Shown piece by piece: positions 1 through 64,000 of a DNA stretch of 64,000 nucleotides (within the stretch, counting starts at the first letter, position 1; every line of letters begins with the position of its first letter). The position numbers and the translations under genes were made by a program. Where the stretch lies: positions 122-64,121 of the forward strand of contig JBGSZT010000054.1 of the NCBI GenBank assembly GCA_041750255.1. The letters are read 5' to 3'. The notes beneath the pieces are model-generated. The model did not search any database. It was not told where the DNA came from and saw nothing but the letters and a program-made list of their open reading frames with translations. Source of the stretch: Synechocystis sp. GTDB lineage: Bacteria; Cyanobacteriota; Cyanobacteriia; Cyanobacteriales; Microcystaceae.

Positions 1-728
1 GTGTTGCGTCTGCCGACATAGGCTTTATCCCCAATGAATTTAAGACCCTCTGGCAACTCGACTTGCGTCTCTTCGAATAGTTTACTATCGCTGCGGGGTC
101 CCTTTTCACCGATAACCACATCGACAATATCCGTGCCCTTGGGTAGGCTAATCAATTGATTCTTGAATGTGTGGTTCCCTTTTTTACCAGAATAGTGGGC
201 TTTCTGCTTGTCATTATCCTGTGGACGTGGAATCGGTTGCTCCCAGGTATCAACCAATAGTTCGCCCTCCGGTAACGACGCCAACCACTCCTCTAGTTCT
301 GCCCGTTCGATGCTGTCGCACTCTTGTTGCCATTGCTCTAACAAACTGGCGGGCAAACCTTTCCGAAGATAAGGTAGCATCTCATGGATGTAGTTCCAGA
401 CCGTTGATTCAGCGCATCCAATCGTTTCCGCTAAAGCTTTCATCGTCCAATGTTGCCTTAGATAAAGCAGCGTCACCAATAGTCGACATAGTACTTCGGC
501 TTCCTTTTTGCGCCCTCCCCCTGCCTGCCGTTTGCGGACTGAGTCGTTCATCCGCTGTTGCCGCTCCTCTCGAACCATTTCATTGACTCGTTGCCATAAC
601 TCCCATAGAGCGGTTCTACCCAAGCCAATCATTCTTTTGCCCTCTTTTGGGCGAGCATCTACCAGATGCAGAATTCGGTTGAAAAAGCTCTGATCCATTA
701 TGTCTACTGGTAACTCGGGCTTCTTCAT
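1..728 (-). CDS. IS5-family transposase (HTH_Tnp_4 plus DDE_Tnp_4 type), 3' part outside window
   Basis: Manual translation from ATG 728 is open to the window edge: MKKPELPVDIMDQ...RKRQAGGGRKK..LLVTLLYLRQHWTMKALAETIGCAESTVWNYI...LLVDTWEQPIPRP..HYSGKKGNHTFKNQ...FIGDKAYVG. Absent from the ORF track because there is no stop in the window. Confidence 0.88.
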   Translation of the reverse strand, partial: MKKPELPVDIMDQSFFNRILHLVDARPKEGKRMIGLGRTALWELWQRVNEMVREERQQRMNDSVRKRQAGGGRKKEAEVLCRLLVTLLYLRQHWTMKALAETIGCAESTVWNYIHEMLPYLRKGLPASLLEQWQQECDSIERAELEEWLASLPEGELLVDTWEQPIPRPQDNDKQKAHYSGKKGNHTFKNQLISLPKGTDIVDVVIGEKGPRSDSKLFEETQVELPEGLKFIGDKAYVGRRN

Positions 729-761
729 TCTCTCATGTCTGCTTATTCTTGAAGAACTCTA
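1..761 (-). mobile_element. IS5-family (ISL2/IS702-like) insertion sequence, cut by the window start
   Basis: Contains the transposase ORF below. The element end is tentatively placed at 761, where the minus strand reads TAGAGTTCTTCAAGAATAAG; the partner inverted repeat is outside the window. Confidence 0.7.
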
Positions 762-794
762 ATCAACTTAAAAGAGGCTTTAGCTAGAATTTAT

Positions 795-1691
795 TTATAG
801 TTTTTCCGCCCAACGTAACTTAGCCGAGCGAGAGCGGGGATTTTCGGTTTGTTCGATCGCCGTGGGTAAAATGGGCTTTTTAGTCAAAACCTGGAGATCA
901 GTGGATTCTCGGAAGCGATGCTTAACCAAACGGTCTTCTAGGCTATGGAAACTAATAATTCCTAGGTGGCCTCCGGGTTTGAGCCACAACGGAGATTGCG
1001 CCAGAAATCGCTCTAAAGACCCCAATTCATCATTCACGACAATGCGTAATGCTTGAAAAACCCGCGTGGCGGGATGAATGCGCCCATAGCGATATTTAGC
1101 GGGGACACAACTGGCGATCGCCTGGGCCAGCTCCGTCGTGGTGTTAAAAGGACGATTTTGTACCAGATTACGGGCGATTCTGCGGGATAGTCGTTCTTCC
1201 CCGTATTCAAAAAAGATTTTTGCCAGTTCCTGCTCCGACCAATGATTCACCACCATCGCCGCCGTCAGGTCTTGACCTTGGTCCATCCGCATATCCAAGG
1301 GAGCAGTCTGGCGAAAACTAAAGCCCCGCTCCGCCTGGTCTAACTGGGGAGAACTCACGCCTAGATCAGCAATAACTCCGTCATAGAATCCAGTATTTGC
1401 CGGAAAATCAGCAAAATTCCCCTGCCAAAACTCTACCTGGCCCGACGAAAAACCCGCTAGCCGTTGACGAGCGGCGGCGATCGCCTGATTATCTCTGTCA
1501 ATCAAAGTTAGATGAATCCGAGGATTAACAGTGAGCAAATGAAAACTATGACCACCTGCACCGGCCGTTGCGTCTAAATAATGTCCTTGATCATGAAGGC
1601 TTAGCCCTTGCACCAACTCATCTTTAAGGACAGAACGATGACTAAATTCAGGGGTATCGAGGTCAGAAACAAAGGATTCATTGATGGCCAT
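795..1691 (-). CDS. rsmH: 16S rRNA m4C1402 methyltransferase RsmH (MraW)
   Basis: [67 protein letters not shown] motifs. Confidence 0.97.
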
Positions 1692-1836
1692 GCGTTAAAT
1701 TGAATTAAGTAAATTCCCGTGGAATTCGAGCCAGAGATGATCCCCTCAGGAACTTATCATCACCAAAATTATTCAAAAAGGGGAGAGAACCTTGCTGGGA
1801 TTTCGATATCATATTATTCAGAGCGACTAAACGCGC

Positions 1837-2316
1837 ATGATTATTAGCTCCCGTCCCTTAAACGACTTGAACAAAGTTCTGAGTCGATTTTTTATTGCTA
1901 ATTCCCTTGCTATTTTAGGGATTTTGGGTGGAGTCATCCCAGAAGTGAACTGGCGACCCGCCCCCATTGTATTTAGCCAACGAGCCCATACCCAAGATTT
2001 TAACCAAAATCAAATAAATCAATATGCCCAGGCGGTATTAGACATTGAAGTCAAACGAAAAATCGCCTACAGCAAAATTCAGGAGATCATTGGCCGCATC
2101 CCGTCTCAGATCTCCTGCAACCAAAAAGAGACCATCAAACAGCTCCCCCGGGAGGCCCAGGTGGTCGCCGTCAATTTTTGTAATGAATCTAAAAAAGTCG
2201 CGCTAGCCACCGGACTCACCGCCGCCCAATTCAATGCCATTACCGAAGCGGCCCAGAAAGACACAGCCCTCAAAAAACGGATTCAAAAAGCCATTGTGCA
2301 GATTCGCACACCCTAA
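1837..2316 (+). CDS. DUF4168-family protein
   Basis: N-terminal hydrophobic segment, then YAQAVLDIE..R, AVNFCNES, GLT..QFNAIT pattern of the cyanobacterial DUF4168 family. Confidence 0.75.
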   Translation: MIISSRPLNDLNKVLSRFFIANSLAILGILGGVIPEVNWRPAPIVFSQRAHTQDFNQNQINQYAQAVLDIEVKRKIAYSKIQEIIGRIPSQISCNQKETIKQLPREAQVVAVNFCNESKKVALATGLTAAQFNAITEAAQKDTALKKRIQKAIVQIRTP

Positions 2317-2486
2317 CCACGACTTAAAACGCCTAGGGCTTGTAGACCCCCCACTTGGGTGAGGAAATTTCCCTCAATGCCCCTTATGCACGGGAAATGT
2401 TAAGAGATTCGCTACAATGATTTTACCTTTACTATTCCATGTGTCCCGATTTGACCTTCCGTTAGAACGGCGATCGCCTAAATAAA

Positions 2487-3437
2487 ATGACTATCGATAA
2501 CATCCGCCTCAGAAACGAATTCATTAACACTCAGGTCATTGCCCGCAACACCGGCCGGAAGTTGGGTGTTGTTAAAGATGTTTTAGTCGATATTGACCAA
2601 CGGGAAATCGTTGCCCTAGGTCTGCGGGATAATGCGCTATCCCTGTCGGGGATGCCTCAGTATATTTACCTGAACCGCATCTGCCAGACCGGAGATGTGG
2701 TGCTAGTCGAAGATGAAGATATTTTTGAAACCGTAGATATCGATGTCTACACTACCCTGATCAATAGCGAAGTGATTACCGAAACCGGCGAGCCCCTCGG
2801 TCGGGTCAGAGATTTCCAGTTTAATCTCGACAATGGCAAAGTCTCCTCCATCATTATTTCCTCCCTGGGGTTTCCTCAAATCCCCGACCAACTAATCAGC
2901 ACCTACGAGCTGTCCATGGAGGAGGTGGTGAGCAGTGGTCCTAACCGCCTAATCGTGTTTGAAGGAGCCGAAGAACGCCTCAGTCAGCTTACCGTTGGCA
3001 TTTTAGAACGTCTTGGCATTGGTCGTCCCGCCTGGGAACGGGATCAAGAAGAGATTTACTATCCGCCCACCACTCGTCCCGAAAATCAATTGGGCAGTGG
3101 TATCCCCGTCAGAACTCCAGTTCAAGTGCGTCAACCCGAACCCGTCGCTGATGAACGCTGGCACGAAGACGATTGGCAAGAAACTCGCCCTGTTCCGCCC
3201 CTTCGCCGTCAGGCAGAGGTCAGCCGCTACGAAGAGGACGACTACGAAACTGACAATTGGGGTGAAGCGAGCCTAGAAACTCAGGTTCCGACGACTAACT
3301 ACGATTACCAAGAAGAAGACTACAACGACTACGAAGGCGATGTTTGGGACGACAGCGAACCCGAACCCTACAATCCCCCTCGGGTTAATATTCCTGAAAC
3401 GCGACGGGAAAAAATGCCCGAATACTATGAAGAATAA
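2487..3437 (+). CDS. Tandem PRC-barrel domain protein with acidic low-complexity C-terminus
   Basis: Two PRC repeats (VIARNTGRKLGVV; VITETGEPLGRVRDF) and a D/E/Y/W-rich tail. Confidence 0.85.
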   Translation: MTIDNIRLRNEFINTQVIARNTGRKLGVVKDVLVDIDQREIVALGLRDNALSLSGMPQYIYLNRICQTGDVVLVEDEDIFETVDIDVYTTLINSEVITETGEPLGRVRDFQFNLDNGKVSSIIISSLGFPQIPDQLISTYELSMEEVVSSGPNRLIVFEGAEERLSQLTVGILERLGIGRPAWERDQEEIYYPPTTRPENQLGSGIPVRTPVQVRQPEPVADERWHEDDWQETRPVPPLRRQAEVSRYEEDDYETDNWGEASLETQVPTTNYDYQEEDYNDYEGDVWDDSEPEPYNPPRVNIPETRREKMPEYYEE

Positions 3438-3440
3438 TAA

Positions 3441-4523
3441 CTAAAGCATCGATATAACCCAGTCTTTGACCACCAGGGCAGTGGCGGGAGCCAATAGTAC
3501 TCCATTTCGGTAATGTCCGGTGGCTAGCAAGACCCCAGGATGCTCCGCTAAGGGGCGTATGACTGGAGCCGATTCTCCGTCAGGGCGCGGTCGCTGTCCA
3601 CTCCAGGTGCGGACAATCTGCGCTTGGGCTAGGCCTGGGTAGGTGGTAATCACGGTTTGCCAGAGGGAATCTCTAAGCAAGGGATCTGGAAGGAAGTTTG
3701 CCGGGTTTGTGGGAAATTCCACCGTGGCTCCAATCCAATAATGTCCTCCACTGAGGGGAACTAGATGAATATCGTGATAGCTCAAAACGGGTTGAAATTC
3801 GGCTAATCCTAGGGGTTGATCGAGTCTTACTTCTAGGGCTTGGCCGGTCACGGGCTGGAGTTGAATGACTGAAGTTAGCTGACTAGATCCTAACCCGGCG
3901 CTAATAATCACGATTTTGGCCTCAAGGGAACCCTGGGTTGTCGGGAGTAAATATTTTTTCTCTCCTGTTGGGGCCAGACCCAGAACCTCCAGTCCAAAAT
4001 GGGTATGAACACCCCGCATTTGAGCCGCTAACACCAAGGCTTGGGTAAAGGTGCGGGGATCGATCTGTCGGTCACGGGGAGAATAAATGGCCCCACCGAG
4101 GGGAATGGCACTGACCTGGGGACAGTGTTTTTTGACCATGGCTAAGTCCCACAGTTCCAAGGGATAGCCTTGGCTTTGGCGTAAGGCTTGCAGTCGTTGC
4201 CAGGGCGTAAAATCTTCGTCTGAACTCTGGAGTAGCAAAATACCTTGACGATTGACGGCAATCGTCTGTTGGGTTAGAGCCTCGAGTTCTGGAATTAAGG
4301 TTTCTAATCGCTCTAAACTTTTCTGCCGCAGAGCCCAGGCTCGCCCTTTGGTTTTACGGCTAATCACCCCCATCAAAACTCCCAGGGCCGCGCCCGTTGA
4401 GCCTTGTCCCGGTTCCTGGGCATCCACCAGGGCAATGTTTAATCCTGATATTGCACTCAATTCGTAGGCGATCGCCGCCCCTATGACTCCCGCGCCAACG
4501 ATCACAACCTGGGTCATATCCAA
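3441..4523 (-). CDS. FAD-dependent oxidoreductase, DAO/glycine-oxidase family
   Basis: VVIVGAGVIG Rossmann motif, WSGQRPRP, ATGHYRNGVLLAPATA. Confidence 0.9.
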   Translation of the reverse strand: MDMTQVVIVGAGVIGAAIAYELSAISGLNIALVDAQEPGQGSTGAALGVLMGVISRKTKGRAWALRQKSLERLETLIPELEALTQQTIAVNRQGILLLQSSDEDFTPWQRLQALRQSQGYPLELWDLAMVKKHCPQVSAIPLGGAIYSPRDRQIDPRTFTQALVLAAQMRGVHTHFGLEVLGLAPTGEKKYLLPTTQGSLEAKIVIISAGLGSSQLTSVIQLQPVTGQALEVRLDQPLGLAEFQPVLSYHDIHLVPLSGGHYWIGATVEFPTNPANFLPDPLLRDSLWQTVITTYPGLAQAQIVRTWSGQRPRPDGESAPVIRPLAEHPGVLLATGHYRNGVLLAPATALVVKDWVISML

Positions 4524-5884
4524 CTCCGTAATAACATCCGCAATGAAAAGGCTTGGGGAGTCAGCGGTAAGCCCAAAAAGAGCGGCAACCAGAATATAAA
4601 GCCAAAACTAATCAGACCCAAGGCCGTTAAACCGATAATCCGCGCCAAATGTTGGTGACTGGCGAGTAAACGCTCCAAAATCAACGCTAGAGCGAACCAA
4701 CTGAAGAGGTAGGCGGGCATATAGTGATAAAAAAATGTGCAACGACTAATCTTTAACCAGGGCAAAAGATTTACTAAATAATTCACGCCAATATACATAC
4801 TCATTTCCCGCAAAAAATGTTCTGGGCGGTCCTGCCGCCGCCAATTTCCCAGCACTGAACCGGCTAAAATCAGCATTGATCCGGATGACAACCAGAGCAA
4901 AATTGGGTTTGCCATACTATGAACATCATAAATAACCCCGTAGCGAGTGGTTTGGTAATAGTAGGCGACTGGCCGCCAAAGAACGAGCCAGCTATACCAG
5001 GGTGAACAGTAGGGATGCACGTCTGGAGTGTTGCCGATGCGTTGATGATATTGCCAGGTTTCCACCTGAATCCGCCAAAATCCGTTTAAAGAGGCGTACT
5101 CAGGATTCATGATCAGATGGGGAATCCAAAGTAGGCTGTAGGTCAGTAGCGGTAAAATGACGAGATAGAGTAAAGCCTGGAGAGGCGAAATCCGCTGGAG
5201 TCGTCCCAAAAGACCCGAAGCAAAGAATGTTTCTTTGCGCCGAAATTTTAACGCCCAGACTCCTAGCCAGAGGAGATAGACCGCTAACAAAAAGGCAAAG
5301 CCATTCCATTTGACACTGCCTGCACAGCCGAGAGAAATACCCGTCAGGGCTAATTGCCAGATTTTTCCTTGCCGTAGATAGTTTAGAAGGCAAATATGCC
5401 CGAGTAATCCAAAAAAAATCAAATAAATATTATTCAGGGCGTAGCGCGACTCTACCAAATACAGACCATCCAGAGCCGCTAAGACCATCACCAACAGCGT
5501 TAAACGTCGCCGCCGTGTCAGTAGATAGGCGATTGCCCCCACCAGTAGGGGAATGGTAGAACCGACCAGGGCATTGAGCCAACGATAACTCCAGGTAGAC
5601 CGTAAAGACCCCGTTAGTTCATTTAAGGTATCCGGGCTAGCGGGAAACAAGGAGCCGATGCCCATACCCACGGCAATGAGGTAATGACTTAACGGAGGAT
5701 GAGATGGAAAAAAAGGCTTGCCCAACCAATAATCATTGGCAAATTTGGCGTAGTAAACTTCATCAAAAACCAAGGCATTGAATTGGTCTAAATGCCAAAA
5801 TCGCAGAGAAAGTGAAAAAGCAAAGACGATGGCGATCGCCCATTGGAACCCAGAAATCCTCAGCCTGGGGGATAAGTCACTCAT
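4514..5884 (-). CDS. Lipid-carrier-dependent glycosyltransferase (PMT/GT39-like protein O-mannosyltransferase)
   Basis: VFDEVYY, HPPL, ESRYAL, VKWNG, HPYCSPWYSW, FFYHYMP; multiple TM segments. Confidence 0.88.
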   Translation of the reverse strand: MSDLSPRLRISGFQWAIAIVFAFSLSLRFWHLDQFNALVFDEVYYAKFANDYWLGKPFFPSHPPLSHYLIAVGMGIGSLFPASPDTLNELTGSLRSTWSYRWLNALVGSTIPLLVGAIAYLLTRRRRLTLLVMVLAALDGLYLVESRYALNNIYLIFFGLLGHICLLNYLRQGKIWQLALTGISLGCAGSVKWNGFAFLLAVYLLWLGVWALKFRRKETFFASGLLGRLQRISPLQALLYLVILPLLTYSLLWIPHLIMNPEYASLNGFWRIQVETWQYHQRIGNTPDVHPYCSPWYSWLVLWRPVAYYYQTTRYGVIYDVHSMANPILLWLSSGSMLILAGSVLGNWRRQDRPEHFLREMSMYIGVNYLVNLLPWLKISRCTFFYHYMPAYLFSWFALALILERLLASHQHLARIIGLTALGLISFGFIFWLPLFLGLPLTPQAFSLRMLLRSWI

Positions 5885-5944
5885 GCCGTTGCCCGAAAAA
5901 TAGTTTTGGCCAGGATAGCAGGGTTTTTAGTTCAAGATTTACAA

Positions 5945-5973
5945 TTGACACAAAGCGGCTGGGACGTTATGAT
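5945..5973 (+). promoter_or_regulatory. sigma70-type promoter of the rplC operon
   Basis: TTGACA (5945-5950), 17-bp spacer, TATGAT (5968-5973). Confidence 0.8.
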
Positions 5974-5979
5974 TGTTAA

Positions 5980-6282
5980 CTGCGGCTAAAAAGAATTTAG
6001 TTAGAATAATTTTTCTTCATCCTTTCTCGCCCACGTGCCCCTCAAAGATACTGAGAAAACATTTTCTTAAGTCTGACAGGAATGACGGCACATCCGCCCC
6101 GATCGCCATGTAGGACTAACTCTCCCTACCACTAGCAAACGTCGGCGACTGGTTAAGGCAAGTCTTAACCACCAGCTCAATTCTTGAATTATTCATGAAC
6201 CTGACCGGGATTATTCGTTTTCCCGAATTCGGCTTGTTGAGCTTTTTTGTTCTCTATATTTAATCTAAGTTGAGGGTTAAGC
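5980..6282 (+). promoter_or_regulatory. Structured 5' leader (about 300 nt) of the ribosomal protein operon
   Basis: Hairpin TGGTTAAGG-CAAG-TCTTAACCA (6150-6171); long stem AGCTCAA (6174-6180) pairing with TTGAGCT (6237-6243), enclosing CGGGA/TCCCG and followed by a T6 tract. Confidence 0.6.
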
Positions 6283-6924
6283 GTGTCTATCGGCATCTTA
6301 GGGACAAAACTGGGCATGACCCAGATTTTTGATCCAGAATTGGGGATTGCAATCCCTGTGACAGTGGTTCAAGCGGGGCCCTGTCCTGTTACCCAAGTAA
6401 AAACGCCTGAAACCGATGGATACACGTCTATCCAAATTGGCTTTCTTGATGTCAAAGAAAAGGCTCTCAGTAAGCCCGAACTTGGACATTTGCAAAAATC
6501 CAACTCGTCTCCGGTGCGTCACTTGCAAGAGTATCGCCTGGATGATGTCTCTAGCTACGAGCTGGGTCAAGCCATCACCGCCGATATTTTTGGGGCTGGC
6601 GACCTGGTGGATGTTGCCGGTAAAACCATCGGTCGTGGCTTCGCGGGCTATCAAAAGCGCCATAACTTTAAGCGGGGCAACATGACCCACGGTTCAAAGA
6701 ATCACCGCTTGCCCGGTTCGACGGGAGCTGGTACCACCCCAGGTCGGGTCTATCCCGGAAAACGGATGGCGGGGCACTACGGTGCTAGCCAGGTGACGAT
6801 TCGTCGCTTAACCGTTGTCAGGGTTGATCTAGAACGGAACCTATTGCTGATTAAGGGCGCATTACCGGGTAAGCCAGGCACCCTGCTCAGCGTTACTCCG
6901 ACCAAAAAAGTAGGTCGTAAATAA
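6283..6924 (+). CDS. rplC: 50S ribosomal protein L3
   Basis: [36 protein letters not shown]; GTG start. Confidence 0.98.
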
Positions 6925-6961
6925 AGTTCTGATCATCCACGTCTGATTAACGGAAAGAATT

Positions 6962-7594
6962 ATGGTTAACTGTGTCGTAAAAAATTGGCAGGGAGAGGAG
7001 GTGGGAGAAGCCACCCTAACTCTCAAAGTGGCAAAAGATGAAAATGCTACTCATATTGTCCATCGTGCCCTAGTCCGTCAGCAAAATAATGCTCGCCAAG
7101 GCAATGCTAGCGCCAAGACTCGAGCAGAAGTTCGAGGCGGGGGACGTAAGCCCTGGAAACAAAAGGGAACAGGACGAGCCCGAGCCGGTTCGATTCGATC
7201 GCCATTATGGCGGGGTGGTGGTGTGATTTTTGGGCCCAAACCCCGAGACTACAGCACCAAAATGAACCGCAAGGAACGTCGCTTGGCCCTACGGACGGCG
7301 ATCACCGCCCAGAGCGAAAAAATGGTCATCGTTGAATCCTTTGTGGATCAGTTCAGTCAACCCAAAACCAAGGAGCTGGCATCGGCGCTGACTCGCTGGG
7401 GAGCCACGGAAAATAAACGGGCGCTATTGATTTTGACGGAAGTCCCGGAAAATATTTATCTTTCAGCGCGTAATATCCCCTATCTCAAGGTCCTGAGAGC
7501 TGACACTCTTAATATCTACGACATTCTCGTTGCCGATACGATTGTTGCTACGGCGGACGCCCTTGATCAACTCCAGGAGGTATACAGTGACTAG
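6962..7594 (+). CDS. rplD: 50S ribosomal protein L4
   Basis: [36 protein letters not shown]. Confidence 0.98.
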
Positions 7595-7889
7595 ACCCGA
7601 TCCCCGCAACTTAGCTGACTTAATCGTCAAGCCCATTGTCACCGAGAAAGCGACCCTGCTCCTCGAAGACAACAAATATACCTTCGATGTTTTGCCCAAG
7701 GCCACCAAGCCAGAAATCAAAACCGCCATTGAACTTTTGTTTGATGTCAAAGTAACCAAGGTCAATACCGCTCGCCCTCCCCGTAAAACGAAGCGGGTCG
7801 GACGTTTCCTCGGATACAAACCCCAATTTAAGCGGGCGATCGTCACGCTCCAGGAAGGAGACTCCATTAGTCTTTTCCCTGATGTCTAA
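7587..7889 (+). CDS. rplW: 50S ribosomal protein L23
   Basis: [30 protein letters not shown]; GTG start at 7587 overlapping the rplD stop. Confidence 0.96.
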
Positions 7890-7924
7890 CGTCAACTGAA
7901 CCGATTAGCGTATTAAGAAACATT

Positions 7925-8755
7925 ATGGGTATCCGTTCCTATCGGCCAATGACTCCGGGAACTCGGCAGGCGAGCGTCTCCGACTTTGCGGAGATCACCA
8001 AGAGTAAGCCGGAAAAATCTCTGACCACCAACCGCCATGACCACAAAGGTCGTAACAACCGGGGGGTAATCACGAGCCGCCACCGGGGTGGTGGACACAA
8101 ACAACTCTATCGGATCGTCGATTTTCGTCGCAATAAACGCGATATTCCCGCTAAAGTAGCGGCGATCGAGTACGACCCCAACCGCAATGCTCGTCTTGCT
8201 TTGCTTTTTTATACCGATGGCGAGAAACGCTATATTCTCGCCCCCGCCGGTTTAGCCGTCGGCACCACGATTATTGCTGGCGAGGATGCGCCCTTTGAAG
8301 TGGGCAATGCCCTACCCTTGAGCCGTATTCCCCTCGGTAGTGAAATCCATAACGTTGAGCTGATTGCTGGAAAAGGCGGACAAATGGTCCGCTCCGCCGG
8401 TGCCTTCGCTCAGGTCGTGGCTAAGGAAGGCGACTACGTCACCATCAAGCTTCCTTCCAAAGAAGTCCGCATGGTTCGCAAAGAATGCTACGCCACGCTC
8501 GGCCGAGTCGGCAATGCCGATTTTCGTAACCTAACCCTGGGTAAAGCCGGACGAACTCGTCACTTGGGTAAACGCCCCCATGTTCGTGGAAGTGTGATGA
8601 ACCCGGTGGATCACCCCCATGGTGGTGGTGAAGGAAGAGCTCCCATCGGACGTTCGGGCCCGGTTACCCCTTGGGGCAAACCGACCTTGGGTGCCAAAAC
8701 CCGCAACAAGAAAAAGCGGAGCAGTTCTCTGATTGTGCGTCGCCGCACCAAATAG
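7925..8755 (+). CDS. rplB: 50S ribosomal protein L2
   Basis: [36 protein letters not shown]. Confidence 0.99.
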
Positions 8756-8797
8756 AGACTCTTTTTACTGGTTTCATTCCACTATCTGGATTAAATT

Positions 8798-9079
8798 ATG
8801 GGTCGTTCTCTCAAAAAAGGACCGTTTGTCGCCGAGCATCTCCTTAAAAAAGTTGAAAAGCTTAACGCCAAAGGTGAAAAACAAGTCATCAAAACCTGGT
8901 CTAGGGCATCTACAATTTTGCCGGAAATGGTCGGGCATACCATCGCCGTTCACAACGGCAAACAACATGTACCTGTCTTTGTTTCCGAACAAATGGTGGG
9001 TCACAAATTAGGAGAATTTGCTCCTACCCGTAGCTTTAGAAGTCATTCTAAGAGCGACAAAAAAGCTGGTCGAAAATAA
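8798..9079 (+). CDS. rpsS: 30S ribosomal protein S19
   Basis: [27 protein letters not shown]. Confidence 0.99.
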
Positions 9080-9098
9080 GTCACGAGGTCAAATTGCT

Positions 9099-9461
9099 AT
9101 GGCGATAAATACGTTAGCCGAATCCAAGGCGATCGCCCGCTACGTACGAATGTCACCCTATAAAGTTCGTCGTGTGCTCGATCAAATTCGGGGACGCTCT
9201 TACCGAGAAGCGTTGATCATTCTAGAGTTCATGCCCTACAAGGCCTGCGATCCGATCCTCAAAGCCCTTCGTTCTGCCGTAGCGAACGCGGAGCACAATG
9301 ACGGATTAGACCCTACGACCCTGGTCGTTAGCCAAGCCTTTGCCGATGGAGGCCCCACCCTGAAGCGCTTTCGTCCCCGGGCTCAAGGTCGAGCCTACCA
9401 GATTCGCAAACCCACTTGTCACATTACGGTTGCCGTTGCACCGGAACTGACAAAAAACTAA
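9099..9461 (+). CDS. rplV: 50S ribosomal protein L22
   Basis: [26 protein letters not shown]; start moved to ATG 9099. Confidence 0.97.
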
Positions 9462-9494
9462 GCTAAACCGTTTACTTGCAAGGCAACTGAAACA

Positions 9495-10226
9495 ATGGGA
9501 CAAAAAATACATCCAGTAGGCTTTCGGCTCGGGATTACCAAGGAACACCTTTCCCGTTGGTATGCCGATCCGAAGCGTTACCCCGAACTATTGCAAGAAG
9601 ATTTTAAAATTCGGCAATACGTCGAAAAAAATCTAAGTAATGCGGGGATTGCGGACATTCGCATTGAACGCAAAGCCGACCAAATTGAACTTGGTATCCA
9701 CACCGCTAGACCTGGGGTAGTTGTGGGTCGCGGTGGTTCTGGCATTGAACAACTGCGCCAGGGGCTCCAAGTCGCCCTCGGTGGAACTCGTCAAATTCGG
9801 ATCAACGTCATTGAAGTTGCCCGGGTCGATGCCGATGCCGCCTTGATGGCCGAATATATTGGCCAACAGCTTGAACGTCGGGTCTCATTCCGTCGGGTTG
9901 TTCGCCAAGCAATTCAGCGGGCCCAACGGGCTGAGGTCAAGGGCATCAAAATTCAAGTGAGTGGGCGACTCAATGGTGCAGAAATTGCCCGGACTGAGTG
10001 GGTTCGTGAAGGACGTGTGCCTTTGCACACCCTCAGGGCTGATATTGATTACTCCTACCGCACCGCCAAAACTACCTACGGTATTTTAGGGATCAAGGTT
10101 TGGATCTTTAAAGGAGAAATTATTCCTGGGCAAGATAACCTTCCCGGAACTCCGGCACCGAGCCAGCCTCGACGCAATAAGTCTCGTCGCCAACAGTTTG
10201 AAGACCGTTCCGGGGATAGGGAATAG
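9495..10226 (+). CDS. rpsC: 30S ribosomal protein S3
   Basis: [40 protein letters not shown]. Confidence 0.99.
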
Positions 10227-10298
10227 GAATTAATGGACGAGATACTACCACGTCTCCCCTATTCAATTCTCCACTCAATAACTAATACTTGATTGATC

Positions 10299-10718
10299 AT
10301 GTTAAGTCCCAGAAGAACTAAATTCCGTAAACAACAGCGCGGACGAATGCGGGGTCTCGCCGAGCGGGGTAGCACCCTAAACTTTGGTGATTTCGCCCTA
10401 CAAGCGACGGAACCTTGCTGGATTACTTCCCGGCAAATCGAAGCCGCCCGTCGTGCCATGACCCGTTATATCAAACGGGGGGGGAAAATCTGGATTCGTA
10501 TTTTTCCCGACAAGCCGGTCACCATGCGCCCAGCGGAAACCCGGATGGGATCCGGTAAAGGCTCCCCTGAGTTTTGGGTCGCCGTCGTCAAGCCCGGACG
10601 CATTATGTTCGAGTTAGATGGCGTTACCGAGGAAGTCGCTCGGGAAGCGATGCGTTTAGCCGCTCAAAAGCTCCCCATCAAAACTAAATTTATTACCCGT
10701 GAAGTGGAGTACATTTAA
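10299..10718 (+). CDS. rplP: 50S ribosomal protein L16
   Basis: [30 protein letters not shown]. Confidence 0.98.
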
Positions 10719-10721
10719 ATC

Positions 10722-10943
10722 ATGCCCCTCCCTAAAATTGCCGATGTTAGAGAGCTCAGTGATGATGCCTTGGCGGAGGAAATCCTAGCTTCAAAGCGCA
10801 GGCTCTTTGAACTACGTTTTCAGCAGGCGACCCGTCGTTTGGAAAAAAACCATTTATTCAAACACACCCGCCATCGCTTAGCCCAATTACTCACCGTTGA
10901 GCGTGAGCGTCAACTTACCGCCCCTGCATCTGAGGAAGATTAA
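10722..10943 (+). CDS. rpmC: 50S ribosomal protein L29
   Basis: [27 protein letters not shown]; operon position. Confidence 0.96.
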
Positions 10944-10948
10944 CCCCT

Positions 10949-11194
10949 ATGGCTATTAAAGAGCGTGTGGGAATGGTCATTAGTAACAAAATGGATAAAA
11001 CCGTGGTTGTTGCTGTGGAAAACCGCTCTCCCCATCCTAAATACGGCAAAATTGTCGTCAAAACCAAAAAATTCAAAGCTCACGATCAAGAAAACCAGTG
11101 CCAAGAAGGCGATCGGGTGCGGATTCAAGAAACCCGTCCCCTGAGCAAAACCAAGCGCTGGACAGTGACTGAAATCATGAGCCATCAATCTTAG
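10949..11194 (+). CDS. rpsQ: 30S ribosomal protein S17
   Basis: [28 protein letters not shown]. Confidence 0.98.
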
Positions 11195-11215
11195 TTTTAC
11201 CCCCTGGAAATCGCT

Positions 11216-11584
11216 GTGATTCAACAACAAACCTACCTCAATGTCGCAGACAACAGTGGCGCTAGAAAGCTCATGTGTCTTCGCGTTCTGGGAACAGGGA
11301 ACTGTACCTACGGCAGTATCGGCGACCAAATTATCGCCGTTGTCAAAGATGCTATTCCCAATATGCCCATCAAAAAGTCCGATGTTGTAAGAGCGGTCAT
11401 CGTCCGCACCAAGCAACCTCTGCGTCGAGACAGTGGTATGACCATTCGTTTTGACGACAATGCCGCCGTTATTATTAATAATGAAGGAAATCCCAAGGGA
11501 ACTCGGGTATTCGGCCCCGTCGCTCGAGAACTGCGGGACAACAACTTTACTAAAATTGTTTCCCTCGCACCGGAGGTTCTCTAA
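11216..11584 (+). CDS. rplN: 50S ribosomal protein L14
   Basis: [28 protein letters not shown]. Confidence 0.99.
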
Positions 11585-11934
11585 TGAGTAAGCCCAAAAA
11601 AGCTCCTCTGCGTTACAAAATGCACGTCAAAAAAGGAGACACGGTCCAAATCATCTCCGGCAAAGACAAAGGTAAGGTCGGTGAAGTCCTGCGGACTCTT
11701 CCTGGCGATAGCCAAGTGGTAGTCAAGGGAGTAAACATTCGTACTAAGCACGTCAAGCCCCAACAGGATGGAGAGTCCGGTCAAATTACCACCTACGAAT
11801 CTCCCCTGCATAGTTCTAAGGTCATGCTGTATTCAGTTAAGGAAAAAGTGGCGAGTCGTATTTGCTATACCTTTACTGATGATGGCCGTAAAGTCCGTAT
11901 GTTAAAGAAAACAGGCGAAATTCTTGACAAGTAG
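11584..11934 (+). CDS. rplX: 50S ribosomal protein L24
   Basis: [19 protein letters not shown] motif, [10 protein letters not shown]. Confidence 0.98.
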
Positions 11935-12005
11935 TCAATCCTTAGCCACCTATGTTTGATTATCAATTTATGCTCTGACCAAGCCCAGAGATCCATCCAA
12001 AAGCC

Positions 12006-12551
12006 ATGGCACAACGACTAAAAACCATTTACCAAGAAACGATTCTGCCCAAGCTCAGAGAGGAGTTTGGTTACACTAACATTCACCAAATTCCCAAGGT
12101 AATCAAAGTGACTGTTAACCGAGGCCTCGGAGAAGCGTCTCAAAATGCGAAGGCATTAGAGTCGTCCCTCACGGAATTGGCCACAATCACAGGACAAAAA
12201 CCCGTGGTTACCCGCGCCCGTAAGGCGATCGCCGGTTTTAAAATTCGCGAAGGAATGCCCGTGGGCGTCATGGTGACACTCCGTTCAGACCGGATGTATG
12301 CTTTCCTAGACCGTTTAATTAATTTAGCTCTGCCCCGAATTCGAGATTTTCGGGGTATTAGTCCAAATAGTTTTGATGGACGAGGTAATTACAGCCTAGG
12401 GATTCGGGAGCAACTTATTTTTCCTGAAATCGATTACGACACAATCGATCAAATTCGAGGAATGGACGTTTCGATTATTACCACCGCTAAAACCGACGAA
12501 GAAGGTCGTTCCCTGCTAAAGGCCATGGGAATGCCCTTTAGAACCCCATAA
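12006..12551 (+). CDS. rplE: 50S ribosomal protein L5
   Basis: [40 protein letters not shown]. Confidence 0.99.
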
Positions 12552-12638
12552 AACCATGTCTAGGAGTTACCGTAATTATCACCTAGTAATTACGAATCAC
12601 TGCAAAAGAATCCATTAGGAGTATCAACGTAAGGAATA

Positions 12639-13040
12639 ATGGCATCAAACGACACGATATCCGATATGCTCACTCGCATCCGCAATGCCTGTGCAGTGAG
12701 ACACACGACGACTGAAGTGCCCACAACCAAGATGACACGAAGCATCGCCCAAGTTCTTAAAAGCGAGGGATTCATTGAGGATTACACCGAAGTGGGAGAG
12801 GGAGTTAAAAAGTTACTGGTTTTGACCCTCAAATATAAAGGCAAGAGCCGACAACCTCTGATCAATACCCTCAAACGAGTCAGTAAACCGGGGTTACGGG
12901 TATATTCTCCCTCCAAAAATATCCCTCGGGTGTTAGGCGGCATTGGTATTGCCATTGTGTCTACGTCCCAGGGAATCATGACGGATAGAGACGCCCGTCG
13001 TCAGGGGATCGGCGGTGAAATTCTTTGTTACATCTGGTAA
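12639..13040 (+). CDS. rpsH: 30S ribosomal protein S8
   Basis: [29 protein letters not shown]. Confidence 0.99.
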
Positions 13041-13101
13041 TCATAGGTCGATGGCTACCGCTTCTCCATTCTTCTAAACTTTTACATCTACAGAACTGCT
13101 T

Positions 13102-13641
13102 ATGTCTCGTATTGGCAAACGTCCTATTGCAATTCCAGCCAAGGTAACGGTTGAGATTAATTCGTTACACTTGACAGTCAAAGGACCTAAGGGAACCCTA
13201 GCACGGCAACTTCCCGAGAAAGTAATCCTAGAAAAGTCGGGAGATATTTTAACGGTCTCTCGTCAAGACGAATCCCGCACAGCACGGGAACGCCACGGCC
13301 TGGTTCGGACTCTAGTGTCTAACATGGTTGATGGTGTATCCCAAGGCTTTGAACGCCGTCTTGATATTCAAGGGGTCGGCTATCGGGCCCAGGCCCAAGG
13401 CACTAAACTGACTCTTAACGTGGGGTATAGTAAGCCCGTTGAGATGCTGATGCCGGAGGGAATTCAAGTCGCCGTTGAAAATAACACTCAAGTCATTGTC
13501 AGTGGCATTGATAAAGAGCTGGTAGGCAATATTGCCGCCAAAATTCGTTCGGTTCGGCCCCCTGAACCCTACAAAGGTAAAGGAATTCGCTACCAAGGGG
13601 AATTTGTTCGTCGTAAAGCTGGTAAGACCGGGAAGAAATAA
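13102..13641 (+). CDS. rplF: 50S ribosomal protein L6
   Basis: [30 protein letters not shown]. Confidence 0.99.
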
Positions 13642-13644
13642 TCT

Positions 13645-14007
13645 ATGAAACACTCACGCAAACTTTCTGTTCAACGTCGTCATCGACGGATTCGCAAAGC
13701 AATTTCTGGTACCCCCGAGCGGCCTCGGTTAGCGGTTTTTCGCTCTAATTCTCACATCTATGCCCAGGTGATTGATGATGTGGCTCAACATACCCTAGCC
13801 GCTGCATCGACCCTAGATCCTGACATTAAAACTGAATTGGAATCCACCGCAAACTGTGATGCCTCGATCGCCGTTGGTAAACTGCTGGCCCAACGGGCGA
13901 TCGCCAACGGGGTTGAAAAAGTTGTATTTGACCGGGGCGGTAGTCTGTACCATGGTCGTGTCAAAGCCCTAGCCGATGCGGCCCGGGAAGCTGGCTTAAA
14001 TTTCTAA
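13645..14007 (+). CDS. rplR: 50S ribosomal protein L18
   Basis: [32 protein letters not shown]. Confidence 0.99.
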
Positions 14008-14037
14008 TAAAAATTCAAATTCTATAGGGGAGAAATT

Positions 14038-14559
14038 ATGGCAAAGCGTCGTAAAACTAGCCGCACGAAGGCCCAAGAAACAAATTGGCAAGAGCGGGTC
14101 ATTCAAATCCGCCGGGTTAGTAAAGTGGTCAAAGGGGGTAAAAAACTCAGCTTTCGGGCCATCGTCGTTGTTGGCAATGAAAGTGGCCAAGTCGGCGTCG
14201 GCGTCGGCAAAGCGGGAGATGTGATTGGTGCCGTCAAAAAAGGCGTTGCCGATGGCAAAAAGCAGCTCATTGATGTGCCCTTAACCAAATCAAACTCCAT
14301 TACCCACATTTCCAATGGGGTATCCGGCGGCGCCAAGGTCTTTATTCGCCCCGCCGCTCCTGGAACCGGGGTAATTGCCGGGGGAGCCGTGAGAACGGTT
14401 TTGGAATTAGCCGGGGTTAAAAATATTTTGGCGAAACAACTCGGCTCCAACAATCCGCTCAACAACGCCCGGGCCGCCGTCAATGCCCTAGAAACTCTCC
14501 GGACCTTTGCCGAAGTAGCCGAGGAACGGGGCGTATCCATTGAACATTTATATACCTAA
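14038..14559 (+). CDS. rpsE: 30S ribosomal protein S5
   Basis: [29 protein letters not shown]. Confidence 0.99.
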
Positions 14560-14615
14560 TATTCCGGCGATCGCTGTTTCACATTTTACCTATTTGGAAT
14601 CATCCATCAACCACC

Positions 14616-15056
14616 ATGCTTTTAAGTGAACTTAGCCCTAAAGATGGGTCAAAAAAACGCCGTCGTCGCGTCGGTCGCGGCATTGCCGCCGGTCAAGGCG
14701 CAAGCTGTGGCTTTGGGATGCGGGGTCAAAAATCCCGGTCGGGAACCGGAACCAAGGCCGGCTTTGAAGGGGGACAAATGCCCCTCTATCGTCGCTTACC
14801 GAAACTCAAGCATTTTCCCCTCTACAATCCTAAGTACTATACGGTGATCAATGTCGGTAAATTAGCCGATCTGCCCGCGGGCACTGAGGTCACCCTAGAA
14901 AGTTTGATGCAGGCGGGCATTGTCACCTCCAACGACGGGCCACTAAAACTCCTCGGCCATGGAGAATTATCCGTAGCTCTGGTGGTAAAAGCCGCTTGTA
15001 CTGCCGGTGCACAGGCCAAAATTGAAGCCGCCGGTGGGACTGTTGTCAGCGAATAG
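14616..15056 (+). CDS. rplO: 50S ribosomal protein L15
   Basis: [26 protein letters not shown]. Confidence 0.99.
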
Positions 15057-15169
15057 TCTACCGTCTCCCTAGTTCGCGCCAGGCCTTGGCATCACTTTTT
15101 GCTCTTGGTTGGCGATAATAGACTCATCCTTAAGCAAAAACTGATAACAAAATCGCGGGTTAAAAAACA

Positions 15170-16498
15170 ATGGTTGTTAGTCGAGATAAAGCTCCCAGCG
15201 CGCAGGAAACATTCCTGCAAATGGCTCAGGCCGCAGGACTCCGCAGCCGTTTGCTGATCACAATTGGATTATTAGTGCTGGTACGTGTGGGCATTTTTAT
15301 CCCCGTACCAGACATTGACCGGCAGGCCTTTACCCAGGCAATGACCTCTAATTCCGTACTAGGATTTTTAGACATTTTTACCGGTGGTGGGATTTCCACC
15401 CTCGGTATTTTCGCGTTGGGTATTTTGCCCTATATCAATGCCTCGATCATCATGCAACTGTTGACAGCGGCGGTTCCTGCCCTAGAAGATTTGCAAAAAA
15501 ATGAAGGGGAAGCCGGACGACGCAAAATTTCTCAATACAGTCGCTACGTTGCCCTGGGATGGGCCATTATCCAAAGTGTCGGTCTAACGGTGGGCCTGCT
15601 TCGTCCCTACGCCCTCAACTATGGGCCTCTTTTCATTGTGCAAACGGTGTTAGCCCTGACCGCAGGCTCCATGTTTGTCATGTGGATTTCAGAACTGCTG
15701 ACAGAGCGGGGCATTGGTAATGGTGCCTCATTACTTATTTTTGTGAATATTGTGGCGACGTTGCCTCGAACCCTGGGCAATACCATCGACTACGCTCAAA
15801 CCGGTGGACGCCAAGCCATTACCCAAGTTGTTTTACTTTTGTTGGTCTTTTTGGTGATGATTGTCGGCATTGTCTTTGTCCAAGAGGGCACCCGTCGCAT
15901 CCCCATTATTTCTGCCCGTCGCCAGGTCGGTAAACGAGTCTATCGAGAACGCTCTAGCTACTTACCGCTACGCCTAAATCAGGGTGGGGTTATGCCGATT
16001 ATTTTTGCCTCGGCGGTGTTGATTTTGCCCTCGTCCTTGGCTAGCTTCTTTAACAATAATCAAGACCTCAGTTCCGTCGCTCAGATCCTCGTAGAAGTAA
16101 GCAATGCCCTGCGTCCGGGCACCTGGCTCTATACTATTGTTTATTCTTTGATGATTTTCTTTTTTAGCTACTTCTACGCCAGCTTAATCGTCAATCCAGA
16201 GGATATGTCGAAAAACCTCAAAAAAATGGGATCGAGTATTCCCGGTATTCGTCCGGGTAAAAAGACAGAAGAATACTTAGAAGGTGTGTTGAATCGTCTC
16301 ACCTTTTTGGGGGCTATCTTTTTGAGTGTTCTTGCCACTGTTCCTATTTTTGTGGAGCGGGCAACCGGTGTTACTACCTTTCAGGGATTCGGCGCGACTT
16401 CATTATTGATCTTGGTGGGGGTTGCCATTGATACCGCCAAACAGATCCAAACCTACGTGATTTCCCAACGCTACGAAGGCATGATCAAGCAAGATTAA
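15170..16498 (+). CDS. secY: Preprotein translocase subunit SecY
   Basis: FALGILPYINASII, GIGNGASLLIF, IPGIRPG, GATSLLILVGV. Confidence 0.99.
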   Translation: MVVSRDKAPSAQETFLQMAQAAGLRSRLLITIGLLVLVRVGIFIPVPDIDRQAFTQAMTSNSVLGFLDIFTGGGISTLGIFALGILPYINASIIMQLLTAAVPALEDLQKNEGEAGRRKISQYSRYVALGWAIIQSVGLTVGLLRPYALNYGPLFIVQTVLALTAGSMFVMWISELLTERGIGNGASLLIFVNIVATLPRTLGNTIDYAQTGGRQAITQVVLLLLVFLVMIVGIVFVQEGTRRIPIISARRQVGKRVYRERSSYLPLRLNQGGVMPIIFASAVLILPSSLASFFNNNQDLSSVAQILVEVSNALRPGTWLYTIVYSLMIFFFSYFYASLIVNPEDMSKNLKKMGSSIPGIRPGKKTEEYLEGVLNRLTFLGAIFLSVLATVPIFVERATGVTTFQGFGATSLLILVGVAIDTAKQIQTYVISQRYEGMIKQD

Positions 16499-16532
16499 GT
16501 CTGCAAACACCCTTATTCAACGAGCTAAGCTG

Positions 16533-17096
16533 ATGACACAAGGAAAAGGATTGATTTTTTTGGGTGCCCCCGGGTCTGGCAAAGGGACTCAAGCGCAAGT
16601 CTTGTCAGAAAATCTCAAGATTCCCCATATTTCCACGGGAGATATACTACGCCAAGCGATCGCCGATCAATCGGCGTTGGGTGAACAAGCCAAAGTTTAC
16701 ATGGACAAAGGTGAGTTAGTTCCTGACGACTTAATCCTAAACTTGATCAAAGAACGCCTCAGTGAAACCGATGCCCAAGTCGGCTGGATTTTAGACGGCT
16801 TCCCTCGCAACCAATCCCAAGCGGAGTTTTTAAACACACTTTTGGCTGAGATTAACCAAGAGGTGGGCTGGGTCATCAACCTCCATGTCTCCGATGACGC
16901 GATCATCCAACGCTTACTCCTGCGGGGGCGAAGCGATGATAACGAAGCAACCATTCGTCATCGCCTAGAAGTGTATCGTCAAAAAACAGCCCCATTGATT
17001 GCTTTTTACGAGGAAATTGGTAAACTTCATTCCATAGACGGCGATCGCCCGATGGCTGAAATTTCCCAATCTCTGCAAGACCTGGTCCAAGGCTAA
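16533..17096 (+). CDS. adk: Adenylate kinase (short LID type)
   Basis: GAPGSGKGTQ, HISTGDILR, LDGFPR, GRSDD. Confidence 0.98.
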   Translation: MTQGKGLIFLGAPGSGKGTQAQVLSENLKIPHISTGDILRQAIADQSALGEQAKVYMDKGELVPDDLILNLIKERLSETDAQVGWILDGFPRNQSQAEFLNTLLAEINQEVGWVINLHVSDDAIIQRLLLRGRSDDNEATIRHRLEVYRQKTAPLIAFYEEIGKLHSIDGDRPMAEISQSLQDLVQG

Positions 17097-17195
17097 GGTC
17101 ACTGGAGTAAGCCTAAGTCTGTTAAAATATTTTTAGACGGTTCTCATACCGTCTATTTTTCATGTCTTAATAAATATTAGGAGGTCAGGAACGGA

Positions 17196-17423
17196 TTGTC
17201 TAAACAAGATTTGATTGAAATGGAAGGAACTGTCACAGAATCGCTTCCCAATGCGATGTTCCGCGTTGATCTAGATAATGGATTTAATGTATTGGCGCAT
17301 ATTTCTGGCAAAATCCGCCGGAACTACATTAAAATTCTGCCGGGAGACCGGGTCAAAGTAGAGCTCACCCCCTACGATCTGACTAAGGGGCGTATTACCT
17401 ACCGTCTCAAATATAAGAAATAA
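17196..17423 (+). CDS. infA: Translation initiation factor IF-1
   Basis: [26 protein letters not shown]; TTG start. Confidence 0.98.
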
Positions 17424-17487
17424 CCCTTGCCTAGCCCATAAAATATTGGTCTCTTTCAGACAATTGTGTTAACAACACAAAAAAAAG

Positions 17488-17516
17488 CTGACAAGAGATA
17501 ATTTTATTGATATAAT
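17488..17516 (+). promoter_or_regulatory. Internal promoter upstream of rpmJ-rpsM-rpsK-rpoA
   Basis: CTGACA (17488-17493), 17 bp, TATAAT (17511-17516) with an extended TG at 17508-17509. Confidence 0.65.
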
Positions 17517-17547
17517 AAGAAGCTTGCAGTGTTGCCAAAGAGTGGGC

Positions 17548-17661
17548 ATGAAAGTTAGAGCTTCCGTCAAAAAAATGTGCGATAAATGCCGCGTCATCCG
17601 ACGACGTGGTCGTGTGATGGTTATTTGTTCCAACCCTAAGCATAAACAGCGTCAGGGTTAG
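17548..17661 (+). CDS. rpmJ: 50S ribosomal protein L36 (Zn-ribbon type)
   Basis: Manual translation [37 protein letters not shown]; too short for the ORF track. Confidence 0.98.
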
Positions 17662-17734
17662 AACGCCGATCAACCTTCATTGAAACGAGTCTAAACAACT
17701 ACTACTAAATCAAACTGATAGAGGGAAAAATAAC

Positions 17735-18118
17735 GTGGCGAGGATAGCTGGTGTTGACCTGCCCCGAGATAAGCGTGTGGAAATAGCACTCACCTATCTC
17801 TACGGAATTGGTCTTTCACGATCTCACAAAATTTTAGCAGAAACCGGAGTCAACCCCGATACCCGGGTTAAAGACCTATCCGACGAGGAGGCCTTACTTC
17901 TTCGCACCAATATTGAGTCCAATTACGAAATTGAAGGGGATTTGCGCCGTTGGGAAGCAATGAACATCAAGCGTTTGGCCGACATTGGTACCTATCGGGG
18001 CCGTCGTCATCGTCAAGGATTACCCGTGCGGGGACAACGAACTAGAACCAACGCACGAACTCGTCGCGGACGTCGGGTTACCGTTGCTGGGAAGAAAAAG
18101 ACTCCAGCCAAAAAATAA
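17735..18118 (+). CDS. rpsM: 30S ribosomal protein S13
   Basis: [34 protein letters not shown]. Confidence 0.99.
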
Positions 18119-18166
18119 TTCTTTTACCATTGCAATTCTATTCAGTAGAGAGTTCGAGCTACAACT

Positions 18167-18559
18167 ATGGCGCGTCCAACCAAGAAAAGCGGCCCCAAGA
18201 AACAGAAAAAAAATGTTCCCAGTGGTGTCGCTCATATTCAATCAACGTTTAACAACACTATCGTCACCATTTCTGATATCCGGGGTGATGTCATCTCCTG
18301 GGCATCGGCCGGGTCTAGTGGATTTAAAGGAGCCAAAAAAGGAACTCCCTACGCCGCTCAAACAGCGGCTGACAACGCCGCTCGGCGTGCTATTGACCAG
18401 GGAATGAGACAACTCGAGGTGATGGTGAGCGGTCCTGGTGCAGGGCGTGAAACTGCTATCCGAGCTCTTCAGGGTGCTGGGCTAGAAATTACTGTCATTC
18501 GAGATGTGACTCCCATTCCTCATAATGGATGTCGTCCGCCAAAACGCCGGAGAGTGTAG
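18167..18559 (+). CDS. rpsK: 30S ribosomal protein S11
   Basis: [39 protein letters not shown]. Confidence 0.99.
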
Positions 18560-18700
18560 CAATTCTTCTGATCATAGTGTTGTCGTTCCTGGTCAGTCGT
18601 TGAACCATGAATCGACGCCTTATTGACAGACAGTTGATACCAATACTTAATTGATACCGGACATGGGCCAACGTAAGGATAGAGAAGGGAGATCACGACT

Positions 18701-19645
18701 GTGACGCAGTTTCAGATTGAGTGTGTGGAATCCACCACTAAAAAAAATCAAAGTCAGTACAGCAAATTTGTTCTTGAACCCCTAGACCGGGGACAGGGAA
18801 TTACCGTCGGCAATGCCCTGAGACGAGTTTTGTTGTCTAATTTGCCGGGTGCCGCGGTTACCGCGATCCGCATCGCTGGCGTCAATCATGAATTTGCGAC
18901 AATTTCTGGTGTCAGAGAAGATGTCTTGGAAATCATGCTCAACATGAAAGAAGTCATTTTCAAATGCTATTCTGATCAACCTCAAATTGGTCGTTTGGTG
19001 GCAACTGGCCCCGTGACGGTGACCGCAGGACAGTTTGATGTCCCTTCAGAATTGGAGGTGATTGATCCAAACCAATACGTCGCCACGCTGGTTGAGGGTG
19101 CCAAGTTGGAAATGGAATTTCGGGTCGAAATGGGAACGGGCTACCGAGCCATTGAACGAAGCAAGGATGAGACATCGTCCCTAGATTTTCTTCAGATTGA
19201 TTCTGTATTTATGCCCGTCACTAAGGTTAATTACAGTGTTGATGAACTTCGCTTGGATGGACTAGGCATTAAAGACCGCTTAACCCTGGAAATTTGGACC
19301 AATGGTAGTGTCCATCCCCGAGAAGCGCTTTCGGAAGCGTCCGAGATTATTGCCGAGCTCTTTATCCCTTTAAAAGACCTGAATGAGTTGGAAACGACTC
19401 AAAGTGATTATCAAGATGAAATTAACCCGGAAAGTCAAATTCCCATTGAGGAGCTCCAATTGTCTGTCCGAGCTTACAATTGCCTGAAGCGAGCTCAGAT
19501 CAATTCGGTGGCAGATCTCCTGGATTACAGCCAAGAAGACCTGCTTGAGATCAAAAACTTTGGTCAAAAATCAGCGGAAGAGGTAATTGAGGCACTACAA
19601 AAACGCCTGGGAATTACCTTGCCCTTAGAAAAGGCTAAGGCATAG
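18701..19645 (+). CDS. rpoA: RNA polymerase alpha subunit
   Basis: EPLDRGQGITVGNALRRVLLS, HEFATISGVREDV, LSVRAYNCLKRA. Confidence 0.99.
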   Translation: MTQFQIECVESTTKKNQSQYSKFVLEPLDRGQGITVGNALRRVLLSNLPGAAVTAIRIAGVNHEFATISGVREDVLEIMLNMKEVIFKCYSDQPQIGRLVATGPVTVTAGQFDVPSELEVIDPNQYVATLVEGAKLEMEFRVEMGTGYRAIERSKDETSSLDFLQIDSVFMPVTKVNYSVDELRLDGLGIKDRLTLEIWTNGSVHPREALSEASEIIAELFIPLKDLNELETTQSDYQDEINPESQIPIEELQLSVRAYNCLKRAQINSVADLLDYSQEDLLEIKNFGQKSAEEVIEALQKRLGITLPLEKAKA

Positions 19646-19724
19646 GCTTTGATACTTCCTCGTTAACGGCTCATTTATCGATAATCAATACTACTTTTCA
19701 ATGTAATTTTTAGGAGATACGATC

Positions 19725-20075
19725 ATGCGACACGGATGTCGAGTTCCTCTACTGGGTAAGCCCGCTGACCAACGCAAGGCACTTTTGCGGTCCTTGGCAA
19801 CGGAGCTACTCCGCCATGGACAAATAAAAACGACCAAAACTAGAGCGAAGGCCGTTAGATCTGAAGTCGAACGGATGATTACCTTGGCCAAGGATGGTTC
19901 TCTAGCGGCACGACGCCGGGCCCTGGGCTACATCTTTGATAAGGGTTTAGTCCATGCTCTGTTTGCCGAAGCTAATGAGCGGTATAAAGACCGCAACGGT
20001 GGCTACACCCGGGTAGTGCGGACCCTCCGTCGTCGGGGTGATAATGCAGAAATGGCTATTATCGAATTAATGTAA
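19725..20075 (+). CDS. rplQ: 50S ribosomal protein L17
   Basis: [27 protein letters not shown]. Confidence 0.99.
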
Positions 20076-20096
20076 GCGAGGGAGTTAGCGTTAGTT

Positions 20097-20927
20097 GTGA
20101 CCTGTTTGTCTTCCCCAGTCCACCATCGTGTTGCCCTACTGATTCAGTATGTGGGCACAGATTTCCATGGCTGGCAACGGCAACCTCAGCTACGCTCGGT
20201 GCAGGGAGAAATTGAAACGGCGATCGCCGCCATTGTCGGTCAGCCAGTCTCGCTACACGGGGCCGGGCGAACAGATACGGGAGTCCACGCGGCGGCCCAG
20301 GTCGCTCATTTTGACCTCTCGGATACCCCTATTCCCCCGGATCGCTGGGCGGTGGTGCTGAATACTCGACTGCCGGAGGATATTTTTATCCGGGCATCGG
20401 TGCCGGTTCCCTCGACCTGGCACGCTCGTTTTTCAGCGCGCTGGCGGCGCTACCGCTACACAATCTATACTGATCAATGGACTAATTTGTTTGTACGTCA
20501 GTTTAGTTGGCACTACTACCATGCCCCCCTACAAGAAAGCTTGATTCAAACGGCATTAATGTCCTTAATTGGCAAACACCATCTGGCGGCCTTCCATCGG
20601 GCGGGGTCTAACCGTCCCCATTCTTGGGTAGAGGTTCAGAGTGCAGAATGCTATCGAAAAGGGCCCATGATCCAGTTGGAAATTCAAGCCAGCGGCTTTC
20701 TCTACGGCATGGTTCGCCTTTTAGTCGGTGTGTTGGTGGATGTAGGCGCGGGTCGGCGATCGCCAGAACAGTTTGCCGATCTTTGGATGAATGAAAAACG
20801 AGACGCGGTCAAATATGCGGCGCCGGCTCGGGGGCTTTGCCTTTTGAGGGTCGGCTATCCCGAAAACCTCTTTCCTGCCAGTCTTTGGTTTGATAGTCAA
20901 CCATTGTTTTGTTTTAACTCAGGCTAA
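20097..20927 (+). CDS. truA: tRNA pseudouridine(38-40) synthase
   Basis: YVGTDFHGWQRQ, GAGRTDTGVHA, GFLYGMVR, APARGLCL. Confidence 0.97.
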   Translation: MTCLSSPVHHRVALLIQYVGTDFHGWQRQPQLRSVQGEIETAIAAIVGQPVSLHGAGRTDTGVHAAAQVAHFDLSDTPIPPDRWAVVLNTRLPEDIFIRASVPVPSTWHARFSARWRRYRYTIYTDQWTNLFVRQFSWHYYHAPLQESLIQTALMSLIGKHHLAAFHRAGSNRPHSWVEVQSAECYRKGPMIQLEIQASGFLYGMVRLLVGVLVDVGAGRRSPEQFADLWMNEKRDAVKYAAPARGLCLLRVGYPENLFPASLWFDSQPLFCFNSG

Positions 20928-20972
20928 GCTCTGGGCTTTTTCTTTCCTTCAGATTTTTTAGTTGTTAATCCC

Positions 20973-21428
20973 ATGAATAAAACCATACTTCCCAATCTCG
21001 ATACCCTAGACCACAAATGGTATGTCATTGATGCCTCAGAGCAACGCCTGGGTCGCCTAGCAACGGAGGTTGCCTCCATTTTACGGGGTAAAAATAAACC
21101 GACCTTTACCCCCCACATCGATACCGGTGACTTTGTCATTATTGTCAATGCCGAAAAAATTGAGGTCACCGGCCGGAAACGAGAACAAAAACTCTATCGT
21201 CGCCATTCCGGTCGTCCGGGGGGGATGAAAATTGAAACCTTTGATAAACTACAAGCTCGCATTCCCGAGCGGATTGTTGAAAAAGCAATTAAGGGTATGC
21301 TCCCCAAAAATTCCCTGGGGCGTAAGTTGTTTACCAAGCTGAAAGTCTACGCTGGCCCTAGCCATCCCCACCAAGCTCAAAACCCTGAAACTCTGATTGT
21401 TAACACGATTCCCACGGGAGATAATTAA
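20973..21428 (+). CDS. rplM: 50S ribosomal protein L13
   Basis: [32 protein letters not shown]. Confidence 0.99.
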
Positions 21429-21841
21429 TGCAAGTTACTGATACCAAAAATAAAGTTGTCTATTGGGGGACGGGCCGTCGCAAAGAGGCGATCGCCAGAG
21501 TCCGTCTCGTTCCTGGCCCTGGGGAAATCACTGTCAACGGCAAGCCCGGTAATATTTACTTCAACCAAATTGCCAACTACCTCCAGAGCATCAAAGCGCC
21601 CTTGGAAACCTTGGGATTGGAGAATGAATACAATATTTTGGTCAACGCCTCCGGGGGGGGACTGACCGGCCAAGCCGATGCCGTCAAACTTGGCGTAGCT
21701 CGCGCCCTTTGCCAACTTTCCCCCGAAAATCGCCAGCCCTTAAAAGCCGAAGGCTATTTGACCCGTGACCCCCGCGCCAAAGAGCGGAAAAAATACGGTC
21801 TACACAAAGCCCGCAAAGCCCCTCAGTACTCCAAACGTTAG
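21428..21841 (+). CDS. rpsI: 30S ribosomal protein S9
   Basis: [39 protein letters not shown]. Confidence 0.99.
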
Positions 21842-21862
21842 ATATTTTCGAGGAAATCTACT

Positions 21863-22132
21863 ATGCCCAAAGCCGATATCCATCCTACCTGGTATCCCGA
21901 TGCCAAGGTTATGTGTAACGGGGAGCTGGTCTTAACCGTCGGTTCCACCAAACCTGTCATTAACGTGGAAGTTTGGTCAGGCAACCATCCTTTCTACACC
22001 GGTACCCAGAAAATCATTGACACCGAAGGTCGGGTTGACCGCTTCATGCGTAAGTATGGTATGCGAGACAAGAGCCAAGCCGCCACCGAAAAAGCTAATG
22101 CCGATAAAAAAGCAGATACCGACAAAGAATAA
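21863..22132 (+). CDS. rpmE: 50S ribosomal protein L31
   Basis: IHPTWY, HPFYTG, EGRVDRF; Lys/Ala/Asp-rich tail. Confidence 0.98.
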
Positions 22133-22149
22133 GTCGGTTCTTTGTGCTT

Positions 22150-22178
22150 AAATCCTCCAAATACGGGGGATTTTTTTT
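22150..22178 (+). terminator. Rho-independent terminator of the ribosomal cluster
   Basis: AAATCCTCC-AAATAC-GGGGGATTT stem-loop followed by a T run. Confidence 0.85.
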
Positions 22179-22183
22179 GTCCT

Positions 22184-23821
22184 TCACTGAACCGAATCAA
22201 GGCTTGGATGGTAGGGTTTTAAGAGATTGCTGGCTTGGTAAAAATAAAAGGATTCCACCACAATGCCGCCACGTTTGATATCAACCTTGCCAAGTTCCCG
22301 AAAGGATTGAAAAAACGAGCTAAATTCCTCCGTTAGCTCTGGCATCTCTCGAAAGCGTCGGAGCGTGATGTAAAGCGCATTTTTACCCCGCCATTGGGTT
22401 GAATTGGGCCAAAACGAAAACCCCCGTTGGTCGTAGCTAAAACAAGTGACGGGGATCGCATGGAGTGGGCGTAGGGCCAGATCAATCAATCCGCCGAGGT
22501 AGTAGGCATTGGTGAAAATAAAATCCGCTTGGGTCAGAGCCTCGGTCAGGAGGGCAGAATTTCGCACTCCTTGCCGGAGTTGTCTAATATCAATTAATTC
22601 GTTAGCCGGGTCGGCGGTGGCGCCCAAAAATCCTCCGCCCAGAGCCGAGGTGCTAGATTTGAGCAACATGCCATTGTTGATGTGTAATAAAACCAATAAC
22701 AGTAAGCTGGCGATCACCAGGGTCGAGCCGACTAACCAACGTTTAACGCTTTGTCGGGATAGTTGCTCCCAGCGGCTGGCATAGAGCCCCAATAGTAAAA
22801 CCGCACTCCAAAAACCCGGCATGGGCCAGGTCACTAAAATCTGTTCTTTACCGCCCAAAAGCGTTAGCCCCAGGGTTAGCGGGATAGCACTCCAGAGGAT
22901 AAACGCCTGTTTTTCCTGTAGCAGATCTTCGCCAGGCATCATTGGCGTTGCCGGCGACCGGATCAGGTTTGATAACTGACACCAAAAACCCTTGCCCAGG
23001 GCCCACCAAAGCGGAATACCCAGACTCGGAAATAAAAGCCCAATGCCCGTGCCCCAAACCGCCAGCACCTGGAGGAAGGAATAGGAGGAGGGAGTTGACT
23101 CTGCCCCGGGAGAAAACCGCTGGAATAGCTGAAATTTGAAGGAAATCCAGTCGTGCTGACTATTCCAAAAGAGCAAAGGAAATAGAGTCAGCAGGAACAG
23201 TAAACAAGTGAGGGCAAAAAATGGCGAGCTTAGGGCAGAGCGATGGCGTGGACTGCTCAGAGAAAAGCCGAGAAAGGCAAATCCCAGCAGAAAACCATGA
23301 TATTTGCTCAAGCAGGCCAAGCCAAGGATAATCCCCAACACCACTAGACGATAGCTGGGACGATAGGGCTTTTGATCCGAAAAAAATTCCTCTACTCCCC
23401 AATACAGAGCAACGGACCAAAAGAAAATCAAGGGACTATCCGGCAGAGTGAGAACCCCAAACCCCACCTGGAAAATAGGGATGATAGAGGCTAAGACCAA
23501 GGTGATTTGGGCGGCTCTGGGATTAAATAATTTATAATTGGTTTGGTACAAAAACCAGAGACTCAGGCTATAGAGAAGAACCGCCCCGAGGCGCAGACTA
23601 AACGGATGGGTGAACTGCGTCAGCCAAGGACCAAAGCCCGTTGTCAGAGCAACCATCAGCGGATGGTCGAAATAACTCCAATCTAGGTGCTGAGTGTAGA
23701 GATAATAGTAGCCTTCATCAAAACCCAGGGGGAGCCAGTAGGCAATGATCGCCCGAAATACTAAACCGATCAACAATACATTTAGTACAAACGGGAGCTT
23801 GAGCCACTGTTTTTGTGCCAT
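22184..23821 (-). CDS. ArnT/PMT-like (GT-C) membrane glycosyltransferase
   Basis: FDEGYY, YFDHP, LPDSPL, LSKYHG, WNSQHDWISF; many TM helices. Confidence 0.88.
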   Translation of the reverse strand: MAQKQWLKLPFVLNVLLIGLVFRAIIAYWLPLGFDEGYYYLYTQHLDWSYFDHPLMVALTTGFGPWLTQFTHPFSLRLGAVLLYSLSLWFLYQTNYKLFNPRAAQITLVLASIIPIFQVGFGVLTLPDSPLIFFWSVALYWGVEEFFSDQKPYRPSYRLVVLGIILGLACLSKYHGFLLGFAFLGFSLSSPRHRSALSSPFFALTCLLFLLTLFPLLFWNSQHDWISFKFQLFQRFSPGAESTPSSYSFLQVLAVWGTGIGLLFPSLGIPLWWALGKGFWCQLSNLIRSPATPMMPGEDLLQEKQAFILWSAIPLTLGLTLLGGKEQILVTWPMPGFWSAVLLLGLYASRWEQLSRQSVKRWLVGSTLVIASLLLLVLLHINNGMLLKSSTSALGGGFLGATADPANELIDIRQLRQGVRNSALLTEALTQADFIFTNAYYLGGLIDLALRPLHAIPVTCFSYDQRGFSFWPNSTQWRGKNALYITLRRFREMPELTEEFSSFFQSFRELGKVDIKRGGIVVESFYFYQASNLLKPYHPSLDSVQ

Positions 23822-23842
23822 GACAATTTTGCGTTTCGGGGG

Positions 23843-24598
23843 CTAGAGTGTTCCACCCAAAAATTCTTCGATTTCCCGATCGCCTAATCGACACCGGGGA
23901 GTAGTGCGTTCCATCACGGATTCAGAACAAACTAAGGTGCGTTGGGAATCGAGGTCGCGCTGACGATGGCTTTGTAACTCTTCTACCTGGCGCTCTAGGC
24001 TTTCGATGCGGTCAAGGAGTAAACGAATCACCGTGGCTTCAGAGTCGGGTAAATTGCCATGCTCTAGGGGGTTCACTTTGACGCCAGAGCGATGAATCAT
24101 CCGTCCGGGGACTCCGACAATGGTGCAATCGGAGGGAACACTCCGCAAAACAACTGAACCAGCTCCAATGCGGACATTATTGCCGACTTCAATATTACCT
24201 AGTACTTTGGCTCCGGCTCCCACCACCACATTTTCCCCCAGGGTAGGATGGCGCTTACCACTTTCCTTGCCGGTGCCACCGAGGGTAACGCCTTGATAAA
24301 TCAGCGAAAAATCACCAATAATGGCGGTTTCCCCGATAACAACCCCCATGCCATGGTCAATAAAAACACCTTTGCCGATCTGGGCGCCGGGGTGGATTTC
24401 GATGCCGGTCAAAAACCGGGCCAGGTGGGACAAAAAACGAGGAATAAAGGGAAGATTGAGCCCAAACAAAAAATGAGAAAATCGGTGAATGGCCAGGGCT
24501 TGTAAGCCGGGGTAGCAGACTAATACTTCTAGCCAATTACGTGCGGCGGGGTCACGCTCAAAAATGATGCGAAAGTCGGCAATGAGTGAAGATAGCAC
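23843..24598 (-). CDS. cysE: Serine O-acetyltransferase
   Basis: DPAARN, YPGLQA, GIEIHPGA, FIDHGMGVVIGETA, LGGTGKESGKRHP. Confidence 0.97.
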   Translation of the reverse strand: MLSSLIADFRIIFERDPAARNWLEVLVCYPGLQALAIHRFSHFLFGLNLPFIPRFLSHLARFLTGIEIHPGAQIGKGVFIDHGMGVVIGETAIIGDFSLIYQGVTLGGTGKESGKRHPTLGENVVVGAGAKVLGNIEVGNNVRIGAGSVVLRSVPSDCTIVGVPGRMIHRSGVKVNPLEHGNLPDSEATVIRLLLDRIESLERQVEELQSHRQRDLDSQRTLVCSESVMERTTPRCRLGDREIEEFLGGTL

Positions 24599-24693
24599 CG
24601 CAAAAATTCTCTCTACATTGAAAGGCTACTAGGTTTCTATTTTATCTTCTTCAGAGTAATCTGTTAGCAACTCTGCACCCTCTTGATTGGTTT

Positions 24694-25653
24694 ATGGTCT
24701 TGTATTTTTTTAAGCGATTGGCGATCGCCCTTGTTACCTTATTGGCCATTAGTCTAGTGCTTTTTTCATTATTAGCCCTTGCACCGGGGAATCCCTTGGG
24801 AGAATTAGCCTCAAATCCGGCTATTTCCGAAGAAATTCGGGAAAATTTACGCCGTAGCTTTGGGCTAGACCAACCCTTGCCCCTACGGTATCTGAAATGG
24901 CTGATGTCTTTACTCAGGGGCGATCTGGGTTATTCCTTCACCAGTCGGAGTCCAGTATCAGAATTAATTGTTCAACGTTTGCCCACGACCTTGGGACTGA
25001 TGGGAACCGCTTATACCATCAGTGCGGTGATCGCCATTCCCCTGGGACTATTAACTGCCTTCAAAAAAGATCATTGGCTGGCTGAAAGTTTAAGTAGCCT
25101 CAGCGTCGTCGGCTTCTCGTTACCAACCTTTGTCACAGGACTCGTCGCCCTTTGGCTTTTTTCGGTACGATTACAATGGTTTCCCTACGTCTACAATAGT
25201 ACCCTCGCCGTTACCAGCCTGAATAGCTTAGGCGAGCAACTACAACAATTAATTTTACCCGTTACCGTTTTGGTGCTGTACCAAAGTTCCGTCCTACTTC
25301 GCTTTGTGCGCTCAGCGGCGCTAGAAGAACTTCCGCAAGACTATATCCGCACCGCCCATGCCAAGGGATTAAGCAAATTTAGGGTTATTAAAGACCATTT
25401 ATTGCGAAATACACTGATCCCCATTGTCACCTTAGTCGCCCTCGATATTCCGGCGATTTTCACCGGAGCCTTAGTAACGGAGCAGATTTTTCGGGTGCCG
25501 GGAATTGGAGCCTTAATGATTGAATCCATTTACCGAAACGATACGCCTGTGGTGATGGCCGTGACCTTTATCTATGGGGTTTTGGTGGTTGTTTTTAGTA
25601 CGTTAGCAGACTTACTCTATGTATTGTTAGACCCTAGAATCCAGTTAGAGTAA
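24694..25653 (+). CDS. Peptide/nickel ABC transporter permease (DppB/OppB type)
   Basis: GLDQPLPLRY, GDLGYS, EAA loop DYIRTAHAKGL, ITEQ-like LVTEQIF. Confidence 0.93.
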   Translation: MVLYFFKRLAIALVTLLAISLVLFSLLALAPGNPLGELASNPAISEEIRENLRRSFGLDQPLPLRYLKWLMSLLRGDLGYSFTSRSPVSELIVQRLPTTLGLMGTAYTISAVIAIPLGLLTAFKKDHWLAESLSSLSVVGFSLPTFVTGLVALWLFSVRLQWFPYVYNSTLAVTSLNSLGEQLQQLILPVTVLVLYQSSVLLRFVRSAALEELPQDYIRTAHAKGLSKFRVIKDHLLRNTLIPIVTLVALDIPAIFTGALVTEQIFRVPGIGALMIESIYRNDTPVVMAVTFIYGVLVVVFSTLADLLYVLLDPRIQLE

Positions 25654-25803
25654 GCTGATTTAACCAAGTAGGTAACTACAATTAAACTGATTATGGGTTC
25701 TATACTCTATCCCTCCTAGCCCTCCTCACTAAAGCTCCGGTTGATAAGGGGGAAGTCCGCAGGACGGGGGATTTTATAAATATTTAAGCTCACCTACTTA
25801 CAA

Positions 25804-25830
25804 CCCCCTAAGTCCAGAAGACCTAGGGGG
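25804..25830. terminator. GC-rich hairpin between the convergent permease gene and psbV
   Basis: CCCCCTA-A-GTC-CAGAA-GAC-C-TAGGGGG; no strong T tract. Confidence 0.5.
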
Positions 25831-25850
25831 ACTGGCTACAAAGTAAGCCC

Positions 25851-26333
25851 TTAGAAATAGATGGTGCCGCCCCAGCGAGAATCTAGCTTGGGTGCAATTA
25901 AGGTATAACCTGCAACATCGTAGAGGTCATCTTCTGTCAAGTTCCGCATTTCAGGATAAATGTCGGCCCGGGTGACGTTCGGGTGGAGTTCGGAATAATC
26001 GTCTTCTCCGTCATAACTGGTGGGATGTTTGAGATAATCCACAATCGCCGCCAGGTTATCGCGGGGAGGTTCTGCCTTACTTAGGTCGGATAGCCCTAAA
26101 CTGACATTGTTATTGGTTTTTGTTTTGCCCTGGAGGTGACATTGAGTACATGTATCCACAAAGATTTTCTGGCCCCGAGCAAACTCTTGGGAAGTCAATG
26201 TTGTGGTTTTACTAGCTCCGTCAAAAGGAACTGTCAAGGTGGATTCGGTCAATACCACCGCGTTGGCATTGCCAACTCCGAGCTGGAGTAGGAAAAAGAC
26301 AGCGGCGATCGCTCCCCAAAAAAATCGTTTCAC
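25851..26333 (-). CDS. psbV: Photosystem II cytochrome c550
   Basis: Signal peptide, heme motif CTQCH, KTKTNNNVSL, SYDGEDDYSELHP, WGGTIYF as in Synechocystis PsbV; GTG start at 26333 gives 160 aa. Confidence 0.95.
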   Translation of the reverse strand: MKRFFWGAIAAVFFLLQLGVGNANAVVLTESTLTVPFDGASKTTTLTSQEFARGQKIFVDTCTQCHLQGKTKTNNNVSLGLSDLSKAEPPRDNLAAIVDYLKHPTSYDGEDDYSELHPNVTRADIYPEMRNLTEDDLYDVAGYTLIAPKLDSRWGGTIYF

Positions 26334-26460
26334 TAGTGTTCTCCTGAGATAAATGAATGGATATGGCACAAAATTTAATTTAATGGTCAAAGTCCCAATT
26401 CTTTTAGGCTTATATCCCGGCCTGTCCTAGGACAAGCGAGCGTATAAGACTCCAAGTTGA

Positions 26461-26661
26461 TTAGGCATTAGGTTCACCGACACCCGTCACTGACGACTGA
26501 GCCAAAATTTGAGCAATAATTGCTTTAGCGTCTTCTAATGCCAAATTAGTCTGTGGATTTTTATAGGTTACTCCCAATTGGTCGCAGAGGTGGAATACTG
26601 TCTGGACAGGGAGTTGATACTCAGCTGCGATGTCCGCAATGGATAAATCAGCAAATCCCAT
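26461..26661 (-). CDS. Small cyanobacterial protein resembling the IF-2 N-terminal domain
   Basis: MGFADLSIADIAAEY....VFHLCDQLG...KNPQTNLALEDAKAII; start moved to ATG 26661. Confidence 0.7.
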   Translation of the reverse strand: MGFADLSIADIAAEYQLPVQTVFHLCDQLGVTYKNPQTNLALEDAKAIIAQILAQSSVTGVGEPNA

Positions 26662-26769
26662 AGTGACAATGACCGTCGTAAACGCTAAAAGAAATCGAGT
26701 GGTATATCTATAATGCCATCCCAAGGACGCCTTTCCCCACCAAACCCCTATCATTTGCCCCTAAACGCC

Positions 26770-28395
26770 ATGACTGCTTTTTTCCCCAAAATGGTTGACC
26801 CCTGTATGCTAGCGGCGATCGATATTGGCACCAATTCAGTTCACATGGTCATTGTTCGTATTGATCCTGTACTTTCCACCTTCACCATTGTTGCTCGGGA
26901 AAAAGATACGGTTCGCCTTGGCGATCGCCTGCCTCAAACCAATCAACTCTCCCCCGCGGCCATGGAGCGGGCGATCGCCGCCCTTAAGCGTTGTAATGAT
27001 TTAGCCGAAAGTTTGGCAGTGGATCATATTTTTGCCGTGGCCACGAGCGCCACCCGCGAAGCCACCAATGGCGAGGCCTTTTTAGCCCGGATTGAGGCAG
27101 AACTTGGCTTAACCGTTAATCTGATTTCGGGACAGGAAGAAGCAAGGCGAATTTATTTAGGCGTCCTTTCAGGGATGAATTTCCAGCAACATCCCCACAT
27201 CATCATTGATATTGGCGGCGGTTCGACGGAGTTAATCCTCGCCGATAGTCAGGAACCCCGTTTTTTGAGCAGTACAAAAATTGGGGCAGTACGTCTCTCT
27301 CGGGATTTTATCCACAGTGACCCCATTAGCCCGACGGAGTTTTCCATCTTGCGAGCCTATATCAAGGGCATGCTAGAGCGACCCATTGAGGAAATTAAAT
27401 CCCACCTCGGTCCAGGGGAAACAGTGCGATTAGTCGGAACCTCCGGCACTATTGAAACCCTGGCTAACATCATCGCCTTGAGCAAACAACGAGATGTGCC
27501 TAACCCGCTCCAGGGCTATCAGATCACCCGTAAGGAAGTGCGAGACTGGGTCAAAACCTTTGCCAGCCTGCCCTACGCTGAACGGTTTGCCATCCCCGGT
27601 ATCTCCGACCGACGCGCCGAAATTATTTTAGCGGGGTCGCTGATCCTGCTCGAAGCAATGACATTACTAGACCTCGACAGTCTAACCATCTGTGAACGGG
27701 CTCTGCGGGAAGGTGTAATTGTTGATTGGATGTTAACCCATGGCTTAATCGAAGACCGCCTACGTTTTCAAAGTGAAATTCGTCAACGGAGCGTCTTCAA
27801 AATTGCCCGCAAATATCAGGTGGATTTACCCCACGGACAACGGGTTGCCGACTTAGCCCTCAGCTTTTTTGATCAACTCCAGGGCATTCTACATCAATGG
27901 GGCCCCGTGGAACGGGAATGGCTCTGGGCGGCGGCGGTCCTACACAATTGCGGTATTTACATTAGCCACTCGTCCCATCACAAACATTCCTATTATTTAA
28001 TTCGCAATGCAGAATTTTTGGGCTACACCGAAATTGAATTGGAATTAATTGCCAATATTGCCCGCTACCATCGCCGCAGTAAACCCAAAAAGCGCCATGA
28101 GTCCTACATCAAATTATCGGAAATTCATCGCCTAGCAGTGCGCCAAATTAGTGCGATTCTCCGCCTTGCCGTCGCCCTAGACCGTCGGCAAATTGGCGCA
28201 ATTCAAAACTTTGAGTGCAAATATGACCCAGAATATCAAACCCTCCACCTCCACCTCGTGCCGACCCAGGCTGACGATGATTGTGGGCTAGAACTCTGGA
28301 ACTTAGATTATAAAAAGGTTGTTTTTGAAGAAGAGTTTGGAGTTCGGGTGATTGCCACCCTGGCGATTCCCCTCGGTTTATTTCCTCGTTCCTAG
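26770..28395 (+). CDS. ppx: Exopolyphosphatase Ppx/GppA with HD domain
   Basis: AAIDIGTNS, ATSATREA, SGQEEAR, DIGGGSTE, HHKHSYYLI; start uncertain (26770, 26791 or 26806). Confidence 0.95.
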   Translation: MTAFFPKMVDPCMLAAIDIGTNSVHMVIVRIDPVLSTFTIVAREKDTVRLGDRLPQTNQLSPAAMERAIAALKRCNDLAESLAVDHIFAVATSATREATNGEAFLARIEAELGLTVNLISGQEEARRIYLGVLSGMNFQQHPHIIIDIGGGSTELILADSQEPRFLSSTKIGAVRLSRDFIHSDPISPTEFSILRAYIKGMLERPIEEIKSHLGPGETVRLVGTSGTIETLANIIALSKQRDVPNPLQGYQITRKEVRDWVKTFASLPYAERFAIPGISDRRAEIILAGSLILLEAMTLLDLDSLTICERALREGVIVDWMLTHGLIEDRLRFQSEIRQRSVFKIARKYQVDLPHGQRVADLALSFFDQLQGILHQWGPVEREWLWAAAVLHNCGIYISHSSHHKHSYYLIRNAEFLGYTEIELELIANIARYHRRSKPKKRHESYIKLSEIHRLAVRQISAILRLAVALDRRQIGAIQNFECKYDPEYQTLHLHLVPTQADDDCGLELWNLDYKKVVFEEEFGVRVIATLAIPLGLFPRS

Positions 28396-28437
28396 GTACC
28401 ATTAGACGAACTTATCATTCACTTAAACAAATGAATA

Positions 28438-28481
28438 TTGCATAGGGATTGAATTTGCTCTATGATATCTCCGATAAGATA
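28438..28481 (+). promoter_or_regulatory. Putative ndhF3 operon promoter with overlapping inverted repeats
   Basis: TTGCAT (28438), 17 bp, TATGAT (28461); ATAG-N14-CTAT at 28442-28463 and TATCT-N6-AGATA at 28466-28481. Confidence 0.5.
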
Positions 28482-28594
28482 ATGGCGACTAATTTGATAT
28501 AAAAATTTTTCGGCGTTGTCTTTTAATTTCGTCTGAGTCGCCTGAGCTGAAGGTTCTACTCAGAAATATTTTGGACCTCTAGAGGAAACTATTA

Positions 28595-30433
28595 ATGCTA
28601 GAAACCCTGACACAATTTGTCTGGCTAGTGCCTTGCTATGCGTTGCTCGGAGCAGTGTTTGCCATTCCGTGGTCTCCGGGGCTGATCCGTCAAACGGGGC
28701 CAAGGCCAGCGGGTTACATCGGCATTGCTATGACCCTTATCGCCTTGATCCATAGCCTCTTGGTTTTTAGCTATATTTACCGCTTGCCCCCGATCGATCT
28801 ATCTTTCCCCTGGTTAACAGCGGCGGATTTGACCATTACTTTGGATTTAAAAATTTCAACGGTCAATGTGGCCGCTTTGCTGGTGATCACCGGCTTAAAC
28901 CTTGCCGCCCAAATTTATGCAGTGGGTTATCTAGAACGGGATTGGGGCTGGGCGCGTTTCTTTTCCTTAATGGCGCTTTTTGAAGCAGGGCTTTGTACTT
29001 TGGTGCTTTGTAATTCCCTCTTTTTTAGTTATGTTGTTCTGGAAATTCTTACCCTGGGAACTTACCTATTAATTGGCTATTGGTTTAATCAATCCTTGGT
29101 AGTTACAGGGGCGCGGGATGCGTTTTTGACGAAACGGGTGGGAGACTTAATCCTATTGATGGGGGTGGTGGCATTGTTGCCCCTAGCGGGGAGTTGGAAT
29201 TTTGATGACCTCGCCCAGTGGGCCGCGACCACGTCCCTCGACCCGACCTGGGCCACTCTTCTCTGTTTGGCATTAATCGCTGGTCCCTTGGGGAAATGTG
29301 CCCAGTTTCCCTTACATCTCTGGTTGGATGAAGCCATGGAAGGGCCAATTCCGGCAACGATCCTACGTAATACCTTGGTAGTCTCGACGGGGGCTTGGGT
29401 ATTGGTCAAGGTTCAGCCTATTTTGGTGCTATCCCCAGTGGCGTTAAAAACAATGGTGGTGATTGGGTCCCTGACGGCGATCGGAGCCTCTTTGATTGCG
29501 ATCGCCCAGATTGATATTAAGCGGTCATTGTCCTACGTGGTCAGTGCCTACATGGGTCTGGTTTTCATTGCCGTGGGCACGGGGCAAACGGCAACCGCAC
29601 TACAGCTCATTCTGAGCTATACCCTCGCCATGGCGGTCTTGGTTATGGTCGTCGGCGGCATTATTTTAAATAACATTACCCAGGATCTCACTCAGTATGG
29701 AGGTCTGTGGGCCCGTCGTCCCATCTCTGGTTTAAGTTACTTGGTGGGCATTGCCGGCTTGATTGCCTTGCCTCCCTTTGGTAGCTTTTGGGCTTGGTTA
29801 AAACTGACTGAAAACCTGTCTGCTCACCAGCCTCTACTTGTGGGAGTTTTATTAGTAGTGAATGCCTTGACAGCCTTTAATGTTACTCGAGGATTTTGTT
29901 TGATTTTTGCGGGGCAACCTAAACCGATGACCCGGCGATCGCCAGAAGGATTGTGGGCATTGGTATTACCCATGGTGATCATGGTGGGATTCGCGCTACA
30001 TCTTCCTTTAATCCTATTTCAATGGCATTTACTACCCAGTTTTAGCGCCATTAATCTGAATTTAAGCCTGGCGTTACTCGGCTCTAGTGTTCTGGGCATT
30101 GGCTCCTCGGCGGTGATTTATCTGACACCGAGTATTGTCAAACCCATTCAGCTTCCTTTGCCTGTGCTTCAAAACTTCTTTGCCTACGATCTATACACCG
30201 CTCAACTTTACAAATCAACTATTGTGGCTTTTGTGGACACTATTTCACGCTTAATTAATTGGTTTGATACGGTTGTGATTGATGGGCTGATTAATTTAGT
30301 GGGCTTGGTGACAGTTTTTAGCGGTCAGAGCCTTAAATATAATGTGTCGGGTCAAACTCAATTCTACGTGCTTTCCATTGTGCTGGGTCTGACCTTAATC
30401 GGTGCATTTCTGGGCTACTCTCTCCTCGGCTAA
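28595..30433 (+). CDS. ndhF3: NDH-1MS CO2-uptake subunit F3
   Basis: PWSPGLIRQTGPRPAGY, KCAQFPLHLWLDEAMEGP; first gene before ndhD3-cupA. Confidence 0.95.
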   Translation: MLETLTQFVWLVPCYALLGAVFAIPWSPGLIRQTGPRPAGYIGIAMTLIALIHSLLVFSYIYRLPPIDLSFPWLTAADLTITLDLKISTVNVAALLVITGLNLAAQIYAVGYLERDWGWARFFSLMALFEAGLCTLVLCNSLFFSYVVLEILTLGTYLLIGYWFNQSLVVTGARDAFLTKRVGDLILLMGVVALLPLAGSWNFDDLAQWAATTSLDPTWATLLCLALIAGPLGKCAQFPLHLWLDEAMEGPIPATILRNTLVVSTGAWVLVKVQPILVLSPVALKTMVVIGSLTAIGASLIAIAQIDIKRSLSYVVSAYMGLVFIAVGTGQTATALQLILSYTLAMAVLVMVVGGIILNNITQDLTQYGGLWARRPISGLSYLVGIAGLIALPPFGSFWAWLKLTENLSAHQPLLVGVLLVVNALTAFNVTRGFCLIFAGQPKPMTRRSPEGLWALVLPMVIMVGFALHLPLILFQWHLLPSFSAINLNLSLALLGSSVLGIGSSAVIYLTPSIVKPIQLPLPVLQNFFAYDLYTAQLYKSTIVAFVDTISRLINWFDTVVIDGLINLVGLVTVFSGQSLKYNVSGQTQFYVLSIVLGLTLIGAFLGYSLLG

Positions 30434-30472
30434 ACCACGAGACTACCTTTTTTGATTAATTAAATTACCCCT

Positions 30473-31996
30473 ATGTTGACTCTTCTATTACTTCTGCCAA
30501 GCCTTGGTTCCCTGCTTGTTGCCTTTTATCCCGGCAATTTAGAGGCAAAACGGCTACGCCAACTCACGGAATTTTTTGCGGTTCTGACTCTGTGCTGGTC
30601 GCTTTATTTACTATTCAAGTTTGACCTCACCAATCCCCAGTTTCAATTTCAGGAATATTTGCCTTGGATTCCCCAATTGGGCTTAAATTATAGCCTCGGC
30701 GTTGATGGATTATCCTTACCTCTGATTATTCTCAATGGCTTATTAACGGGAATTGCGATTTATAGCATTGGCCCTAACCTAGACCGTTCTCGACTTTATT
30801 ACGCCTTAATTTTGTTGATTAATGCCGGGATTTCCGGGGCGTTAATGGCAGAGAATCTTTTGCTGTTCATTATTTTCTATGAATTGGAGCTTATTCCCTT
30901 CTATTTGATGATTGCGATCTGGGGAGGAGAAAAACGGGGCTACGCTTCGATGAAGTTTCTGCTCTATACGGCTTTCTCTGGATTGTTAGTGTTAGTTGCT
31001 TTTCTGGGGATTGGCTTTTTGGGGGGCAATAGTTCTTTTGATTACAATCCGGCGATCACCGCTGACTTTTCGAATACAGCTAAACTCATTTTACTGACTT
31101 TAATTTTGGTGGGGTTTGGGATCAAGATTCCCCTGGTGCCGCTCCACACCTGGCTACCGGATGCCTACACCGAAGCGTCCCCCGCCACGGCTATTTTATT
31201 GGGCGGTATTCTGGCTAAGTTGGGAACCTATGGAGTGATTCGCTTTGGCTTGCAACTTTTCCCGGATAGCTGGACACAATTCGCCCCCAGTCTGGCGATC
31301 GTGGGAACAATCACAGTCCTCTATGGCGCCTTATCGGCGATCGCCCAAAAAGATATTAAACGCATGGTGGCCTACAGTTCCATCGGACACATGGGCTATA
31401 TCCTAGTGGCGGCGGCGGCGGGAACCCCCCTCAGTATTCTAGGAGCCGTAGCGCAAATGATTAGTCATGGCTTAATTTTGGCGTTATTGTTCCATTTGGT
31501 CGGGATTGTGGAGCGCAAAGCCGGCACCCGAGATCTAGAAGTCCTCAATGGTTTAATGAATCCAATTCGGGGCTTGCCCCTCACCAGTGCCCTCTTAATC
31601 ACCGCCGGAATGGCCAGTGCAGGGATTCCGGGATTAGTCGGATTTGCGGCGGAATTTATTGTCTTTCAGGGAAGTTTCGCCTCATTTCCTATCCCTACCC
31701 TACTTTGCATCCTCGCTTCTGGTTTAACCGCCGTTTATTTCGTTATTCTTTTAAATCGTACCTGTTTTGGCAAGCTCAACAACCAACTTGCTTACTATCC
31801 CAAGGTTTTACCCTCAGAAAATATCCCTGCTTTAGTACTGACATTTATCATTTTCATACTAGGGATTCAGCCCAATTTTCTACTCCAATGGATAGCAACC
31901 ACAACGGATCACCTCATTTCTCCGGCGATCGCCGTGCATCAGTCGCCACCAATCCAACCCATTGCTGAACTATTTACTGCCACATCTTCCAGTTAA
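30473..31996 (+). CDS. ndhD3: NDH-1MS CO2-uptake subunit D3
   Basis: GFGIKIPLVPLHTWLPDAY, DIKRMVAYSSIGHMG, GLMNPIRGLP. Confidence 0.95.
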   Translation: MLTLLLLLPSLGSLLVAFYPGNLEAKRLRQLTEFFAVLTLCWSLYLLFKFDLTNPQFQFQEYLPWIPQLGLNYSLGVDGLSLPLIILNGLLTGIAIYSIGPNLDRSRLYYALILLINAGISGALMAENLLLFIIFYELELIPFYLMIAIWGGEKRGYASMKFLLYTAFSGLLVLVAFLGIGFLGGNSSFDYNPAITADFSNTAKLILLTLILVGFGIKIPLVPLHTWLPDAYTEASPATAILLGGILAKLGTYGVIRFGLQLFPDSWTQFAPSLAIVGTITVLYGALSAIAQKDIKRMVAYSSIGHMGYILVAAAAGTPLSILGAVAQMISHGLILALLFHLVGIVERKAGTRDLEVLNGLMNPIRGLPLTSALLITAGMASAGIPGLVGFAAEFIVFQGSFASFPIPTLLCILASGLTAVYFVILLNRTCFGKLNNQLAYYPKVLPSENIPALVLTFIIFILGIQPNFLLQWIATTTDHLISPAIAVHQSPPIQPIAELFTATSSS

Positions 31997-32057
31997 GGTC
32001 GAACTTTGGCATCTTTTTCAATAATCAATAACAAACCTTTAAAAACTCACTCAAGCC

Positions 32058-33353
32058 ATGAATAGCACCATAATCGAGACCAAACTGCCACCGTCTACGC
32101 ATCCCTATTCAGATATTATTCATCGCCTGGAAGCAGGCGGTTCAATGTTGCCTGATACTCCAGAAAACTTAATGCAAATTATCGGCATTTATAAGGCCTA
32201 TGCCGTCCCTATGGACTTTTATTGGCGAGATTTATTATATATTGCTGAGCGGGTTTTCCTAAACCCATTGCCTTTTTTCAAATACTTCTTACCCCAGGAC
32301 TATCTAGAGTTACCTAATCACTATGCTGGTGAGACAGCAGACCTAAGAATTTGGCGGGGAGAAGCCACTGCCCATCCCGAATTGTTGGAGTTTATGGATA
32401 AGGGTAAAACCCATAAAATGCCCAAATTATTCCACCATCTTTGGCATGACCGCATCAATATGGAATTTGCAGAAGCCTGCATGCAAGCCATGTTATGGCA
32501 TGGTCGAGATATGGGGATGGGGAAGTTTGATGCTTATTTGGATAGTGAGGAATATAAGGCCAATGCAGATAGGGCAATTAGAGCTTATTTTAAGAATAAC
32601 TTACCCATGTTAGCTCTTTATAACCTTTTTCCAGAAATTTTTTTAGAGCAAGTTCGTCAACTGTCTTATTACGCGAACTTAGGATTATTTTGGGAAGTAA
32701 TGGCCCCCGTCTTTTTTGAAATGTCTGACATTTATGATCAAGGCGGATTTAAGGGAGTTCCCGATGCCATGAATTTTTTAGTCAATGGTATTTTTGCGAT
32801 CGCCGGTCGTCCCATTTATCACCATGTTTATATTGGTGGTCAGTGTTTTGAAATCATTCCCAAATCAAAGGGTTTTACTTGGCTCTATGAAGCGGCCTTA
32901 CCCTACGTGGAAGCTGTTTTTTATCGCACCGCTCCCTTTCGGGGCACAAAATCCTACAACGCTCAAGCTCATCAGGTTCCAGTGGAGCAAAAAGAGTTTC
33001 ACTATGGTATCCTCTACGCCGATGTTTTCCCCGTCGGGACAGCCGGGATTCCTCCTACGCTATTGATGGACGATATGTATCATTTTCTGCCTCAATATTT
33101 GCTCGATTACTATCACCAGCATTGTCGAGGCGAGGATGATATGTTAGTGCAATTGGGCATTACCTTTCAACGCTCTATGTATAACGTTACTTCAGCTGTT
33201 ATCCAAGCCCTACGCACGGCGTTGTTGTATCCCTTGGATGATCCCAATCCTCGTCATTTACAAAAAAATCGTCAATTCTTTGAAGCTCAAATGGATCGGT
33301 TTTTGCGCCCGGAAGCCCGCCTAAAGGATATTCAAAATCCTGACTATCGCTAA
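32058..33353 (+). CDS. cupA: CO2 hydration protein CupA (ChpY)
   Basis: LEAGGSMLPDTPENLMQIIGIYKAYA, PFRGTKSYNAQA, AGIPPTLLM. Confidence 0.96.
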   Translation: MNSTIIETKLPPSTHPYSDIIHRLEAGGSMLPDTPENLMQIIGIYKAYAVPMDFYWRDLLYIAERVFLNPLPFFKYFLPQDYLELPNHYAGETADLRIWRGEATAHPELLEFMDKGKTHKMPKLFHHLWHDRINMEFAEACMQAMLWHGRDMGMGKFDAYLDSEEYKANADRAIRAYFKNNLPMLALYNLFPEIFLEQVRQLSYYANLGLFWEVMAPVFFEMSDIYDQGGFKGVPDAMNFLVNGIFAIAGRPIYHHVYIGGQCFEIIPKSKGFTWLYEAALPYVEAVFYRTAPFRGTKSYNAQAHQVPVEQKEFHYGILYADVFPVGTAGIPPTLLMDDMYHFLPQYLLDYYHQHCRGEDDMLVQLGITFQRSMYNVTSAVIQALRTALLYPLDDPNPRHLQKNRQFFEAQMDRFLRPEARLKDIQNPDYR

Positions 33354-33413
33354 ATAGGCTTCAATCTTCTCGTTTAAAAAACTCTAGTTTGTCCATTGAT
33401 TCCATCTAAAATC

Positions 33414-33815
33414 ATGCCTGATATTGTTGATATTGCCGTTAGTAATGAAGGATTTTCTACCCTAGTTGCCGCCGTACAAGCCGCGAGTTTAGTAGAAACC
33501 TTAAAAAGTCCTGGCCCGTTTACGGTTTTTGCTCCCAATGATGCCGCCTTTGCCAAATTGCCCCCAGGAACGATCACGACGCTATTACAAAATATTCCCC
33601 AATTAGCTCGTATTTTGTGCTATCACGTTGTTCCCGGAAAACTAACCAGGGAAGACCTAGAACGTTTAGGTCAAGTAACATCGGTGGAAGGGTCTGTTAT
33701 TACCTTGGATTTTAGCGAAGCATTTGAAGTTAAAAATGCCACTGTCCTTGCCGCTGACATCGAAGCTGACAATGGCATTATCCACGTCATCGATAATGTG
33801 ATTTTGATGGGCTGA
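33414..33815 (+). CDS. cupS: Fasciclin-domain protein CupS
   Basis: [28 protein letters not shown]; directly after cupA; start at ATG 33414. Confidence 0.92.
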
Positions 33816-33925
33816 TATTTTTTGCATCGGGCCTTTGAAAGAACAGCCATTCATGTCTATTTATTAAACTCACCTTGACAAAGACGTGGTATTAGTAGTG
33901 AATTCTCGCAAGAAAACTGTACCCT

Positions 33926-35083
33926 ATGTTTAATAAAACAAGCTCTACTTCAAATACTGAAGAACCAGACTTATTCGATTACCACTATAATTTCCCAGGA
34001 AGTGCGCCGGGAACCCTAGAGATCGCCCCGGATGCTTATCCCACGGAAATTTCAGTCATCGACTATTCTACGAATTCTGTAACCACAACTGAGTGTGTAT
34101 CGCCACGGGAATGTCTAGCCTTTAGTCAAGGAGAAGATTCTGTTACCTGGATCGATGTTCAAGGGTTAGGAAATGAGGCTCTCCTGCGGGAATTAGGCGA
34201 TTGTTTTCATCTGCCTTTACTATTGCTTGAAGATGTGGTTAATGTACCCCAACGTCCTAAAATTGAGTACCATGAAGGCTTTTTATTGATTATTACTCAG
34301 ATGGTAATGGTTAAACCGAAGCAAGGATTTTGGATTGAACAAATTAGTTTTATTTTAGGCAAAAATTATCTAATTACCATTCAAGAAGAACCCCTCCGCG
34401 ACCCCTTTGATCCGGTACGTCAGCGTTTAAACCAAAATATCGGCGCTCTTCGTCAGCTTAATGCTGACTACCTCTGTTATGATCTCATTGACGCGATTAT
34501 TGATAACTTCTTTCCGGTTTTGGAAGTCTATGGCGATCGCCTAGAAAAAATAGAGAATGAAGCCATCTCAAATCCCGATGAAACGACATTAAATAGAATC
34601 TATGATATCCGGCGAGAATTGTTGGCATTGCGACGGACAATTTGGCCACAGCGGGAAATTTTTAATATTTTAATTCGAGATAGTGCTCAAATAATTAATC
34701 CTAAGGTGATTAATTATTTTCGGGATTGTTATGACCACACTATTCAAATTATTGATGTGATTGAAACCTATCGGGAATTAGCTTCTGGCTTGATGGATGT
34801 TTATCTTTCGGCAGTTAGCAATAAGATGAACGAAATCATGAGAGTCTTGACGATTATTTCCACTCTTTTTATTCCCTTAACTTTCATTGCTGGCATTTAT
34901 GGTATGAACTTCAATACAGAAAAATCGCCCGTTAATATGCCTGAACTTAATTGGTATTGGGGCTATGTCATCTGTCTGGGTCTTATGGTTCTCATTACGG
35001 TTGTTCAATTAACCATTTTTTGGCGTCGGGGTTGGTTTAAGCGTCAAGCCTTTGGCGTGAGACGACAACAACCGCCCCGTTAG
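33926..35083 (+). CDS. corA: Magnesium/cobalt transporter CorA
   Basis: WIDVQGL, QRPKIE, SNKMNEIM, signature GIYGMNF, MPELNW. Confidence 0.96.
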   Translation: MFNKTSSTSNTEEPDLFDYHYNFPGSAPGTLEIAPDAYPTEISVIDYSTNSVTTTECVSPRECLAFSQGEDSVTWIDVQGLGNEALLRELGDCFHLPLLLLEDVVNVPQRPKIEYHEGFLLIITQMVMVKPKQGFWIEQISFILGKNYLITIQEEPLRDPFDPVRQRLNQNIGALRQLNADYLCYDLIDAIIDNFFPVLEVYGDRLEKIENEAISNPDETTLNRIYDIRRELLALRRTIWPQREIFNILIRDSAQIINPKVINYFRDCYDHTIQIIDVIETYRELASGLMDVYLSAVSNKMNEIMRVLTIISTLFIPLTFIAGIYGMNFNTEKSPVNMPELNWYWGYVICLGLMVLITVVQLTIFWRRGWFKRQAFGVRRQQPPR

Positions 35084-36177
35084 GCTTGGGCAAGGGTTTC
35101 CCAAATTTTGAGATAGGCTTGCTCAGATTGAGCAGAAAGCGGCTGAATAAATTCACAGCGGTCTAGGAGAGCACCGGGAAGATTAATCAGGGAATTTTTA
35201 GCCACCGCTGGCATGATCGCCGTTGAATCCATCGTTTCTAAACGAGGCGAGGCCCCGTGACTAAACAGAGATATTTGATTTGCACTCTCAGCTTGCCACA
35301 TAAAATTAAGCCAATCGCTGAGAGATGAAGTAGAAGTCAGCTTAGTAGGAGAAACCCATAGATCTGCCCAGAGAGCCGTGCCATTGCGGGGAATTACCGC
35401 CGCTAGTCGAGGTTCACTTTTTAGTAAGGGCAAAATTTCATTGGACCAACCCACTGCTAGCCAGGTGTCTTTTAATAAGAGGGATTGTAGGTAATGGCGA
35501 GAGCTAAAAAACTTGACCTGAGAGCGTAATTGCTCTAGAGCGGGCATTAGCTCCGCCAGACGTTGGGGCTCGGCTTCATTGTAGGAATAGCCCAGTTTTT
35601 TGAGGGTCAGACCAATTACTTCCCTCGGCTGATCGACCATAGCCACACGATTTTGCAATTCCTGGCGCCAGAGGTCGTCCCAGGTTTGGGGAGTCCAACC
35701 CAAATCCTCAAATTTATCTCGCCAATAGACGATCATCGTGGTGCCCCAGCGGTAGGGAGCGCCCCAAATTTCCCCCTGGGGTGCGGTCAACCCTTGGCGA
35801 TCGCGCCGGACAAGGCTCTGCCAACGGGGAGCGAGGTTGGGCCAATGGCTCCAATCCTTAGGATCAAGGGGTTGGATCAGGTTTTCGGCGATCGCCGTTT
35901 TTAGACTAGTATTACCGATGGTTATTAATTGTTGAGAGCTACTTTTCGTCTTGAGCTGTTGCCAGAGGTCTTTTAATTGTGCTGACGACTCAAAGGCGAT
36001 CGCCGGCTGTTGGGGAAATTCCTGACGAAAGCGATTAATTAGTTGTAGGGGAATCGAATTTTTGAGAAATTTAACCTCTAGTGACGATGAGGCGCACCCG
36101 AATAACCCCTGACTCAGCCCAAAAGCGGCGGCTCCCCGCAAAAATTGACGACGATGGAGGGGCAACGAAAAACCCAT
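35080..36177 (-). CDS. Polyamine ABC transporter substrate-binding lipoprotein (PotD/PotF-like)
   Basis: Twin-arginine lipoprotein signal RRQFLRGAAAFGLSQGLFGC, PYRWGT, SWDDLW-like TWDDLW, AVGWS, LWADLW. Confidence 0.85.
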   Translation of the reverse strand: MGFSLPLHRRQFLRGAAAFGLSQGLFGCASSSLEVKFLKNSIPLQLINRFRQEFPQQPAIAFESSAQLKDLWQQLKTKSSSQQLITIGNTSLKTAIAENLIQPLDPKDWSHWPNLAPRWQSLVRRDRQGLTAPQGEIWGAPYRWGTTMIVYWRDKFEDLGWTPQTWDDLWRQELQNRVAMVDQPREVIGLTLKKLGYSYNEAEPQRLAELMPALEQLRSQVKFFSSRHYLQSLLLKDTWLAVGWSNEILPLLKSEPRLAAVIPRNGTALWADLWVSPTKLTSTSSLSDWLNFMWQAESANQISLFSHGASPRLETMDSTAIMPAVAKNSLINLPGALLDRCEFIQPLSAQSEQAYLKIWETLAQA

Positions 36178-36179
36178 AG

Positions 36180-38243
<2,064 letters not shown>

Positions 38244-38318
38244 CTGATATCTTTGGTTTTTCAGCCTAAGTAATAGTTCGCCAACAGATCGCGTTAATTT
38301 ACACATCTCCAGAAAAAT

Positions 38319-38786
38319 ATGAAAAAACGTTTATTTTGGCTTGGCTTACTCACTATTGTACTGACCCCGCTCAGTCCAGTCATGATTCACCCCGTATCAG
38401 CCCAGGCAAATCCGGCTGATCAGGTTCCTTCCGTTCGGCCAACTCCCAAGGAAAGCGGCCTAGATGATGTAAGCAATGACCCGTCACAGCTTATTACCTG
38501 GATCTGCAAAAATCAAGACAAGGCGATCGCCTTAGAAGCGAAAGAAATTACTACCTGGAATGCTGTTATTAATAGCGATGGAACTTGGCAGTGTGATCAA
38601 AATATTCCCACTATCCCGGATGGAAGTTTATCCTTTTCCTGTGAATCGAATGATAGCTTAAATCTGTTGAGTGTTTATTGGCTCCAGGGCAACGGCGACA
38701 AAGCACAGATGAAAAGTTGGATGAATGATTTGGCCAATGCTCGCAGTATGGTCTGTACAACCCGTAAAAGCAATCAATATTGGTAA
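38319..38786 (+). CDS. Hypothetical secreted protein (signal peptide, 4 Cys)
   Basis: MKKR plus hydrophobic core and VSA-QA cleavage-like site; no family recognised. Confidence 0.7.
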   Translation: MKKRLFWLGLLTIVLTPLSPVMIHPVSAQANPADQVPSVRPTPKESGLDDVSNDPSQLITWICKNQDKAIALEAKEITTWNAVINSDGTWQCDQNIPTIPDGSLSFSCESNDSLNLLSVYWLQGNGDKAQMKSWMNDLANARSMVCTTRKSNQYW

Positions 38787-38809
38787 TAATAGCTCCGGGC
38801 TTTCCAGGG

Positions 38810-38935
38810 CATCGGGGGCTCTACCGGCTAAGAGTACGTCATGGGGGTCGTATCAATGACAAACTCTTAACCGAGCAATTCCCTAACGTGGAAGCGTTGA
38901 GCCACGCCACTGAACCCCCATTAGCCGCAATCTAA
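38810..38935 (+). pseudogene. Diverged relic of ligA (HhH region)
   Basis: Aligns without gaps to ligA 37746-37871; 103/126 identical by manual count; ends in TAA where ligA has TAT. Confidence 0.88.
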
Positions 38936-38949
38936 CGCAGTACGCAAGT

Positions 38950-39465
38950 CTAATTTAAGGAGGCCAATCCAGTTAGATTAAACTTGGTCAGCCATTGCTC
39001 TCGGTCTTTGGCGGTGAAGCTGGGATCGCGGGACAAGACCTTGACTTGATAGCGATCTGCCACCAGCAGGGCCGTTGCCGTTGCCCCTTGCTGAAGGGCA
39101 GGGTAGCCGGCAACCTTCAAAGTACTACTTTGAAATTTTTGGGCCGCGCTAGGGTTATTTAAAATGTCCGAAATCGCCATAACAGCCATTTCTTTGCCTT
39201 CTTTTTTCAGTTTGACCTCAGCAAAGCCTTTTTTCTCCTGGGTAAATACTCGTTGATAGTCGCCCCCCGCCTGGGGAAAAAAAGCATTAAAGGCACTCCC
39301 TTGGCTCGACTCTTTGACAACGGCCGAGGCTCCCCGCTGAGTGCTTTCCTGCTGAGCTTGATCGAAGCGAGAGGGGGGTTGGGGGCTACAGGCTGAGAGG
39401 CTAACCCAGAGTAGAAAGGGCAGTAGAACCACTGCCAGGATTTTTTTGGAATGTTTAAACAACAT
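38950..39465 (-). CDS. Conserved cyanobacterial hypothetical lipoprotein
   Basis: Lipobox LSAC, then SRFDQAQQES, FNAFFP, FTQEKKGFAE. Confidence 0.8.
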   Translation of the reverse strand: MLFKHSKKILAVVLLPFLLWVSLSACSPQPPSRFDQAQQESTQRGASAVVKESSQGSAFNAFFPQAGGDYQRVFTQEKKGFAEVKLKKEGKEMAVMAISDILNNPSAAQKFQSSTLKVAGYPALQQGATATALLVADRYQVKVLSRDPSFTAKDREQWLTKFNLTGLASLN

Positions 39466-39658
39466 ACAAAGATCTCCATAAACATCAAAACTAGGTTAAC
39501 TCTAGCGCGTCTAAATCTAAAAGTACGGCTCCGTATTTATTCGTAGCGAGCCAGGCCCAGGGGGGGAAATTTCCGTGAATTGTCGATAGTATAGCTAGAA
39601 TTAGAACGCAAGAATAATAGGGCATCTGCGTTTGTATTCCTTGCAATTTTATTAGATT

Positions 39659-40426
39659 ATGGCGACTTCCTACTCCCCTGCCCGTTGCCAAGAGCTTTTC
39701 TGCCGCTATAGTCGAGAGCCGTCCCTCGCCCTACGCAATAAGCTCGTGCAAATGAATATGGGATTAGTGCGGAAGGTGGCACACCAACTTAAGGGCCAAA
39801 ACCTAGAACCCTATGAGGATTTGGAGCAGGTAGGATATTTGGGACTTATTTTGGCGATCGAGCGATTTTCTCCTTCCCAGGGCACTGCCTTTAGCTCTTT
39901 CGCCGTTCCCTATATCCGGGGTGAAATTTTGCATTATTTGCGGGATAAATCCACTGTTTTGCGGATTCCCCGCCGTTTTCAAGAACGCTATAGCAAAGGC
40001 AAAACTCTGCAAAAAAAATTGACTTTGACTCTAGGCAGAGCGGCTAACGAGGAGGAAGTGGCCCAGGCTTTGGGAATTTCCTTGGCGGAATGGCAAGACT
40101 GTTTGTCTATTGGTCAGCATCGATTTTTGGTTAGTTTGGATGCGCCCCTGGGGATACGTCAGGATTGTTCGAGTACTTTGGTGGATATATTGCCCGATGT
40201 CCGGGGCCAGGCTAAGCAATCCCAAGAAGAGGAGCGTTCCCACCTCCAGGTTGCCCTACGTCAGCTCGGAGAACGAACTCAAGCCGCTATTGAATATGTG
40301 TTTCTGCGAGAATTGCCGCGCAAAGAGGCGGCCAGGGAGCTAGGGATTAACCCCATGACGGTGACTCGTCATCTCCACAAAGGGTTGGTTGAGCTAGAAA
40401 CTCTACTCCGACTGCAATTTGCCTAG
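39659..40426 (+). CDS. Group 3 sigma factor, SigF/SigB family (SigJ-like)
   Basis: GLVRKVAH, PYEDLEQVGYLGLI, AFSSFAVPYIRGE, region 4 ELPRKEAARELGINPMTVTRHL. Confidence 0.9.
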   Translation: MATSYSPARCQELFCRYSREPSLALRNKLVQMNMGLVRKVAHQLKGQNLEPYEDLEQVGYLGLILAIERFSPSQGTAFSSFAVPYIRGEILHYLRDKSTVLRIPRRFQERYSKGKTLQKKLTLTLGRAANEEEVAQALGISLAEWQDCLSIGQHRFLVSLDAPLGIRQDCSSTLVDILPDVRGQAKQSQEEERSHLQVALRQLGERTQAAIEYVFLRELPRKEAARELGINPMTVTRHLHKGLVELETLLRLQFA

Positions 40427-41176
40427 GCTCTGGGCCAGGGTTTCTGCTTTTTTGCTAAGGTCGTTTTTGCTCTGGTCCTTAAAAAGTTTGGCCGCCGCGT
40501 TCAGATCGGCGATCGCCGCTTGGGGTTGTTGCAGTTTGGCCTGGGTCAGCCCACGGTTAAAGAACGCCTCGGCGGATTTGGGGTTTAGTTCTAAACTTTT
40601 GTTGTAGTCGGCGAGGGCTTTGCTATGGTCTTGCAGGCGATTCAGAGCCAGGGCGCGGTTGTAGTAGGCGTTGGCACTGTTGGGATTGAGCCGAACCGCA
40701 TCGTTAAAATCGGCTAAAGCTGTTTGGGGTTGACCGAGGTCATCCTGGGCATTGCCGCGATAGATATAAAAATCAGCGTAGTTGGGATTCAGGGCGATGG
40801 CATTGGTGCAATCCTCGATCGCCTGGTTATACTTTTTGAGCAAAAAATAGGCATAACAGCGATTGCCCAAGGCGAAGGCAAATTTGGGATTTAGACTCAG
40901 GGCTTGGCTATAATCGGCGATCGCCTGGGGATAGTTGCCGAGGATATGGTGGGCATAGCCGCGATTATAAAAAGTATCGGGGTCTTTGGCATTGAGCTTG
41001 AGGGATTGGGAAAAATCGGCGATCGCCGCTGAGTAGTTCTGGGCATTAAGCTTATCTACGCCTTGGTTGTACCATTGCACCGCCGACTTGGCGGGTGGTT
41101 TGGGTTCAGCTCCCAGGGGCATTGCTGACAGGGAGCAGAAAACAGTGAATAAAACCGGAACGATAAACTTTTTCAT
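40403..41176 (-). CDS. Secreted TPR-repeat protein
   Basis: Signal peptide followed by about six TPRs (YNRG..., AIADYSQAL.LNP). Confidence 0.92.
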   Translation of the reverse strand: MKKFIVPVLFTVFCSLSAMPLGAEPKPPAKSAVQWYNQGVDKLNAQNYSAAIADFSQSLKLNAKDPDTFYNRGYAHHILGNYPQAIADYSQALSLNPKFAFALGNRCYAYFLLKKYNQAIEDCTNAIALNPNYADFYIYRGNAQDDLGQPQTALADFNDAVRLNPNSANAYYNRALALNRLQDHSKALADYNKSLELNPKSAEAFFNRGLTQAKLQQPQAAIADLNAAAKLFKDQSKNDLSKKAETLAQSLGKLQSE

Positions 41177-41182
41177 GGGGGA

Positions 41183-42388
41183 TTACGGGTTCAAAATGAT
41201 AGTTTCCAGAGCCACCAAGAGGCGATCAATTTCGTTGATTTCGGTGAAATAATGGCAACAGGCCCGGATGCAGTCCGGATCGGTAATGGTTCGCAGATAA
41301 TAACGCTCCTGCTCTAGTTTTTGTACAATTTCGCCATGGGTCAAGGAACTATCGATGCGAAACGAAACCAATCCTGCTTGGGGCGGCTCTTTGCTCAAAC
41401 AATCAACCCCCGCCAACGTCTGAAGTCCTTGCCACAGGTAGCGACTTAGCTTACAAATTTGCTGATAGCGTGCCTCTGAGTTGCCGGCTTGACGATGGAG
41501 TAATAGGGCGGAACGCAGCCCTGGGTATTGGGGAAATGCCGAGGTTGCCACTTCAAAGCGTCGGCCATCCTCCGCCCATCCCAAGGAGTCTCCGGTGCTT
41601 CCATAGCGCAGACTCCGCCAGCCCACGTAGGTGGGACGCAAGCTATTTAGGCGATCAGGATTGATATAAAGCCCGCCCACCCCCGCTGGGCCACAAAACC
41701 ATTTATGCCCCGTAAAAGCGTAATAATCCACCGACAAAGTATGGAAATCCAAGGCTAAGGACCCCGCCGATTGCGCCCCATCCACCAGTACCTCTACGGG
41801 GTAATCGCCGACAAAATGGCGACATACCGCCATAATCTCCGCCAGGGGCAATACCTGGCCCGTATTCCAGAGTAAATGGCTCAAAATCACCAAGCGGGTC
41901 TTAGGAGTGAGGTGGGCCCGGATTACCTGCGCTGGATCGCCATGATTCAAGGTTTCGCGGATAGGACAGATAGAATGGGTGACCCCCAGGCGATCGCCGA
42001 GGGTCTGGACAATGGCAATCACGCCCGGATGTTCACAATCGGTTAACAAAATATGATCGCCTACCTGCCAATCCAAGCCCCAAAGGACAATATTGCATCC
42101 AGTGGTCACGTTATCTGTCAGTGTGATCGTGCCAGGAGAAACCTGAAATTCGTCAGCTAGGGTTTCTCTCAGTTGAGTCGTTTGCGTCTGAAAAAAGCGA
42201 TTGGCGGTGATGGAAAACGGCCCTTCTGTTTCTAGAAACTGATAGGTATCCAAAATGCTCTGGTAGGCTAGGCGCGGTAAAATTCCCTGGCCGCCATAGT
42301 TGAAGTAAACCTTGCCCAATAATCCTGGAAATTGCTCCCGTAGAGAAGAAAGAGAGTCTTGGGGCTGGGGAGGAGCGAAACTAGTCAT
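41183..42388 (-). CDS. Class V PLP enzyme, cysteine/cystine lyase (C-DES-like)
   Basis: YFNYGGQG, TDCEHP, SHLLWNTG, DGAQS, FTGHKW (PLP Lys), RFEVAT; start moved to ATG 42388. Confidence 0.88.
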   Translation of the reverse strand: MTSFAPPQPQDSLSSLREQFPGLLGKVYFNYGGQGILPRLAYQSILDTYQFLETEGPFSITANRFFQTQTTQLRETLADEFQVSPGTITLTDNVTTGCNIVLWGLDWQVGDHILLTDCEHPGVIAIVQTLGDRLGVTHSICPIRETLNHGDPAQVIRAHLTPKTRLVILSHLLWNTGQVLPLAEIMAVCRHFVGDYPVEVLVDGAQSAGSLALDFHTLSVDYYAFTGHKWFCGPAGVGGLYINPDRLNSLRPTYVGWRSLRYGSTGDSLGWAEDGRRFEVATSAFPQYPGLRSALLLHRQAGNSEARYQQICKLSRYLWQGLQTLAGVDCLSKEPPQAGLVSFRIDSSLTHGEIVQKLEQERYYLRTITDPDCIRACCHYFTEINEIDRLLVALETIILNP

Positions 42389-42436
42389 AGAGGCTAAAAA
42401 GAGTAGAGCTGCCCCAAAGTGTAGCAAAAAATGTTC

Positions 42437-43927
42437 TCAAAAACGAAAAAGATTCCCTAAGCGTTTGCGTAACCAATTCACAATATTCGAGTCTTCTTCC
42501 GATTCACTGAGTAAACCTTTATCTGCCAATTCCTGTTTACGCTGACGCAGTTCTTCTTGATGTTGGCACAGGGCGTCTATTAATGCTTCACGGAATTCTA
42601 CATTTGTTTGGAGTAACATTTCTAATTTGTCATTTTTAATCGTAAAAAATAAACAATTTTCAGTGGCTTTAACGGATGCAGTTCTGGGGATCCCCAGCAT
42701 CAAAGCTAACTCCCCAAAAAAACTACCAGTGCTTAATTTAGCCAAGACTTTATTTAACTTTTCGGTGTAGACTTCTACTGCGCCAAAAATAATGATATAG
42801 AGGCAATCACCAGGGTCATTTTCCCGAAATAAAACTTCTCCTGCGGGCAAATTTTCCAGTTGACCAATTTCTAGGAGTTGCCGAATTTCTAAATCATTTA
42901 AATTCTCAAAATAATTAATAGATTTCAGAACTTTATGGATAGAAATTATCGGTTTATTTACCCTTTTAAAGTCATTGGATTTCAGATCATCTTCAATTTG
43001 TTTTTTGTCAGGGGATAGTTCTTGAGCGGATGATGACCAGACTGAACCCAAGGATTCGGCGATCGCCTCTGGATTTTTGAGCCAGAGGTCCTGTTGAGGG
43101 AAGGCAATAACAATATTATTCAAGCGAAAATTGTATTCAACGGTAAACCGTAAATTACTTAAAATTTCTGGCCTATTACCAATATCTTTGGTTTTGATCC
43201 ACACCCACAGTTCTAGACCAAGAGCATGATCCCCAAAGCTGGTAAAAATAACCTGAGCGCGGGGATTTTTTAGCACAACTCCTTGACTGTAGGCGGATAA
43301 AAGTAACGTTTCAGTGACTAAAACAGGGTCGCTATCATAGGCCACCCCCAAAGGTAAAGTTAAGCGGACGGCTTCTGTATCATAACTATAGTTAATTACT
43401 TGATTTTCAATGATTAAACTACTGGGCATGACCACGGAAGAGCCATTTTTGAGCCGGATAACCACGGCTCGAGCCGAAATTTCTCTCACATACCCTTCAA
43501 GCTCTTGAAACTGAATAAAATCACCAATTTTAATCTTTTGTTCAATCAGTAGAGTAATACCACTAAAAAAATTACGAGTTAAATTCTGGAGTCCAAGACC
43601 AATACCAAACCCCAGAGTTCCCCCTAACAAAGCCAGGGAAGAAAGATTGACCCCTGTAGTTTGCAAAATAATAATCAGTAGAAACGCGCCAAGACCATAG
43701 CTAATAAAGTTGGCAACCACATACCGCACACCCTTTTCAGCAAAGAATTTGAGTAAAATGCGCCGCTTGAGTAATGTATTAAAATAATGAGTTAATAAAT
43801 AAATTAATAGTAGATAAAACCCTATTTGTAGGATGGAAAAAAGGGAAAGTCTAACTTGTCCTAAATTGAAGGTAATGCTATTGAGTTGATCTAATAATTG
43901 AGCCACACCTAATTTAATCTCAATCAT
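42437..43927 (-). CDS. MscS mechanosensitive channel with C-terminal cyclic-nucleotide-binding domain
   Basis: GFGIGLGLQN, KIGDFI, GVAYDSD, IAFPQQDL; CNBD with FREND.GD, FFGELAL, RTASV. Confidence 0.92.
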   Translation of the reverse strand: MIEIKLGVAQLLDQLNSITFNLGQVRLSLFSILQIGFYLLLIYLLTHYFNTLLKRRILLKFFAEKGVRYVVANFISYGLGAFLLIIILQTTGVNLSSLALLGGTLGFGIGLGLQNLTRNFFSGITLLIEQKIKIGDFIQFQELEGYVREISARAVVIRLKNGSSVVMPSSLIIENQVINYSYDTEAVRLTLPLGVAYDSDPVLVTETLLLSAYSQGVVLKNPRAQVIFTSFGDHALGLELWVWIKTKDIGNRPEILSNLRFTVEYNFRLNNIVIAFPQQDLWLKNPEAIAESLGSVWSSSAQELSPDKKQIEDDLKSNDFKRVNKPIISIHKVLKSINYFENLNDLEIRQLLEIGQLENLPAGEVLFRENDPGDCLYIIIFGAVEVYTEKLNKVLAKLSTGSFFGELALMLGIPRTASVKATENCLFFTIKNDKLEMLLQTNVEFREALIDALCQHQEELRQRKQELADKGLLSESEEDSNIVNWLRKRLGNLFRF

Positions 43928-43984
43928 TGTTTACCCGATGATAAGAAAGCAATTGAGATTGTAAAAACTTAAAATAAAACAACA

Positions 43985-44437
43985 TCATGGGGATGTGATC
44001 TGCCCCAAACTTTCACCCAATTGGAAGCCGATCGCCTTTTTTTTCATCATCTGAAAAATATTGTAAAATCCATTGGCGCGGGAAGGGGTCAGGCTCACTT
44101 GTAATCCCGTCGCTTCGATAAAATCGGGCGTTACTTGACTGATTTCCTCTGGGGTCAACCCATTTAAGCCCTGGATGAGCAACGCCACTAGACCCTTGAC
44201 CAATTGGGCATCGGAATCCCCCTGATAGTAAACTTTACCTTCCTTGAGGTCAGCGGTGATAAAGACTTGGGAAACACAGCCCTCCACTTTATTTTCTGGA
44301 GTTTTGGCGGCATCGGGCATGGCATCCAACTTTTTGGCATACCAAAGCAACTGTTCGTAGCGTTTTTTGGGGTCGCTGTGACGCTGGAAGCGCTCAACAA
44401 TCTTAGCTAAATTTGGGGGCAAGACGGCGTTAGGCAT
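43985..44437 (-). CDS. sufE: Fe-S assembly sulfur acceptor SufE
   Basis: KRYEQLL, KVEGCVSQV, GDSDAQLVKGL, LTPSRANGF. Confidence 0.95.
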   Translation of the reverse strand: MPNAVLPPNLAKIVERFQRHSDPKKRYEQLLWYAKKLDAMPDAAKTPENKVEGCVSQVFITADLKEGKVYYQGDSDAQLVKGLVALLIQGLNGLTPEEISQVTPDFIEATGLQVSLTPSRANGFYNIFQMMKKKAIGFQLGESLGQITSP

Positions 44438-44569
44438 CGGGCGCAGAATAGATGGCAATTACAAAACATTTTTCCTGTCCCAATTATAGAAGTTTTGTTT
44501 GGTCGTATTTCCTCGATATCAACAAAAAAACCTGATAGGATCAGTGGGATCTTTGACAGGCTTAGAGTT

Positions 44570-46300
44570 TTGAAACCCCGTTCCCATTACTGGCGCTTAG
44601 TTCCCTACATTCATTCCCACCTGCGAACTATCAGTTTTGCCTTCCTTTGTACTCTAGTGTTTACGGTTTTTTGGCCAATTTTAGCCTGGCTGGTGGGTCA
44701 GATGGCGGAGTCCATCGGCGACGGAAATGTGGAATCGATTCTCCGTTTGGCAGGGATGGCGGCGGTGATTTTTTTGGTACGGGGAGCCGCCCAGTATGGC
44801 CAAGATTCCCTCATGGCTCGAGCGGCCCTGACCATTGCTTTTGACCTACGGCGCCGGATGTACAAGCATCTCCAGTCCTTGAGTTTGCCCTATTTTGAAT
44901 CGGCTAAAACCGGGGATTTGGCCTATCGTTTGACCGAGGATATTGACCGCATTGGAGAGGTGGTTAATAAACTATTCCATGACTTCGTGCCCTCGGTTCT
45001 ACAACTGATTGTGGTCTTTGGCTATATGTTTTGGGTCAATTGGGCTCTAACCTGTGCGGTTCTTGTGGTTGCGCCTTTGATGGCGGTGTTAATTGGCTTT
45101 TTTGGTGAACAACTGCTCAAGTTTAGTCGCCGCAGTCAGAACCGCATTTCTAATTTATCGTCACTGATCACCGAAGCCTTGGCCGGGATTCGCCTGATCA
45201 AAGCCTTTGCCGCCGAGGAGTATCAATTGGGTCTTTTCACCCAAGAAGCTCGACACCATCGCCAGGCTCAATTCATGGCGGAGCAGGTCAAAGCTCTCCA
45301 GTTTGTGGTAGTGGGGTTTCTCGAAGCCATGGGAGTGGTTTTTCTCTTTTGTTTGGCGGCTTGGCAGATTTCCTTGGGAAATTTAACCGGCATCAGTTTT
45401 ATTAGCTACATCGCCGCGGTGGCGATGCTGATTGACCCGATTAGTCATATCACCAGCGATTACAATTTGTTTAAACAGGGAGAAGCCTCGATTGATCGTA
45501 TTTTTGAATTACTTGCCCTGGAGCCTGTGGTACAAGACCATCCCCAGGCGATCGCCATTGCGGGCATGACCGGCGCGGTGGAGTATCGCCATGTGGGTTT
45601 TGAATATTTACCCGGCAAACCCGTTTTGCGAGATATAAGTTTCCAAGCCAACCCCGGAGAAATGATTGCCCTGGTGGGGGCGTCCGGGGCGGGAAAAAGC
45701 ACCTTGGTAAACCTATTAATGCGGCTCTACAATGCCAGTAGTGGGCAGGTTATCATTGATGGAACGCCGGTGGAAGAGATTACCCTCAAGGGTTTGCGCC
45801 AGCACATTGCCATTGTGCCCCAGGAAAATATTCTGTTTTCAGGTACCATTGCCCAAAATATTGCCTTTGGTCAGACAGACCTGGATCTAACGGCGATCGA
45901 AGAGGCCGCTCGCATTGCCAACGCCCATCAATTTATCTGTGAACTATCCCAGGGCTACCACACCTACGTCGGCGAGCGGGGCGTTAATCTTTCGGGGGGT
46001 CAGCGCCAACGCATTGCCATTGCCCGCGCCATTTTACGCAACCCCGCCATTTTGATTTTGGATGAAGCCACTTCCGCCCTAGACTCAGAATCCGAAGCCT
46101 TGGTGCAAGAAGCCCTTGACCGCATTACCAAGGAAAGAACCGTTTTTGTGATTGCCCACCGCTTGGCCACCGTGCGCCGAGCCACACGCATTTTGGTCTT
46201 GGAGCAGGGAGAAATTATCGAATCAGGAACCCACGAAGGTTTAATGGCCCAGGCGGGACGCTACGCCGGTTTCCATGCCCAGCAATTTTCTCTCTCTTGA
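44570..46300 (+). CDS. ABC exporter, fused permease/ATPase (MsbA-like)
   Basis: Six TM segments, GASGAGKS, LSGGQRQR, ILDEATSALD, IAHRL; TTG start inferred at 44570. Confidence 0.93.
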   Translation: MKPRSHYWRLVPYIHSHLRTISFAFLCTLVFTVFWPILAWLVGQMAESIGDGNVESILRLAGMAAVIFLVRGAAQYGQDSLMARAALTIAFDLRRRMYKHLQSLSLPYFESAKTGDLAYRLTEDIDRIGEVVNKLFHDFVPSVLQLIVVFGYMFWVNWALTCAVLVVAPLMAVLIGFFGEQLLKFSRRSQNRISNLSSLITEALAGIRLIKAFAAEEYQLGLFTQEARHHRQAQFMAEQVKALQFVVVGFLEAMGVVFLFCLAAWQISLGNLTGISFISYIAAVAMLIDPISHITSDYNLFKQGEASIDRIFELLALEPVVQDHPQAIAIAGMTGAVEYRHVGFEYLPGKPVLRDISFQANPGEMIALVGASGAGKSTLVNLLMRLYNASSGQVIIDGTPVEEITLKGLRQHIAIVPQENILFSGTIAQNIAFGQTDLDLTAIEEAARIANAHQFICELSQGYHTYVGERGVNLSGGQRQRIAIARAILRNPAILILDEATSALDSESEALVQEALDRITKERTVFVIAHRLATVRRATRILVLEQGEIIESGTHEGLMAQAGRYAGFHAQQFSLS

Positions 46301-46310
46301 ATTCAAAGTT

Positions 46311-46976
46311 CTATGGCTTTTTTGACGCTAGCATGAGGCCATCGCCCAGGGGAACCAGACTCGTAATAATACGCTTGTCCGTTGCTAATTTTTGATTAAA
46401 AGCTCGTAGGGTAAGGGTCGTCGGGTCTTGAATGGTTTCATCGGCGACCTTGCCATACCAGAGGATGTTATCCACCACAATCACTCCCCTGGGACGTAGA
46501 AGTTGCAAACTATATTCAAAATAACGGTCATAGTTGCGCTTATCCGCATCAATGAAAATTAAATCAAATCTATCTTTTTTTTCGTGGTGAAGAAGTCGCT
46601 CTAGGGTTTCTAGGGCCGGCGCTAAATACAGCTCTATTTTCTCTTTCACACCGGCTCGTTGCCAAAAATCTGCGGCGATCGCCGTATCGTGAGCACTAAT
46701 ATCACAGGTGATCAAACGCCCAGACGGGGGCAAGGCTAAGGCGATCGCCAGGGCACTATAGCCACGAAAGGTACCAATCTCTAGCACCTGAGTCGCTGAC
46801 AAGAGGTGAATCAAGAGCGACAAAAATTGCGCTTGCTCCGGGGTGATCTGCATCTGAGCACCGGAGAGATGGGCGGTTTCCTGTCGGAGCTGGGCTAGCC
46901 AAGGGGATTCTGGGGCGGTGAGGGAACGGAGGTAGTGTTGTAGAGATGGCTCAAAGCCTGTGGTCAATTTTGTCAT
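46311..46976 (-). CDS. Cation-dependent O-methyltransferase (caffeoyl-CoA OMT-like)
   Basis: [30 protein letters not shown]. Confidence 0.93.
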
Positions 46977-46991
46977 GGGATTTGGCTTTTC

Positions 46992-47627
46992 TTAGCCCGG
47001 TTGAGTAAAAATACTCAGTAAAACCGGGCCCAGGAGATAATAATGCCCCTGGCATTGCAAACCGCTAGTTTGGGCTAATTCTTGCCGTTTTTGGGCTGAG
47101 TAAAATTTGAGCCCACCGGGCGTTAAGGATAGCGAAGACCCCAGGCATCGGGGGCTGTAATCTGCGAGATAAAATTTTCCTTGGGGGCGTAAAACCCGCG
47201 CAATTTCCTGGAAAACCCGTTGGGGGTCTGGGTAATGCAAGAAACTAATGGTATTAAAGACCGCGTCAAATTGGCGTGCGGCTGAAGCCGTGCCTTTGGC
47301 ATCGCCGCTGGGAATAGACTCCGCATTACCGGGACAAAAAATAAGACGGGGATGGTGCTGGTTTTTGCGGCGGGCCTGACGTAGCATTACCGGAGACAGG
47401 TCTAGCCCCAGCCCCCGCAGATCTGGAAAGCGAGCCGCTAGGCGATTAAGAAATTTACCTGTCCCACAGCCAAGATCCAGTACCTGGGCTTGGGCCGGTA
47501 AGCTGACGTAGTCCAAAAGCCTCTGGTGAATGGCTTGATAAAACACCGTCGTCAATAAACAATCGTAGCCAGGGGCCCAACGGTCAAAAAAGTCGGTTTT
47601 TTGCTCGAAAAAAGATGTTTTTGACAT
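46992..47627 (-). CDS. Class I SAM-dependent methyltransferase with an 8-aa insertion
   Basis: VLDLGCGTG, GLDLS, FDAVFNTISFLHY, RVLRPQG. Confidence 0.92.
   Translation of the reverse strand: MSKTSFFEQKTDFFDRWAPGYDCLLTTVFYQAIHQRLLDYVSLPAQAQVLDLGCGTGKFLNRLAARFPDLRGLGLDLSPVMLRQARRKNQHHPRLIFCPGNAESIPSGDAKGTASAARQFDAVFNTISFLHYPDPQRVFQEIARVLRPQGKFYLADYSPRCLGSSLSLTPGGLKFYSAQKRQELAQTSGLQCQGHYYLLGPVLLSIFTQPG
47277..47300. mobile_element. 24-bp small dispersed repeat (SDR5-like) inserted in a HIP1 site
   Basis: GGCG|TGCGGCTGAAGCCGTGCCTTTGGC|ATCGCC; removing it restores GGCGATCGCC; contains two mini-hairpins. Confidence 0.8.
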
Positions 47628-47686
47628 GATTTAGTAGGTAGATGTAATGATGTAATTAAATTAATCATAGGTTTTATGCTCTCATC

Positions 47687-48184
47687 CTACCAACCCCACG
47701 TGCCGACCCCTCCCTTAAAAGGGCCGACGATGGCTGAGGTGATCCAACCGCCATAGAAGTCTCCGGGTTGAGCCTGGACTATTTCGCCATCTACGCTACA
47801 AAGATCCATGCGACTGGGATAGAAAGCGACATAATTTTGGATTACGCCATAGGCATCCGTGGGCTCTGGATAAAACCAGGCGGCATCCTCTGCTTGGCGA
47901 TCGCCAACGATGAGAGTGTAATAATGGGCTTGACCTTTCCATTCACAATAGGACTGCCGCTGACTGGGGTGCAAATATTGAGTTTGAATATCCTCCGGCG
48001 GGATGTAATAAACCGGCGGGTGGCTGGTTTCGAGCAGGCGTTGACTGCGCTGAGTCGTCGCAATGACCACGTCATTAAAAATAATTTGTACGGTTTGTGT
48101 ACTAAGCTCAACCCGAGGTGGCCGGGGATAATCCCAGACGGATTCTTGACCGGCTTGGGGTTCAATGCGTTGCGAAAAAAACAT
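47687..48184 (-). CDS. DUF427-domain protein
   Basis: ESVWDYPRPP, LETSHPPVYYIP, CEWKGQA, FYGGWIT. Confidence 0.9.
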   Translation of the reverse strand: MFFSQRIEPQAGQESVWDYPRPPRVELSTQTVQIIFNDVVIATTQRSQRLLETSHPPVYYIPPEDIQTQYLHPSQRQSYCEWKGQAHYYTLIVGDRQAEDAAWFYPEPTDAYGVIQNYVAFYPSRMDLCSVDGEIVQAQPGDFYGGWITSAIVGPFKGGVGTWGW

Positions 48185-48294
48185 GGTGCTAGACGTGGTT
48201 TGAGGATTAACTATTCTAAGCTAGCGGTGTGGGCGAAACAATGCCTTAAAATGGGAGCAACTTTAGGTCTAGAGATGAACCGTTTAGGGCAATA

Positions 48295-48999
48295 ATGCAA
48301 AAATTTTTACAACGAATTTGGGATGCACTTAAAAACGTTTGGCGGCAAATGCTAGGAGAAAGCTCCGGAGCAAGGACACGGCGCCATCGTCTGGCGGGGG
48401 ATGTTGCCCTAGAGCCCCTTTCCGATACCGACTATGAATTTTTGTTTAACCAACTCCTCGAAGGCATTGCCCATGGTTGGCACGAAGGTCGGATTCTAAA
48501 ATTCTTTGATCAACTTGGCGATCGGGGCAAAACCAAGCCTTGGGTAGGTTGGCTGGAGCGTTTTCAGGCAAAGGTCTTGGCTTCTCCGTCCCCCAATCTA
48601 ATTTTGGCGGCTCGATTACTGCGCTTGGCAGAATTAGCCCAATCCTTTCCTCGCTTGGAGCCGATTAGTCAGCAGGCCTACGCCATCGGACACCGGCTCT
48701 ATGCGCGTCAAGCCCCCGATGCGACGATTTGGGAATATGACGGCCCAGAATTTGAGTCTTTGCCCGTGGTTGATAGTTCCCAAGACCTGGCTCCAGAGCC
48801 GGAAACCGAAACCTATACCCTAGAGCAATTGGCAGAAAAATTAAAATTAGACCCAGAGTTTGCTCGCCAGATAGCCCACGATTTGGGCATCGACAGCATC
48901 GACCCTGAGACAATTGTTCAAATTTTAGTTCAGCAGTTTCAGGAGAGTCAAGCCGCTTCTCCTGAAAATACGACCAATGGAGCGCAAAACCCTGTTTAA
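48295..48999 (+). CDS. Hypothetical cyanobacterial protein
   Basis: 234-aa ORF (DYEFLF.QLLEG..HGW, IWEYDGP); function not recognised. Confidence 0.7.
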   Translation: MQKFLQRIWDALKNVWRQMLGESSGARTRRHRLAGDVALEPLSDTDYEFLFNQLLEGIAHGWHEGRILKFFDQLGDRGKTKPWVGWLERFQAKVLASPSPNLILAARLLRLAELAQSFPRLEPISQQAYAIGHRLYARQAPDATIWEYDGPEFESLPVVDSSQDLAPEPETETYTLEQLAEKLKLDPEFARQIAHDLGIDSIDPETIVQILVQQFQESQAASPENTTNGAQNPV

Positions 49000-49448
49000 A
49001 GCTCTAGAATCACGCTATCGGAAAGCTGAAATAGGGTAGCCATCTCCTTAAGAAAACTCACGCATTGCAGGGGAGTCATAGAATTGGGGCGAAATAGAGC
49101 AGATCCAGAGTACTTAAGTACTATGTTATTGACTTGCTCTCTATTTAAATCGGTGAGTTGGATCGCCTGCATAGACCAAACCTCAAATAGCCGCTTGGAA
49201 ATAGACTGACACTCGATTAAAAGGGGCCCATGGTGACGTTCATCCCTAGCAATGCGATGGTAGGTAGTGCTGACTTTTTCTTGATCGCCTTCTAGGAGCT
49301 GCAAAAACATAGAATCGCCATAGCACAGAAGACCTGTGATACCGTCTTCCTTATTATTTTTGGTGGAGGCCTCCATAATATCCTTCAGTTCCTGTATATC
49401 CAGGTCGGGCTTGGCATAGCTACTGTAAATTACGCGATATAAGTTCAT
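48996..49448 (-). CDS. pixD: BLUF blue-light photoreceptor, PixD-like
   Basis: LYRVIYSS (Tyr), NNKEDGITGLL, FLQLLEG (Gln), DERH, WSM; size and C-terminal helices as in Slr1694. Confidence 0.9.
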   Translation of the reverse strand: MNLYRVIYSSYAKPDLDIQELKDIMEASTKNNKEDGITGLLCYGDSMFLQLLEGDQEKVSTTYHRIARDERHHGPLLIECQSISKRLFEVWSMQAIQLTDLNREQVNNIVLKYSGSALFRPNSMTPLQCVSFLKEMATLFQLSDSVILEL

Positions 49449-49728
49449 GGTTTAGAAGTTTTTGTGGACGTTATGTATGAATGAACAGCTTAGGATTCCC
49501 CAAAGCCCCCGTAATGTAACATTTCGTTCATATTTGTGCTTTGGGATTGCTGATTTTTGCTGACATTGACGGCTGAGTAGACGGTATTTGGCCAGTAGGC
49601 GTACTCGACTCGGTTTCTCAATGACCTCGATCAGATACCCTAGAAAGCAGAAAGGGAGAACTGCAAACTCTCCCCTTCGATCAAACGCTAAAAATCGCTA
49701 ACCAATAACGTAAGGGGACTCTAGCACC

Positions 49729-49956
49729 ATGGCGACCGTTACGGACTCAGATTTAAAAGAAATTAAAGACCTAATCACTGACATCAAAGTCAGTCAGGCG
49801 GAAATAAAAGGACAGTTAAATGGTATTGATAAACGCCTAGAAATTGTCGAAAGCCGTATCAATAGCCTAACCGGATGGTTAATCGGAATCTTGTTTGCGC
49901 TAGTCGGGGGATTGTTGGGATTGCTAGGCAAGCTGACTTTTTTCCCGAATCCATGA
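49729..49956 (+). CDS. Small coiled-coil protein with C-terminal TM helix
   Basis: Heptad region followed by WLIGILFALVGGLLGLLG; AAGGGG SD-like sequence upstream. Confidence 0.7.
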   Translation: MATVTDSDLKEIKDLITDIKVSQAEIKGQLNGIDKRLEIVESRINSLTGWLIGILFALVGGLLGLLGKLTFFPNP

Positions 49957-49966
49957 GCATTGACAG

Positions 49967-51628
49967 CTACCAGCTCACCCGCCCCTGCAATTTATTCAAT
50001 TTACCGGCTTTAATGCCATCCACACGCCGTAAATCATCGATCGCCGTAAAGGGTTGAGTTTCGCGGGCGCTAATAATCCGTTTCGCTAAACCAGGGCCAA
50101 TGCCAGGTAGGGTTTCCAATTCAGCTTGGCTGGCGGTGTTGAGGTTGACCAGACCAGAGGTTGTGGCCACGGGCAAGGGTTTAGAGTCGGTTTGTGTGCC
50201 TTGGGCACAGGCTTTGCTCTCCTTGGCGATGCGACCTTGGAGCCAACCCGGTAAGCCCCACTGAGCATCCGCTTGTAGCCGCGCCATTTCCCGCTGATAA
50301 TGGGCTCCAATAACATTATTTTCGATAATAAGCAGGGTTTCATCATTTTGGTAATTGGCGGTAGGTGACCAATTGTGGGAGCCGGTAATGACAATTCGAC
50401 CGTCGATCAGCCCTAGCTTATGGTGCAGTTTGTCCCCCTCTGCTAGGGCGGGAAGGCCCACAAAGGTGACCGGCTTCGGCCAGGGGTTGTTATTGGCCTC
50501 CACTCGGCATTTTTCGAGGAGAGTCACCCCCATCAAATCCAAGCCTTCACTGTAGGAGCGAAAGGCAAAGCCAGGGTCAATTAAGGTTTTAATCTCGACT
50601 CCGCGCTGGAAGGGTTGCTGTAAAACGTCGGCCAAGGGTTGTTCACTAAAGACAAAAAGGGCCAAATCAACGGATTTTTGAGCAGTACCCAGAAACCGCG
50701 CAATTAGGCCATTGCCAGTGTCTTCCCAGGCGACTTTGCGCGAATCCGGCGAAAATTTGAGGGTAATGCGGCTATTGCCTAGGCTGATCACCGCTGGCGA
50801 TCGCCGTTTTTTTTGAACTCCAAATTGACTATCGGCACTCCCGCCGGGGCCATCCCCCCAGAGCAGATCAAATTCTTCCCGAAAAAGCCGAGCTAGCTCC
50901 GGGGATTGCATCACTAACAAATTGTTGGCATTACCACGGGTTTCCGGGCGACCGTAGTCGCCGTGTTGGTCACTGAGGGTAAAATTGGCCGAGGTCACCA
51001 GCACCGTTTTTTGATCCACCAGCAAAAACTTGTGGTGCATCAGCCCCGACCCCTTGGAACCATCTTCGGTGTCATCAATCAGGGGCACTCCTCCCCGGCG
51101 CAAAATCTCGATGGCATCCCACTGCCCCGCTTCCTCTGGGCTAATGGTTCCATTGTGATCCCGGTCAATGAAGGCTTGGTAGTCCCCCAGGCGATCGTCG
51201 TCGCTGGTGCTGGCGTTGGTCTTTTCGGCAACGGAAAAATTATATTGATTTTCTAGGACTAAACGTACTTTGATGCCCTTTTGGTGTTTTTTAACCAAGG
51301 CCTGGGCCACCTGGGGCAGGCGCAGTTCCTGCACGGCCAAGTCGATTGAACTTTGGGCTTGGTCAATGGTGCTAAGGATAGTCGCTTCGAGGTTATCCCC
51401 GGGGCGCTGAATTTGGCGATAGGGGTCGCGGTACTGGGCGCCCTTGGCTTGGTTGTAGTTGAAATAAACTTGAATGTCGGGGTCCTGGGGCAGGGGGTCT
51501 AGACCCGGTTCAAGACTGACACGCTGGACAAGGAGGACACCGGCCGCGGCAAGGAAAACCAACAGTGCCAAGGCCCAACGGCGATCGCCGCGTAGAAATT
51601 TTTTCACCTGAATTCTGACTCCGCTCAA
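49967..51628 (-). CDS. comA: Competence nuclease ComA (two PLD domains plus ComEA-like HhH)
   Basis: MHHKFLLVD and LHHKLGLID HKD motifs, SANFT/GSHNWS, C-terminal VNLNTAS..LETLPGIGP; start codon uncertain. Confidence 0.85.
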   Translation of the reverse strand: MSGVRIQVKKFLRGDRRWALALLVFLAAAGVLLVQRVSLEPGLDPLPQDPDIQVYFNYNQAKGAQYRDPYRQIQRPGDNLEATILSTIDQAQSSIDLAVQELRLPQVAQALVKKHQKGIKVRLVLENQYNFSVAEKTNASTSDDDRLGDYQAFIDRDHNGTISPEEAGQWDAIEILRRGGVPLIDDTEDGSKGSGLMHHKFLLVDQKTVLVTSANFTLSDQHGDYGRPETRGNANNLLVMQSPELARLFREEFDLLWGDGPGGSADSQFGVQKKRRSPAVISLGNSRITLKFSPDSRKVAWEDTGNGLIARFLGTAQKSVDLALFVFSEQPLADVLQQPFQRGVEIKTLIDPGFAFRSYSEGLDLMGVTLLEKCRVEANNNPWPKPVTFVGLPALAEGDKLHHKLGLIDGRIVITGSHNWSPTANYQNDETLLIIENNVIGAHYQREMARLQADAQWGLPGWLQGRIAKESKACAQGTQTDSKPLPVATTSGLVNLNTASQAELETLPGIGPGLAKRIISARETQPFTAIDDLRRVDGIKAGKLNKLQGRVSW

Positions 51629-51672
51629 CCACTACCCCTAGAATAGAGCGAGAGATTCATTAATCGTTCCCC

Positions 51673-52113
51673 ATGCTGGCTTTTATTTCCCGTGTTTGTT
51701 GTGTTTTTTGGCTGTGGTTATCGTTAACGGCCTGTCAGACGACCTCTGCCGCTCCTCCGTTAGAATTTGCCCCCGATGGTGAGATTGTCAAAACGGCGAT
51801 CGCCTATCAACTCCAGCTCAGCCAAACTCGTCTTAGCCAACAACTCCAGGCAACACCTCCCGGGCTGGCGATCGATGGGATTAAGGTGAATCAGATTGAA
51901 CCCATAGAAGTGGGCGGGCTGGCGGCCTATCACCTGCGGGGACGCTATGACGTGACCCTGACCCTACCCCGACAAACCGTAACCCAAAAACACAATCCCT
52001 TTGATCTGTATCTACAACGTCAAAGTGAAGGCAAAAGTTGGCGACTACTCCAGCGTCAGGTTAAAGCCGACCAAACAGAGCAATGGACTAGCGACCTGAT
52101 TGAGGTTAGCTAG
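51673..52113 (+). CDS. Hypothetical cyanobacterial lipoprotein
   Basis: Lipobox LTAC; YHLRGRY, NPFDLYLQRQ.EGKSWRL. Confidence 0.75.
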   Translation: MLAFISRVCCVFWLWLSLTACQTTSAAPPLEFAPDGEIVKTAIAYQLQLSQTRLSQQLQATPPGLAIDGIKVNQIEPIEVGGLAAYHLRGRYDVTLTLPRQTVTQKHNPFDLYLQRQSEGKSWRLLQRQVKADQTEQWTSDLIEVS

Positions 52114-53551
52114 GTTCTGTTTTTAGAAAAAGACTCGGGGCGCGCAGGCTTTTTTCCAGTTGGGCTTCTGTCAGCACCGGAAAATAAACCTTAAAGGTGG
52201 TGCCTTGGCCCGGTTTACTAAATACTTCGATAAATCCACCATGGTTTTTGATAATGCGGGAGACCGTGGCCAATCCCAGTCCCGTGCCTTTACCCTTGGG
52301 TTTAGTGGTAAAAAACGGATCAAAAATATTGTTGATAACATCGGGGGGAATACCAACTCCGGTGTCGCCCACCGCAATCATAAGATACTCAGAAGCCCAA
52401 GTCTCCGGCTGTTTTTGGATATGCTGATCGCCGAAAACACATTGATCCACCGCAAGGGTGAGCTGACCCCCGTCGGGCATGGCGTCACGGGCATTAATAC
52501 AAAGATTGAGAACTATTTGGTAGATATGGGTGGCGTTAGCACTGATTAAGCCTAGGGGCTGGGGAGTCATATCCAGATTAAAACTAATCGAGGGCGGCAA
52601 GGAATGTTGGATGGTTTTGGCGATGTCGAGAATAAAACTGCGCGATGGCAGGGGGCTGTATCCGGGAGGATTGCCTTCGGTAAAGCGGAGCATATCTTGG
52701 ACGAGATCAACTCCACGTTGGATGCTGTCTTGGATCACTTCCCAGGCCTCTCCATGAGACTCGTCCGAGGGAGAATCTTGCATCAATTGCAGTTGGGCAA
52801 AGCAAAGAATAGGAGTGAAAACATTCTTCAGGTCGTGGGCAATGCCATTGGCCACGAGTCCCAGGCTTTCCACACGCTGAGCCCGCAGGAACTGATACTC
52901 TAGTATCTTGTTTTTGTTGTGGATTTCAGACAGTTCGTTAGTTTTTTCACTAATGCGTAGACCCAAGCATTCACAGGCAACCCGCAATTGAGCCTCTAGG
53001 CGGTGATGGGAGCTGACATCGTGGAGCGACCAGAGTAGCATCGGCGGCAAATGTTCGGTGGCGGGCAACGGAATAACCTGAATCGCGACGGCTAGGGGCG
53101 GTTGGTGGCGGACTTTGAGTAGGAGTTCGCCTTTTGCTTTACTCAGGCTGAGTAGTTCGGTTTGAAAGCGGGTGCGGTCAGATTTGTGAATGAGAAGCAG
53201 TAATGGTTTTCGGTGCAGGTAGAAGGGGGAAGAGAATCCACACATGGCGGCGGCGGTTTGGTTTACCTGTTGGATAACGCCGCTGTTGTCGGTGACTACA
53301 TAGCCACCGGGCGCACAATCAAAGAGGAGTTGGTAGCGTTGGCGTTCTTGCTCTAGGGAGTGCTGAGTTAAGAGCAATTGTTGATTTTGGTTTTGGAGTT
53401 CTTCTTGGGAGGTCTGCAACTCTTCTAAAACATGGTAGAGCTCTTGCACGGCTTTTTCCAAGAGGCTATGCTGAAGAGTGTCGCCCTGGACATATTTTTC
53501 GAGGAGGGAAACTGGCCGGTAAACGGCTTCGATTTGCTCAGAAATGCTCAT
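52106..53551 (-). CDS. PAS-domain sensor histidine kinase without receiver
   Basis: N-terminal coiled coil, PAS (LFDCAPGGYVVTD), H-box IAHDLKN, NLCINARDAM, DTGVGI, FFTTK, GTGLGL. Confidence 0.92.
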   Translation of the reverse strand: MSISEQIEAVYRPVSLLEKYVQGDTLQHSLLEKAVQELYHVLEELQTSQEELQNQNQQLLLTQHSLEQERQRYQLLFDCAPGGYVVTDNSGVIQQVNQTAAAMCGFSSPFYLHRKPLLLLIHKSDRTRFQTELLSLSKAKGELLLKVRHQPPLAVAIQVIPLPATEHLPPMLLWSLHDVSSHHRLEAQLRVACECLGLRISEKTNELSEIHNKNKILEYQFLRAQRVESLGLVANGIAHDLKNVFTPILCFAQLQLMQDSPSDESHGEAWEVIQDSIQRGVDLVQDMLRFTEGNPPGYSPLPSRSFILDIAKTIQHSLPPSISFNLDMTPQPLGLISANATHIYQIVLNLCINARDAMPDGGQLTLAVDQCVFGDQHIQKQPETWASEYLMIAVGDTGVGIPPDVINNIFDPFFTTKPKGKGTGLGLATVSRIIKNHGGFIEVFSKPGQGTTFKVYFPVLTEAQLEKSLRAPSLFLKTEPS

Positions 53552-53674
53552 GTTCTCTTACCTCCTGCCGTTAGGGAGTTTTACAACATCTACTTTGATA
53601 GTTTAGTCCAAAATCTTCAAGGGTAACTGTGCATAGCAACACATAAAATTCACGAATCAGGCCGATCGCCAATA

Positions 53675-56632
53675 TCATCGATTATCGTCGATCGCCACCA
53701 GGATCAGCGGATTTCCCGACAGGGCGGGGATTTTGCGGACATTAATCATCATCGTTTTGGGGCCTAAATGATCGAATTCATGGTCAATTCTAAAATCATT
53801 AATTTCTGTATCACTACTTAACAAATCTTCTAAGAGTGTATGGAACGCCGGAATGTTCCATTGTCCTTGACTTAGGTCAAAAACAGTACCCTGCTCGCTA
53901 TCGCGGGGAGAAACCTGGAAACGCTCATAAAACTGCTGATTGGCAGTGATGACCTGGAACTCTGAATTCAAGACCAGCAAAGAGTCATGGACGGTTTGAA
54001 TCATGGCTTCGATGTAGTCCCGCGCCTCTTGCAATTGCTGGGTGCGACGCTTGAGCTGATCGATTTCCATCAACAATACCACTGTTCCATCAATGCGGTT
54101 GTCTAGGGTACGGTAGGGACGAATTCTGAGTTCATACCAAAGTCCGTTATTATCTTGAACTTCCTGGAATGTGGGGGATAGGGTCGCCATTACCTCCAAA
54201 ATTTGCTCCTCTAGGTCGCTAATCTGGAGATTATGCTTGATATCACTGAAGGGACGACCAATATCGGCGGGGATCAGATTAAACAGAGAAACCGCCGTGG
54301 GCGTAAAGCGCCGGATGTGGAGATTTTGTTCCAACATCAATATCGGAACATTCATGCTACTGAGTAGGTTCTGAAAGTCGTTACTGACCTTGATGGTGTC
54401 GGCATTGCGGCGAAATAATTCTTCGTTAATCGTGCTCAGTTCTTCGTTGGTGGCTTGGATTTCTTCCTTGGCGGTTTGCAGTTCTTCGTTGGTGCTTTGC
54501 AGTTCTTCATTGCTGGACAAAATTTCTTCATTCGCGGCCCTTAGGTCTTGGTTGGTGGCCTGTTGCTGTCCAATGATGGATTGTAGATGGGCTTTGGTGG
54601 TTTTGAGTTCCTGCTGGAGCCGTAGGATTTCGGCTTGGTCGAGGCGGCTTTTTTCGTGGGGTGCGCCCGTAAAGTTTTGGCCATCAAGGTTGGGCCGTAA
54701 GGATCCAGGAATTTCGGTGAATACAAGAATTTCGGTGAATACAATCAAAAAACAATTGTTTGTGCCGTTGGAGAGCGTAATCGGAACGATGTCGAGGCTG
54801 ATGGAGCGAGATTGGTCTAGGGAATAAACGGTGACACCATCTTTGTGCAGAGGCTCTCCCGATTGTTTGACCTGATAGATGGCGGTGTGAAGCTCAAGGC
54901 GCAATTCTTCTTTGACCATATCCAGTAAATTCAAACTCGCATGCCCCGGCGAGGGTTCCAGGAAGGGCCCCATCTGGCCGCGAAATTGAACAATGTCGAG
55001 CTGGGCATTAATAACAACGCCCTGGGGAGCAAAGCGACTGATGATGATCTTGTCAACGGCGGCGGAGAGCTCTGCTTCTGGGGATTTGGCTTTTCCGTCC
55101 CGATATTCTGGCATTCTGTCCGGTGCCGGGTGGGGACTGCCTAGCTCTATGGGTAGAACTAAGCCTGGTAACTGTTTAGTATAAACTTTGTTTTTGCGGT
55201 CGAGGAGATGAAAAAGATTGACATAATTACCGACGGTTTCCGACGACCCCAGGAGCAGAAAGCCATTGGGTTTGAGGCTGTAGTGGAACATTGACAACAC
55301 CTTTTTCTGGAGGGCCGAGCCGAAATAAATCAGCACATTACGGCAACTGATCAGGTCAATGTGGGAAAATGGTGGGTCATTGAGCAGGTTTTGGCGGGCA
55401 AAAACGCATAATTCGCGGACATTTTTGTTGATTTGATAGCCATTGCCGATCGCATGGAAAAAACGTTGGAGGCGATCGGGCGTAATGCCATCCAACTGAC
55501 TAGCGATATAGACTCCTAGGCGGGCTTTTTTGATAATCGGTTCGCTGACATCGGTGGCAAAAATTTGGATTTGGGGTTGATGGGGCTGATCAGCCAAAAA
55601 TTCGAGCAGAGCTATGGCGATGGAGTAGGCTTCTTCGCCGCTGGAACAACCCGCCACCCAGATCCGTACAGGCACATCGGCTGGGCGATCGCGCAGAATT
55701 GCCGGAAAGACCTGGGCTTTTAAGAGCTCAAAGGCATCGGTATCTCGAAAAAAACTGGTGACGTGGATTAATAATTCTTCGTAGAGGGCTTCAATTTCCT
55801 CGGGCTGTTTTTCCAGATATTGGATATAGTCCTCTAGTTTTTCGAGGCGGTAGAGGGCCATGCGCCGTAGGATGCGCCGTTGTAGAGTCGTGTGCTTGTA
55901 TTGAGCAAAATCTAGCCCAAAGACGGTGCGAAGCAGAGCAAAAATAGTGGAGAGAGCATCCCCATCTTGACCGACGATGGCATTTTCTAGTCGGTCTGTA
56001 GGTTGGGTAACGTAGGGATGCCGACTAATTTTGGCGAGTTCGGCCGCAATTCCCTCCGGTGGCAAAACAAAATCCACCTGCCCAGTGGCGATCGCCGTAT
56101 GGGGCATTCCTGTCACCTGGGCCGACAATTCTGACTGAGCAAAGGTAATCCCCCCAGCGGCCTTGATGGCTTCGAGCCCTTGGGCGCCATCGGTATCCCC
56201 GCCGGACAAGACCACGCCAATGGATTTATTGCCCCACTCCTGGGCCAAGGAATTAAAAAATAGATCTACTGTTTTAACCATCTTGGTGCCCAGACCCCGG
56301 GGTTCCAGGTGCAACGTATTCTGCCGGAGCGTCATCACCGTATCCGACGGAATAACGTAGACCTGATTGGGCGAAACGGTCATCCCCTCCTGGGCTTCCC
56401 ACACCGGCATGGAAGTGGTTCGAGCCAAAATTTCACTCAGCAAACTTTTTTGGCGCGGGTCTAGGTGTTGGACGAGGACAAAGGCCATCCCCGTATCCGT
56501 GGGCAAATGATTGAGCAGTAAAGTAAAAGCCTCTAAGCCTCCGGCCGACGCCCCAATACCCACCATCGGGAATGAATTCGAGGGTTGTAGAGAGTCTGAG
56601 GGAGGGGATTTAGAAGACTTCTTGGCAGACAT
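53675..56632 (-). CDS. CheB-CheR fusion with coiled coil and two PAS domains
   Basis: CheB triad motifs GASAGG, VQH, LSG..TDG; CheR motifs WVAGCSSGEEAYS, ATD, ISCRNVLIYF; EELQSTNEEL coil; PAS-PAS C-terminus. Confidence 0.93.
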   Translation of the reverse strand: MSAKKSSKSPPSDSLQPSNSFPMVGIGASAGGLEAFTLLLNHLPTDTGMAFVLVQHLDPRQKSLLSEILARTTSMPVWEAQEGMTVSPNQVYVIPSDTVMTLRQNTLHLEPRGLGTKMVKTVDLFFNSLAQEWGNKSIGVVLSGGDTDGAQGLEAIKAAGGITFAQSELSAQVTGMPHTAIATGQVDFVLPPEGIAAELAKISRHPYVTQPTDRLENAIVGQDGDALSTIFALLRTVFGLDFAQYKHTTLQRRILRRMALYRLEKLEDYIQYLEKQPEEIEALYEELLIHVTSFFRDTDAFELLKAQVFPAILRDRPADVPVRIWVAGCSSGEEAYSIAIALLEFLADQPHQPQIQIFATDVSEPIIKKARLGVYIASQLDGITPDRLQRFFHAIGNGYQINKNVRELCVFARQNLLNDPPFSHIDLISCRNVLIYFGSALQKKVLSMFHYSLKPNGFLLLGSSETVGNYVNLFHLLDRKNKVYTKQLPGLVLPIELGSPHPAPDRMPEYRDGKAKSPEAELSAAVDKIIISRFAPQGVVINAQLDIVQFRGQMGPFLEPSPGHASLNLLDMVKEELRLELHTAIYQVKQSGEPLHKDGVTVYSLDQSRSISLDIVPITLSNGTNNCFLIVFTEILVFTEIPGSLRPNLDGQNFTGAPHEKSRLDQAEILRLQQELKTTKAHLQSIIGQQQATNQDLRAANEEILSSNEELQSTNEELQTAKEEIQATNEELSTINEELFRRNADTIKVSNDFQNLLSSMNVPILMLEQNLHIRRFTPTAVSLFNLIPADIGRPFSDIKHNLQISDLEEQILEVMATLSPTFQEVQDNNGLWYELRIRPYRTLDNRIDGTVVLLMEIDQLKRRTQQLQEARDYIEAMIQTVHDSLLVLNSEFQVITANQQFYERFQVSPRDSEQGTVFDLSQGQWNIPAFHTLLEDLLSSDTEINDFRIDHEFDHLGPKTMMINVRKIPALSGNPLILVAIDDNR
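54709..54744. repeat. Exact 18-bp tandem duplication inside the CheB-CheR gene
   Basis: GAATTTCGGTGAATACAA twice; protein VFTEIL-VFTEIP. Confidence 0.9.
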
Positions 56633-56987
56633 TATGTATTGGGAACGGTAGAGAACTGATTTTTCAGTTTAGATGATTTTTGTTGGCTTCACAGAAAAGT
56701 CACGATATTTATATATAAAGGATATAAAGGTTAATGGACAGTTAAAGTGAGCCTGATTTTGGCTAAACCAACTGTAAATAAATTTGGCGTTAATAACATT
56801 TTCCCGCGTTATAAGGGGTTGCTACATCTTTCGTCTCCCCCGAAAAAGAAGTTTGATCCTCTTCTGATGTCAAGAATGATTAAATATTCAGGCAGTGATT
56901 TAGCTGTTTTTTAGTTACAAAAACCCTTGTTATTTCCCCATCGCCTGGGTTTCATCGAGTCTACATTCTCACACCAAACACTGAACC

Positions 56988-57617
56988 ATGGCCTATACAA
57001 TCGTCAATTTGACCTTGAAGTTATTGGAGCGAGAAATTGAAGATTTTCTTTGGGATTATCCTCCCAATCATCCCTACAGAATGGTTTGCTCTGTCCCCTA
57101 TCTTCATAATAAATTAGTGGCAACGGTTTTGAGTCGAGTTCCCAATCGCTATTGTGTTGTCGAGGAGACTAATTTTTCTGTTGGTGAAGTTGGTTTTTAC
57201 CAATCTTTGTTGGAAGAACGTATCTTGATTGAAGATAGGATTCGTGCGGCGATTCCAGAGCTAGTACAAAAAGAGGGACTTATGGCGGCGAAATTGGGCG
57301 AAATCGAGGTGGATTCTCCCCACGCCTGGTGGCTCAAGATTCATACTGCCACTCCCTGCGTTACCTATCATTTTGGCCCCTTTGCCAGCCACGAAGAGGC
57401 GAAGTTGAATTATTGGGGGTATTTAGAGGATTTGCTCCGGGAGCAAGCGGAGGGTATTTCCTTTGAGGTGAGGCAAGGTCAACCCACGGTTTTAACCCAG
57501 GAGGGGAATCAGGATTGGTCGGAGACCGTGGCTTCTTTTTCTGCCTCCCCGACGTCTCGCTTCACTCCTGCCAGTCCAGTAATGAGCGAATCTGCTGGAG
57601 TAGGTCTGAGGCCTTGA
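56988..57617 (+). CDS. CdgR/ComFB-like N-terminal domain fused to DUF1816
   Basis: N-term NLTL..LEREIE...YP..HPY.....P.L..KLVA.VLSRVPNRY......LEER..IE; C-term AWWLKI.T..P..TYHFGPF.S..EA.....GYLEDL..E.A.GI. Confidence 0.7.
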   Translation: MAYTIVNLTLKLLEREIEDFLWDYPPNHPYRMVCSVPYLHNKLVATVLSRVPNRYCVVEETNFSVGEVGFYQSLLEERILIEDRIRAAIPELVQKEGLMAAKLGEIEVDSPHAWWLKIHTATPCVTYHFGPFASHEEAKLNYWGYLEDLLREQAEGISFEVRQGQPTVLTQEGNQDWSETVASFSASPTSRFTPASPVMSESAGVGLRP

Positions 57618-57936
57618 AGGGTTTGAGGATCATACCGGCGATCGCCTGATTTTTGCAGTAGTCTTGCATATTGGCCTTGGCGGTGAGAAAAATAACGGGA
57701 ATGGGGCATGTTTCAGGATTGGTTTTGAGAGCAGTCAGGGTACTTAGCCCGTCCATACCCGGCATCATCACATCTAGCAGGATGGCATCGGGATGAAGTG
57801 CCTGGGCCAGTTCTGCTCCTTGACAACCAGAATTGGCCGTCCAAACTTCCCATTTGGTCAGGGCCTTGAGGGCAATTTGTACAATTTTACAAATGCCGGG
57901 GTCGTCGTCAATAATCAGTACTCGTTTGGTGGTCAT
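57562..57936 (-). CDS. Single-domain response regulator (CheY/RcaF-like)
   Basis: VLIIDDD, ILLDVMMPGMDG, FLTAK, KPF; overlaps the kinase stop. Confidence 0.93.
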   Translation of the reverse strand: MTTKRVLIIDDDPGICKIVQIALKALTKWEVWTANSGCQGAELAQALHPDAILLDVMMPGMDGLSTLTALKTNPETCPIPVIFLTAKANMQDYCKNQAIAGMILKPFKASDLLQQIRSLLDWQE

Positions 57937-60433
57937 AGCTGGGGTTTAGGGGTAGGGTGAAATAAAAATTCGTGCCTTGGCCAAGGTTACTTTCGGCCCA
58001 AATACGGCCGCCATGGCGTTCGACCACGTTGCGACAGAGGGCTAAGCCCAGACCAATACCTTCTTTGGCGCGGATGTCAGAGCTATCGGCTTGGTGGAAA
58101 CGCTCAAAAATAGTATCCATGCATTGAGGGGTGATGCCCCTGCCTTGGTCCGCAATCTTGAAGAGAACAACATTGCGTTTTGGCCCGAGGGGATGCTCGT
58201 CGATGGCAAAACAAACTGCTATTTCAACCGTGCAGTTGGGTTCTGAAAACTTGATGGCATTGCTGAGCAGGTTGATCAAAACTTGCCCCAGGCGATCAGG
58301 GTCGGCCCAAATGTAATCGACTACGATTGAGGTCTGGAGATGAATGTGTGCCTGGCTGGCCATGTCGGCTAAGGCGGCGATCACCGTTTGGACGATAGTT
58401 TGCGGGTCGCATTTTTGTTTTTTGATGACAATCTGGCCGGCTTCGAGGCGTTCTAGGTCGAGGATGTCGTTGACGAGGCGAACCAGACGGTCGATCCCTT
58501 GCATCGCAATGCCGGTCACCATTCGACTGTCCTGGGGACTAAGGTCGAGATTGACGTCACTAAGTAGACTCAGGGAGGATTGAAGATAGGTTAAAGGAGT
58601 ACGGAGTTCGTGGCTGACGATGGACATAAACTCAGATTTGAGCCGCTCTAGGTGGTAGCGTTCGGTGATATCTCGACCAATACTAATGACGCCAATGGCC
58701 TCACCGTTGGTATTATTGAGGACGGTATTGTGCCAGCTAATCATGTGTTCTTGCCGGGATGGGGTGACCAGGACTTCTTCGATGTAGTCGGGGAATTGGG
58801 TCTGAAGGGCTTGAGTAAAGGATTGGTAAATTCTGGCCTGGCGATCAGGGGAAATAAAGGTTTCAAACCAGGATTGACCGATAATATCGTCGCCTTTGAC
58901 CTGGGCTACTTTTTCAAAAAAAGGATTAACGTAGCGGATCTTGCCCTGCTGGTCTACTTCTACCACTAACATTTGAATTTGATGGAGCAGAGAGCGCCAG
59001 CGCCGGTTAAATTCCTTGAGGGCGGATTCATTTTCCTTGCGTTCTGTAATATCTTGGAAGACGCCGACCACACCAATGATTTTGCCAGACCCATCGCGTA
59101 GAGGTGCTTTATGGGTTTCTATGTGCCGCTTTACGCCATTGGGAAGGGTGATTGTTTCTTGGATCGCTAGTTTTGGTTCTCCCGATGTCATCACCTCTTC
59201 GTCGTCCCGACGATAGGCGATCGCCTCAGACTTTGACGAGACAAGATCAAATTCACTGATTCCGACCCCGAGATCAAAATCAGATTTACCGACAATCTCC
59301 GCCGGTGAGGATAGTCCCATGGCCATCGATAATCGTTGATTACACCCGAGGAATCTAGACTCCCGGTCTTTCCAGAACAATGGCAATGGCATGGTATCCA
59401 GCAATGTCTGAATAAACTGCTCAGAATTGGATAAAGCCTGTTCTGTTTCTTGATGCTCAGTAATATCCGTCACCATCTGTAATCGCCCCAAATAGTGATG
59501 CTGGGAGTCGAATATCGATGTAACCGAGACGAGCGCCCAGAGGGTCGAGCCATCCCGATGATAAAAGCGGCAATTTTGCCGATGAATACATCCTTCCTTT
59601 TCTTGACAGGTCGAGTCTAATTTCAAATCAGCTAGGCTATCGGGGTTGATAAAATCCTGGAAGGGTTTTCCCTCCATTTCTGCCACCGAGTAGCCCAACA
59701 TCTTGGCCATGGCCAGATTGACCATAACCGTATTGCCCTGGGGGTCGGTTTGCCAAATCCCCTCACTGGCGGTATCGATGACATTTTTATAGTTTTTTTT
59801 GGTGAGGCTGAGTTTTTTTTGTAGGGCCTGGTGCTGGCTCAATCCTTCTAACAGGTAATGATAGGAGGTATCTAGGTCTGAGCGTTGTTTTTTGATTTGG
59901 TTTTCTAGGTCTAGATTAGCCTGATATAACTTTTGTTCAATCTCTTTGCGCTCAGTAATATCGAGGCCAATTCCCTTCATACCGATGGGGTTTCCCTGGG
60001 CATCGTAAATAAGTTCTGCCCGCACACTATGGAAGCGAACTCGACCATCGGGTAAGCAAGTGCGGTGTTCACTGGCAAAGGGTTGACCATTTAATGCTTG
60101 GTCGATTTCGCTTAGGACTCTATCCTTGTCGTCGGGATGGAGGAGACTGACAAAAAGATTGAAATCAACGGGGTCGGTGGCAGAAAGACCAGAGAGCCGT
60201 CGTAATTCCTCTGACCACCAGACTTCATTGGTTATTTTGTTCCAATACCAATGGCCAACCTTGGCCAGGCGTTGGATGTCGGCGAGGAGAATTTCGTAGG
60301 ACTCTAGGCTATCGAGATCGGGTCGAGGATGGTTTAAAGATGGTGGCCGTCGGAGTTTCAATTCAGCATTTTCCCGTCGTAATGCCTTGAGCTCCTCAAT
60401 CAGTTCTGTTTTTTTTTTGCGGCGATCATTCAT
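57908..60433 (-). CDS. Cytoplasmic multi-PAS (four PAS/PAC) histidine kinase
   Basis: PAS/PAC ends DITERK, DITEHQ, DITERK, DITERY; H-box VSHELRTPLT; NLLSNAIKFS, DQGRGI, GLGLA; no TM segment or GAF seen. Confidence 0.93.
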   Translation of the reverse strand: MNDRRKKKTELIEELKALRRENAELKLRRPPSLNHPRPDLDSLESYEILLADIQRLAKVGHWYWNKITNEVWWSEELRRLSGLSATDPVDFNLFVSLLHPDDKDRVLSEIDQALNGQPFASEHRTCLPDGRVRFHSVRAELIYDAQGNPIGMKGIGLDITERKEIEQKLYQANLDLENQIKKQRSDLDTSYHYLLEGLSQHQALQKKLSLTKKNYKNVIDTASEGIWQTDPQGNTVMVNLAMAKMLGYSVAEMEGKPFQDFINPDSLADLKLDSTCQEKEGCIHRQNCRFYHRDGSTLWALVSVTSIFDSQHHYLGRLQMVTDITEHQETEQALSNSEQFIQTLLDTMPLPLFWKDRESRFLGCNQRLSMAMGLSSPAEIVGKSDFDLGVGISEFDLVSSKSEAIAYRRDDEEVMTSGEPKLAIQETITLPNGVKRHIETHKAPLRDGSGKIIGVVGVFQDITERKENESALKEFNRRWRSLLHQIQMLVVEVDQQGKIRYVNPFFEKVAQVKGDDIIGQSWFETFISPDRQARIYQSFTQALQTQFPDYIEEVLVTPSRQEHMISWHNTVLNNTNGEAIGVISIGRDITERYHLERLKSEFMSIVSHELRTPLTYLQSSLSLLSDVNLDLSPQDSRMVTGIAMQGIDRLVRLVNDILDLERLEAGQIVIKKQKCDPQTIVQTVIAALADMASQAHIHLQTSIVVDYIWADPDRLGQVLINLLSNAIKFSEPNCTVEIAVCFAIDEHPLGPKRNVVLFKIADQGRGITPQCMDTIFERFHQADSSDIRAKEGIGLGLALCRNVVERHGGRIWAESNLGQGTNFYFTLPLNPSYDHQTSTDY

Positions 60434-60469
60434 AGACCAGTTTCCAATTTATCAATGAGTAAAGATTCC

Positions 60470-62974
60470 TTAAACAGCCGGTAGGACTTGATTGCGCCCG
60501 TGGCTTTTGGCTCGATAGAGGGCGGTATCAGCGGCTTGATACAAGCTTTGCAAATCATCACCATCCTCTGGAAACTGGGCAATGCCGGCGCTAAGACTAA
60601 TCTGGAGTGGATTTTCGTCTTTGCCCATGATTTGATGTTGACTAAAACGATGGCTTAATTCGGTCAGGCGTTGTAGCCCGCTTAATTTGTTGATGCCGTA
60701 CATAGCCACCAAAAATTCATCTCCGCCCCAGCGTCCCACCACATCTTCGCGCCGAAAGAGTTGGTTGAGCAGTTGCCCCAGGTAGCGCAAAACTTGATCG
60801 CCAACGTCGTGGCCATGCTGGTCATTAATGCGCTTAAAAAAGTCTAGGTCTAAAATGCTAAAGCTGAGGGGTTGTTTTTGTCGTTTGGCCAGGTAAAGCA
60901 GTTGGGTCAAGTCTTGCAGAAGTTTACGCCGTAGACTCACCCCCGTCAATTCGTCGATATCGGCTAAGGTCCACAGCTTGCGTTGTTGCAGCCGGGCCTG
61001 AATATGATTCAAAAGCTCGTCTCCATTGATCGGTTTTTTGAGAAAATCATCGGCGCCGGCACTGATGCCGTCTTGAATGGTTTTGAGGTCGGTGTGGACC
61101 GAGAGGAAGATAACCGGCAAACGATTCCAGTGGGGGTCACTGCGAATAATTTTGCAGAGGTCGATGCCATTGAGGGGAGAAACCAAAACATCATCATGGC
61201 CAGAGCCATTACCATTGGTGGTGTAAGGAGCGAGTTTCAGGCGATCGCCGAGTTCAATATCCAGAATCAATAATTCCGGGGTCGATTGCTCTAGCACCTC
61301 CCAAAAATGGTTGGGCTGATCGAGTAGGGTCAATTGATAGCCGTGGGGTTTTAGCAAGGTTTCGATGCAATGCAATAAATCCGGGTCATCATCCACCACC
61401 ATCAAGCGAGCATTTTTGAGATTATTGGATTGCAACATCTGGGTGGCGGTGGTCAAAATCTGAAAGGAGCTGAGGGGTTTGGAGAGGAAACATTGACACC
61501 CCAGCCGTGATGCTTCGATGCGGGAGGTCATGGTATTTTCCGTTGTCAAGATCATCACCGGAATTTCGGGGTGTTGAGCCTGCAAGTGCCCCAAAAACTT
61601 CAATCCCGTTTTGCCCAGATTGGGGAAATTCAAATCCAGGATAATCAGTTGAGGGAGTTGTTTTTTGAGATAGGCCTTGGCTTGTGCGAGCTGGGTAGCC
61701 ATTTCTAGCTCAATGCCCCAGGTCACGGCCTCCGCTACCACGGTTTCAGCGAATAAAAAATCATTATCTACAATCAGTAGGCCCCGATAGAGGGTAGATT
61801 CCCCCAGGGATATGGGCGGAGACACCACCGTCAAGGACGGCAAGCCATCCACGCTAAAGCATTTTTCTAACTCTCGGCTCAGCTCCTGGAGTTGGTCGAT
61901 ATCCACCGGATCTAGTTGCTCTTTACTGCGAAAAATCGTCTGGATTTGCAAAGAAATCTGGGACGCATCTTCTAGCCCAAAGGAGCCGAGGGAACCGATC
62001 AGGGTATGGATTTCGGCTTCGGCCTCCTGGCGTTGGTCGGCACTCAGACTGCCCTCGTTCCGCAACCGCTGAATCGCCATTTTCACCACCAAAAAACGAT
62101 GGTAGTAAGCGTGTCTGCACTCCAACCAGGCTTGGCAGAGTTCGGGGGAAAAGGAAATATCGTGACTCAAGTCTTGGAGTTCGGGGTCGTTGCCCTCGGG
62201 GCTAGATACAACAAGGCTTCTATAGTCTTTGAGGCGATAGCCTAATTTATAGACGGTTTCTAAAATATTCTCACAGCCCGCTTCTTTGAGTTTTTTTCTC
62301 AGCCCTTTGATGTGGGAACGCACCGCTCCTTCGCTGGGATATTGCTCCGAAGTCCAGAGACGATCAAGCAACTGGCTCGAGCTAAAAATTCGGTCAGGAT
62401 TTCGCAAAAACAATTCCAGTATTTCGTATTCCTTTGAGGCCAAGGGAACCATGTGCTCGGCGTAGGTGACCTCACAGGTATTGGGGTTCAGGCGCAATTG
62501 TTCATAGGTCAAGATTGGCGATCGACTGCCTTTACTACGGCGCAGTAGGGCGCGGATACGAGCCAATAATTCTTCAATGACAAAGGGCTTAATCACATAG
62601 TCATCGGCGCCAGCATCCAAGCCAATTATCTTATTATTTACCTCGTCTAACGCTGTCATCAAAAGTACCGGAGTGTCTCGGTTCAGATTAAGAACAGTAG
62701 AATTATTACTCCGGAGTTGCTTACAAAAATTGATGCCATCTAGCACCGGCAACATCAAGTCAAGCAAAATAATGTCGTAGGGATAGGATTCAGCCAAATT
62801 CCAACCCATTCGGCCGTCGGAGGCCAGCTCAACCTGATAGTTTTTTTTCACTAATATGTCCTGGAGAAGTTTAGCGAGTTCTTGATCGTCTTCAACACAA
62901 AGAATTTTCACAGGCGTAAGAAATAAGGGTTTAAAGTTTGGCGAATTGTGGTAAATATCATCGAATTTGATCAA
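60470..62974 (-). CDS. RcaC-like multidomain regulator: REC-OmpR wHTH-Hpt-REC-REC-GGDEF
   Basis: REC1 LLDLMLP; wHTH ending ETVYKLGYRL; Hpt HTLIGSLGSFG; REC2 ILDLNFP; REC3 ILDIE; GGDEF RREDVVGRWGGDEF. Confidence 0.92.
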   Translation of the reverse strand: MIKFDDIYHNSPNFKPLFLTPVKILCVEDDQELAKLLQDILVKKNYQVELASDGRMGWNLAESYPYDIILLDLMLPVLDGINFCKQLRSNNSTVLNLNRDTPVLLMTALDEVNNKIIGLDAGADDYVIKPFVIEELLARIRALLRRSKGSRSPILTYEQLRLNPNTCEVTYAEHMVPLASKEYEILELFLRNPDRIFSSSQLLDRLWTSEQYPSEGAVRSHIKGLRKKLKEAGCENILETVYKLGYRLKDYRSLVVSSPEGNDPELQDLSHDISFSPELCQAWLECRHAYYHRFLVVKMAIQRLRNEGSLSADQRQEAEAEIHTLIGSLGSFGLEDASQISLQIQTIFRSKEQLDPVDIDQLQELSRELEKCFSVDGLPSLTVVSPPISLGESTLYRGLLIVDNDFLFAETVVAEAVTWGIELEMATQLAQAKAYLKKQLPQLIILDLNFPNLGKTGLKFLGHLQAQHPEIPVMILTTENTMTSRIEASRLGCQCFLSKPLSSFQILTTATQMLQSNNLKNARLMVVDDDPDLLHCIETLLKPHGYQLTLLDQPNHFWEVLEQSTPELLILDIELGDRLKLAPYTTNGNGSGHDDVLVSPLNGIDLCKIIRSDPHWNRLPVIFLSVHTDLKTIQDGISAGADDFLKKPINGDELLNHIQARLQQRKLWTLADIDELTGVSLRRKLLQDLTQLLYLAKRQKQPLSFSILDLDFFKRINDQHGHDVGDQVLRYLGQLLNQLFRREDVVGRWGGDEFLVAMYGINKLSGLQRLTELSHRFSQHQIMGKDENPLQISLSAGIAQFPEDGDDLQSLYQAADTALYRAKSHGRNQVLPAV

Positions 62975-63257
62975 AATTTGCAGGATATTTACAGATTGTG
63001 TAGTTTGTGTTCATGGAAAGCATACCGACCATTGACTGTATTCATCTGTATTCATATTTACTTTTTCATATTTACTTTATTTTGTTATTTTGTATTTTGC
63101 TAAAAATGCTAAAAACGGAAGATTAGAGGGCGGGTTGCGCATTGTTCTGAGCCGGGGTAATAAAACAATGCAATACCAGTACTCTAGGCAGAGTCGTATA
63201 AATTGACTGACTCGTGAAGAAAAACTAGCTACGGAAAAACTTTGTGAACTAGCTTAG

Positions 63258-63293
63258 GAAAGTTTTGTGAAAGTTTTGTGAAAGTTTTGTGAA
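63258..63293. repeat. Three tandem 11-bp repeats GAAAGTTTTGT in the divergent promoter region
   Basis: Exact units at 63258, 63269 and 63280 plus a partial GAA; further TTTGTGA at 63241 and 63307. Confidence 0.9.
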
Positions 63294-63816
63294 CCAAGTC
63301 AATAATTTTGTGAGAATTCCGTGAATAATCTTGGCTGATTTTTATTAAAAATAGGACGACGTGTTTTCTGTCCACTGAAGCCAGCGATCAGACCAGAATA
63401 GTCCATGATTGTTGGGAGGAATTAAGCCCAGCTTGCGAAACGCATGTTCTTGTAACAATGTTCGTATTTACAAGTGATTTTCCAACCTGGATTTTCCTTT
63501 TCTAGGTTTTTAACCCTAATATCTTCACCGGTAACAGTCTCGATTTTAAAAGTTTTAGATGATTTGGTTCTAATCATTTTCAGTCAAAAGATCCCGTATC
63601 TAATTTCAGTAAAACTACGGTTGTCATAAATCACAAAACAATGTGGAGCTGATTTTTCGACTATTTTGAAACAAAATTGAGATCAATTAATCTAGTTCTA
63701 CTAGCTATTTTTCCTGATATATGCAATCGTCATTTTCTGGAAATTCTACTAGCCAGATTTTTGCTGGCAAAATTTATTTCTGCTGTTAACCTTGCTAGGT
63801 TTCTATCACTTAAATT

Positions 63817-64000
63817 ATGGAATTCTCACCCGCACCATTTTCCAATGAATCCTCTTCTACGCCTGAATTGGCTTTTATTAGCTCGACTATTAGTGACTAT
63901 AGTAGTCTTGCTCAGGTTGTTTCATCCCAAGCTCAGCTATTTTTTCTGGAGCCGGGACAGGCAGAAATTGAACAAATTAGTGAAGTCTTGTCCCGATATC
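63817..64000 (+). CDS. 5' end of a DUF4347-domain (large surface/secreted) protein, cut by the window end
   Basis: Manual translation MEFSPAPFSNESSSTPELAFISSTISDYSSLAQVVSSQAQLFFLEPGQAEIEQISEVLSRY..., matching the start of the DUF4347 pattern (LVFIDS.V.DY..L...V......L....DGIEQI...L). Confidence 0.65.
   Translation, partial: MEFSPAPFSNESSSTPELAFISSTISDYSSLAQVVSSQAQLFFLEPGQAEIEQISEVLSRY

Follow-up and report, generated by a model that had tools for sequence, protein, structure and literature searches.

The 24 nucleotides that interrupt a HIP1 palindrome in a methyltransferase gene of this Synechocystis-type genome are in our reading, to which we give a probability of roughly 80%, a non-autonomous micro-element of the SDR5 kind, belonging to a subfamily (A24) specific to the genus and placed by an activity that would read structure. 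In the window, by which we mean the whole 64,000-nt stretch of DNA that was analysed, the sequence at 47273-47306 reads directly as TGCGGCTGAAGCCGTGCCTTTGGC between GGCG and ATCGCC, and the features of the locus are collected in the table. Excising exactly these 24 nt gives back a perfect GGCGATCGCC, which no other 24-nt deletion does, and places the insert between G3 and A4 of HIP1 (GCGATCGC) with target bases neither duplicated nor lost. Within the window, no second match to the 24-mer was found at up to 3 mismatches, with 0 expected. When the element is folded as single-stranded DNA in a 34-mer, either strand forms a small three-way junction in which the HIP1 halves pair with each other (GGCG/CGCC) and hairpins 1 and 2 make up the other arms, at -9.2/-9.5 kcal/mol and z about -2.0/-2.3 for the two strands; across all families described below, the fold thermodynamics are modest (z -0.7 to -2.3). 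The first-pass annotation had proposed a 24-bp in-frame HIP1 insert in a methyltransferase, made of two abutting mini-hairpins without target duplication, whose excision restores the palindrome, and each of these points was borne out, by an insert of exactly eight codons in a 211-aa reading frame, by the sequence together with the single-strand fold, and by the recovery of GGCGATCGCC. On the bottom strand of the element, the insertion bond reads GCGAT^CGC, which we take to be the bond cut by AsiSI/SgfI- and PvuI-type enzymes; we regard this as a lead and not as a result.

Table. Positions in the window of the split HIP1 site, the inserted element and the host gene
Feature	Position	Strand	Remark
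Host gene, 211-aa class I SAM-dependent methyltransferase (Methyltransf_11/25/31 type; 'UbiE-like' in source names)	46992..47627	-	only long ORF across the insert
Left half of split HIP1, GGCG (octamer part GCG = 47274-47276)	47273..47276	.	joined to 47301-47306 gives GGCGATCGCC
24-nt micro-element TGCGGCTGAAGCCGTGCCTTTGGC, family A24	47277..47300	+	top strand on +, antisense to the gene
Hairpin 1, CGGC-TGAA-GCCG, 4-bp stem and 4-nt loop	47279..47290	+	predicted ssDNA fold
Hairpin 2, TGCC-TTT-GGCA	47291..47301	+	predicted ssDNA fold; closed by A 47301, with which the HIP1 right half starts
Right half of split HIP1, ATCGCC	47301..47306	.	read from the sequence

On the coding strand the element reads GCC AAA GGC ACG GCT TCA GCC GCA, between GGC GAT and CGC CAA, and encodes residues 110-117 of the protein (PSGD-AKGTASAA-RQFD). 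The host gene carries VLDLGCGTG, the GxGxG SAM motif, matches the Pfam entries PF13847, PF13649 and PF08241, and has homologues in the PDB with E-values down to 2e-10. The AlphaFold2 model (mean pLDDT 89, pTM 0.88) is a Rossmann-type fold in which residues 100-119 are coil and confidence is lowest at the inserted residues 110-117, with pLDDT <50 at 113-115. The loop that holds the insert lies between strand 3 (95-99, GNAESIP) and strand 4 (120-126, FDAVF), beside the SAM-binding motifs, and this model predicts that the 8-residue extension is disordered and lies on the surface, in the loop joining strands 3 and 4; the enzyme is probably left intact.

When comparing the methyltransferase with its orthologues in 10 relatives from the genus, family and order (49-72% identity), we found the 8 residues absent from all 10, and their removal leaves exactly the orthologue length. 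Nor do any of the 44 homologues in the alignment have these residues. In the best 119 database hits, the loop spacing is 5 residues in 103 and 9 in 7, with no pattern match in the other 9, and none of these hits reaches the 13 residues counted here; the closest homologue among 5.8 billion proteins has 71-74% identity. The claim that the protein has the usual homologue spacing once the insert is removed was thus upheld by the 10 orthologues and 44 homologues, and no orthologue carries a similar 8-aa loop.

The source genome (3.59 Mb, 197 contigs, 47.5% G+C) contains 2694 HIP1 octamers, 2355 of them as GGCGATCGCC. The 24-mer occurs three times genome-wide at up to 2 mismatches and five times at up to 4, the window copy included, and a sixth A24 copy (C171) has 4 mismatches to the consensus with loop TTTA. 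Every one of these copies sits at a HIP1-type site with the flanks (G)GCG and ATCGC(C). A search with the 3' half of the 24-mer recovered a larger sister family of 21 nt, A21, with TGCGCGAAGCGTGCCTTTGGC between ggcg and atcgcc. We also clustered all GCG-N(18-36)-ATCGC inserts on both strands by same-length identity, which was used in place of single linkage by 10-mers or 12-mers, as the latter yielded giant chance components. This revealed B24 (CACCGC-GTA-GCGG-ATCTC-TGC-GAG), a family whose sequence is unrelated to family A, and the genome-wide clustering returned no families beyond A21, A24 and B24. With 6 copies of A24, 15 of A21 and 12 of B24 (at up to 2 mismatches), inserts are present in about 33 of the roughly 2730 HIP1 sites, and the bond used is the same in every case. 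Family A flanks are exact GCG and ATCGC in 16 of 21 copies and have one degenerate half-site in the remaining 5, and the 21 copies are spread over 18 contigs. The genome search for related inserts at other HIP1 sites, which had been suggested as a check, was therefore positive, with three families, about 33 copies and many sites occupied.

All three families fold into one topology, ((((..hp1 hp2)))), and have a common plan of 2 nt, hairpin 1, and a hairpin 2 that takes its closing A(T) from the right half-site. A24 and A21 differ in hairpin 1 only, which has 4 bp and a 4-nt loop in the former versus 3 bp and a 3-nt loop in the latter. In the other A24 copies the loop of hairpin 1 is TTTA, TTCA, ATTC, TTAA or GATC and the stem is kept; the TGAA loop of the window copy and the TTCA loop of copy C40 are reverse complements. 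Hairpin 2 has a constant GCC/GGC stem across copies and a loop of TTT, CTT, TTC, GAT, TGC or TTG, with the derived loop GAT common to three unlinked copies (C40, C97 and C197).

To describe hairpin 1 beyond this genome, we assembled 75 distinct 21-nt variants from many genomes. Pair 3-11 is C-G in 20, A-T in 19 and G-C in 25, amounting to 85% Watson-Crick (64/75), versus 29% (22/75) when the partners are shifted by one. Pair 4-10 is G-C in 57, A-T in 6, G-T in 6 and A-C in 1, and pair 1-13 is T-G in 40 of the 75. The loop is G-N-A in 37 variants and its exact inverse, T-N-C, in 18. Taken together, the covariation at 3-11 and the inverted loops therefore indicate that selection acts on the structure of hairpin 1, which can be flipped. 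The first bases of some copies are ATCGC, which could be taken for a 5-nt target duplication; we rejected this, as the stretch is part of the covarying hairpin 1 and reads TAGGC in Nostoc.

A collection-wide scan placed the A21-type unit in named genomes outside Nostocales: Snowella, Synechocystis, a Microcystaceae MAG, Chroococcus, Geminocystis, 'Cyanobacterium sp.', Xenococcaceae, Crocosphaera, Chroococcopsis and Limnospira. With a generic 21-nt pattern that allows any hairpin 1 and fixes GCC-NNN-GGC (reversed-pattern controls gave 0-2 per genome), 31 of the 35 genomes in one family gave matches, up to 127 in a genome, and so did 5 of the 18 in the family to which the host belongs. The former family is read as Nostocaceae, given that named Nostoc and Anabaena matches share its variants. 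Among 251 genomes of the order, A24 is found in this genus only, plus two analogous 24-mers elsewhere, and B24 is found in 22 (0 of the 13 Nostocaceae sampled). Pattern matches in actinobacteria, proteobacteria and archaea were judged not to be elements, the actinobacterial ones being a conserved stretch in G+C-rich DNA.

Insertion into genes is frequent and leaves the reading frame open. Of the 21 family A copies, sixteen are located, each of them in frame, within stop-free frames of 200 aa or more, with 8 in sense and 8 in antisense to the host frame, so the idea that these inserts remodel proteins by adding in-frame peptides was well founded. Unit lengths of 21 or 24 nt, with no stop codon in the frames used, let such insertions survive as loop extensions of 7 or 8 residues, for example A-CAKRAFG-IA and GD-A(K/E)GTLRA-R. 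In a PLP aminotransferase the insert follows 17-25 residues after an HK motif, which presumably contains the PLP lysine.

The flanks of all 21 family A copies were joined and searched as a single query in the genus. In G008, the closest congener, all 5 alignable loci have clean 21- or 24-nt gaps. Its orthologous sites are not HIP1, because this genome has almost none: GGCGATCGCC is counted 47 times in G008 and 17 times in G004, versus 2355-2827 times in the source genome (G000), G012 and G009. The absence of elements from G008 and G004 has the same cause, and we accordingly rejected these two congeners as a contrast set for gene content, as they are simply without HIP1. Another congener, G012, has 8 copies. 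One A24 copy, in a class-V aminotransferase (GD-AKGTA(N/I)AA-RL), is common to G012 and G011, which indicates that some insertions are old and stably kept. The first-pass annotation had suggested a related or new SDR family active in this lineage; the family of the SDR5 kind stood, and activity holds only in the sense of insertion since the divergence from relatives at about 70% DNA identity.

We propose the following course of events. The HIP1 site, GGC GAT/CGC, would have existed before the insertion, judging from its perfect restoration, and it received an A24 unit, in the methyltransferase gene, between G3 and A4. New copies would be made from existing ones, a step suggested because identical derived variants occur at unlinked loci (the three GAT loops above). 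A host-encoded or trans-acting activity specific for the HIP1 bond would place these copies, and may recognise not a particular sequence but the folded single strand, that is, the three-way junction of the HIP1 halves and the two hairpins. Such reading of structure would explain why the same bond is used by unrelated sequences of the same fold. The intermediate could be DNA or RNA; the G-N-A triloop on a C-G closing pair may lean slightly towards DNA. Mini-hairpins of the d(GCGAAGC) type, with their G-N-A triloop, are very stable as single-stranded DNA.

We consider it improbable that the elements spread via an RNA intermediate and reverse transcription, with a folded RNA copied into a nicked HIP1 site. 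In the abstract of their 2008 study, Elhai et al. reportedly suggested such a route for SDR elements. The pairing pattern would suit it, in that G-T (as G-U) is tolerated on the top strand (at pair 4-10, six G-T against the single A-C, and the frequent T-G at pair 1-13), and the source genome encodes one RVT_1 protein (C107, E = 1e-18). RVT_1, however, turned up in each of the five genomes tested, G008 with its lack of copies among them, and thus does not discriminate; the equal numbers of sense and antisense copies indicate no tie to host transcripts. Furthermore, the 21-nt form does not take the two-hairpin shape under RNA parameters, and its loops are G-N-A triloops and not the GNRA or UNCG motifs of RNA.

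Similarly unlikely is a spread that needs no dedicated machinery, by template switching or short-patch ectopic conversion between HIP1 sites, with the half-sites of 4+6 nt serving as microhomology and the hairpins as points of stalling or realignment. Thousands of identical 10-bp sites (the 2355 copies of GGCGATCGCC) are on offer for this, copy numbers are low, the phyletic distribution is patchy and tied to no gene tested. Exact loop inversions also fit (TGAA versus TTCA in A24, and G-N-A in 37 versus T-N-C in 18 of the 75 variants), loop inversion being a known signature of template switching within a hairpin. But such a process predicts that arbitrary sequence between HIP1 sites is copied too, whereas our clustering found only three structured families of 21 or 24 nt, and the bond is always that between G3 and A4, never the symmetric centre.

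More doubtful is single-strand 'peel and paste' by a Y1 HUH transposase of the IS200/IS605 type or by a RAYT, in which the elements would be minimal, hairpin-only derivatives with a fixed short target. The missing target duplication, the fixed target bond and the hairpins at both ends are all as expected for this route, as is a G-N-A triloop mini-hairpin, a form typical of very stable single-stranded DNA. The source genome has 9 Y1_Tnp matches, 3 of them full length, and the other element-bearing Microcystaceae tested (G376, G317 and G138) also have Y1_Tnp. Against this, G012 and G011 hold 8-11 copies and no Y1_Tnp, whereas G009 is HIP1-rich and has Y1_Tnp, and a search for family A gave no copy there. 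Proximity to a Y1_Tnp fragment (within about 1.2 kb) is seen for a single copy, close to the chance expectation. Y1_Tnp, although promising as mobiliser in five genomes, was therefore rejected for lack of association across the genus. A reverse transcriptase or recombinase co-occurring with the inserts, which had been put forward as something to look for, was not found, as neither Y1_Tnp nor RVT_1 tracks the elements. For SDR5 in two complete Nostocaceae chromosomes, we found no two-domain (replication-strand) orientation bias (n = 46 and 77, with 499 of 500 and 186 of 500 shuffles as good), a result to be read with the proviso that these cyanobacteria may have no fixed single replication origin. 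Finally, it is hardly credible that the 8 residues go back to an ordinary lineage-specific indel, or to an ancestral loop that was lost in the other lineages, and resemble a HIP1 insertion by chance: strand 3-4 loops of class I methyltransferases do vary in length among distant PDB homologues, but A24 recurs at five other HIP1-type sites, which refutes this reading, the same bond holds 27 more inserts of related or analogous type, the 10 orthologues and 44 homologues lack the insert, and excision restores a perfect 10-bp palindrome.

A non-autonomous micro-element with structure-reading insertion is thus our preferred reading of the 24 nt. A wider idea, which we offer only tentatively, is that HIP1 may be the landing site of a structure-guided, sequence-independent system run by an enzyme, in which any unit of 21-24 nt that folds into two hairpins on the paired HIP1 halves could be copied into the bond between G3 and A4; no class of mobile DNA would then be smaller, and its several unrelated families would extend across Cyanobacteriales, Synechocystis of the PCC 6803 type among them. 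If true, such structure-guided landing would give HIP1 its first concrete molecular interaction, one testable in a model organism. To our knowledge, SDR5 has been without explanation since 2008 and HIP1 since the 1990s. A single HIP1-splitting repeat had been described, and its range was taken to be limited to Nostocaceae; the Synechocystis-type genome studied here has three families and about 33 copies. What is added is these three families in one genome together with several negative mechanistic tests, and families that share fold and bond narrow the mechanism to a reader of structure plus the HIP1 bond. Nostocaceae are slow to manipulate and Synechocystis is a naturally transformable laboratory genus, into which the problem of HIP1-splitting repeats is now moved. 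The elements also silently add loops of 7-8 residues to enzymes, which matters for annotation and protein evolution and can mislead alignment-based inference.

Among known systems, REP/BIME sequences with their RAYT and hairpin-only derivatives of IS200/IS605 are also short, hairpin-forming and non-autonomous, with a specific short target and no duplication, and both groups are said to be handled as single strands (attributed to Nunvar 2010 and to Ton-Hoang 2010 and 2012). Unlike A24, REPs lie between genes, do not target a palindrome and form BIME clusters, and the ends of IS200/IS605 need roughly 40-60 nt each, unlike the 21- and 24-nt units described here. Rickettsia palindromic elements (RPE) resemble A24 as selfish palindromic repeats that lie in frame in genes and are translated as an extra surface peptide, their in-frame insertion having reportedly been described by Ogata et al. 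in Science in 2000. They differ in being 100-150 bp long, in having no defined palindromic target word and in belonging to a different phylum.

The closest likeness is to SDR5, a small dispersed repeat of Nostoc punctiforme and other heterocystous cyanobacteria that Elhai, Kato, Cousins, Lindblad and Costa reportedly described in Genome Res in 2008. In the literature, SDR5 lies between nt 3 and 4 of HIP1, GCG^ATCGC (PMC4390886), just as had been claimed for its site at the outset, and is 21 nt long (PMC13756078), and SDRs are reported there as not found outside Nostocaceae (PMC5861425). In two Nostoc genomes (KVJ20 and CCCryo 231-06), we found the dominant HIP1-split 21-mer to be TAGGCGTAGCCCGCCGYAGGC, between GCG and ATCGC, which on the grounds of length, site and secondary citations is presumably SDR5. 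A21 is like this 21-mer in its length, its bond and its plan of two hairpins; it agrees with the consensus derived from the two Nostoc genomes at about 14 of 21 positions, and the changes at positions 3 and 11 compensate each other. A24 agrees with the same two-genome consensus only in its 5' T, in the G that precedes hairpin 2 and in the GCC/GGC stem. Shared with SDR5 are the exact insertion between G3 and A4 without duplication, the tiny size, the dispersed and multi-copy occurrence, often in frame in genes, and a two-hairpin fold backed by compensatory changes. The window copy is unlike SDR5 in having 24 nt and not 21, and a 4-bp stem with a tetraloop versus a 3-bp stem with a G-N-A triloop; its host belongs to a unicellular Synechocystis-type genus of the Microcystaceae, unlike the hosts of SDR5, and the copy number is low, with 6 + 15 family A copies versus up to 127 in a Nostocaceae genome. 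The feature is confirmed as real, and as differing from the known SDR5 kind in length, hairpin geometry and lineage.

When comparing hairpin 1, the first of the two hairpins in these HIP1-splitting inserts, we found that the loop of the window copy of the 24-nt family A24 (TGAA) and that of another A24 copy in the source genome (TTCA) are exact reverse complements, and across genomes hairpin-1 variants with loops of the form G-N-A (37) occur alongside the inverted form T-N-C (18). The reverse-complementary pair and the coexistence of both forms therefore suggest that the hairpin undergoes flip-flop inversion. Two species-level congeners (G012 and G011) share a further A24 copy, whose host gene is of a class-V aminotransferase or cysteine-desulfurase-like type; there it reads GD^AKGTA(N/I)AA^RL (insert borders marked ^) at 17-25 residues past an HK motif, presumably the PLP lysine. 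The hairpin-1 loop of the G011 copy is GATC, creating a new internal GGCGATCGCC, the 10-bp intact form of the cyanobacterial palindrome HIP1, and thus a potential nested target. In the window, the 211-aa methyltransferase gene hosting the insert is the upstream member of a pair; its 221-aa downstream neighbour, judged by sequence, looks like a Methyltransf_3-type O-methyltransferase and contains an intact GGCGATCGCC.

The same HIP1 bond also receives a second 24-nt family, B24 (GCG^CACCGC-GTA-GCGG-ATCTC-TGC-GAG^ATCGC), which is unrelated to A24 in sequence and, like A24, folds as a three-way junction. B24 is present in 12 copies in the source genome, 6 in G012, 8 in G011, and 18 and 14 in two further genomes (G096 and G091, respectively), with none of the 12 source-genome copies in the window and none found in the 13 Nostocaceae genomes sampled. 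The split-site scan additionally detected a 42-nt tandem repeat, ATCGCG-GAGGAAGCTCCCCCGGTCGTTGAGGAGGCACACATT, at two contig ends of the source genome, yet this is no HIP1 insert.

Coordinates of the repeats, inserts and genes described (G, genome; C, contig; L, matched locus; G000, source genome)
Feature	Genome	Position	Remark
Hairpin-1 loop TGAA	G000, window	47283-47286	
A24 copy, loop TTCA	G000	C40:81242-81265	
A24 in aminotransferase-like gene	G012	C1:1270853-1270884	L172
A24 in aminotransferase-like gene	G011	C1:3071069-3071100	L174
Methyltransferase, insert host	G000, window	46992-47627 (-)	tail to head, 15 nt between
Methyltransferase, downstream	G000, window	46311-46976 (-)	
Intact GGCGATCGCC	G000, window	46740-46749	
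B24	G000	C53:29596, C55:1218, C66:4857, C117:22093, C170:8965, C192:12262, C10:1520, C31:1120, C40:25590, C130:5869, C90:6202, C92:4832	
42-nt tandem repeat	G000	C105:32-110, C164:22468-22550	
SDR5 arrays	G357	C1:6160361-6162540, C1:4597897-4598135	
SDR5 array	G276	C35:504-682	
SDR5-like core with ATAGC	G062 (MAG CAVUSO01)	e.g. L022, L047, L049	
SDR5-like core with ATAGC	Anabaena, Scytonema, Sphaerospermopsis	L031-L068	

HIP1 itself has been gained or lost wholesale inside one genus, as judged from whole-genome counts of GGCGATCGCC: only 47 and 17 in the congeners G008 and G004, where HIP1 is nearly absent, versus 2355-2827 in the HIP1-rich G000, G012 and G009. Despite this near-absence, G008 is the nearest relative of the source genome at several loci.

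SDR5, the 21-nt small dispersed repeat of Nostoc that splits the same HIP1 bond, also occurs in Nostocaceae genomes as local arrays with irregular spacing of 42-350 nt, reaching 14 copies in 2.2 kb or 5 copies in 240 nt, with one 50-nt period. Such arrays probably reflect coding sequence that is repetitive and has been seeded with HIP1 sites. Elsewhere, the SDR5-like core GCGTTCGCG(T/C)AGCGTGCCG(G/T)AGGC is followed by ATAGC instead of ATCGC and is enclosed by longer conserved repeats (gtaggg...attcggg), with 19 copies in one MAG; this type looks like an SDR5 derivative residing outside HIP1.

Follow-up and report, generated by a model that had tools for sequence, protein, structure and literature searches.

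Type-3 chromatic acclimation in Fremyella diplosiphon and other cyanobacteria uses the RcaE, RcaF and RcaC proteins; RcaE detects green and red light with a bilin-binding GAF, and phycobiliprotein genes are controlled via L boxes. The three proteins constitute a four-step phosphorelay in which RcaC binds DNA at these boxes (PMC13492139, PMC8256508). The order of the four steps is supported by genetics (Kehoe and Grossman 1997, as cited in PMC13492139), and RcaC itself carries three CheY-like receiver domains in addition to a winged helix (PMC4390838). Phosphorelays can also feed second-messenger synthesis, as in Anabaena PCC 7120, where the CdgK/CdgS relay activates a REC-GGDEF cyclase (PMC9927289).

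The window analysed here, a stretch of 64,000 nucleotides of Synechocystis sp. DNA (contig JBGSZT010000054.1), contains three minus-strand genes that encode a regulator, a histidine kinase and a lone receiver (Table 1). A first-pass annotation made from the sequence had described these genes as tightly linked, and the ORF coordinates agree, with a gap of 36 bp (60434-60469) between the regulator and the kinase and a 29-bp overlap (57908-57936) between the start of the lone-receiver gene and the stop of the kinase gene. The same kind of overlap is seen in orthologous loci such as L029, L031 and L032. From this gap and overlap we infer that the three genes are co-transcribed. When the whole explanation is judged jointly, including both of its proposed outputs, we consider it probable that the trio is an Rca-type multi-step relay operon from a cyanobacterial family that is widespread but uncharacterised.

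Table 1. Positions of the relay genes, their domains and adjacent features in the window.
Feature	Position	Strand	Basis
Regulator gene (REG), REC1-wHTH-HPt-REC2-REC3-GGDEF	60470..62974	-	longest ORF, 834 aa
REC1, phospho-acceptor D51, T86, K108	62552..62905	-	Pfam Response_reg 24-141
OmpR/PhoB-type winged helix (Trans_reg_C)	62231..62449	-	Pfam, 72 bits
HPt four-helix bundle, H302 in HTLIGSLG	61856..62146	-	Pfam Hpt, model
REC2, canonical receiver, D426/T456/K478	61412..61786	-	motif alignment
REC3, D551/S604/K626	60962..61411	-	motif alignment, model
GGDEF domain of diguanylate-cyclase type, A-site 729-733, I-site RRED 720-723	60488..60964	-	Pfam, 142 bits
Histidine kinase gene	57908..60433	-	ORF, 841 aa
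Four PAS domains of kinase	~58655-60262	-	Pfam
HisKA (H608) and HATPase of kinase	57944-58639	-	Pfam, motif positions
RcaF-like lone receiver gene	57562..57936	-	ORF, 124 aa
Direct half-site array, predicted REG box TTCACAA-N4-TTCACAA	63212..63314	-	repeat finder, conservation
Convergent neighbour, ComFB-like (residues 1 to ~105) fused to DUF1816 (112-170)	56988..57617	+	Pfam

Two true rcaEFC clusters served as references for comparison with the Rca system. The kinase of the first (L072) has a GAF domain that is ~85% identical to the solved RcaE GAF (PDB 7CKV/8K9O), and the kinase of the second (L067) is 66% identical to that of L072 over its full length. For each Rca protein, the best match in the genome is its window counterpart: RcaE identifies the kinase (7e-65 versus 3e-35 for the next match), RcaF the lone receiver (1.6e-31 versus 7e-19) and RcaC the regulator (1e-64 versus 1e-47), with the L072 RcaC protein matching the regulator in further segments too. 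The lone receiver, which has a single Response_reg domain according to Pfam and the residues D55/T85/K105, is 51% identical to true RcaF, compared with no more than 36% for the other receivers of the genome, and 42-59% identical to syntenic lone receivers in relatives. By domain, the identity between the regulator and true RcaC is 55% for REC1, 47% for the winged helix, 24% for the HPt domain, 23% for REC2 and 50% for REC3. Judged from these comparisons, the trio is homologous to RcaE, RcaF and RcaC and not merely analogous, and the resemblance pointed out in the first-pass annotation can be read in this stronger sense.

The two systems share the REC-wHTH-HPt-REC-REC arrangement of the regulator, a lone receiver of ~124 amino acids, the last PAS domain and HisKA/HATPase core of the kinase, a clustered gene arrangement, and upstream OmpR-type direct repeats with an 11-bp period. 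They differ in gene order, which is regulator-kinase-receiver in the window and kinase-receiver-regulator for Rca. Moreover, RcaC-type proteins end after the last receiver at ~620-650 amino acids, whereas the window regulator adds a C-terminal GGDEF domain (170 amino acids after REC3). The middle receiver of true RcaC is degenerate, with Arg in place of Asp (R, G/A and P/Q), whereas REC2 of the window regulator is canonical; the layout REC-wHTH-Hpt-REC previously given for RcaC must be corrected, as it omits this degenerate domain. The window kinase lacks the green/red bilin GAF of RcaE, and its orthologues carry a different, PPHK-like GAF. No link to phycobilisome genes was seen for the window relay.

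The regulator gene had been drawn to its upstream limit at 62974, where the longest ORF begins with TTG. However, the REC1 aspartate is residue 51 in nearly all relatives, and a GTG at 62911 yields MKILCVEDD, the family consensus start. The true start is therefore probably this GTG, giving a protein of 813 amino acids from which all regulator residues are numbered here. Pfam reports four Response_reg stretches (217 bits) and an Hpt domain (33 bits versus a cutoff of 24.6) in addition to the domains scored in Table 1, and the AlphaFold2 model (mean pLDDT 80.9) contains six folded domains. As had been proposed, an aspartate is present in each of the three receivers and the HPt histidine is in place. 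Across 44 relatives and 40 database homologues, the Asp, His and Lys positions of the receivers and HPt domain hardly vary; within the set of 44, the REC1 triad is invariant, and the HPt histidine is retained in 44 of 44, including two true RcaC proteins. In the model, this histidine lies on helix 2 of the HPt bundle (helices 256-286, 291-310, 314-329 and 335-352). The winged helix, whose recognition helix is GAVRSHIKGLRKKL, resembles those of OmpR/PhoB-family regulators in Foldseek comparisons. REC3 has a clade-specific insertion of ~22 amino acids in the β3-α3 loop (pLDDT <50 at 558-576), and a long helix runs from this receiver into the GGDEF domain.

The kinase was correctly described at first pass as having four PAS domains and no bilin GAF. 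Pfam detects four PAS stretches, HisKA and HATPase_c, and no GAF, and the H608, N, G1, F and G2 boxes are all present. Orthologous kinases in Snowella-like, Planktothrix and Nostocaceae loci possess an N-terminal REC domain and a Cys-bearing cyanobacteriochrome-type GAF. This REC-GAF module aligns end to end with that of PPHK (PDB 6OAP; E 7e-57), and a head comprising REC and a Cys-bearing bilin GAF is present in seven orthologues. When aligned with these proteins, the window kinase retains a conserved N-terminal leader helix and then passes directly into the PAS array, without the REC-GAF-GAF head. This arrangement therefore indicates that the PAS-only form is derived by in-frame loss of the sensor head.

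In most orthologues, the kinase input would be the PPHK-like head, sensing light and/or phosphorylation. Because the window kinase has lost this head, its input would be whatever the four remaining PAS domains perceive. These domains are 36-48% identical to those of a Snowella-like orthologue and are thus under constraint. Alternatively, the kinase would be constitutive or controlled by a partner, and the window relay may have a reduced or altered function after the loss. The first-pass annotation had suggested a non-bilin signal, specifically redox, oxygen or a metabolite. A non-bilin signal can apply to the window copy alone, given the bilin-type GAF of the orthologous kinases described above, and comparison of the PAS domains with the PDB gave no evidence for heme or flavin. 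A related proposal, that the PAS-only kinase has been adaptively re-targeted to such a signal via a heme or flavin PAS domain, could draw on the retention of four PAS domains at the identity given above and on the fact that PAS-only kinases also serve orthologous operons in Fischerella PCC 9605 and one other genome (G047). However, no PAS domain of the window kinase has a cofactor-specific match in the PDB; the best matches are to PAS-A of FixL, a non-heme domain, and to PAS domains outside the LOV type, and LOV-type matches reach only E ~1e-4. An NCRF string in PAS2 lies, by our reading of the sequence, on the G-beta strand and not at the LOV flavin-Cys position. In addition, orthologues carry these PAS domains alongside the bilin GAF head, and the domains therefore were not recruited as a replacement sensor. 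For these reasons, we consider adaptive re-targeting unlikely.

Upstream of the regulator is a direct-repeat box that was newly found in this analysis. Copies of TTCACAA start at -382, -371, -360 and -337 relative to the regulator GTG. Of these, the initial three make up a run of three tandem units of 11 bp (63258-63293), for which a tandem-repeat finder reports period 11, 3.3 copies and a 100% match. Half-sites with one mismatch are located at -403 and -307, and all half-sites are roughly in helical phase. In the window genome, the exact TTCACAA-N4-TTCACAA sequence occurs only upstream of the regulator, and in four other genomes it is confined to the orthologous operon. When up to one mismatch is allowed, 25 matches are found in 1.70 Mb of relay loci versus one for a control with reversed half-sites. 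These matches are on the strand of the regulator in all but one locus, the exception being in Fischerella, where the boxes face a divergent extra receiver gene. Relatives often carry such extra receiver genes beside the operon. The association of the box with the regulator suggests that it is likely the autoregulatory site of this protein. The half-site differs from the L box of the Rca system, TTGCACA.

In the mechanism that we favour, the kinase would autophosphorylate on H608, and the phosphoryl group would move first to D55 in the lone receiver, next to H302 in the HPt domain of the regulator and finally to the receivers of the regulator itself. This order is taken by analogy with Rca, and the three canonical receivers of the regulator permit other routes. 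Phosphorylated REC1 (D51) would enable the winged helix to bind the TTCACAA-N4-TTCACAA repeats, and binding at the phased array 337-382 bp upstream of the regulator start would lead to autoregulation. Phosphorylated REC3 (D551) would activate the GGDEF cyclase via the linker helix, as in PleD, DgcR and WspR, with the RRED I-site conferring product inhibition. One relay would then set both transcription and the level of c-di-GMP.

A more direct wiring can be imagined, in which the kinase phosphorylates a regulator receiver without an intermediate, the HPt domain only shuttles phosphoryl groups among the three regulator receivers, and the lone receiver acts as a phosphate sink or competitor, or provides an output of its own by binding a different protein. 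The canonical state of all three regulator receivers, in contrast to the dead middle receiver of true RcaC, would be compatible with this wiring, as would the extra receiver genes of relatives. Also, in Nostoc flagelliforme RcaF was reported to bind SigB1, a sigma factor, and Hrr1 (PMC13079394), and therefore a partner-binding role beyond the relay has precedent. We nonetheless judge direct wiring to be quite improbable, given that the invariant HPt histidine and the tight coupling of the lone-receiver gene to the kinase gene fit a His-Asp-His-Asp chain, and given the genetic support for the four-step Rca order noted above.

The sequential relay we prefer would end in part on the GGDEF domain, which had been described as intact and preceded by an RxxD I-site. 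The alignment bears out both features, with the R720-R-E-D723 site five residues before G729-G-D-E-F733, and catalytic positions D688, N696, D705, K802 and R806 are conserved relative to PleD. The metal-, guanine- and phosphate-binding residues and the GG(D/E)EF motif are intact in the window regulator and its whole clade. Cyclase activity of the window regulator is thus predicted from its residues, and the earlier proposal of dual winged-helix and GGDEF output domains on one polypeptide holds at this level, with catalytic and I-site residues intact. More distant family members have degenerate motifs (YGQQF, GNGEF and SGAEF), indicating that cyclase activity is not universal in the GGDEF-tailed family. 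Several of these members keep the domain despite a dead A-site, and the I-site is conserved in the clade of the window regulator. Both observations might be explained if the domain were mainly a sensor that uses its RRED site to let c-di-GMP made elsewhere modulate the transcription factor. However, this reading is very doubtful, since the clade-wide preservation of the active-site motif and binding residues would be unexpected if catalysis were dispensable.

GGDEF-tailed RcaC-like regulators are found in ~22 of 300 sampled cyanobacterial genomes and form more than 120 clusters at 42-57% identity. Because the tail is a conserved feature of such a large family, the earlier description of a relay 'rewired' as a special event at this locus is not supported. 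The tree indicates that the tail has been gained, lost or swapped at least six times. The regulator, kinase and lone-receiver triad is syntenic in 17 of the 23 GGDEF-tailed loci and 15 of the 20 tail-less loci examined, and in at least 10 cyanobacterial families the regulator is accompanied by a multi-sensor kinase and an RcaF-like receiver. The gene arrangement in the window is therefore not due to chance.

The triad locus was not found in five genomes of the same genus, where the block from 52.4 to 64 kb also lacks a DNA counterpart, and by this comparison the locus is accessory. In addition, the window lacks a small conserved ORF found ahead of the regulator in relatives, and a set of 5.8 billion proteins yields no close relative of the kinase sensor part. 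These observations could be taken to mean that the locus is a decaying remnant in which deletion of the kinase head disabled regulation and the genes are heading to loss. This is scarcely credible, since all three ORFs are intact with every catalytic residue in place, the head was deleted without disturbing the reading frame or the conserved leader helix, and the upstream box array shows expansion (3.3 perfect copies) instead of erosion.

The convergent neighbouring gene has a 3ˊ end that overlaps the lone-receiver gene by 56 bp. Its product includes a DUF1816 domain (77 bits in Pfam), and residues 1-104 resemble ORFs that Pfam calls ComFB, an architecture known from Sll1170 (PMC12448109). This gene is outside the operon, although it may be functionally associated with the relay.

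A broader interpretation, which we put forward tentatively and would not yet favour, is that the trio represents a conserved cyanobacterial module. In this module, one polypeptide would combine two roles, as an autoregulating OmpR-type factor that acts on TTCACAA-N4-TTCACAA and as a c-di-GMP synthase gated by phosphorylation. Its input would come via an RcaF-like shuttle from a kinase that senses both light and phosphorylation, and the module would be recurrently paired with ComFB/DUF1816-type candidate c-di-NMP receptors. The window would hold a 'blind' version without the bilin head. If true, a single relay couples gene expression, the level of a second messenger and the receptor for it. The locus also provides a context for ComFB/DUF1816 proteins, which have recently been proposed as c-di-NMP receptors. 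Several of the components offer testable handles, including the phospho-sites H608, D55, H302, D51, D426 and D551, and a predicted DNA box, which has almost no other occurrence in a genome and by which the operon can be recognised in several families. In addition, the natural pair of kinases with and without a bilin head could be used to dissect the contribution of the head.

Viewed against known systems, RcaC, a classic of cyanobacterial signalling, proves to be a single branch within a far larger group of relay regulators. The C-terminal output of these proteins is interchangeable and can be absent, a GGDEF domain or a fused kinase. In the GGDEF-tailed branch, one protein would connect two-component phosphorelay, transcription and c-di-GMP. 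The REC-REC-GGDEF half of the regulator model matches the full-length PleD fold of Caulobacter (E 3.5e-32) and DgcR of Leptospira (TMt 0.64) in Foldseek comparisons. These proteins and WspR of Pseudomonas are receiver-controlled cyclases that share A-site, I-site and catalytic residues with the regulator. However, the regulator scores below the NCBIfam equivalog cut-offs (288 versus 474 for PleD and 188 versus 500 for DgcR), and unlike PleD, DgcR and WspR, the window cyclase shares its polypeptide with a DNA-binding response regulator and an HPt domain, and both of its receivers keep their Asp. The dual-sensor kinase PPHK of Leptolyngbya sp. JSC-1 shares its REC and bilin GAF module, including the canonical Cys, with orthologues of the window kinase, whereas the window kinase lacks the module entirely. 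CdgK-CdgS is likewise a cyanobacterial His-Asp-His-Asp relay ending on a receiver-GGDEF cyclase, but there the HPt domain and intermediate receivers reside on the hybrid kinase instead of the regulator, a DNA-binding domain is absent from CdgS, and the proteins are not orthologous to those of the window. The same kinds of domains as in the window regulator are listed for Dgc4, Dgc6, Dgc8 and Dgc9 of Leptolyngbya boryana in a figure legend that does not give domain order, all four having GGDEF, REC and Trans_reg_C and three having Hpt as well (bioRxiv 10.1101/2022.01.10.475764, Fig. S1 legend).

The locus comprises three closely spaced genes (see table) encoding a regulator with the architecture REC1-wHTH-HPt-REC2-REC3-GGDEF (REG), a histidine kinase with four PAS domains (HK), and an RcaF-like lone receiver (sREC). 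ORF calls in the window place REG and HK 36 bp apart and give HK and sREC a 29-bp overlap, which is identical to the minus-strand layout described in the first-pass annotation. Pfam recognizes four Response_reg stretches, Trans_reg_C, Hpt (33 bits, cutoff 24.6) and GGDEF (142 bits) in REG; four PAS domains, HisKA and HATPase_c in HK, with no GAF domain; and a single receiver domain in sREC. Because nearly all relatives carry the REC1 phospho-Asp at residue 51, and because a GTG at 62911 yields the family consensus N-terminus MKILCVEDD, REG is numbered here from this codon (813 aa). Its phosphorelay residues are D51, T86 and K108 in REC1, H302 within HTLIGSLG in HPt, D426, T456 and K478 in REC2, and D551, S604 and K626 in REC3. 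The GGDEF domain carries an I-site (R720-R-E-D723) and an A-site (G729-G-D-E-F733), and alignment to PleD identifies D688, N696, D705, K802 and R806 as conserved metal, guanine and phosphate ligands. HK retains H608 and the N, G1, F and G2 boxes, and sREC has D55, T85 and K105. Every motif noted earlier in REG (the receiver aspartates, the Hpt histidine, GGDEF and the RRED I-site) is present, and the original observation of three genes with these domains and motifs is confirmed.

Features of the locus and its surroundings, in window coordinates
Feature	Position	Strand	Description
REG	60470-62974	-	intact ORF, 834 aa in its longest form
HK	57908-60433	-	intact ORF, 841 aa
sREC	57562-57936	-	intact ORF, 124 aa
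CheB-CheR-PAS gene	53675-56632	-	985 aa
PAS-HisKA-HATPase gene	52106-53551	-	481 aa; 123 bp downstream of the CheB-CheR-PAS gene
ComFB-like/DUF1816 gene	56988-57617	+	209 aa; convergent with sREC, 56-bp overlap
DUF4347 gene	63817-64000	+	starts at 63817 and runs on past the window (4845-5501 of fetched locus L001); divergent; DUF4347 182 bits
TTCACAAAACT tandem array	63258-63293	-	3.3 perfect 11-bp copies, upstream of REG

An AlphaFold2 model of REG built from 40 homologues (mean pLDDT 80.9) predicts six folded domains, including an HPt four-helix bundle with H302 on helix 2. Disorder is predicted only in the linkers and in a loop insertion of ~22 residues in REC3. By Foldseek, the C-terminal half matches PleD (E = 3.5e-32) and DgcR, and the N-terminal part matches OmpR/PhoB-family regulators. 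The presence of both output domains in one polypeptide, together with the retained PleD-aligned ligands, supports the earlier proposal of a dual transcriptional and c-di-GMP output, in which the GGDEF domain would act as a cyclase.

Homology to the chromatic acclimation relay is also supported. That relay passes from RcaE, a bilin GAF kinase, through the lone receiver RcaF to RcaC (PMC13492139, PMC8256508), in which a winged helix is combined with three CheY-like domains (PMC4390838). Reference rcaEFC clusters were verified indirectly, via the solved RcaE GAF domain. Two fetched loci, L072 and L067, follow the classical order: first a kinase (~700 aa), then a receiver (124-128 aa) and finally a regulator (620-647 aa). 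In L072, the GAF domain of the kinase shares ~85% identity with the RcaE GAF in its crystal structures (PDB 7CKV and 8K9O; E = 4e-78 and 5e-92), and the L067 and L072 kinases share 66% identity over the full length. On the basis of gene order and these two identities, both loci are true rcaEFC clusters. When their proteins were searched against the window's whole genome, the best match of RcaF was sREC (51% identity; 1.6e-31 versus 7e-19 for the next), that of RcaC was REG (1e-64 versus 1e-47, with extra segments on REC2 and REC3), and that of RcaE was the PAS and catalytic core of HK (7e-65 versus 3e-35). By analogy, phosphate would pass from HK through sREC to REG.

Over 120 protein clusters have the full REG architecture at 42-57% identity; the genera represented include Snowella, Anabaena, Planktothrix, Nostoc, Phormidium, Fischerella, Chroococcidiopsis and Gloeocapsa. 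Full-length matches were found in ~22 of 300 genomes sampled across the phylum and in none of five same-genus genomes. This search also returned many proteins of ~620-650 aa with the arrangement REC-wHTH-HPt-REC-REC and no GGDEF, which are 38-46% identical to REG over its residues 20-575 or 20-667, and in some family members the RcaC-like N-terminus is joined to a kinase core in place of GGDEF. This kinase fusion forms a single ORF of 922-1755 aa at eight fetched loci (L037, L038, L041, L042, L054, L057, L081 and L082), in some cases with further receivers, and an RcaF-like lone receiver comes next after most of these ORFs.

Among 43 fetched regulator loci, the regulator adjoins a large multi-sensor kinase and a lone receiver in 17 of the 23 GGDEF-tailed and 15 of the 20 tail-less cases. 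The syntenic lone receivers are 42-59% identical to sREC, and the overlap of the receiver gene with the kinase stop seen in the window recurs in orthologues, among them L029, L031 and L032. The Asp, Thr/Ser, Lys and His positions hardly vary across 44 family members. In a tree of the shared REC1-to-REC3 region, tailed and tail-less proteins interleave, with well-supported branches forcing at least six changes of tail state, and REG falls in a clade (100% support) with Snowella-like, Planktothrix, Nostocaceae and genome G047 proteins. The regulator orthologue of genome G104 (L014, 8156-10518) is broken by a frame change at about residue 730, directly before the GGDEF motif, which reflects either a pseudogene or an assembly error.

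Some relatives carry additional genes. In three Nostocaceae loci (L010, L012 and L031), a Cph1/Rcp1-like phytochrome kinase and a receiver of 148-152 aa lie between the regulator and the REC-GAF-GAF-PAS kinase, and therefore each operon has two photoreceptor-type kinases. A small ORF of 130-140 aa is located directly before the regulator at L029 (5414-5836) and L031 (7556-7948), with equivalents at L010, L012 and L014. The Snowella-like and Anabaena versions share 43% identity; the ORF has no Pfam match, and a search of the window's genome gave no homologue.

The orthologous kinases differ from HK at their sensor end. Their longest ORFs span 1040-1525 aa (1477 aa as called in the Snowella-like L029 and 1400 aa in Anabaena cylindrica L031), and a receiver and two GAF domains precede the PAS array. 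In the Snowella-like kinase, the REC-GAF portion gives an end-to-end alignment to PDB 6OAP (E = 7e-57), the phosphorylation-responsive photosensitive kinase PPHK of Leptolyngbya JSC-1 (PMC11480761). These heads retain the canonical bilin Cys and contain DXCF-like motifs. HK keeps the conserved leader helix (MNDRRKKKTELIEELKALRRENAELK, compared with M-E/N-D..K..QLIAEL..LR.E in relatives) and then rejoins the alignment at the coiled coil preceding the first PAS domain, an in-frame skip of ~620 alignment columns. Because the sister lineage and most outgroups carry the head, the parsimonious reading is that HK lost it in the window's lineage. PAS-only kinases also occur in G047 and in Fischerella PCC 9605.

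The first-pass annotation had described a relay rewired around a non-bilin sensor. This interpretation is supported in part: the Rca homology and the dual output are upheld, but the locus is better viewed as belonging to a conserved GGDEF-tailed family, with HK having apparently shed its bilin and receiver head. A comparison of the HK sensor half with 5.8 billion proteins yielded no close relative; the highest-ranking other protein, with 1472 aa and a REC-GAF-PAS layout, is 30% identical. None of the HK PAS domains gave a specific match to a cofactor-binding PAS. A LOV-type flavin reading of PAS2, prompted by the likeness of QNCRFYHRDG to LOV NCRFLQ, was rejected: the position is that of the usual PAS G-beta 'R..hkDG' motif, and matches to LOV proteins in PDB are weak (E ~1e-4).

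Upstream of REG, the tandem array is accompanied by a fourth TTCACAA at -337 from the REG GTG and by half-sites with one mismatch at -403 and -307, in roughly helical phase. The exact direct repeat TTCACAA-N4-TTCACAA (hereafter the box) is found only at the regulator locus within the 3.59-Mb genome. When up to one mismatch is allowed, the 1.70 Mb of fetched loci contain 25 copies, compared with one for a reversed-half-site control. These matches lie at regulator operons and on the regulator's strand in all loci but one, Fischerella L032, where the two boxes face an additional, divergently oriented receiver gene. The first of two sets is located 220-410 bp upstream of the small conserved ORF preceding the regulator, and the other directly downstream of the lone receiver, before an extra receiver or kinase gene. 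In four genomes of 4.7-6.5 Mb from three families (G020, with both of its two boxes, G246, G107 and G047), exact boxes occur genome-wide only at the orthologous locus. OmpR/PhoB winged helices bind direct repeats of this 7+4 layout, which resembles the RcaC L box. From its association with these operons, we infer that the box is REG's own binding site and that the operon is autoregulated.

The Snowella-like G218, the closest orthologue-bearing genome, has five exact boxes away from the orthologous locus. Two (4122 and 4192 of L136) are upstream of a Wzz/P-loop (Wzc-like) polysaccharide chain-length gene and one (4160 of L137) is upstream of a NarL-type response regulator; these genes are possible regulon members. 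One-mismatch boxes elsewhere in the window's genome (places C39, C53 and C68, and window position 42032) were rejected as a regulon because nothing convincing surrounds them; a run of small secreted-protein ORFs starts 24 bp after one box, and a 373-aa ORF that reads as a putative glycosyltransferase starts 511 bp after another. A promoter and terminator consensus scan of 56500-63900 gave nothing above shuffled expectation. The very AT-rich REG 5' region also holds, at 63036-63115, four more short perfect or near-perfect tandem repeats with periods of 8, 9, 10 and 14.

The block from ~52.4 kb to the window end (52400-64000) has no DNA-level counterpart in the five same-genus genomes; genes to its left have 65-81% identity there, but are scattered. 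The block holds the CheB-CheR-PAS gene and the PAS-kinase gene after it, the convergent ComFB-like/DUF1816 gene, the relay genes and the divergent DUF4347 gene. The CheB-CheR-PAS protein is 54% identical to a 1410-aa CheBR-PAS-kinase fusion at L079. The separate PAS-kinase gene beside it therefore indicates a split version of such fusions, not an output-less protein. CheBR homologues also adjoin RcaC-type loci L052, L054, L055, L057 and L079.

In the product of the gene convergent with sREC, residues 1-104 match ORFs called ComFB by Pfam and residues 112-170 constitute DUF1816, an architecture known from Sll1170 (PMC12448109). In at least six lineages (L019, L035/L036/L051/L097, L050, L073, L078), ComFB or DUF1816 ORFs are found a few kb or less from an RcaC-type relay, and some of these relays have regulators that lack GGDEF. 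This association is suggestive, and it is not specific to cyclase-bearing regulators. On the other side, REG and the DUF4347 gene have in common a 900-bp AT-rich intergenic region with the box array. The DUF4347 domain, with which this gene begins, commonly forms the N-terminus of very large proteins that are secreted or surface-located. This gene was dismissed as a conserved target since it is not syntenic in relatives, leaving only the shared intergenic region.

We found no experimental study of any REG-family member in the literature. A preprint names, only in a figure legend, four Leptolyngbya boryana GGDEF proteins with REC and Trans_reg_C, three of them with Hpt (bioRxiv 10.1101/2022.01.10.475764), and the inventory of c-di-GMP proteins in Synechocystis PCC 6803 contains no REG-like protein (PMC10124867). 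Activation of a receiver-GGDEF cyclase by a relay has a precedent in CdgK/CdgS, although the layout of that system is unrelated to that of the REG relay (PMC9927289). Compared domain by domain with true RcaC, REG is 55% identical in REC1, 47% in wHTH, 24% in HPt, 23% in REC2 and 50% in REC3. Both reference RcaC proteins have a pseudo-receiver in the middle, where Arg replaces the Asp, Gly or Ala the Thr, and Pro or Gln the Lys, a point absent from the first-pass annotation. In contrast, the middle receiver is canonical in REG and in most of the wider family.

Follow-up and report, generated by a model that had tools for sequence, protein, structure and literature searches.

A probable operator and core promoter of TTCACA direct repeats in front of an RcaC-like regulator operon in Synechocystis sp.

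The described sites closest to the element that we analyse here are direct repeats bound by OmpR-class regulators. The L box of RcaC has the sequence TTGCACA-N4-TTGCACA. The pho box of E. coli consists of 11-bp direct repeats (a 7-bp core, CTGTCAT, and a 4-bp A/T-rich spacer), which replace the -35 element about 10 bp upstream of the -10, and promoters with several pho boxes exist. HLR1, the site of RpaB, reads (G/T)TTACA(T/A)(T/A) with a 2-nt spacer and a 10-bp period; RpaA and RpaB are near-universal in cyanobacteria. To our knowledge no complex OmpR-class regulator of cyanobacteria other than RcaC has had its operator defined, and the L box itself is known for pigment genes alone. Phosphorylated RcaC binds L boxes in the promoters of chromatic-acclimation genes (PMC8256508, PMC5737509), the system in question being type 3 chromatic acclimation of Fremyella diplosiphon (Li et al. 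2008, PMID 18346116, as cited in PMC8256508). In the literature that we searched, neither TTCACA direct repeats nor RcaC-like regulators with a GGDEF domain are the subject of any paper.

The array described here lies in a stretch of 64,000 nt from Synechocystis sp., below called the window, which belongs to a genome of 3.59 Mb (G000). An earlier note on this DNA had proposed it as the operator of the RcaC-like protein encoded beside it. The features of the window that enter the argument are these:

63266-63293, minus strand: array A, three perfect TTCACA half-sites (63293-63288, 63282-63277, 63271-63266) with a period of 11 bp
63251-63256, minus strand: candidate -10 element TAAGCT, 9 nt 3' of the proximal half-site (TTCACA-aaactttcc-TAAGCT)
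63243-63248, minus strand: single TTCACA half-site, directly 3' of the -10 and overlapping the predicted start site
62912-63242, minus strand: predicted leader of about 330 nt, with no ORF longer than 24 aa
63309-63325, minus strand: box B, TTCACG-gaatt-CTCACA, PWM score 17.0 bits, rank 11 in the genome
60470-62911, minus strand: RcaC-like complex response regulator, REC-wHTH(Trans_reg_C)-HPt-REC-REC-GGDEF, 813 aa (Pfam), the presumed binder
57908-60433, minus strand: histidine kinase with four PAS domains (Pfam), next gene of the operon
57562-57936, minus strand: single-domain receiver in an RcaF-like position (Pfam), last gene of the operon
63817-64000, plus strand: start of the divergent DUF4347 gene (Pfam), which no box faces
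56687-56704, plus strand: weak pair TTCACA-gaaaa-GTCACG, candidate low-affinity site facing the DUF1816 gene at 56988-57617 (Pfam)

Tandem Repeats Finder reports a period-11 tandem at 63258-63293 of the plus strand, GAAAGTTTTGT in 3.3 copies, free of indels and matching at 100%. The minus strand has the sequence GG-TTCACA-aaact-TTCACA-aaact-TTCACA-aaactttcc, and on the plus strand the TGTGAA hexamers stand at 63288-63293, 63277-63282 and 63266-63271. The heptamers GTTCACA, TTTCACA and TTTCACA follow each other at an exact 11-bp spacing, which is the repeat format of the L box. Two additional TTTGTGA half-sites are found at 63241-63247 and 63307-63313. The five plus-strand TGTGA cores thus start at 63243, 63266, 63277, 63288 and 63309, and with gaps of 23, 11, 11 and 21 nt all five would lie near one face of the helix. 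The repeat array is therefore confirmed by the sequence and by the repeat finder, including the extra half-sites in helical phase. Pairs of TTTCACA-N4-TTTCACA with at most one mismatch occur twice in the window against 0.02 expected, and a genome scan, which had been proposed as a check, finds the exact pair only once in the 3.59 Mb, at the array itself. The lone heptamer TTTCACA is not enriched (5 found against 10.9 expected), so the signal resides in the phased repetition.

The repeat is also found beside homologous regulators. We compared a first set of 29 RcaC-like loci (164 kb) with 74 ordinary OmpR-type loci as a control (386 kb), counting all hexamers X that form perfect X-N5-X repeats and comparing periods from 7 to 15. 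TTCACA ranked top, in 6 of the 29 loci, with the next unrelated hexamer at 2, while TTCACA-N5-TTCACA occurred in none of the 74 control loci. A second set of 26 new full-length homolog loci, taken from an order-wide search, was gathered after the hypothesis had been fixed. TTCACA was top again, with 8 perfect repeats and with 19 of the 26 loci carrying a repeat of at most one mismatch. In the first set TTCACA repeats occurred at period 11 only among the periods 7-15, with none at period 10, and the second set gave the same picture. Conservation upstream of orthologs was another of the proposed checks; the repeat stands beside homologs in at least 15 genera, although kin among these loci, for example eight from genus g49, are not independent. 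When the window's 940-nt upstream region was compared by blastn with four ortholog upstream regions, the boxes were the sole conserved non-coding blocks. Some genomes (G068, G034, G094 and G147) showed no perfect box near the ortholog. Sites of at most one mismatch number 12 in the whole window genome, and 9 lie outside long ORFs.

The conserved geometry extends to the -10 element. Among 31 non-redundant, homolog-linked sites a TANNNT starts 9 nt after the proximal TTCACA in 17 and 10 nt after it in 2, every other offset being found in at most 3 of the 31; the window site has the 9-nt offset. At 17 nt upstream of TAAGCT there is no -35-like hexamer, and ACAAAA stands there instead. A scan for the sigma-70 consensus found sites no more numerous than in shuffles, a null result that fits an activator-dependent promoter without a -35 element. 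From this arrangement we infer a transcription start near 63244 on the minus strand, which would put the repeats of array A at about -38 to -22. Across 401 genomes of the order, the composite TTCACA-N5-TTCACA-N9-TANNNT has 381 matches in 128 genomes, compared with 3 for the reversed control. Its one match in the window genome is array A, facing the regulator operon.

The regulator is the only RcaC-like protein encoded in this genome. Its wHTH domain belongs to PF00486 (E 3.5e-20, Pfam), and the recognition helix AVRxHIKGLRxKL is conserved across the family. The array had been placed about 285 bp upstream of the regulator start, which is true only for the mechanical TTG start at 62974 (ORF 60470-62974). 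Ortholog alignments set the conserved start at the GTG at 62911 (VKILCVEDD), exactly where nucleotide conservation begins, so that the proximal half-site lies 355 nt upstream. A small receiver similar to the last gene of the operon is present in homolog clusters.

We consider it probable that the adjacent RcaC-like regulator activates its own operon from array A, which would act as both operator and core promoter. The regulator would presumably be phosphorylated via the PAS kinase, the small receiver and its own HPt domain, and its wHTH domains would then bind the direct repeats head to tail. Standing in for a -35 element, the repeats would bring RNA polymerase to the -10, TAAGCT. Transcription would run through the leader into the regulator, kinase and receiver genes, an arrangement of positive autoregulation, with activation presumed rather than repression. 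The two proximal units would be the canonical site and the identical distal third, probably a recent slippage duplication, would add a further in-phase half-site; the older, degenerate box B and the half-site at the start point may modulate occupancy.

The genes behind the box in other genomes give the most serious alternative. In most relatives it is not the regulator that stands directly behind the box. The commonest first gene, at about 15 loci, lies 70-110 nt downstream in the same direction and encodes a cysteine-rich protein of 54-70 aa with the form MNxCPCCSxxxLRHxRxHxIYWFCxxCxxEMP, here called the CPCC protein, for which no Pfam family reaches threshold. The gene can be upstream of, divergent from or downstream of the regulator. 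Between it (or the box) and the regulator, four genomes (G030, G273, G259 and G022) have an ORF of 130-156 aa without Pfam match. Examples are:

L108:6208-6372, plus strand: CPCC gene, also found at L115, L116, L120-L127, L129, L133, L135 and L107
L108:6412-6804, plus strand: ORF of the 130-156 aa type
L106:6580-7050, minus strand: ORF of the 130-156 aa type

The window genome has neither gene. A CPCC gene was found neither by tblastn nor with the family HMM against all six-frame pieces, and between box and regulator there is only the leader. With the CPCC gene missing, the promoter could be a leftover, which once drove this gene and perhaps the longer ORF, both since lost, and which is now decaying or serves by incidental read-through. 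The box-regulator distance of 355 nt equals that in G238, where a CPCC gene fills the gap, and the leader is long and riddled with tandem duplications. We nevertheless think such a relic unlikely. Three perfect half-sites and a -10 at the canonical offset have been kept, in what is the sole perfect composite promoter of the genome, and the family HMM detects no CPCC remnant. Moreover, in G027, RM1_1_8, G136 and G238 a box with the same direction as the regulator gene or operon stands 76-355 nt ahead of it, and in the first three of these (at -76, -114 and -247) the regulator is the next gene, without a small one in between.

Several further observations concern the DNA around the array. A BLAST match to the CPCC protein in the leader was weak though well placed (63220-63170, E 0.26), and the family HMM gave nothing there (best E 0.24), so this candidate was rejected. 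Upstream of the array, at 63345-63577 on the minus strand, two overlapping small ORFs of 51 and 37 aa lie in different frames and have no family matches. The segment was considered as a relic of the 130-156 aa ORF and rejected, as the matches are weak and non-collinear; relative to the box that pairs with that of G022 in the alignment, they also fall on the wrong side. Within the leader, 63036-63115 is made up of four abutting perfect short tandem duplications (10 bp x2, 14 bp x2, 8 bp x3 and 9 bp x2), and the spacer that contains them is unusually duplication-prone. An Rfam scan of 62800-63900 found no family, with a sub-threshold snoRNA match only, and a sigma-70-like promoter match is located at 63770-63743 on the minus strand.

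Returning to autoregulation by the adjacent protein, the next question is whether the box is read by this regulator or by another. Ten genomes with an ortholog contain 34 perfect TTCACA-N5-TTCACA repeats against 6 in the reversed control, and five genomes of the same genus without the regulator are at background, with 1 perfect box against 1. In G030, a genome of 6.5 Mb, there are two perfect boxes in total and both are less than 11 kb from the ortholog, one upstream of the regulator operon and the other 7.6 kb downstream in the same signalling cluster. G027 has seven perfect boxes with an identical spacer (TTCACAAGTTTTTCACA), three of them on the regulator's contig. The G027 boxes (L109, L169-L174) precede sensors, receivers and the regulator, and two further sites in that genome read TTCCCA-N5-TTCACA.

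The box might also be bound by some other member of the OmpR family, for instance RpaB, RpaA or a further paralog, and the adjacency would then be incidental. Many boxes are indeed far from any RcaC-like gene, and the presence of box and close homolog is only loosely matched between families: in f19 the box is found in 11 of 11 genomes and a close homolog in 1 of 11, and in f7 the figures are 4 and 12 of 27. We find this quite improbable, given the background counts in the five genomes without the regulator, the location of both G030 boxes in the regulator cluster and the family f30, where box and regulator are both found in 0 of 11 genomes (f1 has almost none of either). The f19 genomes encode proteins of 804-886 aa whose REC-wHTH part is 51-56% identical to that of the window regulator, and HLR1 is a TTACA-type site with a 10-bp period, whereas here the period is 11 only. 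On these distributions we assign the box to the RcaC-like wHTH clade, and from the linkage we infer that the window's wHTH regulator would be cognate for the array. Since the linkage is imperfect, with orthologs lacking a perfect box and boxes lying at a distance, paralogous RcaC-like proteins probably share the box.

The history of the array itself seems to include slippage. Box B is degenerate, precedes array A by two helical turns (21 nt) and contains the half-site at 63307; the box of the closest ortholog, in G022, aligns best to box B (19/23, blastn). The half-site at 63243-63248 belongs to a tandem duplication of 23/24 bp that comprises half-site and -10 (D7: 63223-63237, 63247-63261). 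Together with the three identical units, this duplication suggests recent slippage. That the units are perfectly identical shows recent duplication and not long-term selection for three sites, and the third unit of array A is probably such a slippage duplication. Perfect three-unit arrays of TTCACA with other spacers are found in G068 (AATAT) and G273 (TAAAT), so that three in-phase half-sites recur as a form:

L142:3088-3115, plus strand: perfect three-unit TTCACA array
L168:378-405, plus strand: perfect three-unit TTCACA array

The G068 array stands before a gene for an exoprotein with a TPS secretion domain, and the G273 array 371 nt upstream of a gene for a CpcL-like linker with a hydrophobic tail.

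One could go further and take the whole array for a slippage VNTR without function, situated in an AT-rich spacer that is prone to duplication, as its three units are identical down to the spacer and as five tandem repeats occur within 1.1 kb in addition to the 23/24-bp duplication. This is highly improbable when the repeated core is precisely the hexamer, and 11 bp precisely the period, found conserved next to homologs from at least 15 genera at a fixed -10 offset, when the whole genome has 5 perfect arrays with a period of 8-14 and at least three copies, and when the same core recurs in three units with different spacers in G068 and G273. Hardly credible, lastly, is that the divergent DUF4347 surface-protein gene is the main target of the array, through repression or through activation from a distance: boxes do precede secreted or surface genes elsewhere (the TPS exoprotein in G068, Wzz in G022, a glycosyltransferase and small secreted proteins in the window genome), but the array is 524 nt from the ATG with small minus-strand ORFs between, and the control of this gene that the earlier note had added is unsupported, because half-sites and -10 all face the regulator and no plus-strand box lies before 63817.

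An ortholog of the regulator was found in 0 of 13 genomes of the same genus, from which the whole cluster at 52.1-64 kb is missing, with synteny ending at about 52061; the cluster is thus accessory within the genus and looks like an accessory island. It is composed, at 52100-64000, of a CheB-CheR-PAS gene, a DUF1816 fusion, the regulator operon and the DUF4347 gene. A scan of metagenomes with the array flank, made in search of a second strain, matched at one place only, by chance and in unrelated DNA. The kinase encoded behind the ortholog in G030 has 766 aa and a phytochrome-type N-terminus (CDREPIHIPNAIQP; L108:9303-11603, plus strand) and occupies the place of the window's PAS-only kinase.

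Beyond the regulator clusters and the CPCC gene, boxes are found before kinases and receivers (G027, Acaryochloris, G030), before a Wzz chain-length protein with two boxes (G022), before the TPS-domain exoprotein of G068 and before the CpcL-like phycobilisome linker of G273. Next to an Acaryochloris homolog (L021) there are two TTCACA boxes. One other genome (G029; L107) has a perfect box before a DUF1816 gene. In the window the weak pair facing such a gene was also noticed earlier, and CTTCACA-GAAA-AGTCACG is indeed present at 56687-56704, with two mismatches in one half-site. It scores 14.6 bits with the PWM and ranks 29 in the genome, which has 181 sites with at most two mismatches (0.018 expected per 356 nt); at offset 9 it has TATAAA, not TANNNT. 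The next-best TTCACA-type sites of the window genome include:

C68:59405-59421, plus strand: next-best site
C163:3626-3642, plus strand: next-best site
C53:31385-31401, minus strand: next-best site
C39:12428-12444, minus strand: next-best site

These sites precede genes for three small proteins with signal peptides, a PEP-CTERM-like protein of 116 aa, one unclear target and a group-1 glycosyltransferase. It is possible that they are members of a regulon with a cell-surface theme.

Taken together, TTCACA-N5-TTCACA-N9-TANNNT may represent an undescribed class of activator-dependent promoters throughout the Cyanobacteriales, read by RcaC-like proteins that are transcription factor and diguanylate cyclase in one, with the zinc-ribbon-like CPCC protein as the ancestral core target and with lineage-specific surface, exopolysaccharide and secretion regulons. 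We put this forward tentatively, as possible rather than probable. If it is true, one phosphorelay would set transcription and c-di-GMP together. The presence of a c-di-GMP synthase domain in the regulator, and of boxes often before surface, polysaccharide and secretion genes, suggests a possible coupling of transcription to the second messenger, and the system may link the two outputs in decisions on aggregation or biofilm formation. A sister family of RcaC with the architecture REC-wHTH-HPt-REC-REC-GGDEF, found in many genera, would in this way gain a concrete candidate operator, a promoter rule and candidate regulons. As the box is short, strict and rare by chance, these regulons can be predicted genome by genome, and the predictions could be tested by simple gel-shift and reporter assays.

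How does the array compare with the known systems? It shares with the L box the heptamer direct repeats, the 4-nt spacer and the 11-bp period, and the heptamers agree at 6 of 7 positions. The presumed binder has the REC-wHTH-HPt-REC core of RcaC with the conserved recognition helix, and a third half-site in phase is found in both, although it is weaker in classical L boxes. The heptamer differs, being (T/G/A)TTCACA and not TTGCACA. The L-box sequence that we used was checked indirectly, through its order-wide enrichment and the genes behind it: in the 401 genomes TTGCACA-N4-TTGCACA matches 45 times, its control 3 times. The premise about the L box holds in this respect, and the TTGCACA boxes lie 87-335 nt upstream of cpcB-like genes (MLDAFTKVV...) in three loci and before a rod linker in another. 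These boxes (L153-L156, at about 1501 or 456) often have a third degenerate TTGC half-site in phase, and in G306 an RcaC-like gene for a protein of 652 aa is found 1.4 kb from a TTGCACA box on the same contig. The exact L box has 0 matches in the window genome, and TGCACA repeats are found in none of the 55 homolog loci. By these counts the TTCACA and TTGCACA boxes are separate populations, one base apart, and the array is not a canonical L box. We also looked for a specificity residue that could separate the two kinds of binder, but the recognition helix is too conserved to name one. The original proposal of an autoregulatory operator thus survives in part: an L-box-like operator of the OmpR/PhoB class is very probably tied to the adjacent regulator, whose operon it faces, but control of the divergent gene is unsupported.

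The genes served also differ. L boxes belong to phycobilisome and bilin promoters, with cpcB and rod-linker genes behind them, whereas the array precedes a signalling operon and TTCACA boxes in general are found at regulator clusters, the CPCC gene and exopolysaccharide or secretion genes. The window regulator has an extra REC and a GGDEF domain compared with RcaC, and the kinase of its operon carries PAS domains without a bilin-binding GAF domain. HLR1 resembles the array as an OmpR-class direct repeat with a T-rich, ACA-containing core in cyanobacterial promoters. In contrast to HLR1, the core is TTCACA and the period is 11 only, with zero loci at period 10, and the box is not found in lineages that are expected to have RpaB. 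Compared with PhoB, a two-domain response regulator, the presumed binder is a six-domain phosphorelay regulator with a cyclase output, and the core differs from CTGTCAT. In its architecture the array is nevertheless like the pho box of PhoB class II promoters, with direct repeats of one helical turn in place of the -35 element, a TANNNT at 9-10 nt and a wHTH regulator encoded next to it.
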